DNA from: Sarea resinae
Lineage: Eukaryota
Direction: 5' to 3'
DNA length: 64,000 bases
NCBI GenBank assembly: GCA_026026165.1
Contig: JAPEUD010000023.1
Span: 62,001 to 126,000, forward strand
Shown here: piece after piece, positions 1-64,000 of the stretch
How the letters are laid out: each line of letters starts with the position of its first letter
How positions within the stretch are numbered: the first letter of the stretch is position 1
Program-made: the position numbers and the translations under genes
Notes under the pieces: generated by a model
The model's input: only the letters and a program-made list of their open reading frames with translations
Databases searched by the model: none
What the model was told of the DNA's origin: nothing

Positions 1-549
1 CTATTGGTCTGATCTAGTGATACGAGATCTCAATGCTCATGCCCATACCCGTATGGAGGATACGTGCAGGAGGCACGCAGGACAGGATGTGGCCTGGAAG
101 CAGAAGCGAGGAATGAATCAAGGGATGGACTGGGACCTCAGAAGCAGGGCGGATCAAATATTGAATTCCCCGAATGTCGTGGTCCCCACATGGACAATAA
201 GATTGGCGAGACATCTAAACCATGTTGTCCATGAGTGGCGCTTTAAAGATATTTAAAGTGCTTCATGCTCCCTTGGTTCGCTCTTTCTTCGTGACCATAT
301 CACAGATTGGTTCTTTGTCCTCCGTTGTGAGCAATATATCGAGCTTTCCACGTCTTAGGGGCAATCTGAGCACACTTGAACTCCTCGCTGCGACTCTCTT
401 GCCGTCCCTTACTTCTTCCGAAACACGCGCACCTAATACCCAACTGAGAACCACGACTTGCGAGCATACCTACCTTACTTGACCTTATCCTACAATCCTA
501 TCAATTCTGGAAGAGATCTTGATCAACCAACTTCTACTCTCGCTCTACG

Positions 550-2085
550 ATGGCTGCAGCAGACGTCCAGTCCGCCCCGGTGGACGAGCAAGCTCCGGCT
601 GTGCCAGATTATCTGTCCAGTCCAAATGCTGTCCTGGGGGACACCGCTGATTGGCGCTATGGGAGAGCCCCCAATTACTCCAACACTCGAGCTGTCTATG
701 AGCGAAGTAAGCTTTTCGCATTCCACCAAACAATCGAAATGCTAGCACACAATGCTAATATACCGAACAGCTAAGCGTATGTCCCATCAGGCCGGCAGCC
801 TTCCCCAGCTGGTCGAGAACCTTGTCAAGAATTGGGAGATCGAAGCTTCGTTCAAGAAAAATCTCTCGGATTGGCGTACCGTGGACCACGATAAATACAC
901 GTTCGCTGTCAATGGTGGTGTGCCTCAATCTGCACAACATATGCTGAATGTCGGTACCTACAACGCCGTTCTTTCGCCAAATCAGTATTACAGTCCAGAA
1001 CACTCAGATTTTGCAAAAAGCCACAAGACATTCAAGCGCATGATGCCAACGTTTCCTTGGGAGGTCATGGAAGTGTATAGCGGACCTCCGAAGGTGGCTT
1101 TCAAGTGGAGACACTGGGGAACCATGAAGAATGACTATGTCAGCTTTAATGAGTTGGTTTTTACCTAGTTGAGAAACCTCGGGGCCCATACTGATGATTC
1201 TTTGATAGCGTTGGTGAGAAGGTCACGGTCAAGGCGCACGGTGGGCCAATCGACATCGAAGGCATCACAATTGCCCAAGTCGACGACCAAACCCGTCTCC
1301 AAGCCATTGAGACCTGGTTTGACCCCATGGAAATGTTTCGCCAAATTGCTCCCAACGGCATCATCAACAAAACCGTTGTTCCCGTCAACTCGTCACAGGA
1401 TGACACCCCAGCTGAGACGGCACAAGAGGCCAAGGAGGCAGAAACCCAGTCCCTAGAAACGATGGGAACAGCTGTACCTGTCGACAAACCCATGGCTGTG
1501 GAACCAACGACGATTACTGACGACGTGGCCAATGACACGACGACTGACGCCACTGCGAATAGTACCACTATTAAACCGACTGACGCCGAAGTCAGCAAGG
1601 CCGGTGCCGGAGTACTTGACGGAAACGACGCTGACGCGGCGGCTGCGGCTATCGCTGCTCGCAGTGCTGCCTCTGGGAATGATATGACCATGGCAGACGC
1701 AATTACAGATGCTATTGGACACGGTTACGTGCTTGTTCCTCCGACGACGAACAATGGCTCTACTAGCACCACAGCAGTGGGAGATGTCAGTACCGAAATC
1801 GGCGGAAATACCACAGCACCAGCAGAAACCATCATCACGGCCACAGCTGCAGCGAACAAGGAGCTCGTCTCACATCCTGAGGAGAATGCTCATATTGCCG
1901 ATGCCGGCTCTTCAGAAACCCCTTCAGAGGAAACACTGAGCGTAGGTGCTCCAGGAGAACATGTCATGCCAGGGCCTGGCTCTGCTGTCGTGGCCAAACC
2001 GGACAGCGAGGAGACTCGCGCTGCTCATGAGCAGATGGCCAAGCTCACACCCATGATGTGTCCTTTCCTGATGAATAAGGAGTGA
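550..2085 (+). CDS. Pathogen-related protein (SnoaL/NTF2-like fold) with long acidic low-complexity C-terminal tail; 3 exons (550-706, 771-1152, 1209-2085)
   Basis: Spliced translation is continuous across GT..AG introns: PDYL..PNAVLGD..WRYGRAPNY / LVENLVKNWEIEASFK / HKTFKRMMPTFPWEVMEVYSGPPKVAFKWRHWG / GGPIDIEGITIA..WFDPMEMFRQI, typical of the plant/fungal pathogen-related protein family. Confidence 0.85.
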
Positions 2086-3788
2086 TGCAACATTCTTTCT
2101 CTTCCGTTTCATCTCCGGGAGTAGTGGTGTTGGCGGCTTCCGTGATTTGCATCACTTTGTCGTACCGTCTCGGTCATGGTTCATTTCTCTCGTTCTTGGA
2201 ACACGTTTGTTCAGAATGAAACGGCTTTTCGTACTGCGTGCACTGATAGCAGGCTTCCCACCCTCATGTACCTTAGACATGCCTCTTCCGCCCTTTACAT
2301 CTAAATAGTCGGAATAGCAGAATTGGTAGTAGTAGTGAAAGATACATCTCCTCTTGCCGCGTGTCACGTCTCATGTCTCAACGCCGTGGGCGATGTGTTG
2401 GCCCATCTACCTAAGAATCCAAAAATATCCTCCCCACATACCTGTTGGCGATTCAGAGCCCGGTTCTGTGCAGTCCTGAGTTTCCCGCTGGTTCTACTTG
2501 TAAGGGCCGAGATCCTTCCAGCCGTCCACGGTGGCGTTCGCTGCTCGCTTATAGCCGGCGCTTGCTGCCCTCCCGGGCTCCTACGTCATCCGCGGTCAAG
2601 AATGCCCTGCCCGGGCAGGGCGAGTCTGAAATTGTAGGTTCAAGCCTGTGTGGGGAGAAGACCTTGTCCCTCATACTCCAAGTACGCCGATCCAAATTAT
2701 GATCTGTGGATAGGGCAGCGTGCGTTCAAGGGTCAGCCTCATTCGATCCGCTTTCCAATCTCCCGCTGCCGTGCTTCATTCCTGGACATGGAGGCAAAAC
2801 ACCGGTTGAGTTTGGAGAGCCGCTGGACACTGGAGAATGGCTAGACGTTTGGTCCATCTCGGGTTTTACTTGGACCACAAACAGAATCGCCACCGTGACG
2901 TGGTCAGTCACCATCCTTCTCTGCTCTTGTCTATCCCTGCTTGCTCTTCCTGATACAGAGATAGTAGAGGCAACTCGAAACCGCCTGTCGCCGTCAAAGA
3001 AGCAGCCATTGTCTGCCTTCAATTCTCATCTTTTGCTGCACTCAGTTGCCGAGTGGCAGGCGCTGCAGAAGTCTGCGATGAAAATTCCAATACAACATAC
3101 TACGAAGAACTTCTGGGCACTATAGCATCAGTGCAAGCGCCTGCATATATTCTGGCGGAAGCTCAAGTGTGGGGACAGCATGGGGGCGATCGAGAAGAGA
3201 CAGAAATGCGAGAGGACCAGAGTGGAATGGCTGCATCAAAGACAGGTTGGATCAAGCCACAGATGACCAATAATAATGTCAAGTATCACGGCGTTCGAAC
3301 CTGCAGGAACAATTCGAGTTCACTCCACAATCCAAGTCTTCTGCATCTCATGCAGCCGGACGACAGACTAGGGAAGGGAATGTGATGGTTGGTCTTGGTC
3401 AGTAAGCTGCTTGAGCATGACTATATGGCACAACTCTTGGCCTCAATCTCGTCGGGAAGGTGCCCTTATACTATCCGGCTGGGTGTTATAGTTGTAGTGT
3501 GGTGGCTATACGATAATCTTCTACGCTTGCAAAAGATGCTCGGGTCTGCTATCAGAGTACCTATTACTTACCTTGCTTACGAAGAAGGCTACGCACGAGG
3601 ATCGGATACTAACAGCATAGCTCATGGCTCTATAAGGATTTCGTTTTGACAGTCTCCTCGGCAGGATCATGATCTTAGTCTCCTCTTAAGAGCGTTGCGC
3701 GTTGTCAATTCTTGACGCTTCTCGCGATAGTTAGATGCCACTAATATATTACCATCTTCAAATGCTCATCACAATAATGTCAGGGAAA

Positions 3789-4514
3789 CTATAGTAACTC
3801 CAACAACTCTTGAAAAGCCTTCAAGATCAAGTCTCCCTCTGCGCTCCACATCTTCGCAGCCTCGGGGGCTAGATTGCCCTTCAGTGCAGCGGCCGTCAGA
3901 ATGTCCTCTGTTTTGAGCGGCAGTCCCGGCATCGTCTCGGCCACCTTCATCCTCACGCCCAGCAGAACCTGTCGCAACTGCTGGGCGGCCTTGTCGCCGC
4001 CTCTCTTGCCCCCGTAGCTAACTATCATGGCCGGCTTCCCGCCCCATTCATGGTACAGATAGTCGATGGCGTTCTTGACCGAGGCCGGATAGCCCCAGTT
4101 GTATTGCGGACACACGAAGACGAAGGCGGCGTACGACGACACCTCGGCGCTCCAGGCTCGCGTGTGCGGCTGCACGTACGAGTCGGCAGAGCGGACGTGC
4201 GAGGGGATTGAAGGCTCGTCGAACAGAGGTAGGTGCCAGTCTTGAAGGTCGAGCCGTACCAGACTGTAGGCCGTCGTGGCGGTGGCGGCGGGGGCGGTGA
4301 CGGCGTTGGTGACGCTATAGCTAGAGCTAGAGCTAGAGCTAGAGGTAGCAGATCGCTCTTGTTTTTGATATTGCTGTTGTTGTTGTTGTTGTTGTTGGTT
4401 CTGGCGTGAGGCCTCCAGTACGCCGAGGACGAAATCGGCGATCTTGGGCCCGACCCGGGGTGAGCGTTGGCTGCAAATTACGACGGCAATTCTGGGTATG
4501 ACTGGGCTTGCCAT
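3789..4514 (-). CDS. NADPH-dependent FMN reductase / quinone reductase (Lot6-like flavoprotein), intronless
   Basis: ICSQRSPRVG phosphate-binding loop, LPLFDEP, FVFVCPQYNWGYPASVKNAIDYLYHEWGGKPAMIVSYG motifs. Confidence 0.92.
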   Translation of the reverse strand: MASPVIPRIAVVICSQRSPRVGPKIADFVLGVLEASRQNQQQQQQQQQYQKQERSATSSSSSSSSYSVTNAVTAPAATATTAYSLVRLDLQDWHLPLFDEPSIPSHVRSADSYVQPHTRAWSAEVSSYAAFVFVCPQYNWGYPASVKNAIDYLYHEWGGKPAMIVSYGGKRGGDKAAQQLRQVLLGVRMKVAETMPGLPLKTEDILTAAALKGNLAPEAAKMWSAEGDLILKAFQELLELL

Positions 4515-5254
4515 GACGATAATGATGATTATGATGATGTGAGAGGGCTATATTCTATTTATCAGCCAATCTAGGACTCTTTTCTGGGCTGCGGGGGGTT
4601 TCTGAAAGTCCGTGGAGGCAGTGGTGTAGGACACGATCAAAGCACCGCCAAATCAATCTCTCGCCATGCATTACATAGATATATATATATATTCTTTCAG
4701 TAACTCTTGGCCCGTTGTAGGTTTATATACCAGAAGGGTCTTCTCATGTCTGATGGGGATGACTGTGTTGGTTTCGCATTGCGTCGGCGGGAATCACGGA
4801 AAATGGTGGGCTATTGCGGATATCCAGGAACATCGGTGTTCGGAAACGGCTTTTAAAAATGTTGTAAGACCGAGATGACCTATCACCTTTTATGTCTCGT
4901 ATTCGACAGAGTCTACGAATGCAAGGGTTCAACGATCGATCTTTGGCTGTTGGCCTGACAAAATGCCACCACGCCGCTGATCTTCAGCGCAGAAGGAAGC
5001 TTGCGCTTCTTTGATTACTTCGGCTACATATGATCCTGTGTGATGTTGTGAAACACTTCTCTCGCGAACTTCGATCAGATGTAAATAAAATCAGTATCTC
5101 TCAATTTGGAATGATACTGGAGGACACATCAATTAAGCAATCAGCAACTGTTCAATTGATGTCAAATCTCAGCAATATTCTCCACCGCGGGGTCTCAATG
5201 TTAGGCCGGCACCTCTCTGCCCATAGTGGCTTTCTCGTAGACTGTGGATAGGTA

Positions 5255-6800
5255 TCAGGTGAAGGAGTTCAAATCAGAGAATTGTGACCATCCGGTTAAA
5301 TCGAGAGTCTCCCATCCAGCCGACCCAGTATGCTGCCTTCTTTCACCTACATTGTCGGGGGTCCCAAGACCATGCCGTTCTAGCCCAGGAGCATGAAGCA
5401 ATTCCAGCTTGGCCATTGCTTCAACACGAGTTTCGGACCAACGACTGCGCCGTATGAACCGCCTCATGAGCGAGACGCGTATCGAAAACGCCGGCTAGCT
5501 GCTCTAACACTTCGAGTGCTCTAGGAAACATGACCAAGTTGTTGTGAGAGCCCAGAGATTTTAGCATGCATACGTCTTGGAATGGAGTGCTGATCACATT
5601 CCACCATGGCTGTCTTTTCTTTATCAATCCAAAGTGCCTCATCCAATGCAACCCGAAGGATAGAGAGAATGGGAGAGGTTTGCTTTGACGCAAATTTCAT
5701 ATTTGTAGACCGAATCCTCCTATACATAGAGAAACACACCTCGGCCTTGAGCAGCGCAAGGGCGGGAGGTTGGTCAGGGATCTCCATGAGCTGCGCAAGT
5801 GCAATATCTAGTGGTACATCTTTATTCGAATCGTCCGAATAAAAAGACTTCTCCGGTAGGAAAGTGGCAAGCTTAATGAGGTGAGGAGTTGAATCTTGCG
5901 GCTTCGCTGATGTGGGGTCACATTCGACTGAGTCTAGGTGAACACATGTGCGCCCATATTCAGCCGCAAAGAAACAATTGAGTGACCAGGCCACTCAGAA
6001 TGTTCTTCGCCGTGTGTCCCGTTCACCAGCATTCAGGGGTAAGAGTCCCCCCCTGTGAGGTCTGGATCGTGTGGTCGAATTCCTGATGTACTGCCACGGC
6101 TTCGGCAGTATGCATTGTCAGACAACTTGCCATCCATGAAATATGTGGTCGCATAGTCGCGCGGAGTCACAAGGAACGCAATATCCAAGCAGCGACATGA
6201 TTCAACGAAATGTAGGCGGAGGGATGTGCAAAGCTCATGTCTAGCCCCAATTTGGCGTGCCCTACTATCCCCGTCTCATGCAGACGGGTAGAGGAGCATG
6301 AAAACAGCGAGCCTAGGGCAAGAACGCCACAGATGATAGCCTCGAAATCAATGTTCACGCTACCTTGCTCGAATGACCAATAGTCAAAGCATCGCTGCGT
6401 AAATGCTTCCCGGTCGAGGAAGCGGTATATGGGGTGGATGGTGTTAAAGTAGACAGCAGAGAACTCGTGGAAGTCTGGCAGGGAGGCAGGCTGGCGGACT
6501 TGCGGTGGAACCAAAAGATGATATTCGGGACTCAGGCCGACATTCAAAGTAATCTTGGGGCGCCTCTCCACTTGCATTGGAAATACTCTTACCAGCCTTG
6601 GGAAAGCGATCGCACTACGGGCGTCCACAAATCTGCTTCCCAGAGGGTCTGTAATTGATCGACTTGGGGGCAGATTTCTTGGTACATGTTGCAGAGACCT
6701 TCTAGAGGCGTGGCGATGTCGAGTCTCGGGTAGTCGTGTCTTACGGGGATCCACATATTGATTGAATTCACCATGACTTCACACCGAGGATGAGGCTGGA
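5255..6800 (-). pseudogene. Disrupted fungal-specific transcription factor (Fungal_trans middle homology region, RDR1-like); ends approximate
   Basis: SAIAFPRL..YFNTIHPIYRFLDREAF..EAIICGVLALGSLFS..WILRSL*LRATMRPHISWMASCLTMHTAEAVAVHQE (in-frame TGA at 6167-6169); frameshift near the C7 run 6047-6053; RRRTF*VAWSLN (TGA at 5995-5997 where W is expected); second frameshift around 5610-5650 before PWWNVISTPFQ. No intact Zn2Cys6 domain found. Confidence 0.8.
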
Positions 6801-7672
6801 GAGTAGAGAGTATATTCAGGTGAAGTTGATCTCATGAATATCTTCGCTAGAGTGCACCGCCACGGCAGGCAACGGAGCTGATACATGGTGATGCCATGGA
6901 TCCCAATCGCATCATCTGGCTCAGACGAAGATACTACGTAGTCGGTAACTTCGTACAGTACCAGGTCTCTAAGATACTAGTAGGTACCTTTTGAGGTGGG
7001 CAGCTCAGTACGGGGGGTATCGGCCCGGGAGTACGGAGTAGAGCCCGCCAAGTCCTACTCCGGAGTACTCGTAAGGTAACCTAAGGTATGTACCTTAGGT
7101 TCATACGTCATACCCCCCACCTTGAAATCATCTTGCCATCTCGATATCGCGATTGCCCATCCCAAACTCGAAACACCCCACCATGGGATTCAAGCGTGCA
7201 GTACCAAGATTGGGCGCTGTTGCTGCCATCCCAGCTGAGGTCAAGCCACAACCAACGTCGTCATAGTGTCCATTCCCGAGGCACTTCACGTAGAGATTAG
7301 ACCAGAAATGACATAGTTGCCAGTGAATGGCCCAGGATCACACTTGAGATGATTGACACCGACGCAAGCCTGACCCTGAATACCCTGAACCTTACGTACC
7401 TTATGGTACCTGCCCTACCAATCGACTTGGTTCCTGCACGCCATCCATCATCTGCTGCTTCTCTGTCCCGCAGAAGGAGACGCACGCCAGTTACAGACGG
7501 ACATCGCAGACGATCTCAGTCTATAAAGACCTGCCTGATCTCCCCTACCGTTGGCCTTGTCACCAATCAATCAGCCAAAGCACAAACCAAACGATTCTGA
7601 AGATTACTCTCTGAATCAGTCATTCTAATTGCCTCACACAAAACCTCGATCTCACTCGAAAGCTTACGCATC

Positions 7673-8315
7673 ATGTCGTCCGAAGACAACACCTCCACCC
7701 TCCAGTCGTACGTCGACTACGCCAAGGGCACCGCCCAGTCCGTCCTCGGCGCCGTGACCGGCAGCTCAGCTGACAAGGTAATCATCCTTTCCACGCTTGA
7801 GAAAGACATGTCGATACTGACCCTCCCTTCAGCAAGCCGGCCAGGACAAGAAGGACAAAGCCGAGGTTGAAGACGACCTGTCCCACGCTACCGCCAAGGC
7901 CGGCCCTTACTCCGTCTCGTCTTCGGGAGCCGTTGCCAAAGATGACCCCAACCGCAGTGCGGGTTCCTGGAACCAGACTGTCGGCTCTGCAAAGGAGACC
8001 GTTGGCAATCTGGTAGGCGCCCAGGGCCTGAAGCAGGAGGGCATCGATCAGAACAGAGAAGGCAAAGGGCAAGAGGCCCAGGGACAGCTGAGCGATCTCG
8101 GAAGCGGTTATGGTGCGTCGGATCCGTCTCGCATGTGGTGAGATGACTTTTACTGACTTTGAGATATAGTTGACCGGGCCAAGGGTGCATTTGGTGGCGC
8201 TGTCGCGGGTTTGACTGGCGACGAGACCGAGCAGGAGCGGAGGCAGAAGCAACACGACATTGGCAAGACTCAGCAGCGTGGCGCTGAGGCTGATATTGAG
8301 AAGTCGGCCCAGTAA
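7673..8315 (+). CDS. CsbD-like / 'mismatched base pair and cruciform DNA recognition protein' family hydrophilin-type stress protein; exons 7673-7777, 7833-8112, 8170-8315
   Basis: Spliced ORF MSSEDNTSTLQSYVD..AVAKDDPNRSAGSWNQTVGSAKETVGNLVGAQGLKQEGIDQNREGKGQEAQGQLSD..HDIGKTQQRGAEADIEK; canonical splice sites; TATAAA at 7522. Confidence 0.85.
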
Positions 8316-8729
8316 TTGGGTGGTCTACTGAATCGCCTTGATGGAGATGGATGAGCGGATAAAGAGCTCCCGTTTCTCACGTGTAATGATTAGATGCTAG
8401 GTCCTTCAATGATATCCACATTTGCTCTTGCACTCGTCCATGTCTAAAGGGCTGCGGTATTGACCACTGATGTGACTTCGAAATTGAGACTGATCTTTCC
8501 ACACTCGCGAAACTCCGGCCAGTTCCTAGCCTTAATTCATGGACCTAGATCAAGCGTTGATAACATGAGAAGGATGCATAAGTTCAGCACCAAGTCACTT
8601 TTGTATTCGCTGTCTACAGACGGCGCCGAATTGGAAAATGTCCGTACTACTGCCTAATACTAGAGCGTGACCTGCCGCACCGTTCTGAAAAAAGCACAGA
8701 ACTCCTTGATTCCCAAGCCATGGAAAAAC

Positions 8730-10060
8730 TCAAGAGCTTGCTGTTGTTGTCTTTGGAATAAGATTTCGCAGCGAAAGGTCGTAGACAACGTCTTCCACTT
8801 TCTTGACCTATGGGTGCGTAAATATGTTGAAGATCAAGTATGCGCTTTGACCATGCTGGGAAAGCCCAAGATATAGGGGATATGATTTCGTACGGTGACG
8901 GGGATCGTAAAACGACAAGAGTAAGAAAGACGTACGCTATATTTGATGCTATCGCTCCTGCGTCTCAGGGAATCATTCTTGAGGTTCAGTATCTGAAATC
9001 CGGCATGCAAGTCCTTGACAAACTGACTGATCAGTAAGGGACGCCGATAGTCTCCCAGCGTGACGGAGTTGATAGCTAGCCGTGCCTGTAGCACATGATC
9101 CCATGGCATCCTGTTAGCACATCAAGACCATAGGATAAGAGGCGGTAAAGTAGGTTTCTGGGCTGATGATGGGTCTGAGGACGGAAATGGGTTCTTACCA
9201 GCTCTTCGACAAGTGATATTAATGATTGGAGGTACTCTTCGATGGTGAGATGGAAGGCATCCCTATCTTTGAGATTGACCGGGACTATTGGGGGGCCACA
9301 AGTATTAATAATGAGTATTGCTTACTTCGACTATCAGATTTCCTCCTCGAAGGAAGAGGCCAAAAGTACGCACCATTCAGGATCTGCCCCACCTCCTCGA
9401 TGGTTAAGAGCCTTCCTTGCTCTGCCGGACTGCTACCTTCTTGCGAGAACCCACCTAGCCAGCCGCATAGGACAATAGCAAAGGACTATCGACGTGGACT
9501 GAAATCAGCTGGGACATCCAGCGGATGAAGGATCGCTTGCCAAGTGCTACTCACGGCGTTCTGGATCTCGCGACTCCACATGCTGTTGTACTTGTAGTAG
9601 GGGTACTTGGAGGCCACGACCGAGAGCTTAGAGATAGACTGAATTTCATCACGAATGGCTCCCTCAGCAGCTTGGAGTGTGGACGCCACTGCAATAGTCA
9701 TGTCAATTTGATCCCATGGCATCAATGTGGATGAAGAGAGGCAATCGCACATTGAGAGGGAGGCGTAGAATGGGCTCGTGAGAGAATTGAGACAGCATTA
9801 CGCCCTGAAGAGATTGCATTCAGCATTTCTGCGATGATGAGTTATGTAGAGTATAGCATACCCTGCCTCTCAAGAGTTTGGAGAATCTCTCGAAGCTCCT
9901 ACTTTGGCATTTATATATCAGTCTCTGCGGCCTTGGAATGAGCGCCATGGAGGCTTGGCCAGGTAATCACCTCTTTCACCTGAGCGTCTTCATCAATCTT
10001 AGCTTGCAGATGCTCAAATATGGCAGGATTAACCATGCCGGAAGCCCTTGAATCAGCCAT
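8730..10060 (-). CDS. TSN1: Translin (translin/TRAX, C3PO family); 8 short exons
   Basis: Manual splicing gives MADSRASGMVNPAIFEHLQAKIDEDAQVKE|ELREILQTLERQG|RNAVSILSRAHSTPPSQ|..KYPYYKYNSMWSREIQNA|..RLLTIEEVGQILN|VPVNLKDRDAFHLTIEEYLQSLISLVEEL|ARLAINSVTLGDY..GFQILNLKNDSLRRRSDSIKYS|VKKVEDVVYDLSLRNL, all with GT..AG introns; classic translin C-terminal motifs. Confidence 0.93.
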
Positions 10061-10933
10061 TGTGAATCGAGTAGTCCAACGAAAGGATGCTGAGTGTTGT
10101 TGTGGTTGGGTCCAAGACTGAATTGATGATTACGATATTTACTTCCCCCAGTCTAAACGATTTGGTTTTCTCCAATTTACTACTGAGCTTCGAAATTTCT
10201 GAGTCCCAATGCTCTCAGCATCCTCTTCACTGCTACAATGCAATCACGATTTACAGTATACCTACCTTACACATCAAGCCTTTCAGTCTCAGTGAGAAAA
10301 TCAGTAGAAGCTGTCGCAAGTTCTTCGCTAAATTTGTTACAACGTCCATGGATCACAGCGCAAATTCTTTCTTCTGTTACGTTAGACTACAGCAAATTGG
10401 TACATTCCACATTCTGTCAAGTTCAGTTTGATTTCCTCGTTTATGAAGAAATAGAACCGAATTCAGTCTTGTATCGGGTTGCGTTGGTATGATGAATGTA
10501 TCGTGAATTATCCTACCTTATTTCCGTAGTCCATGGAGGCTAGTAAAAAATGCCCCTTCTTCCTCAGTGTTCGAGGAGGGGAGATCGAGAACGGAAGTGC
10601 TGTTCGCAAAGCTATGTATAGGGCGATGTGTAACTGAGCTTCCCTCAGATTCCTGATAATACCCTCTGAACTGGCGCAGTGAAGGATTCGTGAATCTGTG
10701 ACACACACAAGGAGAGGCTCAGGGCAAACAGACGTGAATGTCATGTTTGCACCATTTACATGGTTTGCGCCTGTTTGTATCAATCAAACGGGCCAGCTGG
10801 CTTACCCGTGACCTCTTGGCAAATCTTGGCATGACTTTTGCGACCCACCAAGCGAGCTGCTAAGCGAGCTGGGCAATCAGCATAAATACCGACCTCCCGC
10901 CCGCCTCTTCCTCTTCTTTTTTCTTTTCTCTTT

Positions 10934-11120
10934 AGCTCTCTTTGCCTTTTGGCTTAGATCAAGTGTAGTATCTGTTCTTTTCAGTTTAATCTCTGAAATG
11001 TCACTACGGTGACTTATTCGTGATTATACTTATTTTTAGACCTCGCGATGGAGTCACTGTGCTTGCGCAGCCTCCATTGCACAGTGTCACCGGTATTACA
11101 CTGCCTCCGGTTGACGCGAA
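10934..11120 (+). ncRNA. U2: U2 spliceosomal snRNA (3' end approximate)
   Basis: AGCTCTCTTTGCCTTTTGGCTTAGATCAAGTGTAGTATCTGTTCTTTTCAGTTTAATCTCTGAAA matches the conserved U2 5' domain, including the GTAGTA branch-pairing sequence; Sm site TATTTTTAG at about 11031; 3' stem-loop with TATTACACT loop. Confidence 0.96.
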
Positions 11121-11658
11121 CATACTTTTTCAACTTGCTCTTCGATATCATCGAGGACCTGAGGAAGAAGTCTTCTAGTAATTTAGTTTCATTCTAATAG
11201 AATAGACTTGTTATGATTTACTTGGTCTGTCTGTGCTCCGGTAGCTCTTTCGATAGTAGCTGGTTGTTCGCATGATTTTATCTGGATACAATAGATATGA
11301 AGCTTAGAATTTGGATTCCTTCCAATACGCAGTAGAGCTGCTAAAGATCATTTCGTACGGCAGAAATCCGGAAATCTTATCAGATCTCAGTGATTCAAGT
11401 GCAGTCCTCTGTACTTCGTAACTCGTACCACTTAGATACCGGAGGCGATAGATTAGGTCTTGACCCACGAAAGCCCTTGTCTATCCCACACCAAAAATGG
11501 GTCCTACAATGTGTATCCCGTGACCTCGATTTCCTGTCTGCCGCTCCACATCAAGTCGACGAGAGCCCTCATTACCACCGACAACAAACAGCAATTGCAA
11601 GTCTCCGCGCAGGATAATCACTTCTTTGCGCCCTCATCCTCCGACAACTCCGATCAAG

Positions 11659-12425
11659 ATGGTTCAAGGTCCAGTACGTGTTTTCACCTGCGCGACACCG
11701 CTTTGCTGTTCGCGCTTCCAACACGCCGCCGCTGCAGCATCTACCGGGATGAAAAGCAGAGTGGATGAGGACAGTCGCTTTTGATAAAACAAAATGGAAC
11801 AGTAGGCTAAGATTTGCGCTTTGTCGTGCTATAGAAGAACGCCGGTGGCCCCAAGGGCGGTGCCAAGGGAAAGGCCCCCAAGGTGACGAGAAAGGTGAGA
11901 TTCTCTTTTCCCTGGCACGACATGTTTCCGTCGCAGCATAGTCGAAAACATTGAAGCCAAGTTACTGATCGTTATGCCATCCAGTTCATCATCAACGCCT
12001 CCCAACCCGCCAACGACAAGATTTTCGACGTCTCCGCCTTCGAGAAGTTCCTTCACGACCGCATCAAGGTCGACGGCCTCGTCGGCAACCTGGGCGATAC
12101 TATCCAGATCTCCCAGATCGGTGACGGCAAGATCGAGGTCGTGGCTCACACGCAATTCTCCGGCCGCTACCTCAAGTACTTGTAAGGCTCCCTTTCGCCC
12201 TGTTGATCCTATTGTAGGGGCGATATATTTTCTTTCTCCTCTTGGGAGACCACAGAGTCGATAACTCAGAACAAGGACTAATATGAACGGATAATTAGGA
12301 CGAAGAAGTTCCTCAAGAAGCAACAGCTCCGTGACTGGCTCCGTGTTGTCTCGACCTCCAAGGGTGTGTACGAGCTCCGCTTCTTCAACGTTGTCAATGA
12401 CGAGGCCGAGGAGGATGAGGAGTAG
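11659..12425 (+). CDS. RPL22: 60S ribosomal protein L22 (eL22); exons 11659-11673, 11835-11894, 11985-12181, 12299-12425
   Basis: [76 protein letters not shown]; strongly biased codons. Confidence 0.96.
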
Positions 12426-12707
12426 AGATTTAGCAGTCTCAAAAAATACATAGAATGCTGATTCTTACTTCACACGCTTGATATCTCACTTTTGTTGATC
12501 GAAGAAGCGACCTACGTATCAATGTCATGCAATGACCTCGTATATATGGTATGAAACGCCAACTCATTCGAGACCACCACCCACCTATGTACTTGAAGGT
12601 ATAATCCGAAACTCCTGCTGTAGTGTAAACGACCTCCTGTTGTCCTTGGACCATCTTCTCTGTATTGCATCCCCTGACCTCCCCAAGGGGCGCACTTGAA
12701 GATTGTC

Positions 12708-14860
12708 CTAAATAATCAACGCATCGCCAACAACGCCTTTCCCACTACGAATGAACATCGGCTCCTGCAGTCCGCAATACCAAGGAAAAGACGAAGACGA
12801 ATCTCTCATCTCCACATCTAGCGCGAATCCGTTCAGATCCCCCTTCTCAAACCCACCTAGGCTTGACCCTGACTCCTGGCAGCTAGCATCCGAATCAAAG
12901 TAGCCCTTGCCGTTTCCCTTCCCGTCCCCTCTAGCGAGCCCCAGAAACTTAATCGTCTCATCAAAGCTCACGAGCACAATGGGTCGGGGACCTTTCTTCC
13001 CAGAGGACGATGATCCTGGCATATACATCAGCGACCTCTCGTCCGCGACAGCATCAATGTCACTCGCTCCATAGCCGCCGCCCTCGGGGTTTCCAGCATT
13101 CAAAATACCCCAGATCGGCGCATCCGGCTTCGTGTCATCAGGTGGCCACATCTGTGGACCCCAGTAGTCATAGTGCTCATCGTAGCCATCCAGATCGATG
13201 TCCAGATCGGGATCGGGCTCGACTTGTTCGCCGCCCTCGCCAAAACCCACGGATCCGTGCACCTCGGGCCGTTTTCGTATCAGGCGTCCCTCGTCTAGCG
13301 GGCACCCGAGGCGGCGGGAGCCGATGCGCATGCGGAGACGGGAGTGGTTTCGGGAGCGAAACGTGGGCGCCATGGTGGGCGGTGGAGGGTCGTCTACTAT
13401 GTCGAGGAAGGCGGAACAGGAGGGGTTGTATGTGCGAAATCTCGTCTTTGCAAGGATGAAGGAGGGGCAGTTGGGACTGTTGCTTGCAAATTCGGGCTGG
13501 ACGTTGCGTTCGAGACGGCTTTGGGGGATGCTGTGGGGCGGGTAACCTGTTGCAGAGAAGGTGATGACAGGGACCTGTCCTATTGCGGGATACGGAGGCC
13601 GGACGGGGGTTCTGCAGAAGAGCGTCGGGGCCTTTGAGGAGGCGAAGTGTAGAACTTGCCTGTAGAAGGACCGCTGGCTCGTGCTGCCTCCACCCTGCCA
13701 TTCGCGCCGCGCCTCTAAGATCAGCAAGTCGCCTGTCATCTCGTCGGTATTGAGGCAGAGATCGGTCCAGGAATCGTTGATCGGCCCTTCGACGTGGAAA
13801 CGGCGCCAGAGACTCTTGTTTCTCTGAATGCATACCAAGGATGGATTCTCGAGTGGGAAGCGCAGACAATGGTAAAAAGATGCCCAATCATCGTCATCGC
13901 TGATTTCGTGGGGACCCTGGGTTGAAACTCCGTAAAGATAACCATCATAGATTTCAAAAGCGGCGGTGCGGCCAATGTCAGATCCGAGGAAGCCGCGTAG
14001 CCAGATCGAACCCAGATGCTTCGATGTGCTTTCCTTGGAATTTTCTGGATGCAATGAAAAGCCTCGGATCAACCACTCACGATGGCCGTGGATGCCGACT
14101 TCAGAGAGAGTACCAAAGTACAAATAAGAGCTATTGTGACGGGCAAAAAGCTTCGAGCTAATATCTAGTTTTTCTGCCAGGAGTACCTTTCCGCAATGAG
14201 GACTATCAGGGTCGACGTACAAGGCCAGAAGCCAAGTCTCTTTGGGCGCTCTTACTTCGTACGAACAGACGAGCACATTTTCGCTGTAGCCGATAGGTGT
14301 TGTGATGTCGGATTGCCGAACCCTCGAATTTCCTGTAATATGGCTGACGAGGGCTGCACTTTCAATGACTTGCTCATAGCAGCCAGGCTTGTGGATATTG
14401 AGAATACGGATAGTCTGATCGACCATGTAGCATAAGACGCCGTTCTGGTAGATAAACGATGATCCAAATGCTATGATAGCTGCCAGACGCGGCTGTCCCG
14501 TCGCAAAAGCGCGGCGTCTATCAAACGTCCGAAGAATGGCTTCTTGATATGTGATGACTCCGCGCCGAGCCTCCCCGCATTCCTTGGAGTAGCGCGTATG
14601 GACCTGCCCGTCGAACGGTCAGTGAACGTACAATGGACTATTGCCCGGCTCTTGAGTCCATCCCGTAGAGCAAGGCAGCATCAATTTACCTCTGCGGTCC
14701 TTCGACAGACAGACTCTTCAAGTAGCAGCGACCCTATCAGCCTGTTCGTCTTGCTGAGACAGACGAAGTCTTCGAGGTTCAGGTAGGACGCAATTTGGTA
14801 GAGGAGATCAAAGGGCAGACGGTCGAGATTGGACGGCAGATCTATCATCTGGCTCTCCAT
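12708..14860 (-). CDS. F-box domain protein; exons 14860-14690 and 14603-12708
   Basis: Exon 1 encodes an F-box motif LDRLPFDLLYQIASYLNLEDFVCLSKTN; intron GTAAAT..CTGAC..CAG joins it in frame to the 572-aa ORF (..LWRRFHVEGPINDSWTDL..). Confidence 0.85.
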
Positions 14861-17192
14861 TGTGATAGTGGAAGAGAGCCGAAGAAAACAGATAAGGTGT
14901 TATTGACTTGGCTCCTACCTTTGTATGGACGCACACAGATATTAAAGAAGTTTTCAGCAAGGAAGATTGTAGAAAAGATAAACGAAGCATGGCATTGAAA
15001 CTCGGACAAAGACTTGTAGCAAACCATCTGTTTGAGGGGGTCACAACAAACCAATCTCCTTCCAGGTCCTGGAAAGGAGGGAATCCATACTCTTCAGGCC
15101 CAAGTCAAAGATTCCGGAAGAAGGTCATCTTCTACTTGACGGTATCAATTCCAGATCCCAACAAGACCTAGCTCGCCCGTGCATAGACGGGTGCCGGATC
15201 CAGAGCCGCACACCTGCTCGATTCCGTAAGGTCTTGAGGTAAGGGAGTGGAGGAGTTCCTTGTGCCCATCTTGATTGAGTCTAGGTAGGTAGGTAGGTAG
15301 GCCATCCAGGTCCTGGTTCCATACTGTCCCGCGAAAGGTACCAGAACTGGGCTAACAACGTTAGCCAGCGCTGGGCTATTAATATTAGCCAAAGTTAGCA
15401 TATGGGCCGCACGCCAGGCGTCTCGTCTCTTGGCTGTTCTGCCATTGAAACGGATGCCTCCATACGTGAGAAGGGAGGAGGCCGACGTGGGGCTCTGCAG
15501 TCGCGCCCTCCCGTGCGAATCGATGCGGCTCTGCAGCATGGGATGCGGTTCCAGAGGGAAGCGAGACCATTGTAATACGTACGCAGTAGTTCCATCCAGA
15601 GTACGAGGGGAAACCAAACGAGGCCGCCCCCACCACCGATCGTCATTGATTGGGCCTCCCATGTGCACATGTGCACCTTTCCGGGGCTTCCCATCTATCT
15701 ATCATCGGGGCAAGGCTGACTGTACGTTCCATGAGATTCATACGCCTTCTTTATCCCGTGAATGTGCTGTAGATTCGCCTTGAGGTGGATGGTGATGCCG
15801 TGTATCCTCGCTCACCCTGTCATGATCGTGTACCTGAGGCGCGCGGTCCGAGAGAGGCATATCTCGGCCCCACCTTGACCGACATCATGAGGCTCAAGTT
15901 TCCTTAAACTGCCCGGCCATACGTGGTCCGTTCCCTGCTTAGCAGTCTGCTTAGCAGTAAGGCCCCCATTATTTACTCGACATACTGCACAGTACTCTGG
16001 AGTAGTACTTCTACTACCTTGGCCGTCCAACTTTCAGCCTTACCACTCTGTCGAAGCCTTAGAGAACAGCCTCAGCGTGCCAACTCACCGCTCTTTTGCC
16101 ATACAATTCAGCCAACGATAAGGAGGCTTCATCGCCTTCCCGTGAGGTCCGTCTCCGTTGAAGCTCGTATCACGCACCGGATGGCCATGCGCTTTCACTT
16201 GCAGCAGGTGCCCCGACACACATCCAGATGTGCACGTCCCACCGCACCGCACAGACTGCCAACCCTCTCTCCACGTATTGACCCCGCAGTAGTCTCCGAG
16301 CGATCCAGCAGCTTCAGGGTCAATATCAATCTCGCTGGAACCTGAGGTAGAGCTTGCCTGACTATGAGACGTGAGAAATGCCATTGTAGCAAAGGTTCAA
16401 GACAGGTGGACGGCTCAAGTTGACTCCACATCCCGAAATCCGATCGCGTGCTTGTATGAGTTGATCTGTCATATTTTCAGCATTCTCAATCTAGTGCAGC
16501 CCTGCTGTGATGGCATGGTGCGGTCCAATGCTACAGTAGCTGCCGTCACTGTCGAAAGCAATGTTGCCTTAACGCAGTGATAATACGAAAGTATGTTTAT
16601 TCGTGAGCTAATAATGAGCTTTAATGATAGAGGCAAACACGATGGCAGACGACCTCCTGTCTCTTTCCGTCGGGGATGCATACGGCTGAGGCAGTATCGC
16701 ACACAAAGGAACAAGCAGTACAACTCAAGCTAGGAAGACTCGAGGCTTTGCCCTTGAAGTTCAGCTTGTAAACAAGGTATCTAATACCGAAAGTGGCCAG
16801 CCCAGAGTCGCTATCATGTCCCGGTTCATTCGTATTTCAATCTAAAGACATATTGTAGCAACCACTACTTTCTGCTAGCAGGTGACGTGTATCAATAACT
16901 TGAAAAAGGCCCAACAAGTCCATAAGAACGAAGAATGATATAAAGAGACTAGAATTCAGCCTCCCATTTAGCAAAACCAAGGAACTTGACATGCCCTAGT
17001 GACCCGATTGTTTCCCATATTGATTTGATAACAATAAGAAAGTAGAAGGATATCTGGACGCCTGTTGCACCGGTGTAACGCAATGATCCGGAAAAACATT
17101 TAAGCCATATAGAGGGAATAGAAGACCAGTGCACTCCGACGTCCAGAAGAGCGGCGGCGGAATCATTGTAGCTTCCTTCCAAACTGTAAATC

Positions 17193-17774
17193 CTATAAAC
17201 CAATACCCTCAAGGTCTCTCATGAGCACCGCCATCTCTGCCCGTTTGGCTGCTTCGGCAACTAGATTGAGATCTCGGAGAAAGTATGACGCCTTTGTCGG
17301 ATCTTCCAGGCATCCTCGCTGGACCGAATTACTGCCATAAGCGACCGGTGCTTGCGTCTGGGATACAGAAGCCTGCGCTTGTAGATGCTGATGCGCACTT
17401 AGTTGTGACGGGCGGGTACGGGGGGAGGACACAGGCACATGCGGCTGCTGTGATGGTGCTAGGCCGGTCCTTGATTGCGTCGAGGCAGAATATTGATGGC
17501 TCGGCTGCGCCATTGAAGGAGAAGATGATGGTAGAGGAAGGGTAGAGTAAGCGGAAGAGGCTTGCGATAGGTAGGGAGGTGACGAGAAAAGATCACTGCT
17601 TGACGTCGCCGATGAGTATGCTGCTGTGCTCCCTTGACTTTGATAGGATGAGTTGGACGATGATGGTCCTGACGGCCGTGCACCTGAATAAGCTTGCGAT
17701 CGCGGAGGAAGTGGGATGGTGGTTGGCGAGCGCAGCACTTGTGCTTGATCACTATATTCGGGAGAGGTGTCCAT
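17193..17774 (-). CDS. Conserved fungal hypothetical protein (Ser/Pro/Gln-rich, conserved-looking C-terminal helix), 193 aa
   Basis: First ATG of the ORF at 17774 (MDTSPEYS); C-terminus YFLRDLNLVAEAAKRAEMAVLMRDLEGIGL resembles a motif I recall from small Pezizomycotina proteins. Confidence 0.7.
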   Translation of the reverse strand: MDTSPEYSDQAQVLRSPTTIPLPPRSQAYSGARPSGPSSSNSSYQSQGSTAAYSSATSSSDLFSSPPYLSQASSAYSTLPLPSSSPSMAQPSHQYSASTQSRTGLAPSQQPHVPVSSPRTRPSQLSAHQHLQAQASVSQTQAPVAYGSNSVQRGCLEDPTKASYFLRDLNLVAEAAKRAEMAVLMRDLEGIGL

Positions 17775-20700
17775 CGATTGTTGTATGCTGGAATCTGACT
17801 CTTGTACAGCCCTGCGGATATCCGGCTGGCGGGTTCGATCGAACGTGTGTGCGACGCAAAGATGCAAAGAACTGAATCAGGTATATAGTGCGCAAGGAAA
17901 CGGTGGTATGCAGAAACGGCTGATAGGCAGTGCTCCAGTAGACCAGGTAAGGCGTGTCTTATACGCGGTAGAGAGGATGGATGGCTGGCAGGTAGGTAAG
18001 AAGGGCAAGGCAGTCTAGAATGAAGTGGTTTTCGTTGATCGACGGCCGTGATTGTATTGACGTAGAGGTGCACTCTACTACTAGAGTAGATGGAGCTTCC
18101 GCAGGCGGAGTGATTTTGGTATTATTGCCGTCGATCTCGCGGAGAGTTGCGGGGTACGTCTGATTGGCGGGTTACCCCACAACTCCTGCCTGTTTGCTTG
18201 TCGGTTCGGGTATCCTAAGTAGGTGCGATCGGATCATTAAAGAAAGAGCCAGAGATGACGGAAGCGTACACGGTGAGGAAGGAGGTGAATTCGAGGTCTC
18301 TCGAAAGGTCAAGATCATGAAGGATGGAGTCCAGCATGAGAGTGCGGCTATCGACAAGAGATAAAGTGCCCTCTCTCTGAAGCCCAGAATCAATCGATTG
18401 CCTAACAAGAACGGCCGCCATCACGGGTGAAGTCGTACGTTCGTCTCGGGGAATTATTTTCTTTTTTCCTTTTGCCTGATTCCAGAGTACCACATACCAG
18501 CCGCGGGGGTAGATGCAAGTAGCCTGCCGCCTGATTTGAGACGACAAGGACCTTGGAAGACCCGTTCCCTTCTCCCTCGGCATCTCCTTCCGAATGTCCG
18601 CCCCCGGCAAGTCGAGTCGCTACTGACCTCGGCTGCATTATTGCATCGGGACCAATCCATTGCTCTTTGCTGCGATCATCTTCCGATTCGATCGGATTTA
18701 TGTCGGACACCCTTTCCCCCTTACGTAAGCCGATGACTTTCTCTGCCCACAACTTATAATAGCACGCGACGGAATGCTATGTCTGAATGTCGTTGCTTGA
18801 CTCTCTGCCGTCGACGTTTTGTGGTGGAAGATGGTGGGTTCTTGCTTGTTCAGTTGGCCGATGTGTCTGAAGTCCGGTATCCACTGGGCCTCCCCCAGCG
18901 ACAACAGCAGCGACCACAACCAGGGCGCCATTGCAACCGGCGCTTTGTGCCCGCACAACCTTCAGCCTACCCTTGATCCAAACTATTCAAGATGAGAGGA
19001 GAAGCTCCAAGAGCGTTTCGGGCAATGGCTTAGACAGCAATCGTCGGATGACTCTAGAAGATGATCTGGCTCTTCGCGAGCACGAAATTAGTAGAGTCAA
19101 ATGTACGACTAAAATCCTCTTGTCAAAGGACATCAGGACGAAGGTATGCGGCTTCCTTCGTCGGCGCTCATGTCACCCCTCTGGAAGTCTCGGAGGAAGG
19201 CAACATCGGCGGCTGTTCGAGGATGGCAAATTCGGTTTGATGCCAAAGTATTCTGACTGGGAAAGCTCGTCCTCGACCGCCAAGGACGAGCCTCGTAGTG
19301 TTGCCCATGTGGAATAGAGAGGGAGTGGAAGATCTGCCTCTATATTGCGGGGCATAGGCCGCCGAGAAGTAGCGTCTGTTGATTGCCCTCAAAAGTTTTT
19401 CTTAATAATTAGCAAACCTTTACTCGTACCTTGTTTCATGGGTCAACTCGGGGACAGGCTCTAGTCGGATGGCCTCTTTATACAGTCGTGGGCCACAGAC
19501 CGGCGAGTTATAGTTGTGTATTATTTCTTGATTCTCCTCATGTCACTTCTTTGCCAGCAGCTTTTCTGAAACGTTATTGAAACGTTGTGCTCGTGTAGAC
19601 AATTTGTCGTCAAGTACGAGGTCTGACTGACTGACTGTGATCATCAGCGGCATCCTTGGTTAAGACTGAGGTGGGGACTTTGACGCTGGTTGATAACGCA
19701 TTACTGTTGATACTTTGTCAGGCGGGTCACGGGAATTCTAAATTTCTTTTGTCGATTGGATTGTGGAATGTCAACTCTAAATGGCCCAGTCTTGGTGTCG
19801 ATGCTGAAAGGGAATATATCAAGTATGGGCCAGGGGCATAGCACACCCTTCATTCGCTCTTTGTACGTGTAGGGGTTTTAGGGAATCGGGCCGGCCTCCC
19901 CTGCCGCCGTCCTGCAGGCTTTAATTCCATCAAATCCCGAGTTCATTGAGTACATTTCCATTGTCATGAAATTCAGACCCCAGGCTCAGATTCTTGTCAG
20001 TTAATTGGTTTTGGCTAGCTATGTGTTGTTTATGCAAAATGTATCTAATGATACCACTAAAGCGCTCGTCAGACTACCTTTTGGGGATGAGTGTCCGAGT
20101 AATAGTAGAATATCTGGCACGGAAGTATGCAGTAGTTGCTAGGTAGCAAGGAAGATGGTGGCTCTACTCTTTACGAAGGATACGAATAGATGCTACAGAA
20201 GAACAAAGAGGCAGGTAGTACCTAGTAGGGTGCGATCTGATGACCATTTCGTAGGCTGACTAAGGCTGGATTGTACAGAAACGCAGGGCAGTTGCTGGAG
20301 AAGACGAGGCTTATCTTCACGTGACTTCCTGATTGCGGTTCACCTAAACTTAGTCGTTCCTGGCGCCGTTCCACAAGCGAGTCATGATCGACCAGGTGCA
20401 TGGGTTGGCGCATGGGCAATGGACGAACCATCCGCTTCCGAAGTTGTGATGGAAGCTGGAGGTAGAGGGTATGTCCTTAGTACTTTCTGTACATGGCGCG
20501 TGCGTCGTGTGCGTGTGCAGAACATGTGCGGGAAGGTGCGTGTGCAGCTGGCATTGGTGGCGGATGGATGGCAAAAGCAGTCAGTGACTTTGCTTCGTAC
20601 GCTCCGTGCAGTAGTAGGAGCTGTAGGATTATGTAGCCCAGCCGACAATACCTAGACAGGCCTTCGGCCTTAAGAATTGGTCGAGATGAGGCGTTGAGGC

Positions 20701-22179
20701 TTGGCCGAGATCAGGTTGGGAAGACTTTACGCATAAGTCATGAATCCAAGCCTACCTTACTCTACTCGTAGAGTACGGAGTACTTCAGTCCATGGAGTGT
20801 ACTTGGCCGAGCAGATGTATCTACAGGAGGTATGAGGCATCCAATGACCGGGCTTGACGCCGCTCAGGGACAGGCAATGATACCATCTATGGATCGTCTT
20901 CTTACCTACTTCATAGCAGCACCTTAGTTGGCCAAAGCTCGCCCTCACCTGCCGGCCACGGGATGCCGCCGGCCAGTTTCTTCCAGGGCCGAGGGGCGCA
21001 GATGGCGCGGACCATCATGCTGGGGTTATGGCCATTAAAGTTGCCGAGGAAGGTAACGAGAGCCATCGACGTCAAAGGGATCAAAGCCGCTGCAATCCAT
21101 ATCTGCTGCATACTCGGAGTAGTACTCCAAGAGTCGATTGCGAGAGTATCTGGAGGTACCGTCGGCTATCCGCCCGCTCGTGCCTCGAGCTTACTGCGCA
21201 GTACTCTACTTCTAGTCTCTGTCTCAGAGTATCACATCTCACTTCAATCATGACCTATGCGAGGATGGCTGACGGCTGATTCACGCAGATGATGCATTGC
21301 TGATGGCATTATCAGGATCACCTAGCACTCGTCCGTTCGTCTCACCGTTAGGTTATAGATGTACGACGGTCCGATGTATCCATCCGACCGTCCGACTGCC
21401 TACCTTACCTACCTGCTCGAGATGGATCTTCATTCAATCAGTCAAGAGTACCTTACGTACTTCGTACTGCGCAGTATGAGCTTCGTGAGGATATGGGCAA
21501 AGGTAGGTAAGGTAGTGAGTTATTCGGCAGATCATGAAAGCCCCATTAGGTGTGTGTTCGGGGGCTTGAGACTACTCCGTACCTGCTAAGGTACCTTCTC
21601 TGAGGTACCTGCTCTACTGCTACGACTTCGTCATCCCGACTACTGCAGTACTCCGGAGTACATGTACTGAGTAAGGTACTGAGTACAAGCAACGCCCACC
21701 TGAAGGTGCTGCCACCGCAAGTAGGTAATAATCTAGACTTAGTGTAGTAGAGAGGTATGGATCGTAGATGACTGACCTTTCTGGTCTCGCCACATAATCT
21801 CTAGACAGATCTTCTTGCTTCCTCCTGTTGTCTTCTCTCTCTTTCTTATTTCTTTTTTCTTCCTTCTTCATTCTGTCTGATGTTCGTTGAACATACACTC
21901 AATAGCAATAATACATATATTCTTTAAGCCCCTTCGCCCTTCACGCTTGTGTCCATCGATTACCTATCCTCTGACAGCATCTCGCCTCCAATTCCGTCAA
22001 CGACGTAGCACGCTTAAAGCCGCCTTCTAGCTGCATCCTCAAACTCCGCTAGCTCCACCTTATCTATAGCCGCCAGCCTACTTGCTTCACCCATATCTGT
22101 CCTGCCAGCTCGACTTTGACTCGACTCATACCTACAACTCCCTCGCAGCATCACCAGAATCAAACATCACTTCTCCAAT

Positions 22180-22834
22180 ATGCGTTCATCAAGATCCATG
22201 TCCACCAGCTCGAACTGCTCGTCATCTTCGGAGACGGAGGAGACGATGCAGATATTCGTCAAGAATATAGCCGGTGAAAGTAAGCTTTGAACTCTCTCCC
22301 AATCCTGCACTCAGACACTAACGTATGCCCCTTCTCGCCAGCAACCGCTCTCACCATTCCCTCCACAACCTCGATATCAACCCTCAAATCTCTCCTTTCC
22401 CTTCGTACCCATCTCCCCGCCACTGAGCTCCGCCTCGTTTTCGCCGGCAAGCATCTCACCTCTCCGGACGCCACACTCGCCGATTACGCCATCGGCCGAG
22501 AAAGCACGCTGCATCTAGCCCTGCCGTTGAAAGGTGGTGCCCCACCGAAGAAGCGCTGCTCCTTCAAGGACTGCAGAGATCGCGTGCCCCCCATCGTCGG
22601 CCACTGCGACTTTTGCTCGAACGACTACTGCACAAAGCATCGCATGCTAGAGGATCACAGGTGTGAGGGCCTTGAAGACGTAAGTGCTACTTATGTTCAT
22701 GCCCGGATAGATCGCGGCTGAAAGCAAGGGGCTGGGCTAACCCATGATTTATCTTACAGTGTAGGAAGGAGTCCCGAGACCGCAACACCGACAAGCTGAA
22801 TTCGGAACGTACTATGGCCATCAAGGGCGTCTAA
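22180..22834 (+). CDS. Ubiquitin-like domain + AN1-type zinc finger protein; exons 22180-22279, 22342-22679, 22760-22834 (alternative in-frame start 22246)
   Basis: MQIFVKNIAGET..LRLVFAGKHL..TLADYAIGRESTLHLALPLKGG (ubiquitin-like), then CSFKDC..CDFCSNDYCTKHRMLEDHRC (AN1 finger). Confidence 0.9.
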
Positions 22835-23496
22835 TCCTTGGGTACGAGTTATCTACCTGGGACCGTCCGCAGCAGCCGCGTCAATCATTCAGGAAACTTT
22901 TTCTTCGTTGGTCTTCTACATAATGCGCATCTCCAAATCGATTTAGCCGGTATCGCGTTCGTCTTCTGCGCCTCTGCGGGAGTCAAGCAGTAGAGTAGTC
23001 GTCTTCAGTTCGGTTCTTCTACTGGGTTTTCATTGTTGGTTCCTGCCGAGCGGTTATGCTAGCCTTGGTGCTGGTTCTTTTGTTCGTGCCGATCTTGTCA
23101 TTCTCACTGGGCCGCCGTGGTCCATCTTTTGGCCAGTGTCGTTACTTCGGTCTGGCTGGGTCTAGCCATCGATTGGCTATATTAATGAATAAACATCACA
23201 TATGCCCCTCCACTATGACGAAGTAGTCGCTTTAATGTGATAGACTATTCTATTGTTCTCTGTGCGAAACACGGTTCTGAGTTCAAAGGGTGTCACCACT
23301 GACAGCTCCATCAGGTTCTTTTTACAAGTCCATGTTTGCTTAAGATTGCAAGTCAGATTACGTGAGAGTGTATGTGCATGTACAAGTACGCAAGTAGGTT
23401 GTGTGGTTGCTAATGTGAGACCAAGTCAGGTAGGTGGGTAAGGTAGGTAAGGTAGGTAAGGTAGGTATATATCCATCGTTAACATTTTTTTTCCTT

Positions 23497-23714
23497 CAAC
23501 AAGTGGGGTTGTGGCACAATCTCGGGGCGTTTGTTGGTTTACCATCAAAACTTCCTTATGGAAGTTGACGAATGTAGAGGTCCGAGAAAGAGGTCCTTCC
23601 CATGTACTTATGTGTAGAACGGGAGTTTCAGAGTTTCGTAGTCCCTCCTCCTCATGAAAACCCAACGGGGTTTTCGTAGGGTCCTCCACAAAAGAGGGGG
23701 GGCCTGAGCTTTTT
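23497..23714 (+). ncRNA. Putative RNA polymerase III-transcribed structured ncRNA, copy A (unknown family; start approximate)
   Basis: TATATAT 23466; A-box-like TGGCACAATCTCGG 23512-23525; hairpins with G-U pairs valid on + strand (AACTTCC-ttat-GGAAGTT; ATGAAAACCC-aacg-GGGTTTTCGT; GGGTCCTCC..GGGGGGCCT); CCTGAGC+T5 at 23703-23714; imperfect B box GTTCGATTTC at 23830; paralogous to the element at 31714-31910. Confidence 0.6.
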
Positions 23715-24048
23715 GCGAATCTTTTTGTTGTGCTTTTGCCGTTTGGGGAAGGAGCGCCCATCGACGACGGGTGGATACGAAAGGGTACTTGAGAGTATAA
23801 CCCACGAGGCGTGCCATGGAAGGATGCGAGTTCGATTTCTTGCTGAGGGCGACAAGGGATGTAGAGGTATTGCTTGATTATTCTTTTTTGTTGCTCATGC
23901 CATGCCATGTCATGCGCCCGCCAGAAAGATTCACTCTTCTTCCGCCTTCCAATTCTGCCACCGCCCCACCCGGAGCTGTACTAACATTCCAAAAGAGCCC
24001 GCTCTTCTCCGCTCAGCTTCTATTATACAATACCATGACACTGCTCAA

Positions 24049-25028
24049 TCAATCAAACCTTATCCGTTTCCCCTTGAGCACCGTCCCCCCTACAACCTTT
24101 CCAATGGCGTATCCGATATACGCCCCAGTCACGATAGTCACAGGCCATTTCTGCCATTCGCGATCCCTATTCCCGCCAAAGTCAGCACAGTTGCATTACT
24201 ACTGCACGGTAGTTCCGCGTCCTAGCCCGTCTATGGCCGACTCAACGGAACACTGCCAAACAATATGAGCTAGAATGACAACCTACCAATCAAGAGGTAT
24301 AGGCACGGCACCTGCCCAAGAGCCCACCAGCGCGCCCACGGCTCCGCCAAATACCTCGTCTAGGGGCAAGAGAGCTGACGCGACGGCGCGCCATGTTCCG
24401 CCGTCCACGCCGCGCGCGTAGATCAGGGGCAGAGTAGTGAGGAGGGACAGATGGGCGGAGAGCAGCAGCGTGTGCGGGATGTGCGTTGTTAGGGGCGAGC
24501 CAAAGAGAACCAGGATTGTGGCTAGGACCGGTGGCGATAAGAGCGTCGTTAGTGTTAATGAGAGGAGGGCTGACTGTGGCGGATAGATTATTAGCTATGG
24601 TGGTTTACCAGGCAGTATGGGAAGGGGTCAGATACGATTATGCGTGAGCCATAGACCGCGGCTGGGGATTTGTGGTGTCGACGTGCAGTCCCCTTGGCGC
24701 TGGAACTCTTCGAGGGCGAGGTTGCGCTCGTGGTATCTGTCGAGCCAGCCGCTGGAAGACAGATCACGGCATAGCTCAGCTGCAGAGCTGTGACGGGCAA
24801 GAGAGACTTCAGCAGCGCGGAGACTGGGTCTGCGACTAGCTGAGGGAAATTGTAGTAGAAGATGCTGAGGAGGACGAGAGGGTGAATTGCGGTGAAGGTC
24901 TGGGAGAGAGGAGTGGAGAGATGATCTATGTGCGGGATGGAGAGGGCCGGATCGGTGGTGGATTGGGGGGGTGTGGATGTTGCGGCCGCGGAGGGTTTGG
25001 ATTTCTTGGATAGGGAGCTGGATGCCAT
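24049..25028 (-). CDS. GPI11: GPI ethanolamine-phosphate transferase accessory subunit (PIG-F/Gpi11); 3 exons
   Basis: [25 protein letters not shown] and [27 protein letters not shown] signature across introns (first intron 24635-24574). Confidence 0.92.
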
Positions 25029-25365
25029 TGTCGGCGGCGTGGTACACAAGAGGCGGCTGGAGAAAGAAGAGGAGCGAAAGAGAGAGATGGGATTCGTCTT
25101 CCAGAGGCAGAAACGGCAGTTGTGATAGTACCCGTCGCTATGATATTTCCATGATTCTTTGGTCGCACGTCTGTCTGCGTTTGATATCGCGGACTTCGAC
25201 ATCACTTTCGCTACGTCGAGCACGCAGCACCAGTTGCGCCGTATCTACGGTGCGTCACCCGCGCCCAAAAATCCGGGGTTCGCGAATTCGCCGGAGCTTG
25301 AGCAGCAGCAATACTGGAGCTTCAATTTCAGTTCGAGCTCATCGCATCGAACAGAGCCATGGACA

Positions 25366-26741
25366 ATGCCACACAGCACCGCCAATAACACCGCTACTCG
25401 GGGTTCCGGCGCAGGTGCCGGAGTCGCTCCATCTCAGTCCCCTCAAGACTCACGCCAGTCTTCAGCCTCTACGACGACGTCTTCACGGCCGCCGCCACCA
25501 GCAACACCAGCGCCGGCGCATCGCGCAACGGGAAATAGATTTTCGATCCCCGCACCCCTCCGTCAGCTGTTCGATAGGTTTCCGTTGTTCACTTATCCTC
25601 CGAACGAGCTGCCCGTGTCAGAGAGAGAGACACGCCGAAGGAGGAAAGGGAAAGGCGGAGAGCATGCACTTTATGTGTTTACGACCGATGAGGACGCGGC
25701 GACGGGGACGCCGAGCTTTAATCCAGGATGTTTAAAGTGGCAGGTTAGTCCTTTCTTATCTCTTTTATCACGTCCAGTCTTTTCTCACCCGTCTTCTACT
25801 ACTTTATTGTCTTCCATCAGAGACAATATTTTGGACTCTCCCCTTCTAACGACGGCCATAGACATACCTCCACATGAGCCATATCCCCTTCACGACCATC
25901 CCATCCACCAACCATGCCTCCCCCACGGGATCCTTGCCATTTCTGCTCCCTTGTTCCCCATCTGCAAGCAAGTCCACAACCGCCCCCAAAGAAGACGCCC
26001 CGCCCTTCCCAATCCCAACAACCAAACTCCAGAAGTGGGCGCGCGACCAGCCTGCCCCAGCATCCGTGCCCGACGAACCCGAGACCGAGCGTTACGAGCC
26101 GTATCTCGCTCTGCTCGATCATAATATACGAAATGCATGGGTCAGTACTCTCTGCTCCCCCATCTCTGCCCTTCTTCTGTCCTTCTTTCCACTCTCAAAA
26201 CCCACAGGGTTCCGTTCCCACCACTGACCGGGTTTTGCGGAGGCCAATCCAGCTGCACACCCTCTACCTCTCACCCTTGAATGCGCATCTCCCAGCATCT
26301 CTATACATAACGCCAAGCACGACCTTCCCACCCCTCCGCACCCACCTCTCCCAATCCCTAGCCACGGCCGCCGAATCAGCGCTGCACACTCACCTCGGCC
26401 CCATCGTTGATATTGAAGCGCTCTACCGAGACGCAGAACTCGCGCTCGATGCCCTTGAGACTCTCCTTCAGACGCGAGGAGGCAAGGGAAATGACACAGA
26501 GAATACAGGACAGGCGCCCTGGTTCTTCTCTTCCCCACATCCCACATATTTCGATGCCGCCGTCTTCGCTTACACGCACCTGCTTCTCGACGAGGGCATG
26601 GGGTGGCGGGACACCCGGTTAGTGTCCGCGGTACGGAAGAAGACGGGCTTGGTCAAGCATAGGGAGAGGGTGCTAAGATTGTGCTATCCTGATCTAACCT
26701 ATAAAGGGCTTCAGGATCGATTGGAGGGACCGTCAATGTAA
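25366..26741 (+). CDS. SAM35: Mitochondrial outer membrane SAM complex subunit Sam35 (metaxin-like); exons 25366-25743, 25862-26140, 26253-26741
   Basis: FSIPAPLRQLFDRFPLFTYPPNELP, PSFNPGCLKWQ|TYL, NHASPTGSLPFLLP, and GST-like C-terminus PTYFDAAVFAYTHLLL. Confidence 0.87.
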
Positions 26742-27082
26742 TTGTATCATCATTGTTATCATGCTCATGATCTAGGAGGCGGGGCTACAGTGTATAGACT
26801 AGAGACGACTTGAACTGCTCAAAAATGCCACTCAATGACGACGCTGAGCAGCATGCATCCAGACCTCAAGTGTTCCGACTAACCCACAACCAAAGGAGAG
26901 AAGAAAGTTAAACGCAAGGGAAAAAAAGGTATCGCAAACGCTCGCTCCGGCAACATAAACAATCGTTGCCCCCCAACTGGAATCAAAGCCCTAAACACTC
27001 CCTGCCCTCCTTTCACCAGGACGACTTGTATGAATAGCGTGTCTCATCACCTCGACCCTGTCAGATCAGCATGGAACGACCA

Positions 27083-28262
27083 TCATGCACCTAGGTCCCC
27101 GACCAGATCCTCCACGTTACTCAGATAGCGCCCAAGAAGGGCTTGTTTCTCTTTCGTGGTGCGCGTGCCCTTGACACTCCCGCCATCACCTCCATAGCCA
27201 TTACCGGCATCGTACGTGGCACCCGTGGCGTCCACTACTGCCTTTGCCGCAGCTGATGCCGGCGACGCGGAAGCACTGGTCCGACTCATGGCGACGAGTT
27301 TACTCGGACTGCGCGCCAGATGCGGCGTTGGCGTAGTAGCGGCGGCGGCCGGATGGTGTTTGTCTCCACCTCCCGCTCCTGCGCGCCCTTGCTTGGCACC
27401 CGCTATAGAGGTAGGGGCTTCCGGCATGAGATAGAAATACAGGAACTCTAGTACTTTTCTCTTGACCTCTCGTGTCGTCTCGGCACGCTGTTTCAGCAGC
27501 GAGGTGACGGTGAGCAGGCCGTCTAGGGATTCAAAGGTGCGGGCATTTGCAGGAGTGTCGAGGAGGGCGGAGACGAGGGTCAGGAGCGTGTGGGATTGAA
27601 TTGCGGGTGGGTTTATGGGGTCGAGGAGGTCGAGGAGGAGCTGTATTATTTCCGAATTTGTCAGGGCGGATTTGGAAAAGAAGTTTTGGACCTAGAGTTA
27701 ATGGAGTACGTACGTTCATGTATATTTCGCGGCTGAAGAGGGAGCGCGAAGGGGGATGGATGAGTAATATGCCTTGGGTCAGGTCGAGTGTGGAGATGAT
27801 GAGGAGATCGTTCTGGCCGTCTGTGAGAGACGAGGTATCCGTTAGTGAGCGCTTGCCGGGTTGTCTAAGGACGATAACATACTGCTTCCTTTCCCGAGAA
27901 GTCGTTCCAGACATGATATCAAGCGGAGAGCCACTGAACCATGGCGTAGTGATCGTCAGCTTCTTCATTCTCGATGCGCACATCGCATGCCGAAAACATA
28001 TCCACTAACCGTTCCACTCAAAACCCTCCTGCAGCTTGAAGAATTCTCGAAATGCCGGATCGTCCTTCAGGGCGCTCAACTGCTTTGGCGACGCCGGCAC
28101 GTTGGCCGAGGAGCGCTTGTCCGGGGATGCGTGAGGTGCGGTCCTGGATCGCGCGAGGCAGATTTGCGCGAGGAGGCCTTCGATCTGGCGCAGCCCTTTG
28201 CGGATTTTACCGCCGTCGTACGAAGAGAGGTAGTCGAACGAGAGCGAAAGGAGCGCTTCCAT
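27083..28262 (-). CDS. cdc14: Septation initiation network protein Cdc14 (S. pombe-type, not the phosphatase); 4 exons
   Basis: MEALLSLSFDYLSS..KIRKGLRQIEGLLAQIC..DDPAFREFFKLQEGFEWN|VALRLI..GILLIHPPSRSLF..NARTFESLDGLLTV..LEFLYFYLMPE..EKQALLGRYLSNVEDLV. Confidence 0.88.
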
Positions 28263-29302
28263 CTTGTTTATGGTGCTCGTTGTTGTCTGCGTGCCCTTTC
28301 CTCTCTGCGAGCGGCTTACGGAATAGGTATCAGTGCCAGCAGTGCACTGGAGTGCTTGGAGGAGGAATAGCGCGTCGTCACATGAGCCTGGAGTTGAGTT
28401 GTGAGATTGGAGTCTTGTAAGGGAATTGGACGAGTCTTGTTGTTGTTCGTCTCGGTGTTGTCGGGGCGACACTAACGGGTAGGCGGTAGCAAGGGGCAGA
28501 ACGCACCCGAGGTCCTTAGACTCGATTCGGACAAGTAGAGATTGCCCTTCGGGGGGTCCTCAGTCAGATCACCGGCGATGATGAGGGGAAAGGGGAAGTG
28601 AGGAGCAACAGGCAGGCATCAAAAACATGGTATACATCTCTGGTTGAAATTGTAATGGTGATTGCATCGAGGAAGAAAAGAGAATCCCTCTGGAACAGGG
28701 GGAGGGAGAGAGATCTAGCATCTAGAGAGTAGCCAACGAGATGCAACGGTATGGGCGCTGGTCGAGAGACAGAAGGGGGGTGAGGGTGGTCTGGCTACTC
28801 TGAAGACATCAAGAACGGTTGACCATGTCTGTGATAGTTGAGGATCTTGATCGTGATCTTGATCTTGTTGATATCGTGGAGATGGACGGGCCGAATGGAG
28901 TCGAGTCGAGTCGACCGATCAATCTGATGTAGATAAGGTTTAGGGTGAGGGCGGCCCTCGATCGGATGGCGGCGGCAGACTGGCCCCGATGATCGCGGCC
29001 ACCAATCGCTCGAGAACTTGCGCAACGTTACGTTACGTACGAAGTACGCCAACCTCCACCCTCCACTCTCAACGGCATTATCACCACCATCACACCAATC
29101 ACCAACGGCACCCGCGCACTCGAGTCGTATGACCGCCAGAGGGTTATGAGCCTCAGTAGCTGGATATCATCGTCATCATCATCTTGTCGATTTATCACCA
29201 CCACCTCTGGATGAATAGTATATAACCGCTCGCCGGCCACCATCCACCATCCTCTAACCTCCATCCTTCATCGACCACTACGTATCATCTCCCACCACCA
29301 CC

Positions 29303-30631
29303 ATGGTCTCCGATAGTCTCAAATCCCCAAATGCCATTCCTCCCCGCACCAGCTCTACCGGCATCACCAACGGCACCGGTTATGCCACCAAACCGGTCCT
29401 CAAGCCCGTCCCGGAAGGCGACTGGTTAGCCCAAGGCAAGGCGCTGCACACGAATGCCACCACCACGATCCCTCCTGGTCTGGAGCCGTCGAGAACGATC
29501 GGCGATGATCTAGTTCATCAGACCCGCGCGACTTGGTCGCCCGAGAAAGAGAAGGTGAGAATGCCATCTCGTAGCCTGCGCCTTGTTTCCCCTCAGACCA
29601 GTAAAGCGACTGAAGGCTGACCCAGCCATCTCGACAAAGATTCTACTCGGCCCATATGATTATATGATCGGACACCCTGGCAAGGACATTCGCGCTCAGC
29701 TCATCGCCGCCTTCAATGCCTGGTTACAAGTACCGGAGGAAAGTCTCGCCGTCATAACCAAGGTCATTGGAATGCTCCACACGGCCTCGCTCCTGTAAGC
29801 ATCGCAATGAACCCGGCTCACGACGGCACTGACAATTTCCAGCATCGACGATGTCGAGGACTCCTCCATACTCCGCCGTGGCGTGCCCGTCGCCCACAGC
29901 ATCTTTGGCACCGCCCAAACTATCAACTCTGCAAATTACGTCTACTTCTATGCCCTGCGCGAACTACAACATCTCCAGAACCCAAAAGCGGTTGACATCT
30001 ATACAGAAGAGCTCATCAACCTGCACCGCGGACAGGGCATGGATCTGTTCTGGCGAGATACCCTCACGTGTCCCTCCGAGGATGATTATCTGGAGATGGT
30101 ATCCAACAAAACGGGCGGGCTATTCAGACTCGCAATCAAGCTCATGCAGGCAGAGAGCAGCTCCGACAAGTTTGTCTCTCCTTCATTGCATTGCAGCCAT
30201 TTATGCCTTTTTCATATCGAGTGCCATACTAAAAGTACCGCAGAGACTGCGTCCCCCTCGTCAACCTGATCGGTATGATCTTCCAAATCCGTGACGACTA
30301 CCTCAACCTCAGCAGCACAACCTATACCCACAACAAAGGTCTCTGCGAAGACCTCACCGAAGGCAAATTCTCCTTTCCTATCATCCACTCCATCCGCGCC
30401 GACCCCTCCAATCTCCAACTCGTCAATATCCTGAAACAGCGCACCCAGGACGACGAGGTGAAAAAATATGCCGTCAGCTACATGGAGCGCACGGGTAGCT
30501 TTGAGTATACGCGCAAGGTGCTAAGAAGTCTGGTGGAACGCGCGAAGGAGATGGTCGAAATGGTGGATGGGGGAATGGGGGCCGGCAGGGGTGTCGGAGC
30601 GATCTTGGAGAGGATCGGATTGGGAGATTAG
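29303..30631 (+). CDS. BTS1: Geranylgeranyl diphosphate synthase (al-3/BTS1 type); exons 29303-29554, 29640-29794, 29843-30169, 30244-30631
   Basis: PGKDIR, LHTASL|LIDDVED (first Asp-rich motif), [46 protein letters not shown]. Confidence 0.95.
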
Positions 30632-31713
30632 GCAGGGAAGTGAGCCGGCACATCTGGGGTATGGCTCTGGATTTGATATGGTCGAATTTTCGCTTTACAT
30701 CTTTGAACGAGATGATATCTATTCGGATCTTCCGACTTCGCTCTCACGTCGGGTACGAAGAGCTGGATCAGGCTCTCAACATTTTGCATCTCCTACTTCT
30801 CTATTCCAACGTCTCTGGCTGCGACTTTGGCTTCGGCCTTTGCCTTGGCAATGGCCACCACATGTTCCGGGATTTGTTTCGTTTGGGCGGCATTCATGCG
30901 GTGTTTTTTTCTCATCCATCTATCCATCTTCGGATGCAGGGCTCTTTTTCCTCGATATTTGATTTCATCTCCCTTTTGCCTTACGATTTCCATAAATTTC
31001 CTTTTTCATCTCATGTCTCTCACATCCCTCATACCTACCTACCTACCTATCTATGTAGCCTACGTATCCGTTGGGCTAAAACCGGACACGATGACCTATC
31101 TATCCGCTTCCTGCCCAAAACTCTTCGCTAGCTTGATTTACTCATTCTTCGCGAATCCGAAAAACATATAGCTGTGATCCTTTGGTCTCTCTTGTGCTAC
31201 AAACATGCTGATATGCTCCCCCTCACTCCGCTGTTGCGGAAACGGGGGAAAGGACGGCCTTGGGAGTAATTTATCTGATGGAATAGATCTTCAGCGATGA
31301 GCCACCCACCTCGAGGCAGATGAGTGATAGAGAGTGACTACCTACTCTAAGAGAGGGAGAGGAAGAGGGAGATCACTCTTTGAGGTTTGCGTGCGATACC
31401 CGTGCTCGTCACAGATAGGCTCGATGTGTGCCCGGGCACTGGATGGAATGGATGGTGTTCATTCGATAAGAATATACTACACTCCACTCGCGACAGGACA
31501 CCTGGACCGTCGTAAATCAAAATCCCGAGAGAAGATAAGAGAACAGGAAGACATTCCTGACGGGGATCGAACCCGGCCGCTGATAGTTAGCGGCGCGGGA
31601 TAGACTCCGACGGCGGGCCAGATGTAAACATGCCCCTTCTGAAAGAGGCAAAACATCAACACGCGCCTCCTGCAAACAGGCGGGGACACGAACACGCACC
31701 TCCCCTCACAGGC

Positions 31714-31910
31714 AAAAAGCTCAGGACTCTCGAGGAGTCCCTACCAAAACCTCTCGGTTTTCTACAGCTCGAGGCCCGGGGTCCTCTGCTTTTTCAGCGA
31801 AGCGTGGGTTCTAAGTTTTATAGCGGCGATCATAAGGGGGAGATGTTGAATTCCCCCGAAGACTCTGAGGAGACGAATCTCCCCGAGCTACGCCACGACA
31901 CCTGCTTGCG
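31714..31910 (-). ncRNA. Putative RNA polymerase III-transcribed structured ncRNA, copy B (unknown family; a longer form may extend to about 31548)
   Basis: Minus strand: ATATAT 31939-31934; canonical A box TGGCGTAGCTCGG 31895-31883; GGGGAGA-TTCG-TCTCCTC and AAAACC-GAGA-GGTTTT tetraloop hairpins; GGGACTC..GAGTCCT; CCTGAGC+T5 at 31725-31714; perfect B box GGTTCGATCC 31573-31564. Confidence 0.68.
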
Positions 31911-32372
31911 AAAGATGTACGTCCTAACTGAACATATATGCCTACATCCACACTCACACTCGCACACACAGCAGCACTCCTGCAGCGGCTCTCACTACAC
32001 GCTGGGTACCACATCCACAGCCACTCCTACCGCACGCACGCACTCATACATTAGCATTTTCTCGTATCCCTTGACAGATTGGTAATACGTAGTCATGCAT
32101 AAAGATTTCAAAGATCGGCAACATTTTCCTCGGAGCTTGATTGTCGGTCCATGGCGGACGGATATCTTAATTTCTTTTTTTTTGTTGTACAGTAGATAGA
32201 ACACAGTTATCTTGTTCGTTGGATACTAGATACGATAGAAAAGATTTTCGTGTGTAATTTGTTTTGTGGGCGGTTGACAGAACGACGAATCGAAGCCCTT
32301 GGCACACAGCATGTCAAAGCATTTTGATCCTTGATCATCCCTCGACAATGGCAGCACGCGCAGGACCGTCAT

Positions 32373-33710
32373 TCAGACCCGTCGGTACAGATGCAGCTGG
32401 TACCGCATGTTCTCTAGCTCGATAGGATACCGCAGACCCTCAGGAAGCCTGAACCAGCGCGATTCGATCGATTCCAGCTTCTCCCATTGGCTCTGTCCCT
32501 GCGCATTCTTGCTGCTGCCCACGCTCGATGCCGACAAGAGGGTGTGATCGAGCAACCAGTGCATCGGGTACTTTTTTTCTTCCGGAGCCTGGGATGTGGA
32601 TTCTGTCGCTGCCGGCTTCTCGCGGAGACCAGTGCCAACAGCAACAGTCGAGTAGCTGCCAGGACTATCAACAACAAGGAGCAACGTGCCTGGTTCTAGC
32701 AGATACGTCAGACTGAGTAGAAGATTGGTGGTCTTGGTCATGGAGGCAGAGTACAGCTCGTTGAGCGTGTACATCAACGTGACTAGTCTGGCACCCTCGA
32801 GCAGCGACGTGAGAGTTGCTAATTCAAGGTCTAGGAGATCGTGTTGGTGGAAGCTCACGGATATTTCCTCGGGGGGAAGCAGGGGTGTGTTAGCAGCTGG
32901 CCGGGCGGAGGCAGGGGCGTATTTGCTTGGAGGTGGCGGAGTGGTGATGGTCCGATGTAGGGTTGAGAGGATATCAGTCCAATTTGCGATGTCGATGGCT
33001 TTGATATTGAGCTGAGGTGATTGCACGCTCCCAGAGCATTGGATAGCGGACGGGGTATCGCACGAAGTGGATGGGCTGGCGTCTGCGTCTGCATCCGCGT
33101 TTGCGTCCGGTTCTGTGCCTTCCGTTGCTTTCAATAATGAATGCATATGGCTCTGATAGCCTGCTAGGCCGACAATTTCGGCGCCTGCACCGCCGCCAAG
33201 GCAGACCATACCCAGTCTTTCTAAATTGGCATCTGGCGGCGATTTCGTCTCATCGTCGCATTGAGAGGGAGAAGCCAGAGATGATCGGTCAGTGAGATAC
33301 TTTCCAATGACTTCACGGAAGATGAGCGAGTAAGCCAGTGCCCTGCTAGAGCTCCACCGGATGGAATAGGCCTGTAGATAATCGTCTTTGCCAAAGGCGA
33401 GTTCGAAATCCCGGTTGTAGAGATGGCCTTTGATCTCTTGCAGCAGACCCTGCAGATTCGTTGAAAAGACAGACGGAAACGAATCCTTGAACACGTTGGC
33501 TAAAAGCTGCAGCAGCTCCAATGGCATCTGCGGGGAGCTGGAGCTTGTCACTTTCGCACTGGCATCATCATCATCATCATCATCTCGGCGTTTGGCTTTC
33601 GCTGGATGTCGGTCATCTTTCGATCCTCTGGACTTGGCCTTCGTCGGTGCTTTCGCTTTTGTATAATCTCTGACATTCTTTTCCTTCTTCGCTTTAGTAT
33701 TCGCTCCCAT
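32373..33710 (-). CDS. BMT6: 25S rRNA uridine-N3 methyltransferase, Bmt6-like (DUF3115), intronless
   Basis: IKGHLYNRDFELAFG..YLQAYSIRWSSSRALAY, CLGGGAGAEIVGLA SAM motif, DIANW, TLMYTLNELYS, LLVVDSPGSYS, YPIELENMRYQ. First ATG at 33710. Confidence 0.85.
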   Translation of the reverse strand: MGANTKAKKEKNVRDYTKAKAPTKAKSRGSKDDRHPAKAKRRDDDDDDDASAKVTSSSSPQMPLELLQLLANVFKDSFPSVFSTNLQGLLQEIKGHLYNRDFELAFGKDDYLQAYSIRWSSSRALAYSLIFREVIGKYLTDRSSLASPSQCDDETKSPPDANLERLGMVCLGGGAGAEIVGLAGYQSHMHSLLKATEGTEPDANADADADASPSTSCDTPSAIQCSGSVQSPQLNIKAIDIANWTDILSTLHRTITTPPPPSKYAPASARPAANTPLLPPEEISVSFHQHDLLDLELATLTSLLEGARLVTLMYTLNELYSASMTKTTNLLLSLTYLLEPGTLLLVVDSPGSYSTVAVGTGLREKPAATESTSQAPEEKKYPMHWLLDHTLLSASSVGSSKNAQGQSQWEKLESIESRWFRLPEGLRYPIELENMRYQLHLYRRV

Positions 33711-36103
33711 TTTGGCGTCCCGGCCGTACAAGAGATCAAGTGGAGGCTGAGGTATTCGAGTTGTCTCGAGCAGACAGTTAATTCATGGATTGATCAAATG
33801 TGAGGTGGAGGACCGCTCTAAGTAATCGTAGGGCACTAATGCTGGTAGCCGCCGGCTAAGCTGCATGAAATTGTCTGCCTTTGGGCTTGACTTGACGTGC
33901 ACAGCCAGGGCTAGTCCCGAGACCTCCACGTTTACACTAGAGTAATAGACTCATAAGCCAAATATCATCGTGTTTTCGCTTGAGAAGACATGGTGTTGAT
34001 ATCAGTTCAATCGTGCTTGGTCCTGCATCTCTGGTGGCTCGTATGCTTCCAGCAGGCTCTGTGCCGCCCAGGGCTAGGTATGGCTTCGTGCAGTTCTCGG
34101 TCTGCCGTGCCCATTTCTATTCTTCACAGATGTCACTCAAGTTTGATTACCTTCTATGGGGGGCCTTTCGGTGTCTTTGATCATTACTCCCGTACCCTAC
34201 GTACTGGATATGATTCTACCCCAGCGGGGATCCTTAAAGATTACTATAAGGTAGATTGTATGAGCAAATTGATGGAAGCAAGTCAATCTGAATATACGCT
34301 GCGCTTGTTGCTCCTTTGGATGGTTGACCCCAACGTCTTCTCTCATCCCCTTGCTTTCCATCTCCATCTTTGTCTTTTATTACAAGCCATCCACTGGCCG
34401 AATCGTGATTGTACAGACCTCACCGAAGAGGCGGATTCCTCCAACACCCTTCTGCGCTGCATCCCCATCTTGTCATCCTCGCCAGGTTCGCATCTTTTGA
34501 CAACGAACCCCTTACAGAGCGAATGATATATCTGAGGGAATGTTGTGGTCGAGTTGCTATCATGACTTTGGGGATGTTCCTGCCATCGTGGCCCTGTGAC
34601 TCGTGTCTCGTCTCTGAGGACATTATACTGGAACGCCATGAAATACGAACAAAACTCGAATACCATGTTCTGGGCCGGAAATGCTCTGCATGAAGGCTGA
34701 GCTTGGTTGCGTACGCTGTACCACGAGGCACCCGGCCGCGCACGCAGGTCAGATGGCCTCTGTGCCTCACTCATCTGTAAGTAAGATCATTTCTTCACCC
34801 TACCAGATGTCAGATCTGCGTCTTCCCAAGCAACAAGATCGACGAATGTATCCATTGCTGATGATGTTATTTCAAGTAATATTATCGTTGTAGATACCCG
34901 GGCAGGTATCTATCTACCTTGGGTCGACGTGCAAATTGCGTCATCTAGACACGAGATGTCTCCACGAATACACGATCGTCGTCGATGCATGCTTGGCTGC
35001 TTGTACAGAGTATGGATCGGATGCTCTACTCTGAGTATGAAGTATGCTCTGGACAGGCCCCGAAGTACCACCGCTTCGGGCGGCAATGTTGCCGACCCGT
35101 CCACCGGGATGTCTCCATCTCTCAATCCATCACCGATTTTGATGGTACCTGAGGTAGATATGGTCATGAGATGATGGAGGGAAAGGACTCGAACCAGCTG
35201 GGTGCTTGCTGCTCGACTGACGGGAGCCCACGTCGCAACACTCTCATCCATCTATGCCTTCCCGCTGGTGAAACCGGGTTACGGATCCGGATGTGGCTGA
35301 GTGGCATCCAACGATGCGACTAGCACCACGATGCCGATCCGAAAGTGTCATTTGTCGATTTCTTGCGAGCGGAGAGGACGTGACTGCGCCTCAACGCCAC
35401 ACCTGGCAGGAAAAGTGCGTTGCAAATAAATAGCATCCGAGTCGAGAGATACTAGGATCGCAGTGGATGGGAAGTACTCCGGAGTATGTAGTAGAGGGAA
35501 CGACCTTACGCAGTACAGCAGGTGAAAGTCGCTCGAATGTTCTTACGTCCACTTAGTAGATCATGATGGATCTTTTCTAGCGCCGCGACTACCAAGTGGT
35601 CAAGTACTCCGGAGTAGCGTCCATGTCCTTCAGGGAGGTAGGTGCAGTCCCTGAGATCTCAGGTACCTTGGACATACTTTGCTCGTAGTAGCCCTAGGAC
35701 CTCCAAAGGGCTTGCAGTTGGTGAGGATGACGTCGAAATGGGTGTACCTGAGCTACCAGCCGTGGGTGGCGGCCAAGCCTCTCTCGCTGGCCGGCTCGCT
35801 CGTTCGCTCGCTCGTTCGCTTGACTCGTTTCTGCGGTGACGTTGGGTCAAACTTGGCCGAGAGGGCGACTGAGCTTGGCTGGCTGTGCAATCAATCTTGC
35901 ACCTTAAGTACTACTGTGACGCCCGACTCCCACCCACCAACCACCCCCAATAACTACTCCACTCATCTCCAGCTCGACCGCACCCAACCTCCATCCCACA
36001 GTCATCCGACGTCGAAACATCAGCGAAAAGAAACAGTCGCTTCAAGATCAATCAATTGCAAAACCACTCAGCAACTCCTCGCTCTTCTTAACCAGCCTTC
36101 ATC

Positions 36104-36500
36104 ATGCCTTTCACCGGAAGGTAAGAATCATCTCTTTGTCCGTGCGCGATCGGTGATTTGTAATCTCCCTTCACGTCGGCCTCAACTGGGTCGGGTGTGG
36201 ATTTGGATGCATCAACCGTTGGCGTAGCTCAGGCTCTGGCAATGCGCTCATCTTTATGGACGGTATGGCTCATGTGCTCTCTACAGCGACATCATCAAGA
36301 TCATCTTCGCCATCGTCCTACCGCCTCTGGGTGTCTTCCTAGAACGCGGCTGCGGCGCTGATTTCCTGATCAACATCCTCTTGACCATTCTGGGTTATAT
36401 TCCGGGTATCATCCACGCTCTGTAAGTAACCAGCTTGATCCAAGGCAGCCCATAGACCCATTCTAACAATGCCTCCAGGTACATTATCCTCAAGTTTTAG
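36104..36500 (+). CDS. PMP3: Plasma membrane proteolipid 3 (Pmp3/UPF0057), 57 aa; exons 36104-36120, 36287-36421, 36479-36500
   Basis: MPFTGSDIIKIIFAIVLPPLGVFLERGCGADFLINILLTILGYIPGIIHALYIILKF. Confidence 0.95.
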
Positions 36501-37451
36501 ACTGCGAGATACCCACCTCCAAAACCGTGCCACCTTCAACGATGATCCTCATGGGGTCCGCCATCACCCTGTCCCTATGATTCCCATGTCGTGTCGACCA
36601 GCGCCATGCCTGGCTCACAGTTTCCCTACGCCTCCGCTTGCCGCAGTCGGTGTCTACTACCTCTCACCAGCTTACCCTAAGCGTGTGTGAGGCGTCCGTT
36701 GCTCATTAGGGATACGAGACGAGGCGCTTCTTCTTTGTCTTGCTTTTTCGTTTGGTCGAGGTTTTTGAGTCATGGCCCACGGGCCATCTATTGTATTCAT
36801 AGTGAGCGCGACCAACTAGCTGGGGCTTACCTGTGTACCTATACTTAAATCATACCGTGGCTTGAACCGTGTCTTGGACGTTCCCATTGAGATATGCTTC
36901 ATGATTTCGTGAACTGCGTGAGCATTCGGGTGAATTTAGTCGATGGAGTAGATCAAACCATGCACTATGCGGGAGGGGCATTGTAGAGTAGATCTATACC
37001 GAAAGTAAGCTATGGCATCTTTCAATTTGGCGGATAGCAGTTCACGTCTTCATGACTGCCAAGGTATTTGCGTCATGCTGTGACTACGCGCGTGGGACGA
37101 CAGCCGAGGCAGCGAGCTTCATCCCCACCGAGCAATCGTCAAATCGTTGTTCGATCCGGCCAGCAGGAAAACGCCTGTGAATCCTTTTTTCAGGCCATGG
37201 CAATCACGCGTCGAAACCTCAAGTCTCAAGAAACTGCATCCCAGCTCAGTTCGTCTTGTAGCTACTTTGATATAAATCAGATATTCCTACCATCTAGCCC
37301 TCCCAGCTCAAAACCACAGCTTATGATCCAAGCGTCAAGCTTCTAGCTTCGAACTTCGAGCTTCGAGCTTCAAGCTCATCTCAAATTCGAAGTTATTCAG
37401 GTAGTTCAAACCGCAACCCTCATCCGTGAAGCTCTCTAAGTAAGGTAAAGT

Positions 37452-39161
37452 ATGGCTCCCGAAGACGGTCCCCTCTCAGTCCGCACCGGACCAGGACCTC
37501 TACCATCAGAGCTCGAGCTCATCCTCCTCAACTATACCGCATCTCTCGAGGAAACCAAAGATTGCTTTTTGGGGCTGGCGAGCAAGGTCTTGGGTGGAGA
37601 AAGCATAGGCGCGGTGCCGGAACTCGGAGCATTTGATGTTTCGTTGATGGTCAAAAAGGCATTGGACAGCTGGGCTGGAGGGGAAGGAGGGGAACAAGGA
37701 GCTGTTGACTGTGGTGGGTTTCCTCCTTCATGATGGATACCGCACATATACATTCGGGCTCGTGTTCATCGTGCAGCATTGATTGACTGGTGCGCATACT
37801 CGATTGCGGCAGCAGCAGCAGCGCCGTCAATAGAAAGTCAGGTCTCGAGATACTTGAATGCGGAATATCTCCTCTACTTCCTCAACCAAGAGACGCCACT
37901 CTCCAAAAACCCTTTCCTGCTCCACTGGGTCGAGGCCGTGCTTGACTGGCGTAGAAGACATGACGAGCATGGCGGCCGTAACAGTCTCGAAACGCAATCG
38001 CCAGAAGGGTATCGGATAGAGTTCATCAAGTGTATACTCACCGAGGAAGTGGATGAGGTGAGCTATAAGTTTTCTCCTTTGCCCGACTGGCCTCGGTGCA
38101 AGGAAGAAAAGCATCTGATTTCTAGTCATTTCATCTAGTTCTCCGATCTCTGCCCCCGCGACGTAATACCACGCCTTGTCTCCCCGTCCCGTGGGCACGG
38201 GCATGAACAACCAAATATGTCTCATTTCATCACCATTCTGCAAGCAGAAGGGCTCTGGGACGGACCTTCTCTTGAGCCTGACTCACTAAATGATTTCAGC
38301 CTCGGAGACCCGTCCCCGGGTGTCGGAAAGACAAGCATGAACAAGGAGAAGGAAGAGAAAGAGCAGGGCAGGATAGCGGAAGAGATAGCAGACGCCCTCT
38401 CCCTGTACGCAGCAGGTGAAGACATCGACACATGCCACCTCCTATCCAACCTCACAAGCCTCCTCACTCCCATTTCCCCTTTCGCAACCCCAACGACATC
38501 TCTCAGCATGATTCTCCTCCCAACGCTCCAGACACACCTGCCCGACCTCCTCCAACGAGACCCGGCTTTCACAGTCTCCATCCTCAACACCCTCTTCTCC
38601 CTGAGCGACGACTCCTCCGATAAGCCCAACTCGCCCGTAGACTCACCGGCAACGGCAACGATGCTCTCCAAATCCGAGCTCATCGACCTCCTGCGCACGA
38701 CCCCGCTCCCCCTCTCCATCCCCGCCATGGACCTCCTGAACACAATCCTCAGCCAGCACCTCTCCTCGCTCGCTCCGACCCAGATCCAGACCCTGCTATC
38801 AGCATACATCCAGCGCTGTCTCCGATCACTCGAGACCGCCTCCACCTCCGCCTCCGCCCCCTCCCACCCATCATCATCATCATCACCATCAGCGTCATCG
38901 TCCCTAAACCCCTCCGCAAACCACGCCCGCAGCATCCACCACGCCAGCAACCCGCCGCCACCCGTCCCCCTCGACGCCCCAAGGACGGAAGAAGACCTCC
39001 TGCGCGCCCTGCACCTCCTGACGCTCTTCATCAGCTCCGCGATCCGCAAGTCGTTTGTGTCGTCGCCGCCCGTCGAGCTCGAGTACGAGATCCGCGAGCT
39101 GGGCGTCCGCTACTGCTGGGCTCCTTTTGTCAGGGCCTGGGCCGCTGAGATGGGCGTTTGA
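37452..39161 (+). CDS. CCR4-NOT subunit 11 (CNOT11/DUF2363)-like protein; probably 3 exons (last exon 38139-39161; first intron boundaries uncertain)
   Basis: C-terminus LPDLLQRDPAF..LPLSIPAMDLLN..AYIQRCLRSLE..RALHLLTLFISSAIRK..ELEYEIRELGVRY aligns by eye with the CNOT11 pattern LPDLVENNP..MSLHSMEVVN..YISNCISTCE..RLVRLVCVFLQSLIR..LFIEVQAFC; intron 38058-38138 keeps the frame. Confidence 0.68.
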
Positions 39162-39446
39162 CCCCGCGCGGGGGGGGGCTCGTCCGTTCCTCTTTTGCTT
39201 TTTTCTCTTCACTCACCAACTCACTCACTCACTCACTCACTCTATCTCTGTGTGTGTAGAGTGTTACCGCTCCGTTCCGATCTCTACTCAACCAACGACT
39301 CGAGTGGATTCGGTGAATAACGGAGGAGGGTCAGGAGATATTCCACCAACGTCTGGAGTCACTCACAAGCGGACATTGGATACAACAGTCCAGGCATTCT
39401 CCTCTCTTCTGGAAGGTGGATGGAAAAGAAAAACCAAACTTGAGTG

Positions 39447-39448
<2 letters not shown>

Positions 39449-39506
<58 letters not shown>
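39449..39506. repeat. (GA)29 microsatellite
   Basis: Perfect dinucleotide run. Confidence 0.95.
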
Positions 39507-39509
<3 letters not shown>

Positions 39510-39668
39510 GACGATGATTAAGATCTACAGAGAGGTAGACTACGGGCTATCTTGCGAACTTGGCGTGGCTACGATTTCATTCCACTTTCTATATAGATGG
39601 GCTCATTGCTTGATGGATTGCTTGCTCTATTGTTGGTATGACTGGCGGGGCTGCCTGGTTGGTCGGCA

Positions 39669-39698
39669 TAGGTAGGTAGGTAGGTAGGTAGGTAGGTA
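39669..39698. repeat. (TAGG)7 microsatellite; related TAGG/CCTA runs at about 15282, 23437-23467, 31033, 47990 and 54975
   Basis: Direct reading of tandem TAGG units. Confidence 0.9.
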
Positions 39699-40042
39699 AA
39701 CAGGTAGCTTCCCTACAGCGTGCGACCAATCGTAACGCGGGGAGAATGAAAACGTAAAAGAGAGCAAGGAAAAAGAAGAAGAAGGGCGCATAGAGGAGAA
39801 AAAGATAAGAGATGAGGATGAATTTGAAGATCAGAAAAGAGAGATATCTGTGTTATGTAGGACCGTTCTCTCTAACCCGGCTTGCACCTGCCCATCATCT
39901 ATCCACCAACCAGGCTGTCGGCCACAATCCCTTTGCAATTCGTAGCTACTGATGTAGTCAAATCACCCACCACCCACCCATCCATCCATCCATCCATCCA
40001 CGACCCGAAAATCTGAACATCTCCAAAACCCAGTCGCCACGT

Positions 40043-41260
40043 CTAATTACGATCCAAACGCCTTCGGAGATTGCGCGTCCGGCGCATGAGCTTCTTGTAC
40101 TTGTGCTTCTTCATCTTGAGCTTGCGCTGCCTCTTGACGGAGATGGCATGCATCGTGCCCGTCTGCGTCTCGCCACCGTCGTTGCGTTCGGTAAGACCGT
40201 CGGCCTCGCCGCGTCCGTCGCCCATGCTGCGCTCCTGGATCAAGCTCTGGCGGTAGTCCTCCCAGCGCTCTTGGCGCACGCGCATGCGGTCGAGGAAGCG
40301 CGAAGGCGTGGCGGGATTGGAGACGAAGGGGCTGGTGCGCGCCGTGTAGGTTTTGGCGCCATTGGGAAGGGTACTTTCGAGGATGGTGAGGACGGTGGAG
40401 TAGGATTTCTGGCTTTGCGATGGGGTTTGACCGCTGAGGGAGTTGGTGCTAGAGGTCTCGAGTGGGGTGGGAGCTGGAGGAGGAGCGAAAGGCTTGAAAC
40501 GCCCGGTGAGGAGGTGCGAGGGAAATTGTAGGGGGGAATTGTTGGACAGGGCCTCGAGGTCTTCGGCTTCCGCGTTGGATGGAGAAGCCTGCGTGACGGC
40601 CACGCGTAGAGAAGAGTCGTCGGCTTTCTGGGTGGCGGTGGCGGCGCCGGGCTGGGCCAAAGTCTCTAGACGCTCGACCGTTTGGGAGAGGGTGGAGATG
40701 ACTTCGGTGGGCTTGTTTGCCCTCGTGGAGGGCTCGAAGATGGTGGAGAAAGATGAATGCGTTGCCGTGCTGGGGACCGAGGCCGTGATGGAGATGGGCC
40801 GGTGCAAGGAAAAGAAGGCAGAGACTGCCACGTCTGAATCCTCAAGTTAGCTCAAAGAAACCGAAACGTCGAACAAAGAAAATGTCTTACCCGCAGGATG
40901 CAGGTGGGGCGTAGAAGGCACGCTGGGCAGGTTCAGAGAAGCCTCGTCCTTGGCCTTGGCCGCCTCGGCCGCATTTTCCTTGGTTCTTCGTCGGCTGGGG
41001 TGGCCACGAGAGCGTTTCTCACCCTCTGCTCTCCCATTCGCAGAAGCACTGGCGGGGGCCGCCGAGTCGGGGTTGATGTTCCTTGGGCCATCCGGGGGAC
41101 TGGATGGCTTGGACGAGGAGTAACGACGCTGATGCGAACGAGCGGAGAATTGTCGTGGCGCGGCGGCTATGGCAGAGGCCGACGTGCGAGAAGTGATGGT
41201 GGGAGAGACGGACAAGGACGGGGCTGTCCGAGCCGCTCGGGTCAGTGAAGACGAGAACAT
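40043..41260 (-). CDS. COX24: Mitochondrial small-subunit protein mS38 / Cox24 (DUF1713); exons 41260-40891, 40833-40043
   Basis: Arg/Ser-rich presequence MFSSSLTRAARTAPS..RRYSSSKPS; LPSVPST, FFSLHRPIS; C-terminal MHAISVKRQRKLKMKKHKYKKLMRRTRNLRR. Confidence 0.88.
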
Positions 41261-42312
41261 GCTGGCTCCAGAGAGGGGACCGCTGCTCCCAACAGACGGA
41301 GATGACGAGAAGGAGGAGGAAGAGGGGGAGGGTGAAGAGAGCAAGAGAGCGTTGTTGGTGATGCATATTCATGATCCACCTCATGAGGCGAAAGGTCAGG
41401 CGGGTCGATGACTAAGCACCCTCTTCGGCCCTAAATCATCGGAGATATCCGGCTGCATCGCATCCCGCCCATCCTGACCGTACGAGATGGCGGATCTTCA
41501 AAGACTTCAGAGAAGCTCTTCATAGACGACCGATGTAGACGAAGACAATTGGCTCTAGCAATTGCGTTTTGGCTCATATTGAATTATGTTCCATTAGGCA
41601 TTTTGTCTATCTTTCGCTGGAATCCGAGGCTAAATGCACCACCCCAACTAGCTGATCAATTACGTGCGAGATTCGGCCGATAAGAGCGCCAAACAATCCT
41701 CGCCCCCCTATGCCTACATGCATCCATCACAGTGAGACGCGGCGCTTGTCATCGCTTTCGAATCTGTGACTTCTGCTCTTAGGTCGTCGACGCCAGGCTC
41801 TGGCCCAAAACATGGGCGGCTGAGACTCGCGAGCGGCAATCAAGGACCAAAACCGGAAGTGAGAAAAGAACAATAGAACAATAGCTCGTAGATCTACATG
41901 GCTGGACAAGGAATAATATTCACATTTTCCTCCCTTCCTCCCATCCTTGCTTCCGTCCTTTCGTCTTTATGAAATTCGGTGGCGGATGCGATGAATCCGT
42001 TCATCCGCCCAACAGGCTGTAAAGGTGAGAGAACTATCGGATAACGACCAATGATAATGACCAGGATAAACGCCGGGATATCATGAGAGAAAGTAAAAAG
42101 TGGAAGGTATATTTTGAACAAATGAGCGCGCCGTGGGCGATTTCGACCAACATCCTAGCCAGTCGTCTTCAGATCTTTTTCAACATAGAAAAGGTCCCGC
42201 CCAAGATCGCCTTGAGCAGAAGAGATCGGTCGTGTGCGGGGCCCGTCTGTGTTCGGTCCGTGTGGTGTGCAAAGCAATTCCTGTCTCCTTCTAAATCGTA
42301 GCATCCGGCTGC

Positions 42313-43631
42313 TCAGAGGACCAAAGAACTCAAATTGCGTTGGACTATGATGTCCTGTACAGATGTCATGGTGATCTTCAGAAGATTGGTGTCGGTGGCG
42401 TTGGTGAAATGAACGTAGACCTCTTTATTCGGATTGCGATTGAGATTGCGGAACTTCTCGGCGAAATATTTCTTGGCGCCATCGAAGTTGGTGTCACCAT
42501 CATTATAATCGGGAAAGTATCGGCTAATCGGGCTGGTGGCAAGCTTGCCCTTGAAAAGATCGATCTTGTTTAGGAAGAGAATGGTGGCAGATTGCCTGAA
42601 CCATTGCGAGTTGACAATGGATTCAAACAGCATGAGAGCCTCATTCATTTGGTTCTGTGACGCGATTAGATATTGAGTGCCTCTGGCCATGAACGAGTCA
42701 ACTTACTCCGTCTTTGTCTTCGACCAAGCATTGATCGTAACCGCTGATAGCCACAAGGAAAAGTAGACAGGTGACGTTCTCGAAACAGTGAATCCACTTC
42801 TTCCGCTCGGAACGCTGGCCACCCACGTCAAACATGCGGTAGGTCAATGCCCCCAGCTCGAAGACGGTTTCCGTGATACCAGTTGTCCGGAGGCGGGATC
42901 GGAGAACATCCTGATCAGTAGGAATGTAATCCTTTACGAAAAGACGGTCGAGGTCAACGAAAAAGCTGTTGGCATAGAAGTCAGTGCGAGGTCGGGCATG
43001 TCAACTGGAAGAGCTTACTATTGCAGGTTGTCATGTAGGGCGTATTCGTTGCCCTTTTGGATGGCCTGCTTGATACCCTCATCATTCCAAAGTGCTCTGA
43101 AGGCAGCGAGATATTCCGTTGGCAACGGTTGGTCCGGATGCAGGTCTGGATCAGCAAGTACGAGTTCAGCAGAAGCCTGGGGCGATATATGTTAGCAGCG
43201 CTCTCAGCAGCACTTCTGCATCGAAGGTGGAGATACCGAATTGGCTGGGTTCTCGAAACTAAGATCGTAGTCCTCCATAGCTTCGAATATGACCTTGAAC
43301 GCATTGACAATATTGGAGAATATGATGGCCCGCCATTCCTTCCTCTCATTCTTAGAGAATCCTTCAGCATGCATCAGCCTCATTTGCTTCAGCACCGTTG
43401 ACTTGCCGCTCTCTCCGGCTCCTGTCGATCCAGACACATTAGCTTTGATTTTGAATGGCCTATTACTCAGGCAGGACACAGACCTAGGAGCAGCAGCTTG
43501 ACCTCCGATTTCAATTTCTTGCCATCATTGCGGATCAATTTATCAATTTCCTGAGACCTAGCCACTCCTGCCTGATCATCTGCTTCGTTCTTGGAGCCGA
43601 AACAGGCACTGAAGAGGGAAGAAAGGCCCAT
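42313..43631 (-). CDS. Heterotrimeric G protein alpha subunit, fungal group II (GNA-2/GanA/MagC-like); multi-exon
   Basis: [91 protein letters not shown]-terminus QRNLSSLVL. Confidence 0.93.
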
Positions 43632-46600
43632 CTCGATTTCCGGGTCCACAGTCTATGCCAAGTGTCTTGCCGTATTTATTCCGGTGGTCCAAGATTGAAG
43701 GTTAAAAAGCGAATGGTGTAATACCAGCCGGAAGCTGCGGTAGCGGTAGCAAACGAAAAAGGTATTGCGATAGATTTGGCCAGTCCGAGGTGAATTAGGA
43801 CAATGATTATGGTCTGGGCCCGGGAAGAATAGAAACGAGGAGCAGACGAATAAGCCCTCTGCAGTCGTCCAAAGATGCGATATGGTGCGATTGATGCGCC
43901 CACCCTTCCAAGCCGGTAGTCTCGCCGATTATTCTATCCTCCTCTCACCAGCACCGAGCAAAGACACACCAGAGTCGTCACCCTTTACTGCTACTGCCAG
44001 AGAATGAGTGCTCGAGAGAAGTAGTTGACCGAGATCCAATAAGCCGGACGACAAAAGGCATAAACCGGTGGTCAAAGCCTCGGGGCAGTATCGAGCAAGG
44101 TCGTAGCGAACGTGGTAGGGAATAATGTCATGGAAGGGAGGGAGAGGGAGCAAGAATCCGTCAGATGTTTGGAAGAACCAAGGGATGATGGTAGTCAGTC
44201 AGTAGTGACAGGGTCTTCGGGCGATCATTCGGGACCTTCCAGGCAAGAGAAAAGACACGAGTCACGAGTGGGCGGTGGCAACGGATCTCCGAAGGAAGGG
44301 AGAGGCAGACGGAAAGGGAGAAGAGGAAGAAGAGGAGGAAGAAGAAGAAGAAGAATCGAGTATAGTAAGGTCATCTACAAAGAGAAGTCTTAAGATTAAT
44401 ATTAGGGAGGATTATTGGATTCGCATCATTGCCAGACGAACTGGAGACGACGCAGGCAAACGGAATGAGAGGACACGGACACAGACAGTTTAGTCGTCGC
44501 CAGATGGCTGATAGCGCGGCCGCGACATGCAGCGCAGGACTTTGGTGCTCAGCGCTCCGCAGGCTCATTACTCTACGACGAGGTACTCCGAGTGCTACTG
44601 CAGGCGTCCGAACGAACGACAACATCGAGCAGGTTGACAGGATCTCGGACCCTCTTGCCGCGGCTCCAGCGTGGTCGTCTTACTGCCCTGTGTCTCCTTC
44701 AGTAGTAGTTCGTCGAGTAGTTCGGGGGCGGGCAGCATGGAGCGTACGGTCGAGTACTCTCGCACGGGGTACTCGGTACGGCCATCATGGTACTGGGCAT
44801 GTACTTCAGGCACAGCGAGTGTCGTGCTCCACCCGTGGGCACCGGCTGTACTCCGTCGTACTACATAGTTGTGCATGGCCAGACATCGATGCTGGAGAGA
44901 GTACCTCACTGCCCCGTACCCGCTACCACTCATTCAACGTGCAGACACAGTCAGTCCGGACGGTCCTGCCCCTCGGTCTCGAGTGCCCAATGCGCGGGTA
45001 CTGGACTCTACTATGAGTTACCTCCCTCTTCGTACGGGATGGGTCACGGATACGTACTACCTTACTGACTCGGCGCACTAAAGTAGCCCTGGAGAGCACT
45101 GAGCTGCCCCCTACCCCCCTACCCAGGGTAACCCCCTACCCAGGGTAAGGGACCTAGGGGCAGGAAGTCGTAATAAACTCCCCTAATTGGCTCCTCGCCT
45201 ACACGATCAGCGGCCCTCCCAGCCGTGAACGGCCATCCAGATCCGCTTTGGGAGGGGGTTTGGACGGTAGAGGCAAAAGAGTTTCGGTGGCTTGGCTGGA
45301 CTTCCCTGAAGGCTTGGGAGCCGGGATTCTAGAAAATCCCTACTGGAGCAATGCTGCATGAACGCTGGACGCAGCAGGACGAAGGTCGCAGACGTACTCG
45401 AGTAGAACCATCGATGTCAACAGACACGCCCACACACACACACCCTCCCTTTGGGCCGGCCCTGTGAAAGTTGTCACTTTTCCTCGACGTCTTCGACGTG
45501 AAACTAAAGCAGGTCACAGTATTGGCCTTGCTGCTCTCGGTCTTGATATGAATGAAATCGACCGCCGATGACATACATGCTAGTGGCAACGAAGCAAGCG
45601 TGAGAGATCGTTGATGGGAAAGCATGGAGATTAATAATCTCGGCACGAGGGCGCATGGATGGATGTCGAACGCTCCCCTCCTAGCAGGCACGCCAGGCAG
45701 ACCGAGCAACCTTAGTAGACCCGGCGACCACCCTATTCGTAGATTTCCGTTCGGAACCGAGAAAAAGGGACACACAGACTGAGGGGACGGGACGAGGAAA
45801 AGGAAACGAGGGAGCGGAATCCTCAGGCGAGGGTCATGGGAGCGGGGACTTGTAAGACCCAAGCCTGCTGGGCTAGCAGGAGGTAGGGATATCGTACTAC
45901 GTAGTAGTCTAGCTGGTATAGAAGACACGAGCAACACTCAGAGAGGGGGGGTAAGAGAAGAACGATTAAGCAAAAGCGCGCCTTCGAGGAACGAGAATAG
46001 CAATCGGATATCCTTCTTGCTTTCCATGGGGCAGGATGGTGCACCCATGGAACAGGGAGCCAAGTACTAGTACTGCCTACTGGGTCTCCGTAGGTCCAAC
46101 TGTCAAACACCGGAGACGGAGACGATTCAGGTGCAGATCCCCATCAGCCTAAAGTTTCGTCGTACAGGAAGCGCACGCGACGCCACGCTGCGACCGACTC
46201 TTCCTTTTCGTCTTCCATGCCTTGTCTCGATGAATGGATAGATGGACTTAGCCTTCGATCCCAATGACCATGATTCCCTTCACCTCTACAGAAAACCACA
46301 TCCCGCATCGATTTAGACATGAAGGGACGAAGGACTTGCGCAATTGCAAGCCCATCTATAAAGCCATCCACGTGAAAAGGGCCGGCCCGTCGACTCGACT
46401 CGAGTTGACCGAATCAGGGCGCGCCTAGGTTGAGGGCATGTCGCCCTGAAGATCGTCGCTGCACGTGGAGATGAATCCAATATGTACGAAGTACCTGGTG
46501 GAAGAGTCCAAGTTGAGAATCAGCGTCAAAACCACATCTACAGGTTGTCATTTCGTTGCCGCGGCCATGCAGCTGTCTTGGTCGATTCTAATTTAGCGTT

Positions 46601-47170
46601 CGCATTGATGAGAGTTGGGACCTGCATCACCATCATCATCATCATTCAACGACTGATTATTATCGTTGCTGAATATCGAGATTGATGCCAGCGTAAGTGT
46701 ACGGCGTGCATGTATATTATTACAGTGCTATGGATGCGGTTCAGATTGAGCCTCCCGTCTGCACTCCTGCGGCATAGCAGACATGACCGCGACCGAGATC
46801 ACAACAGTGCAAAGAGTCGAGTGAAGAAAACGATCAGCTTCCGGCCTCAAATCATCAGTGAATATCACCACCACCACCACCACCTCCTACTACTCTTCCC
46901 TTCCACCCCTATCCCTCTACATCATCACCTCCACTCCACCACCCCCAAAGCTCAAAGCCGCTTCATCTCCATGCCTTCCCTGCCAACAAACGAGCCGGCG
47001 AACCAACCCAGCATCTGAAACGCCCTTCCCAGGGCAGGGCAATCGCCGCGGCGGTATGTCCAGGGGAGGGCCCAGTCTGCCTCAGGTAGTCTGAGTCCGT
47101 GCGGCCCACAAGCGCAAAAAAGCCCGGGTCCCTAACTCCGTCCGTGTCTTCAGCATCAATCAGCCGGGAG

Positions 47171-47224
47171 CAGCAGCAGCAGCAGCGGCGGCAGCCGCAG
47201 CGGCAGCAGCCGCAGCGGCAGCAG
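47171..47224. repeat. Imperfect (CAG/CGG) trinucleotide repeat in long intergenic region
   Basis: cagcagcagcagcagcggcggcagccgcagcggcagcagccgcagcggcagcag. Confidence 0.8.
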
Positions 47225-48799
47225 AAACCGACTTCACACACACACACAGCAGCACGCGGACCTCAAACCAAGGTCACAGGGAATTTTTCTTCTTCTCCTG
47301 CTCGAGGAAATTTCGGTACGCAGCAAGCGCATGCAGAGAGGTGGGGCCCGCGCTCTCGTATGATCACATTGGATGAATCGATGATCCAGGGGTTTAAGTA
47401 GCTAACTACGTAGCTAAGTAAGAGAGGTACCTCATTAGCAGCAGAGAACCGCTCCGGCTTCCCTCTCTCCACGCGAGCTCCCTCGCCTCGCTTCGATGCA
47501 TCCATTGCTTCTTACCGGCGGCACTCGTGGTATCCGGCACGGACGACGGGGGGGGGCGTGGTTGTCATGCTATGGATCGACATAGTAAATAGGTAGGTAC
47601 CTACTTCAATGCATACTCTACTCCGTAGGTATCCAAGGTAAGCTTGTATCAAAAAGCAAAGATCCATTTGGGAGGAGCTCCGTCCGGTCCTCGCCCCAGC
47701 AAGGCAAGGCAAAGCAAAGCACCTCAAAGCAGCAAAGCAGCAAAGCAAGCAAGCAAGCAGACGCCCAGCGCCCCTCCCCCCTTCTCGTCCACTCGGTTCA
47801 CTGCCGTCTTCTCCACTTCCCACTGCCGGTGACAGCTACATTAGTGCAGACATGTACATACTCTACTCGAGCACTCGAGCTCGCAGCTCGCAGCTCGCAC
47901 CGCCGCCGTTTATCTCCCAGGGCTGCTTGCGCTCCGTTATTTTACTCTACTCCAGAGTAATCTGTTTTCCCACGTTGCCTGCCTGCCTGCCTACCTACCT
48001 TCCTACCTACCCATCTACAGGGAAACCGTCCCTCACGAGATAATTCAGCCTAATTTACTCTCTCTCTATATATATAGATATAGAAGTGCGTTCTTGCAAT
48101 CTCCCTCCCTCCCTCCCTCCCCTCCCCTCCGCTCCCCATCCCTCCCTTGCTGTAGTACGTATCTTTCTAGCTAGCTAGCTAGCTAGCACCTGGTGCGTGC
48201 GTGCATTTGTTGACATCCATGGATGGGCTTAGATTAGGGGTTGGATCAACAGCTACATAGTACAGAGTAGTAGGGCGCATGCGGCGTGCTGGACGAAAGA
48301 AACCAGCGGGTGAGTTACCATACAACGGCATTATCATCATTTTTTTTTTACCGTCGACTTCCTGGATCCCACGTCTTTTTTTCGATCAGCGAAAAAGACG
48401 ACGAAAGGGCCAAATCTCGAAAGGCCAAGGCCAAGGCCAAACCTCCACCACGATCCATTCACGCAGAAATTCATTGTCATGGCTTGAACACCAGAATGGC
48501 AACAGTGGCAAACTTTTGAGATCCTCTTCCATTCTTTGTCTATATAAATGATAAGAGAACGAAAAAAAACAAGATAGGGGCATAAGAAGACAAAACATCC
48601 GTGTCACTTCATCTCGACATGTCTTTCGGCAAGTCTATGCCGTTCATTCATTCCATTTGGCCCCTTCCCGTGGGCAAGTTTTTGGATAGCGTCTACTTTG
48701 ACGCGCCATCGTCCAGTTTCTCTGACGCTACAAGTCTATGCGGCGTTCACGCCTCGCCACGCCTACTTCAGCAACTATCAAATCCTGATTTGAGTACAT

Positions 48800-51439
48800 C
48801 TAGATGAGTTGCTGGAAGGCGCGGTTGACTGGGGAGCGGAGAGGCTTGACTTCCTTGTAGAAGTCGACCGTCGCAACGGCGCGCTTGCTGATGCCCTCGG
48901 CGGTGAATTCAAATTTCTATGAGAACAGTCAGCTAATCAAATCACTGAAATAAGGCAGGTCCACAGATGGAAGCTTACCTTGTAGACATCCTTGTACGCG
49001 CCAGAAGCACCGAAGCGGTTCAGACCGAATTGCTCGTGAGAGTAACGTTCCCAGCCCATAGTGCTCATAACCTCGACGGACAGAATTGGGATACCATCGG
49101 GCAGAACGCTCAGGCGGTAGTCCTTGGACTGAGCATCGAAGACCTCGAAGCATGGTACAGAGACCACACGGGCGGTAAGACCATGGTGCTCCTTGAGATA
49201 TTTGAGGGCTTCGAGACACAGGCTCACCTCAGAGCCAGTGCTAATAAGAGTGATGTCAGCGCTCTTGTTCTCAACAAGAGTGTATCCACCATGGATAGCA
49301 TTCTCAATGGTCGAGTTCTCGAGTTGCGGGAGGTTCTGACGGGTGAGTGCCAGGATGCTGGGGGTTGACTTGGAGGTGAGAGCAATGTAGTAGGCGGCGC
49401 TAGTCTCATTGCCATCAGCCGGGCGCCACACCATGCAATTGGGAAGAGCACGGAAGTGGGCCAGGGTCTCGATAGGCTGGTGAGTAGGGCCATCCTCGCC
49501 CAAACCGATGGAGTCGTGCGTGGCAACGTAGATGACTCGCTGGTGAGAGAGAGCGGACAGGCGGACAGACCCAGCAGCGTACGAGACGAAGTTGAGGAAG
49601 GTACCACCGAACGGGATGATGGTGCCATAAGCGGAGAGCCCGTTCATGATACCGGCCATGGCATGCTCACGTACACCAAAGCGGATATATCGACCGGCCC
49701 AGTTGCCAATACCAAGGCTTGGGGGCTGGAAGTCAACAGCGTCCTTCCATCGGGTGTTGTTTGAACCAGTCAGATCAGCGGAGCCACCAACAAGTTCTGG
49801 GATGACGTTGTGAATAGCCTCAAGAACAGACTCCGAGAGCTTTCTTGAAGCGATGGCAGAGTCAGTGGTCTTGTATGTGGGCAGCTTCGTCTGCCAGCCT
49901 TCGGGAAGAGTTCCAGTCAACCGACGTTTCAAGTCGGCATGCTCAGATGGGTATTCCGAGGCATACTTCTCGAAGAGCTTGTTCCATTCGGCCTCCTTTG
50001 CAGCACCTTCCGAGGCGTGCTTATGATACAAATCATAAACGTCTTGCGGGACCACGAAGGACTGCTCGGGGTCGAATCCAAACTTGGATTTCAATTGCTT
50101 GATGTCGTCGCCCTTGAGGGCGTTTCCGTGAACACCTCCAGTGCCCTGGAGCAGGGATCCAAAGCCAATAGTGGTCGTCAGCTTGATAACGGAAGGCTTG
50201 TCCTTGACTTGCTGGGCCTTGGCAATGGCGGCTTCAATCCCGTTGAGATCATGGTCACCGTCCTTGACCCATTGCGTGTGCCAGCCGTACGCCTCAAATC
50301 GCTTCAGGACGTCCTCGGTGAAGGCGCATTTGGTATCGCCATCTTGCGAAAGATCAGTAACATATTAAGGTGCAGGGGATGGGGTGCTCTCCGCATACCA
50401 ATAGAGATGTGGTTATCATCATAGACCATAATCAGGTTGCCGAGCTGTAGATGGCCAGCTGTGCTGGCGGCCTCGCTAGCAATACCCTCCATGGCGCAGC
50501 CATCACCGAAGTAGCAGTAGGTGTAGTTGTTGACTAGATCGAAGCTGGGCTTGTTGAATTCGGCGGCAGTGTGTGCCTGTGCAATGGCCAGACCAACAGC
50601 GTTGGCGAAACCCTGACCAAGGGGGCCGGTGGTAACCTCGACACCGGGAGTGTCGTGAGCCTCGGGGTGGCCCGGAGTGATGCTGTCTAGACTCTATGTA
50701 TTCAATGCAATCATCAGCATATGCTCTGACTATTGATCAAGGAATCTCTGAACAGCACTTACACGAAATGCCTTGATGTCGTCGAGGCTGACTGCATAGC
50801 CAAAAAGATGTAAGAGCGCATATTGCAGCATGCAACCATGGCCGTTACTAGAAAAGCATCATACGTCAGTGGCGTATTCCCTAGAATGAAAGCTATTGAA
50901 ACAAAAAGGGTAAAGATCTGCAACGACAAATAGAGGATCTTTCTTTGAGCAAGAAATCATCTGTAGCAAGGGAGTAGCAATGCCACAAATCTTCCGCGAT
51001 TCTTCGAAAAGCAATTGCTCTAGATGCTTATTCGAAGTCGTATCCAACCCAACGTACGCCCGGATCTGAAAAGAGATAGAAGACTTACGAGAGAACGAAT
51101 CTATCTCGGTTCAGCCAATCCGGGTTCTTGGGGTTAAAGTTCATGAACTTGTTGAAAAGAACGTGGGAGACCGGGGCGAGGCCCATGGGAGCTCCGGGGT
51201 GGCCGGAGTTGGCTTTGGCCGTGGCATCGACCTAAAAATGATCATGTTTAGTGGATTGGCTTTGACGAGGTGTGGGGTTGATGTTGATAAGAGTATCTCG
51301 GCCGGCTCGTGCGAGAGCTGGTGAAGACATCGAGAGCCTTGGGAAAGGTGGCGAGCGGTCGCAGAGAGCAATAGAACGGACTTACCGCCAGAAGACGGAT
51401 CGTATTGATGGCCAACTGATCAACATCTCCATAACCCAT
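48800..51439 (-). CDS. TKL1: Transketolase; multi-exon
   Basis: [18 protein letters not shown]|..[44 protein letters not shown] (ThDP motif)..[25 protein letters not shown]. Confidence 0.97.
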
Positions 51440-53052
51440 GATTGCGGTTGCGATGATAACTTCTGGCTCTCCGATGGAATGACTGAGACGTGGAATTGGA
51501 TTGACTGGGTGACACAGGTGATGAGGAGAGGAAGAAGTGATGATGCAGAAAGGAAGAAGTTGAGGTGTAAGGTAGGTAGTAGTGAGTGAGAGATAATGGT
51601 ACGGTGAGACCGGGCCAGGTCAGGTTGAGTGAAAGTATCGTCAATGGTGGGGCAAGCAATGATGTATGAGGGAAGTACTGGGCAGTATCAGTCGTTTTCG
51701 GACCCGCACCATCTGCTATGTTGTACTGGGGACGAGTCACTCTGGCTCTAGAATCCGCCCAAGAGATACTACGTGGTACATGGCACAGAATCCGTCCGGC
51801 ATGCTGCTCGTCAACGTTTCCACGTTCGTCCATCGCCTTCATCGCATTCCACGATCGCCCACCACTCGCAGGTACGCCCGAGATACCCAGCAGTCCTCAC
51901 CGTGTCCACACGCGCCCCATAGCATTCCCAAGTAGCTCGGGGTACCGACCTAGTAGTCATCGCTGGCAAGTGGCAGTGGGCAACAAGAGACATCCATGAG
52001 GGCCCGTCAAGCAGCGGTAAGCAAGAGAGCGAGAGAGGGAAGAGCAGAACCGATTTGTAAACCATCGCCGCCCATCCCTCCAGCCTTATCCAAGCACAGG
52101 AGATCCAGAAGCTCCATCAGAGGTCCAAAGATGAAGTACTCCGGAGTACCGCATACGGTACCGAGACGGTACAGACTGGCAACCCCCCACGTCGCTACAG
52201 ATCAAAGTAGTAGCAAGTCTCCTCCCACGTACCTGACGCATCAATTCCGCGGCATTATTCGCTCACCACGAGCACGACCTCGGACTGCTTGCTTACCCTA
52301 CCCTTACTCCGTCCATCTATTGTACGCACGCACTCATCGTGCCTTTCGCCGAGCAACCATTTGTGGATCTTCTTGGCCTTTCTTCAGCGACTCGGAGCCC
52401 GATGGCTCCGAAGTCTGGATGAGGAGTGATTGTATTGTACTCCAGTGTAGCATAAGGCGAATCATCGTGAACATTATCGGCCAGACCTTCAAGGAGGCCT
52501 CACCTTCTTTTCGAATCGTCGCCGCCCAAACACATGATGGGAGGGGACACAGTGGGGTTCGGGGATGCAAAGTCTCCGGCCCCGGGGTTCTTGGCCCGCC
52601 ATTAACAGCGGTCTGATATTAGCAGCCAGCGGCGCTGTCATCCCAATCAGAATTTCTGAAAGGCAAAGATACCCAAGAGGCCAATTGTAACCGAAGTATT
52701 GGAAAATCAGTGTGAGACATTTCAGTGGTTTAGCACTACCACGGACGCCCGCTCGAAACTCGAAGATCACCTCGGGAGATATATATTTGGAGTTGTCTCA
52801 TTACCACATAGGTAGGACGTCAATAGTCTTTCTCCGGAGCCACAAAGGAGGATATAGGAGCGTCTATCTAGCATGTGCATTTTGTCTGTTCTCCAGCGCT
52901 CGTCTGCTCCGTCTGCAACTTAGATACATATCCGTCCACGACGAACGAAATTCAATTTCGCCCTCCAGCGCCAACAAATAAACTTCAGCAGTTGCTTCTT
53001 CGCCACCACATGCACCATCTCCGCAGCTGGTAGCCAGTCAGCAGCTCACGAC

Positions 53053-54902
53053 TCAAGAGTCCATATGCATATTCGTGCCCGCCCTTGAGCTCTTGATGAC
53101 CCGTTTAACGGTCTCTTCGACCGAATCCCAGTCCGACGTGTCAACACGAGTAAGCTCGATATCGAAGTACTTCCTAATCTCGTCAAGCTGCCTCCAGCTC
53201 TGCTTGTCGTACACGAAAGTAATGGCGACGCCGACGCGACCAAAGCGGCCCGTGCGACCGATACGGTGCAAGTAAGTCTGAGGGTCGGCACGATGATCCT
53301 TATCTTCGGGGACGTCCTGAGAAGATGGAAAGGAGTTTTAGTATGAGAAGCAGGGGAAAGAAATCAGCGTCTAGGAACTTGGAAGATAGACATACGTAGT
53401 TGACGACCATGGACACGGACTGAACGTCGATTCCACGGGCCAGGACATTGGTGGTGATGAGGACCTTGGCCTTTCCAGTACGGAATTGTTCAAAGATTGC
53501 ATCACGATTGGTACCCTCTAGAGCTCCTGTGAGAGAAGCGACTTTGTGGCCTTCGGCTGTCATGCGTTTCTCAATCTCCGCGGCAGTATCACGTCTCTGT
53601 GGGTATCTCAGTAAAGGGTCTTGAAATGTTTGGGCTGACAAGCATTACCCTCACGAAGATGATCGAGGAGCCAATAGTCATCAGACCATAGAGCTTGACG
53701 AGCACATCGTACTTGTCGTTTTCCGAATTGCAGTCTAGGTAGAGTTGCTTGATACCTTCGACCGTGAGCTCCTCATGTTTGAGGGTAAGCTGGTTGGCAT
53801 TTGGGGCGAATTTCTTCGCATACTGGACGACCACATCCGGGAAGGTAGCGGAAAACAGGACGATTTGGGCGGTTTTCGGAAGCAAGCTTTGTTGCATTTT
53901 CAGTACTCGAACCCAAAGAAAATGCAAGATTGAAATCAACTCACTTTTTGACACGGATACATTGGTCACCCAGTCCCTGCTGATCGAGCATATTGTCGGC
54001 CTCATCAAGCACGAGAACTTTGATAGTGGAAGGGTTGAGATTCCTCCTCCTAATCATGTCTGTGACGGTACCAGGCGTTCCCACGACAATGTGTCCTTCT
54101 ACCTTCTGACCTCGCTGAGCGGCTTCCATGGGCACAGCAGCCGTAACGGTGAGACCAGGTAGAAAGCTCCCCATGGTTTGAACAACGCCCAGGATTTGTC
54201 GAGCTAGCTCACGACTTGGCGCAAGGCAGAGAGCTTGCGGAGCCTTGAGTGAGATATCAATGCGGGATAGCATATTCAGCACGAAGGCGGCCGTCTTTCC
54301 TGTTCCGGATTGGGATTGTCCGATCATATTCTGCGCAGGATTACCAAGCAAGAGTGGAAGTGCCCGCTCCTGGATCTTGGACGGCTTGGTGAAGCGCATC
54401 ATATAGATGCCCTTGAGAATCTCATCCTGACTGTTCACAATCCAAGTTAGCTCTTTGAATAAAGATGATAATAAGTTCAATTGCTTAATTCGCCAATCTC
54501 GCAATTGAATCCTTACAGTCCCAATTCTTCGAAGGTCTTGACCGAGTACAGAGGGTTGTTCGGGTCAGCCTGCATATCGCTCAACTTAATCTCGACATCG
54601 TATTCCGGCTCCTGGAGGTTAGATCCCCCTTGCAGCTCAGTCGCTCCATCGGTCTGGGCATTTTCGAGGCTGGTCTCGGTGGGCTCGGTAGTTGCGGTAG
54701 CATCTTTTTCGGCGCCTGCTAAGTTTGTTGGATTAGCAGCTGTTGGAGTCAACTCCTCCGCTGTTTCGTCGGCCCAGGAACCGGTAGCTGTAGCTGTGCC
54801 CGGGATGAATGGGGCTGCCGTGGCGTTCATACCGTCAGATGATGGTTCAGTCTTGGTGATGCGGTCCGCGAGGGAGCTGGCGGCAGGAGCTTCTGCAGCC
54901 AT
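53053..54902 (-). CDS. DBP5: DEAD-box mRNA export helicase Dbp5; multi-exon
   Basis: [87 protein letters not shown]. Confidence 0.95.
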
Positions 54903-55621
54903 TGTTTCGATAGTTGTTTGATGAAATAAGGTGTTGTGGGGTCTCTTGCGATGAGGTGAGGATTTCAGTAGATCGGTAGGTAGGTAAGTAGGTAGGCAGG
55001 GTACAAAAGAACGGCAAGATCCTCGACTATGCAAGGCGTGAATGAAGGTGGATGTTGTTGTACGACGAGAGCCAAGAGGTCGTCGAGGGGCAATAGGGCA
55101 TCTGGGCGCAGAGCTTCGCTGGTCTGACGCCCGGCAGGTGGATCAGGTATGGATTAAGGATGCACGGTCAAAGCACGGCTCGACGGCGGGTTCTCGTGGA
55201 GATGGCGATAATAGTGTATAGACGTGAAAGGGCCTTCACGACGATGGCGGTGCGGCTCTGCTGGCTCGGCGTGGGTTGAGGCTCTCAGTTGCCACGAGGA
55301 TGACAAGAGTGACAAGAGTGACAATAGTGGGACATGATTCTTTCGGGATGCATTCACTCACGCATTGATCGGATTCACGACAAGAGGCCTTGTTCCCGTT
55401 GTATGCTGCCCGATCCAAAGAGGTTTAGTCTCGCTCGATGGGTCGAGGCAAGCTCCCCTCGTCGCTGCCCCTCGTCCTTAGTCAGCATTCGAGCTGCGCT
55501 GCGCAGTAGGCGTTGCTGAGCTGCCGTAATGAAATGCCCCGCCATCCATCCTATCAACACCAAAGAAGGGATTCACGAGCATCACGGCTCAATCAATCGT
55601 GCACCGCCAGGCCAGACAAAC

Positions 55622-56536
55622 ATGGCGACCCTGCACCCCCCACCCACGCCAATCCCGCCCCGGCTGCCCCCCGCCTTCCTCCTCACCAGCCCCGCCCCAA
55701 CACTCCTCGCTCAAGGCGCCGAAGCCCTCGTCTACCGAACGACGTATCTCCTGCCTTCGATCCCCAGCGCGCTGAAATACCGGCCGCCGAAGCGCTATCG
55801 ACACCCGACGCTCGACGCCCGACTCACGCGCCACCGCATCCTGGCCGAAGCGCGCGTGCTGGCGCGGTGTAGACGGGCAGGCGTGGCGGTGCCGGCCGTG
55901 TATGCGGCCGATTGGGACCAGGGATGGCTGCTGATGGAGTGGGTAGAGGGGTGGACGGTGCGGTGGGTATTGGATCGGTGGCTGAAGTCGCGGGAGGGGG
56001 ACGAGGGCGAGCTGGAAGAAACAGGACCAGGAGAGCATGGAAGGGGCAGAGAGGAGTTGCTAAGAGACTTGATGGCCAGAGTTGGGGAATTGGTGGGAAG
56101 GTTGCATGAGATTGGTATCGTGCACGGTGATCTGACGACGAGCAATCTGATGCTACGACCTCCCCCTCCTCCTCTTCCCACATCTTCATCAACAACCCCA
56201 TCATCATCAACACCATCACCACACCCGCACTTCCTCGCCTCCCGACCGCCTTCCACAACCGCACCCTCGCCACCTCCCCACACGCTGGCCTCCCTGACCG
56301 GCCCCATAACATTAATAGACTTCGGCCTGGCCTCGCAATCTCTGCAAGACGAAGACAAAGCCGTCGACCTGTACGTGCTCGAGCGCGCATTCGGTTCCAC
56401 GCACCCAGCAGCAGAGAAGCTATTCCAGGAGGCGGTGCTGGGAGCGTACGGGGCGAGTTACAAGGGGGCGCAGGTGGCGTTGAAGCGTTTAGACGAGGTG
56501 AGAATGAGGGGGAGGAAGAAGAATATGATTGGATGA
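55622..56536 (+). CDS. BUD32: EKC/KEOPS complex atypical kinase Bud32, intronless (likely start 55622)
   Basis: QGAEALVY, KYRPPKRYRHPTLDARLT, HGDLTTSN, IDFGL, EDKAVDLYVLERAFGSTHP, VRMRGRKKNMIG. Confidence 0.95.
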   Translation: MATLHPPPTPIPPRLPPAFLLTSPAPTLLAQGAEALVYRTTYLLPSIPSALKYRPPKRYRHPTLDARLTRHRILAEARVLARCRRAGVAVPAVYAADWDQGWLLMEWVEGWTVRWVLDRWLKSREGDEGELEETGPGEHGRGREELLRDLMARVGELVGRLHEIGIVHGDLTTSNLMLRPPPPPLPTSSSTTPSSSTPSPHPHFLASRPPSTTAPSPPPHTLASLTGPITLIDFGLASQSLQDEDKAVDLYVLERAFGSTHPAAEKLFQEAVLGAYGASYKGAQVALKRLDEVRMRGRKKNMIG

Positions 56537-57021
56537 GGGTGCTAGGTGGTCGAAGGAATGGACGTTTGGGTGGGGGCGCTCTTTGTGCTTAGGGTGTAAT
56601 ATGGGTTCGAGTGAGGAACCTGACGAAAAGAGGATCCCAAGTGGTACGTGTGAGGACGTAGTGAAACGGGCTGCTATTGATAGAAGACGGGGGAGATCGA
56701 TCCCTAACAGGAGAAGCATGGCGTTGGTGTTTGGGGCCAAAACATTTCATCTTCCAAATAAGATTTAAGAAAGCTCGAAGGATTCTTTGAAAAGAGATCG
56801 AATGGAGATTCATACAGCAACACAAGTACTAGAGTAGAGCTCTAATCTGGAGACTCCCATCCCTCCGCGCTTCTGCATACGCCCATATGCCAAATAAAAA
56901 TCACCAGTACAACGCCGGAACAATGATGTGTGAAAATGCCATGCTTGTTGGAGGCCCCTCTGCTGCTTTGTCCTATCCCGCCCGACCCAACACAGCAGAG
57001 AGAGAGGGGGGGGAGGCCGCC

Positions 57022-58079
57022 CTACTGCCCCTCCTTCAGCTCCGCCACGGCAAAATACCCCTTATTCTCCACGACGCCCCGATCTCTTACAACAGCCGTA
57101 TACTTGACCACCCACTGCGGCTCCAGCTCGCCCCGCAGACCTACCTGCCCCTCTTCATTCGACCCCGCAGCCAACACCCCGGCGCCCTTTTCCCCCGGCC
57201 CCAATAGCTCCCTCACGGTACCGCGAGGTAGGATATTGGTGCAATCATTATGCGTCAGGAGCTCGATATGCTCATGTTTGGCGAACAAGATCAGCGATTT
57301 CGGCACCACACAGCAATCCCTGACATTGATCTGGTCGACCGAGGGCCGCACTTTCGTGTGCGGGAGGAAGCGCGCGAGACGCTGGCTGCCGAATTCCGCG
57401 AGCCCGAGTTGCGATATCGTGCCGGCCGTGTGGAGGGCTTCGAGGGTGCGCCATGTTGACACCATCGGAGCCACGTCTTCGTCTGCTAGGACAGCACCAT
57501 CGGATGCCACATTCATCTCCTCTGCTTCTTCGTCCGACTCTTCTTCGTCGTCGGCGTCGAAGGAAATGCCAGGGAATGAGAGGATGAGGAGGTCAATGGA
57601 CGGGACGTGCAATTCCTTGAGCACCAAATCGATCGCCTCGCGCGTCTGCACATCTCGCTGCGAGGTAGGCGCGCTAGGGAGATAGAACAGCTTTACTGTG
57701 ATGTCGTACTGGGACTTTTCCTCGGCCAGGCCCGACTGGGCGAAGTCGATGGCGGGAACGTAGAGGGTAGAGCCTTCTTGCTTGGTCCATGATGGGCGGG
57801 GAGGATGATCTGGGCTTGCGTGGTCTGCAGAAACGCCGTTGGTTGTCTCTGTCGATGAGCCGTTGGTTGGAGGGTTGGAGACGCTGCGTTGGGCTTCGAC
57901 GAAGTTGGCGCGCAGGGAGGCTGTCAGTTCGGTATTGGATTTTTCCGCCGTGACTCTGCGGATGATGGGGGGGCCGCCATTCATGACATTCCTGCCACGT
58001 TGAAGTCAGTGATGTTGGAGGTCTTGGGATCAATCAGCTCTTTCGAGACCCACCCTGTGGATAGTATCAGTTTCGTCAT
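57022..58079 (-). CDS. Glutamate-cysteine ligase regulatory (modifier) subunit, aldo-keto reductase fold; exons 58079-58054, 57991-57022
   Basis: MTKLILSTG|NVMNGG; YDITVKLF, IDLLILSFP, LGLAEFG, VRPSVDQIN, CCVVP, LLTHND, WVVKYTAVVRDRGVVENKGY. Confidence 0.87.
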
Positions 58080-58655
58080 GTTGTTGCTGCTTTCTGGCTA
58101 TGATACGATGGTAGCAGAAATTCGGTTCATAGACGGGAGATGGCCTTGAGCGGTAGTATTAGAATCAAGATAAATGGCATTCAGAGATCTTCAGCTCTAG
58201 TTGTCAATACTGCCGTCGTCGCATATCGCATGTTACAGCATGAGGGATATCTTCAATGCACGAGAGAGCGCAGGATGCAGAATCCCGCTATGACTACTGT
58301 ACGGGCCGGAAGGCAGAATAGGTCACCCGCCCGTTGGTGGGGTGGGGTGGGATTGGTTTGGCTCGACTCGGTGGTGGGGTGCAGTGCCATCGGGAAATCC
58401 CGCGCTAGATCCAATCGTGTGCTCGTCCGCGCCAAGAACGAGCCCGAAACGCATGGAGAGCATATGGCATATACGCACTCTGGGGCATGAAAAGGCTTCG
58501 ACTCAAACGTATATATCTATATACTCAAGGATGCCCATACACCTAAGTGCACCTGGCTAATGAGCTCCGAACACGCGATCGGTATTGCTGTTTCTCAGCC
58601 GCTGAGAATATCTCGAACATGAAACGCCTGGTAATGCCCTTCGAGAAAAAAACAC

Positions 58656-59967
58656 TCATTCTTCCCCCTCGGCCGTAGTCCTCCCGTTGAGCATGCCCTC
58701 ACTCATCCGTGCTTTTCTCTTCCCCCACACCTCTCCCGTCCAATCTACCAGCTGGTAGCACCAACCTCCAGCTACCAAAACGCCACTGACCACATTCACA
58801 ATTCGCATCAGGAGAGATAAGAACCCCCCTCGTTCCTCTGAGATGGTCAGGAGTATGGGCTCGATGTCGAATTTGAAGAAGATGCCCGGTATCTGGCGTT
58901 CCCCTACCATATAGGATTGCTCGGTGACTGCGTACTGATTCGTAGATATGGTTTTGGAAGAACGCTTGTAGATCGTGGGCACCACAGACAGATAGTACTG
59001 AAACTTGTAAAAATGGTTGGGTGTCGTTGCCAGAGTACGATCAAGAGGATTGAGAAGGGAGGGATAAAAGGGACCGAATGAGAGTTCGTTGATAATATGC
59101 GAGAAATTGAAGTCTAGGGGTGTGTTAGCCAGAGCCACCTTGATCCTGCAGATCTCAATCGAAGCTCACCTCTATGCTCCAAATGCTGCCCGCCGAACTC
59201 CATATATCCGTGTCCTCTCGCAGTGATGTGGAAATCTCCCTGTACCTTATTCCCCTCCAAACTGCCGTAGACTCTGCAGGAATTGGCCTCGCCCCACAGC
59301 ATTGGTGTCCTGCCAAACTTCCTCTTGCCAGTCTTACCCATCACATCCGCGACGTGATCATCTTCCATTTCCAAGCCTTTCCCTTCAGCGCCAAGCCTAT
59401 GCACACCCTTTGCATCCACCCACGAGTTCCATTTTGTAGAATCCCTCTTTAGCAATTCGCCCGCTAATATCCTATCCCCTGAAGCGTCTTGCACGTTGAT
59501 GTCGAGGTCTCCGCATTTCATCGGGATCACAATGTCAAGATTGATCTGTAGCTCCTGCGAGACGCCCTTCTCGACGCTATAGTGGTGATGTTCATGGCCA
59601 TGGTGCCAGCGGCGCAGTTCAGATATCGAAAGGACGAAGCAAGTCAAGAGGAGAAGAACGGTCCACTGCCCTCCGCGACTGGACCGGGTCGTATACGTGG
59701 TCTTAGTTTTGGCTAAAAAGACGTCTCGTCGTCAGCAATTGACATTAAATTACGTCGCAAAACACTGCCACCGCAGACACAGGACGATTTGCATATAATT
59801 CAGAGTTGGAAGGAAGGCAACTCCCCGTGCGCTTTGGGGGTGGTATTGATGGGACGGCTGCGGAGTGTGCACGTACGGAAGGCATCGAAAGTTCGCAATC
59901 CTTCTGTGATCCCCCCCTTCGCCCCAAAATTCCCCTCGTCAATGCCCTTCTCCGAGAAGCCGTTCAT
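58656..59967 (-). CDS. ERV41: COPII vesicle cargo receptor Erv41; 3 exons
   Basis: LRTFDAF|PKTK..SRGG, LQINLDIVIPMKC..VQDASGDRILA, CRVYGSLEGNKVQGDFHITARGHGY, FNFSHIINELSFG, FQYYLSVVPT, PGIFFKFDIEPI. Confidence 0.92.
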
Positions 59968-60619
59968 AAGGAACGTGGCGGGTCTCGAAGACACCGGAGA
60001 AGCAAAGAAATGCCACTGTGTGATGGATGATACGTATGGCGGTTGTTCGTATGGAAGTTGAGGACAGCTGTAGCAAATGCGATCGGCTACCGTACGTTTA
60101 GCCAGTAGTAAGTACTCCGGGGCACAAAGGATTGATGATCAACCCCTAACGACATCGTCTTTACATGATGACCAGGGTCCCCAGGCCCCCTGCTGTCTTA
60201 CCCACTACTCCGAGTAAATCTTATCTTTGTCACGAATATGCTAGTATCATCACACAGATGCTAACGATAGCTGAAGACTCATCTCTATTGTGCTCTCAAA
60301 TTCAAAATCACAGTCAATTTTCCTGCTCTGCAGCAACCAGCCATTCTATGACTAAGTTTCCAAAATACGAGACGCGCGTCCCAGCTTCCGACGAGGCCGT
60401 CTCAGACGAATGCGCAGGCGCCAAAGTCCAGAACCTGAAGACAGTATTCTGGCCTCGAGCTGGAACGCGCGACTCAAGAGAAATGAAGGATGCGGAAGAT
60501 AAAAAAAATAACACCCAGATTGACTAATCGTTTATCGTTATCCTGAAGCCCCGATTACAGCGTGACGCTTTTCAGAGAGATTGGCCCATGAGATGAGGAA
60601 GAGAAATGAAAACTGCGGC

Positions 60620-62259
60620 CTAGCTTGAAGAGTCGAGGAAGTGGTTGGCGTGGCGACGGCGGCGATGAGTGGATCTCTTGCGCGAGGGAGTAGCTGTTGT
60701 CGTGGCCGCAGTGGTCGTGGAATTGGCCCCCGTCTTTTGGTAGAGCGAGAGGGCGCTTCCTCCCCCACAGTACTCGGCGGAGTTACCAGAGCATGCCATC
60801 TATCAAAGCAATCAATATCATGTCTTTAAGGAAGGGGGAGTCAAACATGCTAACCTGACAATTGCCAATAACTCCCTTGACCGGCATATCGGCAGATGCC
60901 ACGCTGTCTCCACAGTAACACTGGTCGGCATACTCAAGCCCAGCAAACGTGTAACCCTTCGCGGAGCACTCTTCGACGCAGCCCTCGACAGTCATGTTGT
61001 CTGTGGACGAAGTATATCCGGTCAGGGTACGAGCGTTGACGTTATCGGTGGCACAGCCGACATACTCCCAGCCGATTGATGATAGATCGACCGAATTGGT
61101 CGACGGCGCACTGATCGTCATTGTTGCGCCACAGCCGGTTTGTTGCGTCGCCGGCTCGGGCCCATTCTGAACCGGGTTGCAGCCTGGTAGTGCGTCCAAG
61201 ACACCAAATACTTGTTCGTCAACGGAGGGCTCGATCATGCAGTTCGCAGATGCGTCAGTCGTCAAGGTGAAGTACTCGCAATTCTCCATGATCCCGTTAG
61301 GATCATTGCAGTTATCAACTGCGTTTTGAAGAACTGAAACATCCCAACCGTTGACCTAATCCTGTTAGCTTTACGCGTGACAGGATCGAAGTGTGGGACA
61401 TTGAACATACAAAATCACCATGATACCCGTATCCAGTTGGGTCGCCGGTGGACAAGACAAAGGGTGGCGTGGTTCCATCATACCAGCCGTCGGCAAAGTC
61501 GTTGATCTGCCAGATGGTCTCGTAAAAGAGCGAGATCATATGGACTGGGTGAGTAGATGGACAATAACCGCCGTTGTAGATTTGGATGGGATAGGCCATG
61601 TGGGATTTGTGGTCGGGCGTGTCGAGGTTCACCCCGTCCCAGCAGGACGGAAAGTAAAGCTGAGCTCGAAGGCCATCGGCGCAATTCTGTTGCTGGAAGC
61701 CAGTTGTCTGACCAGGGGCACCACCAGAGTAGTCGAGGCATACATAGCTCACAGCCTGGGCGGCAAAGTCTCCGGTATAGTTGCGCTTGAATGGATCTCC
61801 CGCAATCATGCGGAAGCCCTCGGGGAAAGCATGGAGCTTCTCAGTGGCGTTTCCAGGACGTTGCCTAAAGATCTGTTAATTCCACCTCGGAAACTTGGTG
61901 CCCTCCCCTGAAATCACTGACTCATAATAGACTGTGCTGCCGATATTCTTCACACTGAGGAAGCTACCGTTCTGGGCATGGTAGTAGAGGGTAGGGACCC
62001 AATAGTTGGACATGTCTGCGCTGATTGGGCACGATGAGCAGGTCGAAGCACGAGCTTGGTCGTACGTCATGTTGAAACCGAAGCCGTCGCCTCCCATGAT
62101 GGCGTGGACATGGGCCGAAACCTCACCAGGTTCAATGATGGGGTCAGCACGTTCTTGAACGAGCGTAGCGGGACATGGCATGCGCCAGAAGGCCTGGGCC
62201 GGCGAGGCGAGAGAGACAATCACGCCCAGCGCAAGAGCTTGAATACCGTGAGCATGCAT
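60620..62259 (-). CDS. Secreted DUF1996 + WSC domain protein; multi-exon
   Basis: Signal peptide then FWRMPC..RADPIIEPG..HVHAIMGG..DMSNYWVP; FPSCWDGVNLDTPDHKSHMAYP..CPSTHPV..GDPTGYGYHGDF; WSC domain YVGCATD..MTVEGC..AGLEYADQCYCG..C|MACSGNSAEYCGG. Confidence 0.9.
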
Positions 62260-64000
62260 CTTCGAAAATGGGCTCTCAATTTGATGGGCTCTGTAGGAGT
62301 GGCTGGTCTATGTGGTCGAGCTCGGGTCGAGAGTGAAGATGATGCTTGAGGCGAAAAAAAGGGCAGTCGATCAAGACCACGAAAAGAACGAATCAGAAGA
62401 GAATGAAGCCAGGCCGAAAAGATTGTGAACGCGTAACAAAGTCGCAGACTCTGCTGCGTGAAAGTAAATGAAAGCGAATGTAGATGCTGGTTGCAGATGA
62501 GGAAAGGAAAGAGAGTGCATCCAGATTCGGAAGACGAAGTAGGAGTGGAGGTCGTGGGGTAGATATAACAAAATCCTCAATGTGTCTGGGACCATGCACG
62601 CACACATCCACGATCCATGCCATATGCACGGTCTTTTCTTCTTCTCACATCAGTTTCCCCAAATCTTATGAGCTCGCCAAAAAGCTTGAGTTGTTAGAAC
62701 GCTGTACAGTAGCATCGGGAATCTAGCCCCTCGATCAAGCCCGTGATGGATTCGTCGTAGTATCTGCAGGCGTATGGGACGCATTTCCCAGGATGCAGTG
62801 TGATGCCTGCACCTGTAGGCAGTAGGCATGTAGCATGTGGCAGCAAGCAAATACGCACCGACAGCACCATCAGAGGCAAGACCAGGCCACCACCACCATC
62901 ATCATGATCGCCATTTCCATTCAATCTCCGATCCGGGAAACATTGAGAAAACAAAGAATAAGAGCGCAGAGGCGCCCACCTCCGGCTGTTCCACCTTCCC
63001 TTGATCCTTGCATTCTCACACACCTATATGCTGTAGCTGCTATGATTCCTCATCATCTCCCGTCTATGTCCTGAATCAGTCCGCCCTGTTGGACGAGGCG
63101 GGCGTTCCTGGGCGGCTCCGAGTGGGGAATTTCTTTGTGCGGTGGTGGCCAGTTGATCTGGACTAGGCGGGCCACCGTCCGGTAGCTTCGTACCTAAACG
63201 CCTTCTCCGGGAGGGAGGAAACACGGCGGTTTCAAGATCGTCGCCAGATGCACGTGTGGGACCAGGGTCTCTCTCAAGCTACCCGATAGGGTCGATGTGC
63301 GGACTTCCCATGTTGATTCATCTACCAATGTGAGGAATGCGAGCTTCGCAAAAGAGAGTAGCTCGAGAGTGCATACTTCCATTTCGGTCGACGGACGGGG
63401 ATGCAAACCTGCCTCTGTCTGAATTGATCTCTTGCCTTGATCTGCCTTCTCTCACCTCGGGCTACTCGATCCCCATTATTACGCAATGAGTTCCATCATT
63501 CGGTTGCTCGTTGCTCTTCCCTGAGCTTCGTCTGAATGGATCTGGGAGGGTACGCCGAGTAGCTAGGTGTTGTGATACCATATACTCTGGCAGATCACGA
63601 TACTCGCTCTATGAACTAGGGAGCTCGGTCTGCTTTACAACTTTTCCAATGACTTCAACACGGACACAGCAAACATCGAACATCATAGGGGAAGTGTATC
63701 CGTCCGTCCCTGAGCTGTGCGCGACTAGACGCGAGCCTTCCAATGCTGCAGCAAATGCTGCAGCTGCCCGTGTGTCTTGTGCCGAAAAGAGACAGGTACA
63801 GAACAGTGGCAGGGGCACGTCGAGTCGAGTAGCAGCTAACCCCTCAACCAGCGAGGAAACGGACGTAGCCTGTATGCGCGCGGAAAAGTCTGGCCGGATA
63901 TGTCATGCAGCGAAGACGTGGCGCATTGTCTGTGAATCTTGCCGCATAGCGGAAATGATCATAAAGAAAGATTTCGATTTCTCATTTCTCGTCGCGTGTA

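Follow-up and report, generated by a model that had tools for sequence, protein, structure and literature searches.

A Conserved and Apparently Unnamed Family of Structured RNA Genes with Putative Pol III-Type Signals, Represented by Two Diverged Paralogues

Are two short elements lying 8 kb apart in a 64 kb stretch of DNA (the window, by which we mean the whole stretch analyzed) related genes, and if so, what would they encode? Element A occupies 23466−23839 on the forward strand and element B occupies 31939−31564 on the reverse strand, the positions at which they were originally read, and both are intergenic. The setting is eukaryotic and fungal-looking, as judged from a U2 snRNA at 10932−11125 and from the Pfam families PIG-F, SAM35, Cdc14 SIN component, polyprenyl synthetase, and Methyltransf_34 in the window. 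We hold it to be slightly more probable than not that A and B are diverged paralogues within a multicopy family of structured Pol III-type RNAs, with a split promoter like that of U6 genes and a probable tRNA ancestry.

The preliminary description had proposed that the elements fall into no recognizable family, and database searches bear this out. A tRNA finder recognized neither A nor B, nor did any of the 4227 families in Rfam 15, for which the U2 snRNA was the sole match at gathering score in the window. Relaxed Rfam 15 scans (E up to 10 on A and B, and up to 1 on four of the homologue loci described below) returned noise only, in the form of miRNA and bacterial motifs, none of them near its own gathering score. 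A description of the family was not found in the literature searched; the family is conserved and apparently unnamed.

Relatedness of A and B and Further Family Members

The evidence that A and B are true paralogues comes from their 3′ modules. The window contains the 14-mer CCTGAGCTTTTTGC twice and no more, at 23703−23716 (+) and 31712−31725 (−), and GGTTTT(C/G)GTAGGG is found there at exactly 23669−23681 (+) and 31739−31751 (−). Local alignment of the two modules gives a score of 35, compared with 11.5 ± 2.2 for 500 shuffles, none of which reach 35. A covariance model of the module, a check proposed at the outset, found only two places in the 64 kb with filters off, namely A and B (55.0 and 53.4 bits), the next match scoring 8.9. 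The shared layout originally described is thus firm for the 3′ module; the likeness of the 5′ blocks alone is marginal (35/500 shuffles reach their score), and the middle parts (236/500) and the stretches downstream of the T-run (151/500) are no more alike than expected by chance.

Family members also exist elsewhere, as the earlier proposal of a multicopy family had anticipated. Scanning metagenome contigs with a sequence pattern yielded 12 loci, 10 of which carry the full module and represent five further distinct gene copies of the same layout (T1, T2, T3a, T3b, and T4) plus one single-base variant. Loci L008 and L009 are without module features and score 22.2 and 14.0 bits, as opposed to 53−75 bits for members. 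The pattern fixes the motifs, such that their invariance outside the window is by construction, and all homologues, having come from a single metagenome assembly series, may stem from few organisms. As a negative control, a looser pattern was run against a prokaryote genome collection (596 billion bases), which gave 102 chance matches; the AAAAYC partner strand of the first hairpin was present in 0/102, and the 100 loci that were scored reached 27.5 bits at most. Tandem family copies occur in L004 and L011, 309 and 295 nt apart, and T3a and T3b have ∼35 nt upstream of the start in common. Past the terminator of T3a, the 5′ motif TAGCTTGGGG recurs as an orphan copy. The length of about 200 nt first given as a family trait has to be abandoned, as members span 91 to 220 nt from the P1 5′ strand to the T-run.

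These lengths bear on whether the family is a known small RNA (SRP, RNase P/MRP, a spliceosomal or nucleolar RNA, or an intron-bearing U6 or U3) that has diverged beyond the reach of the models. Great divergence or interruption by introns does occur among fungal small RNAs, and an arrangement in which a long-range stem reaches the 3′ end after 5′ hairpins is loosely reminiscent of the SRP Alu domain or U3. However, the Rfam 15 results given above speak against this, and SRP, RNase P, and RNase MRP RNAs are longer than the shortest members, which measure 91 nt, or ∼150 nt with their 5′ hairpins. Those RNAs are also single copy, unlike this family with its several diverged copies in each genome, and we regard this explanation as very improbable.

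Secondary Structure of the Elements

The features of both elements are collected in Table 1. The AAAAYC strand pairs with GGUUUU to form hairpin H3 in 8/8 sequences, with 6−9 bp, a pairing that the search pattern does not demand. The joiner that follows begins with C in A, G in B, and U in one metagenome copy. In hairpin H4, likewise outside the demands of the pattern, 95.8% of cells are paired, compared with 69.6% in shuffles (0/500 reach this value), and sliding the partner strand by ±1 lowers pairing to 63% and 50%. Both-sided, compensatory changes are found at 4/6 pairs of H4, counted over eight sequences of which three (T3a, its variant, and T3b) are close relatives.

Table 1. Features of elements A and B in the window
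Feature	Position	Strand	Remarks
A TATA-like box (TATATAT)	23466−23472	+	read from sequence; 55 nt upstream of P1 5′ strand
A predicted primary transcript, about 220 nt	23494−23714	+	predicted start; end at T5
A 5′ hairpin, 5 bp, loop GGC	23508−23520	+	adjoins terminal stem; ends 1 nt before P1
A A-box-like block TGGCACAATCTCGG	23512−23525	+	includes P1 5′ strand CTCGG, 23521−23525
A hairpin H3 (AAAACCC/GGGUUUU, loop AACG)	23657−23674	+	pairing analysis and covariance model
A joiner CGUAG	23675−23679	+	between H3 and H4
A hairpin H4, 8 bp	23680−23704	+	two pairs U-G; pairing and covariation analysis
A P1 3′ strand (CUGAG)	23704−23708	+	5/5 pairs with 23521−23525
A T5, putative Pol III terminator	23710−23714	+	back-up T-runs 23722−23726, 23734−23737
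A weak B-box-like motif AGTTCGATTTC	23829−23839	+	114 nt past T5; 2 mismatches; not significant alone
B TATA-like box (CATATAT)	31934−31940	−	read from sequence
B predicted primary transcript, about 198 nt	31714−31911	−	predicted start ∼28 nt past TATA; end at T5
B A-box-like block TGGCGTAGCTCGG	31883−31895	−	includes P1 5′ strand CTCGG, 31883−31887
B hairpin H2, 7 bp, UUCG loop	31867−31884	−	directly after P1; minimum-energy and centroid folds
B hairpin H3 (AAAACC/GGUUUU, loop GAGA)	31746−31761	−	pairing analysis and covariance model
B joiner GGUAG	31741−31745	−	
B hairpin H4, 6 bp, loop CUCGA	31724−31740	−	pairs 3 and 5: both sides differ from A
B P1 3′ strand (CUGAG)	31720−31724	−	5/5 pairs
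B T5, putative Pol III terminator	31714−31718	−	sole back-up T4 run 61 nt downstream
B perfect B box GGTTCGATCCC	31563−31573	−	140 nt past T5; consensus scan

The ends of A and of B had been reported as able to pair, and we find that CUCGG and CUGAG can form 5/5 pairs in each. The corresponding 5′ CUYRG and 3′ CUGAG, which the pattern does not demand to pair, can form 5/5 pairs in 6/6 units having the 5′ block, suggesting a terminal stem, P1; T2 is without any 5′ partner. Changes in P1 are one-sided only (C-G to U-G and G-U to A-U). When P1 is enforced, the fold of A lies 1.6 kcal/mol above the minimum-energy fold, with CCGAGA as a competing internal partner, and enforcement in B costs 2.4 kcal/mol, with competing partners in GAGU just past H2 and in an internal CGAGCU. 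The last C of H4 in A (23704) can be assigned to H4 or to P1. At the position of H2 in B, homologues carry hairpins with GACG, UACG, or GAAA loops. Of the seven units, four have a 5′ hairpin GUCNN...NNGAC, in which pairs 4 and 5 show changes on both sides. In A, the minimum-energy fold and the centroid fold both extend the 5′ hairpin to 8 bp. The whole-RNA fold stabilities are not unusual (z-scores of −1.70 for A and −0.90 for B), and the folds show no long Dicer-type hairpin; the milRNA-precursor idea once entertained finds no support.

Several pairs in these hairpins are strand-specific. H3 contains U-G pairs in T1, T2, T3a, and T3b, and H4 contains two U-G pairs in A and one G-U pair in T3b. 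Because such pairs become A-C mismatches on the opposite strand, an RNA of the given strand is indicated. The same pairs, as mismatches in DNA, weigh against a signal acting at the DNA level with no stable functional RNA, such as a tRNA-gene relic serving as a TFIIIC-binding or boundary site, or a Helitron-like hairpin end. Palindromes can be kept in DNA too, and the perfect B box of B, standing without a tRNA gene, resembles the extra-TFIIIC sites of yeast. However, 114−140 nt separate the conserved module from the B box, divergence among the copies is far too great for them to be ends of a single active element, and the window repeat list shows no terminal inverted repeats. With TATA-like box, T-run, and hairpins in gene-like order in 7/7 units, a DNA-level signal seems to us quite unlikely.

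Pol III-Type Signals and Competing Origins

The elements had been likened to SNR6-type genes, and the resemblance is good in the TATA-like box, the T5 with back-up T-runs, and the downstream B box, which is perfect in B; the A box, and the B box of A, are weak by scan. The A-box consensus is TRGCNNAGTGG and the B-box consensus is GGTTCGANNCC. An ungapped A-box scan allowing up to 2 mismatches found no match in B, T1, T3a, or T3b where one is expected. In A it gave only an off-register match; TGGCACAATCTCGG fits the consensus only with an insertion and is missed by such a scan. The spacing of TATA-like box and A-box-like block, measured to the TGGC, is 46 nt for A and 43 nt for B, in close agreement with that first given. 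The distances of the B-box-like motifs past the T5 (Table 1) agree as well; the motif of A has 2 mismatches to GGTTCGANNCC, a match expected ∼0.27 times per 200 nt. In the homologues, B boxes are found with one mismatch in T1 (+43), with one mismatch inside the gene in T4, and as a perfect match inside H4 in T2; none with ≤1 mismatch occurs in the examined sequence of T3a and T3b.

The conserved 5′ hairpin of T3a and T3b has a TATA box 27−29 nt upstream of it, and by analogy the start of A is placed ∼28 nt past its TATA-like box. In A, a T8 run (23485−23492) falls between the box and the predicted start, from which we infer that Pol III would have to start past the T8. The first T-run is T5 in A, B, and T2 and four Ts in T1, T3a, T3b, and T4, and back-up T-runs follow within 70 nt in 7/7 units. 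Neither the TATA-like box nor the T-runs of the homologues had been demanded by the search pattern. The GGTTTT of H3 is itself an internal T4 run, as long as the presumed terminator in 4/7 members, so either T4 is nonterminating here and the true 3′ ends would be at back-up T5 runs, or context matters. Taken together, these sequence features suggest that the elements are transcribed, and by Pol III in particular.

Alternatively, these might be genes of small nuclear or nucleolar type made by Pol II, which would then use the TATA box at about −28, with the conserved GCUUUU(U)GC taken as a site of Sm or Lsm type instead of a terminator. The internal T4 run, awkward for Pol III, counts in favor of this. 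The bases flanking the U-run are conserved (G follows in 7/7 units, then C in 6/7), which a terminator need not have. Against this, the U-run is preceded by C, unlike the Sm consensus, in which A stands ahead of it, and no hairpin or other conserved sequence lies 3′ of it. Back-up T-runs in every unit, B boxes with ≤1 mismatch in 4/7 (B, T1, T2, and T4; that of A, a fifth, has two mismatches), and the lack of any box C/D or H/ACA family near the gathering cutoff in A, B, and four homologue loci further count against Pol II, which we consider very unlikely.

A SINE was the remaining alternative of the preliminary description; we consider it here as a tRNA-derived SINE or another retroposed or decaying repeat rather than functional genes. 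The family has several copies, lying in both orientations, with A and B 8 kb apart and tandem copies in L004 and L011; it has tRNA-like traits in the A-box-like 5′ block and the T-arm of T2, and the orphan 5′ motif past T3a also fits a repeat. However, the putative promoter elements, the TATA upstream and the B box past the T-run, lie outside the predicted transcript, where retroposition could not copy them, yet this layout is common to A and B, as is the sequence upstream of the start to T3a and T3b. The units end in T-runs and not in A-rich or simple-repeat tails, and the window repeat list is without flanking direct repeats around A or B. Very diverged middles beside two identical short motifs, with H4 pairing kept by both-sided changes, point to selection and not decay. 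We therefore disfavor a SINE and judge it improbable.

Relation to tRNA and a Proposed Mechanism

The preliminary description had noted no tRNA acceptor stem in either copy, and the view that tRNA is unrelated needs revision. In T2, H4 is GGGG-UUCGAGU-CCCC, which forms a canonical T-arm and contains a perfect B box; this suggests a tRNA origin of the family. This hairpin aligns locally to the mascRNA and tmRNA models at their T-arm segments, with E-values of 3.6 and 0.63 that are not significant alone. A stack of P1 on H4 also looks like that of acceptor stem and T-arm. Descent of the family from a tRNA gene is thus probable, as inferred from these sequences.

In the Pol III-type family that we favor, a gene would comprise a TATA-like box ∼28 nt ahead of the start, followed by one or two short 5′ hairpins and the 5-bp P1 (CUYRG with CUGAG), which would close a multihelix junction, with H2 directly 3′ of its 5′ strand. 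A central domain that evolves fast and differs greatly in length between copies would lead into the conserved 3′ module of H3 (AAAAYC/GGUUUU), the joiner NGUAG, and H4 running into the P1 3′ strand, ahead of a T4−5 run. The place of the B box would vary, from past the terminator (A, B, and T1) to midgene (T4) or within H4 as a true T-arm (T2).

How such RNAs would act is a matter of speculation, and the scheme that follows is, as a whole, rather doubtful. P1 stacked on H4 (11−13 bp) looks similar to the acceptor/T-arm stack of tRNA and may mimic it, and the U-tailed RNA could be handled by tRNA-type factors, namely La and perhaps RNase P and RNase Z. A dedicated protein may bind at the invariant H3-GUAG-H4 junction, and the variable center would give each paralogue its own specificity.

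Relatedness and setting of elements A and B

Elements A and B, two putative small-RNA genes of the window, are a genuine related pair. The preliminary description had assigned a common layout to the two opposite-strand elements, and our reading of both strands finds an identical order of parts in each (table below). Likeness was assessed segment by segment, using local alignment against 500 shuffles. The 3′ module, which consists of a hairpin (H3), an NGUAG joiner, and a second hairpin (H4), scores 35 against 11.5 ± 2.2, a value reached by none of the shuffles (0/500). The TATA box plus 5′ block is marginal, its score being reached by 35 of 500 shuffles, and likeness is at chance level both in the central ∼110 nt (236/500) and in the stretch after the T-run (151/500). 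The relatedness of A and B is therefore carried by the 3′ module, and the promoter-like boxes form no part of the proof. When R1, a covariance model of the 3′ module, is run over the 64 kb window with filters off, A and B are the sole matches (55.0 and 53.4 bits; next best, 8.9), which agrees with the paralogy proposed earlier. The 14-mer CCTGAGCTTTTTGC and the string GGTTTT(C/G)GTAGGG each occur exactly twice in the window.

The two elements are convergent and lie ∼7.8 kb apart; A is flanked by the AN1/ubiquitin-like and PIG-F genes, B by the polyprenyl synthetase and methyltransferase genes. ORF fragments of the window match an AN1/ubiquitin-like protein, PIG-F, SAM35, the Cdc14 SIN component, a polyprenyl (geranylgeranyl-type) synthetase, and Methyltransf_34, with genes split over several fragments as introns would give. 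Along with the U2 snRNA gene, these matches suggest that the DNA is that of a filamentous fungus.

Features of elements A and B and of nearby genes, in order of position
Feature	Sequence	Position	Strand	Remark
U2 snRNA gene		10932-11125	+	full-length; 156.6 bits, E 1.6e-32 (Rfam 15)
A, TATA-like box	TATATAT	23466-23472	+	read from sequence
A, 5′ block	TGGCACAATCTCGG	23512-23525	+	read from sequence
A, H3	AAAACCC-AACG-GGGUUUU	23657-23674	+	read from sequence
A, joiner, then GC-rich hairpin	CGUAG (joiner)	hairpin ends at 23704	+	
A, CUGAGC then T5		T5 23710-23714	+	two more T-runs shortly downstream
A, B-box-like motif	AGTTCGATTTC	23829-23839	+	
Cdc14 SIN-component gene		27083-28559	-	between A and B; several ORF fragments
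Polyprenyl (geranylgeranyl-type) synthetase gene		29258-30631	+	between A and B; several ORF fragments
B, B box	GGTTCGATCCC	31573-31563	-	perfect
B, CUGAGC then T5		T5 31718-31714	-	
B, joiner, then hairpin	GGUAG (joiner)	hairpin down to 31724	-	
B, H3	AAAACC-GAGA-GGUUUU	31761-31746	-	read from sequence
B, 5′ block	TGGCGTAGCTCGG	31895-31883	-	read from sequence
B, TATA-like box	CATATAT	31940-31934	-	read from sequence

Metagenome relatives and predicted RNA fold

Metagenome contigs were searched with a pattern made of both shared motifs and a free gap in the hairpin's place, which gave 12 loci. Ten of these carry the 3′ module, in four kinds: T1 (L001, L006, L012), T2 (L002, L003), T3 (L004, L011, each with two tandem copies, 309 and 295 nt apart), and T4 (L005, L007, L010). 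The remaining two, L008 and L009, are chance matches of bacterial appearance that lack the partner strand; their scores are 22.2 and 14.0 bits, as against 53-75 for members. As the motifs were built into the pattern, it proves nothing that they do not vary among these loci, and only the features that the pattern left free count. As a control, a looser pattern was run over one genome per species for 185,579 prokaryote species (596 billion bases). It gave 102 matches; for a collection of this size, a pattern of 19 bases and a gap 31 wide, a rough estimate of chance matches is ∼130. The AAAAYC partner strand is present in none of the 102, and no family member is among them; a possible H4 stem of at least five pairs occurs in 8 of the 102, and the score is at most 27.5 bits among the 100 loci scored.

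The tandem T3 members occupy L004 501-862 (-) and L011 484-831 (+), where ∼35 nt of upstream sequence, TATA box included, is common to both copies (T3a and T3b). An orphan 5′ motif, TAGCTTGGGG, lies between the copies, and another, TAGCTTTTGG, follows the second. We also considered A and B as terminal (inverted) repeats of an 8.5-kb transposon, a reading that we rejected because the two have diverged far too much for it and because tandem arrangement is seen in other members.

For the fold, pairs of H3 and H4 were counted by a motif-anchored script because MAFFT mis-registered the 5′ strand of H3, and the formal covariation count was restricted to H4. The AAAAYC/GGUUUU pairing of H3 is found in all eight sequences, with a stem of 6-9 pairs, a fifth pair that is C-G or U-G, and differing loops (AACG, GAGA, CCCC, AGUGC, CCAU, CCCU, UCGA). 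H4 has two invariant basal G-C pairs, and each of the next four pairs shows both-sided changes: U-A, A-U, G-C, and U-G at pair 3; C-G and G-C at pair 4; G-C, A-U, C-G, and U-A at pair 5; and A-U, C-G, U-G, and G-U at pair 6. Pairing holds in 95.8% of cells across the eight sequences versus 69.6% when shuffled (matched by 0/500 shuffles), the covariation score is 0.708 versus 0.179, and pairing falls to 63% or 50% once the 3′ partner is shifted by a single column. The count is modest, as three of the eight alignment rows are close relatives; it is free of circularity because the search pattern put no constraint on the hairpin, which fell within its gap. G-U pairs are present in both H3 and H4, and these would become A-C mismatches on the opposite strand, which fits an RNA read in the given direction.

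The preliminary description had noted that a 5′ CTCGGG can pair with a 3′ CCTGAG in both elements. We find that this putative terminal stem, P1, would be CUCGG-CUGAG in A and B with all five pairs possible, and that across the family a 5′ CUYRG faces an invariant CUGAG with 5/5 pairs in 6/6 units that have the 5′ block (T2 is without it). The 5′ strand reads CUCGG in A and B, CUUGG in T1, T3a, and T3b, and CUUAG in T4. P1 is likely to form in the RNA; we stop short of calling it established, since its changes are all one-sided, its strand has competing partners in A and B, and enforcing it in folds costs 0 to 2.8 kcal/mol. Directly after its 5′ strand comes a hairpin, H2, of 7 bp in B (UUCG loop) and T1 (GACG) and of 4 bp in T3a and T3b (UACG or GAAA loop). 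A 5′ hairpin, GUCNN...NNGAC, with both-sided changes at pairs 4 and 5, opens T1, T2, T3a, and T3b; it is absent from A, B, and T4, and A has a different 5′ hairpin of its own.

The center is free in length, the distance from the P1 5′ strand to the T-run being 91 to 220 nt among the units, and no 8- or 9-mer with up to one mismatch is common to at least six of the seven units. A likeness seen by eye in some centers, AACC.ACGC, was not borne out. The T2 center contains repeated CGACUAC-like words, and the T4 unit (L005, -) has repeated UUCGAC words as well as a 12-nt long-range complement that would cross P1, a possible pseudoknot or alternative fold. In the minimum-energy folds of T1 (L001) and T3b (L004), the P1 5′ strand and the first half of H2 pair with the second half of H4 and P1, giving a long rod that replaces the two hairpins; as the 5′ halves of H2 and H4 are alike, a two-state fold is possible in these members.

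The combination of extreme divergence, two untouched motifs, and compensated pairs points to selection and speaks against a SINE, one of the alternatives that the preliminary description had offered. The elements do resemble tRNA-derived SINEs: the 5′ block is related to tRNA and contains an A-box-like sequence, and the elements are multicopy and occur in both orientations. They differ in their both-sided pair changes, in ending in T-runs with no A-rich or repeat tail, and in having putative promoter parts outside the unit: the TATA box and downstream B box would lie outside the retro-copied part yet are common to A and B, and the ∼35 nt upstream of the start that T3a and T3b have in common are likewise outside the unit. 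No direct repeats flanking A or B appear in the repeat list of the window, a list not aimed at short duplications. Taken together, we consider it very probable that A and B are members of a selected, structured RNA family.

Putative promoter signals and possible relation to tRNA genes

A, B, and T2 have T5 as their first T-run, and kinds T1, T3 (both copies), and T4 have a run of four; in 7/7 units this run is followed by G and backed up within 70 nt by further runs of at least T4, as expected of an oligo-T end. H3 holds an internal T4, as long as the presumed terminator in four members, and this is a point against Pol III. Scored against the consensus GGTTCGANNCC, the B box of B is perfect and lies 140 nt after the T-run; that of A has two mismatches (114 nt after) and that of T1 one mismatch (43 nt after). 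The T4 gene has its B box (one mismatch) within the gene, 150 nt before the T-run end, and T2 has a perfect one within H4, while T3a and T3b have none with up to one mismatch in the DNA scanned. In T4 (L005, -), A-box-like and B-box-like motifs stand ∼85 nt apart within the gene and are followed by a second TATATATA stretch.

At the 5′ end, TGGCACAATCTCGG of A and TGGCGTAGCTCGG of B approach the A-box consensus only with 1-3 nt inserted, and an ungapped scan allowing up to two mismatches finds no A box at the expected place in B, T1, T3a, or T3b. T3a and T3b have a TATA box 27-29 nt upstream of their conserved 5′ hairpin. A start near 23494 would suit A, where a T8 run separates the TATA box from the predicted start. 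Short tandem AGGTAGGTA-type repeats (23432-23467, +) abut the TATA box of A, and inverted related copies of them are found 2 kb off, at 21399-21414 and 21501-21518.

An SNR6-type Pol III gene has a TATA box, an intragenic A box, a terminator, and a downstream B box, and the predicted signals of A and B jointly fit this type. As in SNR6, the S. cerevisiae U6 gene, there is an upstream TATA-like box, a putative early A box, an oligo-T run, and a putative B box ∼115-140 bp past the terminator. The SNR6-like arrangement claimed earlier is compatible with the TATA-like boxes, the T5, and the perfect B box of B; it is weaker in the A box, which needs insertions, and in the B box of A with its two mismatches. 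The family further differs from SNR6 in that its B box varies in place among members (downstream, mid-gene, or within H4) and in that the product is not U6, with neither a U6 model match nor a U6 core. Judged by these motifs, the family is probably transcribed by Pol III.

The preliminary description saw no tRNA acceptor stem in the elements, and on the relation to tRNA our reading departs from it. H4 of T2 (L002 510-524, -) is GGGG-UUCGAGU-CCCC, a canonical T-arm that holds the perfect B box GGTTCGAGTCC, so that the family is better read as tRNA-derived. The same hairpin aligned to the T-arms of the Rfam mascRNA and tmRNA models, with E values of 3.6 and 0.63 that are insignificant alone. A T-loop/B-box consensus beside the 3′ strand of the terminal stem occurs only in T2: the H4 T-loop is absent in A and B, where the post-stem remainder is ACAAAAGAG and CUCGA, respectively, and H4 loops are CUCG, CACG, AACG, CUCGA, or longer in six of the seven units. 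H4 runs on into the P1 3′ strand as a T-arm does into the acceptor stem, and P1 (5-7 pairs) plus H4 (5-8 pairs) would stack ∼11-13 pairs. The acceptor stem and T-arm of a tRNA stack 7 + 5 = 12 pairs. H3 occupies the place of the long extra arm of a class II tRNA, preceding the T-arm equivalent, and the A-box-like block sits at the P1/H2 border, matching the place of the A box in tRNA. From the T2 T-arm with its B box, the P1-H4 stack, and the places of H3 and of the A-box-like block, we judge that the family could well descend from a tRNA gene. We infer that in most copies the T-loop was replaced by short loops, and that the B box, where kept, lies elsewhere.

In common with tRNA and mascRNA, these are Pol III-type genes with a T-run just past a terminal stem whose strand is continuous with a hairpin. 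They differ from tRNA in having 5′ hairpins upstream of the terminal stem, predicted transcripts estimated at ∼150 to 290 nt, no cloverleaf found by ARAGORN or Rfam, and no recognizable anticodon arm. ARAGORN, the tRNA finder used, reports no tRNA or tmRNA in the window and 0 genes in eight homologue loci; the Rfam tRNA model matches none of A, B, and T2 even when E is allowed to reach 10. A and B thus fail all tRNA tests. We note that 31575-31603 (-), upstream of the B box of B, can by eye form a 5-bp stem with a 7-nt loop; together with that T-arm-like B box it looks like a decayed tRNA gene of which the 3′ two-thirds are left, one that no tool recognizes.

Known families and meaning of the finding

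At the gathering score, the U2 snRNA is the sole match to Rfam 15 in the whole window. Searches of A and B at E up to 10 give only unrelated sub-threshold matches, as do those of four homologue loci with E limited to 1; the best is mir-H1, at 25.2 bits where the gathering score is 97. T2, searched permissively as well, likewise yields nothing above noise. The U6 model has no match in the window at gathering score or on A and B at E up to 10, and the SRP, RNase P/MRP, 5S, Y RNA, vault, 7SK, and Afu ncRNA models of Rfam 15 have none on A, B, or the four homologue loci. That A and B match no recognized family, as first proposed, is therefore upheld for Rfam 15, with the Afu families included. Several other identities were considered and dropped: an intron-bearing U6 (the core motifs are missing), a box C/D RNA (CUGA is at the 3′ end, but no C box stands beside the 5′ strand), a guide for the U2 snRNA of the window (complementarity reaches only 9-nt runs counting G-U and is not notable), a telomerase-like template, hammerhead or other ribozyme cores, and a Helitron end.

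No description of the family was found in the literature searched, a search that lies outside the supplementary alignments of two comparative screens of fungal structured RNAs, PMC8216456 (Gao, Jones and Rivas 2021) and PMC5640933. PMC8216456 lists an "intergenic structure 2" of Pezizomycotina, 144 nt on average, with 223 sequences in 207 genomes; this near single-copy state argues against identity with our multicopy family, the two being set apart by description only. Neurospora crassa has intergenic milRNA loci that are transcribed by Pol III from unconventional TATA-dependent promoters, some being tied to tRNA and RNase Z processing (PMC3547838). Compared by description, these loci and A and B alike are fungal intergenic small-RNA loci with TATA-type Pol III promoters, putative in A and B; the difference is that A and B are without a long Dicer-type hairpin. 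The milRNA-precursor-like alternative of the preliminary description is discarded on the same ground, as no long hairpin appears in the folds of A and B.

In plan, the family also resembles Y and vault RNAs, with which it has in common clustered diverged paralogues, conserved mutually pairing ends, a free center, and a predicted 3′ U-tail. These are clustered Pol III paralogues of animals, and neither is known to occur in filamentous fungi. The family differs from them in promoter type and in a terminal stem that excludes the extreme 5′ end, and the Rfam models Y_RNA, Vault, and sbRNA do not match it.

A and B are two paralogues of a conserved Pol III-type family that is predicted here and named in no library. 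The first inference accordingly survives in its main part, structured Pol III-type paralogues outside known families, with the revision that the family is better read as tRNA-derived than as unrelated to tRNA. A tentative extension, possible though improbable, is that filamentous fungi have an old class of Pol III RNAs, undescribed until now and descended from tRNA, to which these genes belong. In such a class the T-arm would have become a simple hairpin, while the place of the B box would have come to differ among paralogues, still within the old T-arm, mid-gene, or past the terminator; the paralogues would then be living intermediates between an internal tRNA-type promoter and a split SNR6-type promoter. 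The RNA itself would mimic a tRNA; a dedicated protein might bind its invariant H3-GUAG-H4 junction, and the variable center would set the target of each paralogue. That the family RNA serves as a scaffold of tRNA-like shape for a dedicated protein is, in our view, unlikely.

Few Pol III products are known from fungi: tRNAs, 5S, U6, SRP RNA, RNase P RNA, and a handful more. If the loci described here are transcribed, they would add a further conserved structured Pol III family with several diverged copies per genome, one to which standard annotation (Rfam 15, tRNA finders) is blind. The family would show the B box in the T-arm, mid-gene, and past the terminator within one set of paralogues, and so offers a concrete, testable picture of how a U6-type split promoter may arise from a tRNA gene. 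Its conserved 3′ module provides a handle for finding a protein partner and for a covariance-model census of fungal genomes.

Follow-up and report, generated by a model that had tools for sequence, protein, structure and literature searches.

The window, by which we mean the whole 64,000-nt stretch of Sarea resinae DNA analysed here, has a U2 snRNA gene as its sole Rfam match at gathering scores, and ARAGORN at default settings returned no tRNA genes in it. Its BMT6-like methyltransferase ORF has its nearest protein clusters in Ascomycota, and the host is an ascomycete, apparently of filamentous type. This minus-strand ORF and a plus-strand polyprenyl-synthetase gene, which ends near 30631, converge and enclose an intergenic gap of ~1.2 kb; inside it, downstream of the BMT6-like stop codon and on the same strand, lies the structured unit that we call copy B (Table 1).

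The original prediction had read copy B as a small structured RNA gene, and all of its stems, tetraloops and the T-run are found on the minus strand where it had placed them. A TATA-like element is followed by an A-box-like element, which fits the A-box consensus T-R-G-C-N-N-A-(N)n-G-G, and then by a predicted RNA body whose two last hairpins form what we term the 3′ module. The T5 run at its end can pair with an A5 run at 31794-31790, the two forming an inverted repeat. Past T5 come a spacer containing further hairpins, a T4 run and a T-arm-like hairpin; within the last of these is a B box identical to the exact consensus GGTTCGANNCC, which has two exact matches in the window when both strands are searched.

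Table 1. Features of copies A and B and of their surroundings, in window coordinates; RNA starts are predicted from TATA.
Unit	Feature	Position	Strand	Remark
Context	U2 snRNA gene	10932-11125		Rfam, 156.6 bits
Context	BMT6-like methyltransferase ORF	32373-33731	-	PF11312 (Methyltransf_34 / BMT6), E 3.3e-103; context only
Context	Further exact B box	35195-35185		A-box-like motif 204 nt upstream, no T-run between
Copy A	TATA element TATATAT	23466-23472	+	Within GTAGGTATATATCC; counterpart of the copy B TATA
Copy A	T8 run after TATA	23485-23492	+	
Copy A	Predicted RNA, ~217 nt	23498-23714	+	Predicted start
Copy A	A-box-like element TGGCACAATCTCGG	23512-23525	+	
Copy A	3′ module ending in CCTGAGCTTTTTGC	23653-23716	+	
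Copy A	Tandem T-runs T5, T5 and T4	23710-23714, 23722-23726, 23734-23737	+	Within 28 nt
Copy A	B-box-like element AGTTCGATTTC	23829-23839	+	9/11 consensus positions; 317 nt past the A box
Copy B	TATA-like element ATATAT	31934-31939	-	Within GTAGGCATATATG
Copy B	Predicted RNA, ~194 nt	31714-31907	-	Predicted start, TATA + ~30 nt; end at T5
Copy B	GTGGCG/CGCCGC stem	31896-31891 / 31828-31823	-	
Copy B	A-box-like element TGGCGTAGCTCGG	31883-31895	-	Fits consensus
Copy B	GGAGA-UUCG-UCUCC tetraloop hairpin	31882-31869	-	
Copy B	GGGGGA/TCCCCC stem	31857-31852 / 31841-31836	-	
Copy B	CGGGCC/GGCCCG	31778-31773 / 31619-31614	-	Proposed long-range pairing across T5
Copy B	3′ module	31712-31765	-	Hairpin AAAACC/GGTTTT, linker GGTAG, hairpin GGACTC/GAGTCC, then TGAGCTTTTTGC
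Copy B	AAAACC-GAGA-GGTTTT tetraloop hairpin	31761-31746	-	
Copy B	T5 run	31714-31718	-	Predicted Pol III terminator; single T5
Copy B	Spacer with downstream hairpins	31576-31713	-	Not common to copy A; not kept in the relative
Copy B	CCTG-tttg-CAGG	31680-31669	-	After T5
Copy B	37-nt hairpin	31657-31621	-	After T5
Copy B	T4 run	31650-31653	-	Between T5 and the T-arm-like hairpin
Copy B	GCCGCT-aactatc-AGCGGC (6-bp hairpin)	31594-31576	-	Adjoins the T-arm-like hairpin
Copy B	CGGG-TTCGATC-CCCG, T-arm-like hairpin	31575-31561	-	7-nt loop
Copy B	B box GGTTCGATCCC	31563-31573	-	Exact consensus, inside the T-arm-like hairpin; putative extragenic TFIIIC site
Copy B	151-aa ORF, antisense	31630-32085	+	Judged spurious

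The label of copy B had implied a copy A, and this is indeed present at ~23466-23839 on the plus strand in strongly diverged form. A blastn search of the window revealed no close copy of copy B, and nhmmer gave a marginal match at 23644-23716 (E 0.12); a covariance model built from the last 54 nt of copy B alone, with its two hairpins, recovered copy A at 23653-23716 (+) with 32.2 bits (E 4.6e-7), the runner-up in the window scoring 10.3 bits (E 1.3). All 24 of the 24 hairpin cells of the 3′ module are paired in copy A, in an alignment that is fitted to the model and comprises two sequences, and two pairs of the second hairpin are changed on both sides between A and B, a weak signal in a fitted alignment of that size. 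The paired arms persist in both copies, with loops of unequal length and different sequence. In copy A the 3′ end follows a long variable middle and reads GAAAACCC-loop-GGGTTTT-CGTAGGG-hairpin-CCTGAGCTTTTTGC, with the identical 14-mer CCTGAGCTTTTTGC ending both copies. Copy A lies between the gene of a ubiquitin/AN1 zinc-finger protein and that of PIG-F, both unrelated to the BMT6-like gene, so the unit is not tied to the latter.

Similarity between the copies stops right after GCTTTTTGC, at the T-run; beyond that point only the TTCGAT core of the B box and a short block ahead of it are again alike, and the middle parts do not align. The promoter and 5′ block can be aligned over their full length. 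Searched alone, this block gave 4.9 bits (E 2.2), fifth among noise matches. Its distance from the significant 3′ match is the one expected, and we estimate at ~0.002 the probability that a match of 4.9 bits falls in a given 60-nt slot. The conserved 5′ block coincides with the A box and has no common RNA structure. With its two mismatches, a B box as relaxed as that of copy A would turn up by chance in a 140-nt interval with a probability of ~0.045. Long-gap local alignment of the copy B unit against all 700-nt tiles ranked copy A first (score 110, z ~4.6), but it does not discriminate, because a purine-rich stretch at 38301-39000 scored 107 through scattered small matches; RNAalifold on the two cores reported many 'compensated' pairs, which carry little meaning for two poorly aligned sequences. 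An origin of copies A and B as diverged paralogues with a common structured 3′ module is supported by these sequence comparisons.

We found the same order of elements in both copies, namely TATA, A box, T5 and a B-box-like TTCGA motif, with 46 nt (A) and 43 nt (B) between TATA and A box and 317 nt (A) and 322 nt (B) between A box and B box. Scanning for this composite, a pattern designed once the loci were known, in which an A box has TATA no more than 80 nt ahead of it and is followed after 120-260 nt by T5, and T5 after a further 60-200 nt by a TTCGA B box (up to two mismatches), returned exactly two loci in the window, copies A and B, as against a mean of 0.02 loci in 300 dinucleotide shuffles, one of which reached two. 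Around the further exact B box, Rfam and Pfam searches of 34900-35600 and the nearby ORFs returned nothing. The U2 gene of the window has an upstream region unlike that of copies A and B.

The core folds of A and B are little better than those of shuffled sequences: z is -1.62 for the copy B core at 31907-31714 (14/200 shuffles as good), -0.65 for 31925-31714 and -1.51 for the copy A core. The whole 378-nt stretch of copy B reaches -2.85 (1/100 shuffles).

None of the RNA classes compared accommodates the two copies. Neither has a covariance-model match to U6, U4, U3, 7SL, RNase P/MRP, tRNA or the rest of Rfam 15, and at E values up to 10 Rfam gave chance-level matches to unrelated families only. 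Inspection by eye against characteristic features of U4, U4atac, U3, 7SL, RNase P/MRP, C/D and H/ACA snoRNAs, 7SK and Y RNA likewise found none that fits. At copy B neither ARAGORN at default settings nor the Rfam tRNA model (E up to 10) detected a cloverleaf; very lax ARAGORN settings produced mutually inconsistent junk calls, one of them a tRNA with a 61-nt intron that ends at 31553. A tRNA-like processing module is not supported: there is a T-arm-like hairpin with one adjacent hairpin and neither acceptor stem nor D arm. tRNA-derived SINEs are a poor fit as well. Such elements start with a tRNA-like head in which the two boxes are tens of nucleotides apart, and they occur in many near-identical copies with target-site duplications; here the boxes are 317-322 nt apart and the window holds two strongly diverged copies. 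Scanning metagenomes with a 20-mer of the most conserved core brought up one locus with 21 nt in common, a chance match, and a literal text search for four motifs of the 3′ module brought up unrelated primer matches only. A word search of open-access text for fungal Pol III genes with a downstream B box yielded none besides SNR6, which does not prove their absence.

A wood-decay metatranscriptome kept as contigs was the only public run sharing words with the stretch (0.10 of sampled words); its contigs were compared with the stretch around copy B, outside which copy A lies. Its contigs match the window at 98-100% over 30378-31173, 32176-32378, 32388-32538 and 35018-35168, and none reaches 95% over 31174-32175, although such gaps in contig cover are no evidence of silence. 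A 731-nt contig matches 31553-31905 at ~92% (26 substitutions and 5 gap letters) and continues for 377 nt unlike the window, and a 280-nt contig matches 31885-32026 at ~90% and continues for 139 nt unlike it. Given the 98-100% identity at neighbouring genes, these contigs represent a relative, either a paralogue or a related species. The block of similarity to it begins at 32026, ~90 nt ahead of TATA, and extends to 31553, 10 nt beyond the B box. Since the contigs, which cover ~1 kb in all, run through both T5 and the B box, no discrete small RNA is visible in them, and transcript ends are not resolved by contigs; carried-over DNA or a longer transcript could account for both. One end of the 731-nt contig, at 31905, adjoins the predicted start, which is at most a weak hint.

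Within the interior of the relative we counted by hand 8 events in 156 nt of core against 16 in 130 nt of spacer. Of the 26 substitutions, 21 are listed; the other five fall within ~31 nt of the aligned ends, so the list covers the interior and not the states of the A and B boxes. Scored against minimum-energy folds of copy B, the seven core changes comprise four at unpaired positions, one that keeps its pair and two that break theirs; at 31728 a U-A pair of the conserved second hairpin becomes U-G. Indels of -1, -1 and +3 between the A and B boxes leave a net change of +1. No difference is listed within T5, and three nucleotides after it a T4 has arisen through two G-to-U changes (31709 and 31707). 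In some fungi a run of five Ts may terminate only weakly. Termination looks reinforced here, by the tandem T-runs in copy A and by this gain of a T4 in the relative.

Two copies carry these motifs in one order and at similar spacing, and their 3′ modules are homologous, with hairpins in common; from this we infer a gene whose polymerase, start site, TFIIIC binding and RNA ends would be those of a Pol III unit. We put at about even the chances that the minus-strand unit at 31939-31563, copy B, is a Pol III gene for an orphan small RNA, served by a split promoter of the U6 style. Most likely it belongs to a set of two or more diverged paralogues encoding a structured RNA, with a predicted length of ~195-215 nt, and the T-arm look-alike looks to be an extragenic B box in the DNA, not the tail of an RNA.

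A Pol II non-coding RNA that starts from the same TATA, with T5 internal to it and the A- and B-box matches fortuitous or otherwise used, seems to us unlikely. The TATA element would serve it as well, the ~1 kb of contigs from the relative would suit a transcript extending through T5 and beyond the B box, and orphan intergenic ncRNAs of 220-340 nt without a known class are described for filamentous ascomycetes (PMC2377427). It is nevertheless difficult to reconcile with a similarity between A and B that ends exactly at the T-run, and with a Pol III motif composite that recurs at both copies with matching spacing; moreover, the A expected in a canonical Sm site is missing from GAGCUUUUUGC, and the upstream region of the U2 gene in the same window is different.

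We also consider it improbable that the locus makes no stable RNA, its boxes being TFIIIC-bound sites of the ETC type with a chromatin or boundary role, or the two copies being decaying duplicates of an old Pol III or tRNA-derived unit. The expression of copy B is a prediction, the z-scores of the core folds are weak, the conserved 5′ block coincides with the A box and is free of common RNA structure, and upstream of the exact B box at 35195-35185 there is an A-box-like motif with no T-run between, all of it in favour of such elements; yet the best conserved part is the two-hairpin module beside T5 and not the boxes, and its kept stems with loops that differ are a pattern that is not expected from neutral decay.

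Our analysis retains the part of the original prediction in which a small minus-strand RNA ends at T5 and a B box follows. The prediction went further, suggesting that T5 may be leaky and yield an isoform of ~360 nt whose end, a T-arm mimic, could be a processing signal. As weighed here, that end is tRNA-like, combining an anticodon-arm-like hairpin with a T-arm, and would act as a signal of the RNase P or RNase Z type, as in MALAT1-mascRNA. We regard this isoform as very unlikely. In its favour, both the T-arm-like hairpin, with its TTCGATC loop, and the 6-bp hairpin beside it exist in the sequence, a contig of the relative crosses T5, the only T5 of copy B, the block of the relative ends 10 nt past the T-arm, about where the acceptor strand of a tRNA would end, and the junk-level tRNA call of lax ARAGORN ends at the same nucleotide. 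The 166 nt downstream of T5 in copy B fold better than shuffles (z -2.22, 7/200 shuffles), but the 146 nt that follow T5 in copy A do not (z -0.22, 77/200 shuffles), and there three T-runs come straight after the RNA. Between A and B nothing is conserved downstream but the TTCGA motif and the short block before it; by the refuting condition set with the original prediction, a lack of downstream conservation other than the B box, the long isoform fails on present evidence. In the relative, 8 of the 14 listed spacer substitutions break pairs, one keeps its pair, five are unpaired and none is compensated; an 8-bp hairpin takes two of these breaks and CCTG/CAGG takes one. The long-range CGGGCC/GGCCCG helix proposed to span T5 fares no better, its GGCCCG arm being split by a 3-nt GGG insertion. 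The missing acceptor stem and D arm and the empty tRNA searches also argue against a processing signal, and the T4 between T5 and the T-arm would stop most read-through before reaching it.

The 151-aa antisense ORF, which had been described as lacking recognizable homology, indeed has no Pfam match and none in a word-indexed protein search, although a comparison with 1.84 billion cluster representatives gave one weak match (E 6e-4). That the stretch is the BMT6-like 3′ UTR and nothing more, or codes for this protein, is scarcely credible: it does lie downstream of the BMT6-like stop codon on the same strand, and the antisense frame is open, but a contig that matches the BMT6-like 3′ end at 99% reaches no further than 32176, leaving 237 nt to TATA (a weak hint), and the unit is found again at 23.5 kb with unrelated genes around it. 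Single-base indels at 31682 and 31853 interrupt the ORF in the relative, and a 160-aa antisense ORF over copy A is not similar to it. A place for copy B in the intergenic gap, as opposed to that 3′ UTR, is supported.

As a Pol III gene, copy B would work as follows. TATA would lie ~30 nt before the start and the A box within the first 25 nt of the RNA, while the B box would stand outside the gene, ~140 nt beyond the T5 terminator; TFIIIC would bind the A and B boxes across ~320 bp, roughly the length of two nucleosomes, and help to place TFIIIB on TATA. Pol III would start near 31907 and stop at T5 (31718-31714). The U-tail of the RNA may pair with the upstream A-run and so close a 3′ domain of ~80 nt, whose last two hairpins would be the conserved core of the family. 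Since the B box would be a TFIIIC site past the terminator, the T-arm mimic would be a DNA element and not the 3′ end of a long isoform. With its ends conserved and its middle variable, the RNA could be a scaffold whose 3′ module binds protein.

More tentatively, copies A and B may belong to an undescribed family of ~200-nt Pol III RNAs in filamentous ascomycetes, with at least two genes 8 kb apart, U6-style promoters as a reusable architecture and a 3′ module that acts as a protein platform; we think this possible, with the balance somewhat against it. If true, a new small RNA family would join the short list of fungal Pol III products, and the extragenic B box past the terminator, so far a textbook oddity of yeast U6, would serve a second gene family in another ascomycete branch. 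The SNR6 design would then be a reusable architecture instead of a U6 peculiarity, offering a second natural system for TFIIIC bridging widely spaced boxes over chromatin, and guide RNAs could be expressed in filamentous fungi from additional Pol III promoters. For annotation, the lesson is that what looks like a T-arm beyond a T-run may belong to a promoter and not necessarily to the RNA.

Several known systems share parts of this arrangement. In MALAT1-mascRNA a T-arm-like hairpin also lies downstream of a structured RNA, whereas copy B is without a cloverleaf, its T5 and T4 intervene and its stems are not conserved. Neurospora crassa makes milRNA precursors by Pol III, and these loci are, like ours, intergenic, with a T-run right after the product and TATA-like elements (PMC3547838). 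Copy B has no long Dicer-type hairpin of the kind in those precursors, a comparison made by description only. Neurospora milR-4 is linked to tRNA and RNase Z (PMC3547838), but the tRNA-like piece of copy B lies past the terminator and is not a full tRNA. Among the orphan ncRNAs of Aspergillus fumigatus, Afu-182, Afu-202 and Afu-309 are examples conserved among close relatives; compared by description only, they resemble copies A and B in being intergenic, structured and without a class (PMC2377427).

Yeast SNR6 differs in its host, a budding yeast against what appears to be a filamentous-type ascomycete here, where the layout is read from DNA only. Copies A and B are not U6 (no Rfam U6 match), with predicted RNAs of ~195-215 nt, and yeast U6 is 112 nt long. 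SNR6 carries an upstream TATA, a T7 run between TATA and the start, and 202 bp from the A box to an extragenic B box past the terminator, and TFIIIC on both boxes is needed on chromatin (PMC9136082). The A-B distance is longer here, 317-322 bp against those 202 bp. Otherwise the layout predicted for copies A and B is like that of SNR6, which has TATA ~30 nt ahead of the start, an A box inside the gene, a T-run and a B box past the terminator; between TATA and the predicted start of copy A, the T8 run resembles the T7 run of SNR6 (PMC9136082).

Besides that of copy B, the predicted minus-strand small RNA gene proposed to be of Pol III type, the window holds one other exact match to the B-box promoter consensus (see table). 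An A-box-like element and TATTTATTT lie upstream of this match on the same strand, no T-run of at least four falls between the A-box-like element and the B box, and a contig of the RNA library, a metatranscriptome from wood decay, matches at 100% identity just past the B box (35018-35168). Rfam and Pfam scans around it (34900-35600 and nearby ORFs) gave no matches; the locus may be either a site bound by TFIIIC alone or a further unusual Pol III unit.

Coordinates of features in the window
Feature	Position	Strand	Remark
U2 spliceosomal snRNA gene	10932-11125	+	Rfam RF00004, 156.6 bits
Open frame opposite copy A	23426-23908	-	150-160 aa range
(GGTA)n microsatellites	23430-23466, 39664-39712, 54960-55008
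T8 run	23485-23492	+	between copy A TATA element and predicted start
Open frame opposite copy B	31630-32085	+	150-160 aa range
Exact B box GGTTCGAGTCC	35185-35195	-	sole exact match besides copy B's
A-box-like TGGCGTTGAGG	35389-35399	-	204 nt upstream of B box
TATTTATTT	~35423-35431	-	~30 nt upstream of A-box-like element

Where the polyprenyl-synthetase gene is conserved (30000-30460, + strand), it is matched in the same library by many contigs of 82-90% identity, which come from other organisms; joints in some of them (for example, 30160-30257 and 30378-30457) may mark introns.

Because their translations are unrelated (BLASTP E 3.4), the open frames antisense to copy B and to copy A, its diverged second copy, look accidental. 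Upstream of the U2 gene lies CATAAATA (~10881-10888), and this region bears no resemblance to the promoters of the two copies. One microsatellite directly adjoins the copy A TATA element. Copy B has no T-run matching the T8 run of copy A, which resembles the T7 element of the budding-yeast U6 gene SNR6 as described in PMC9136082.
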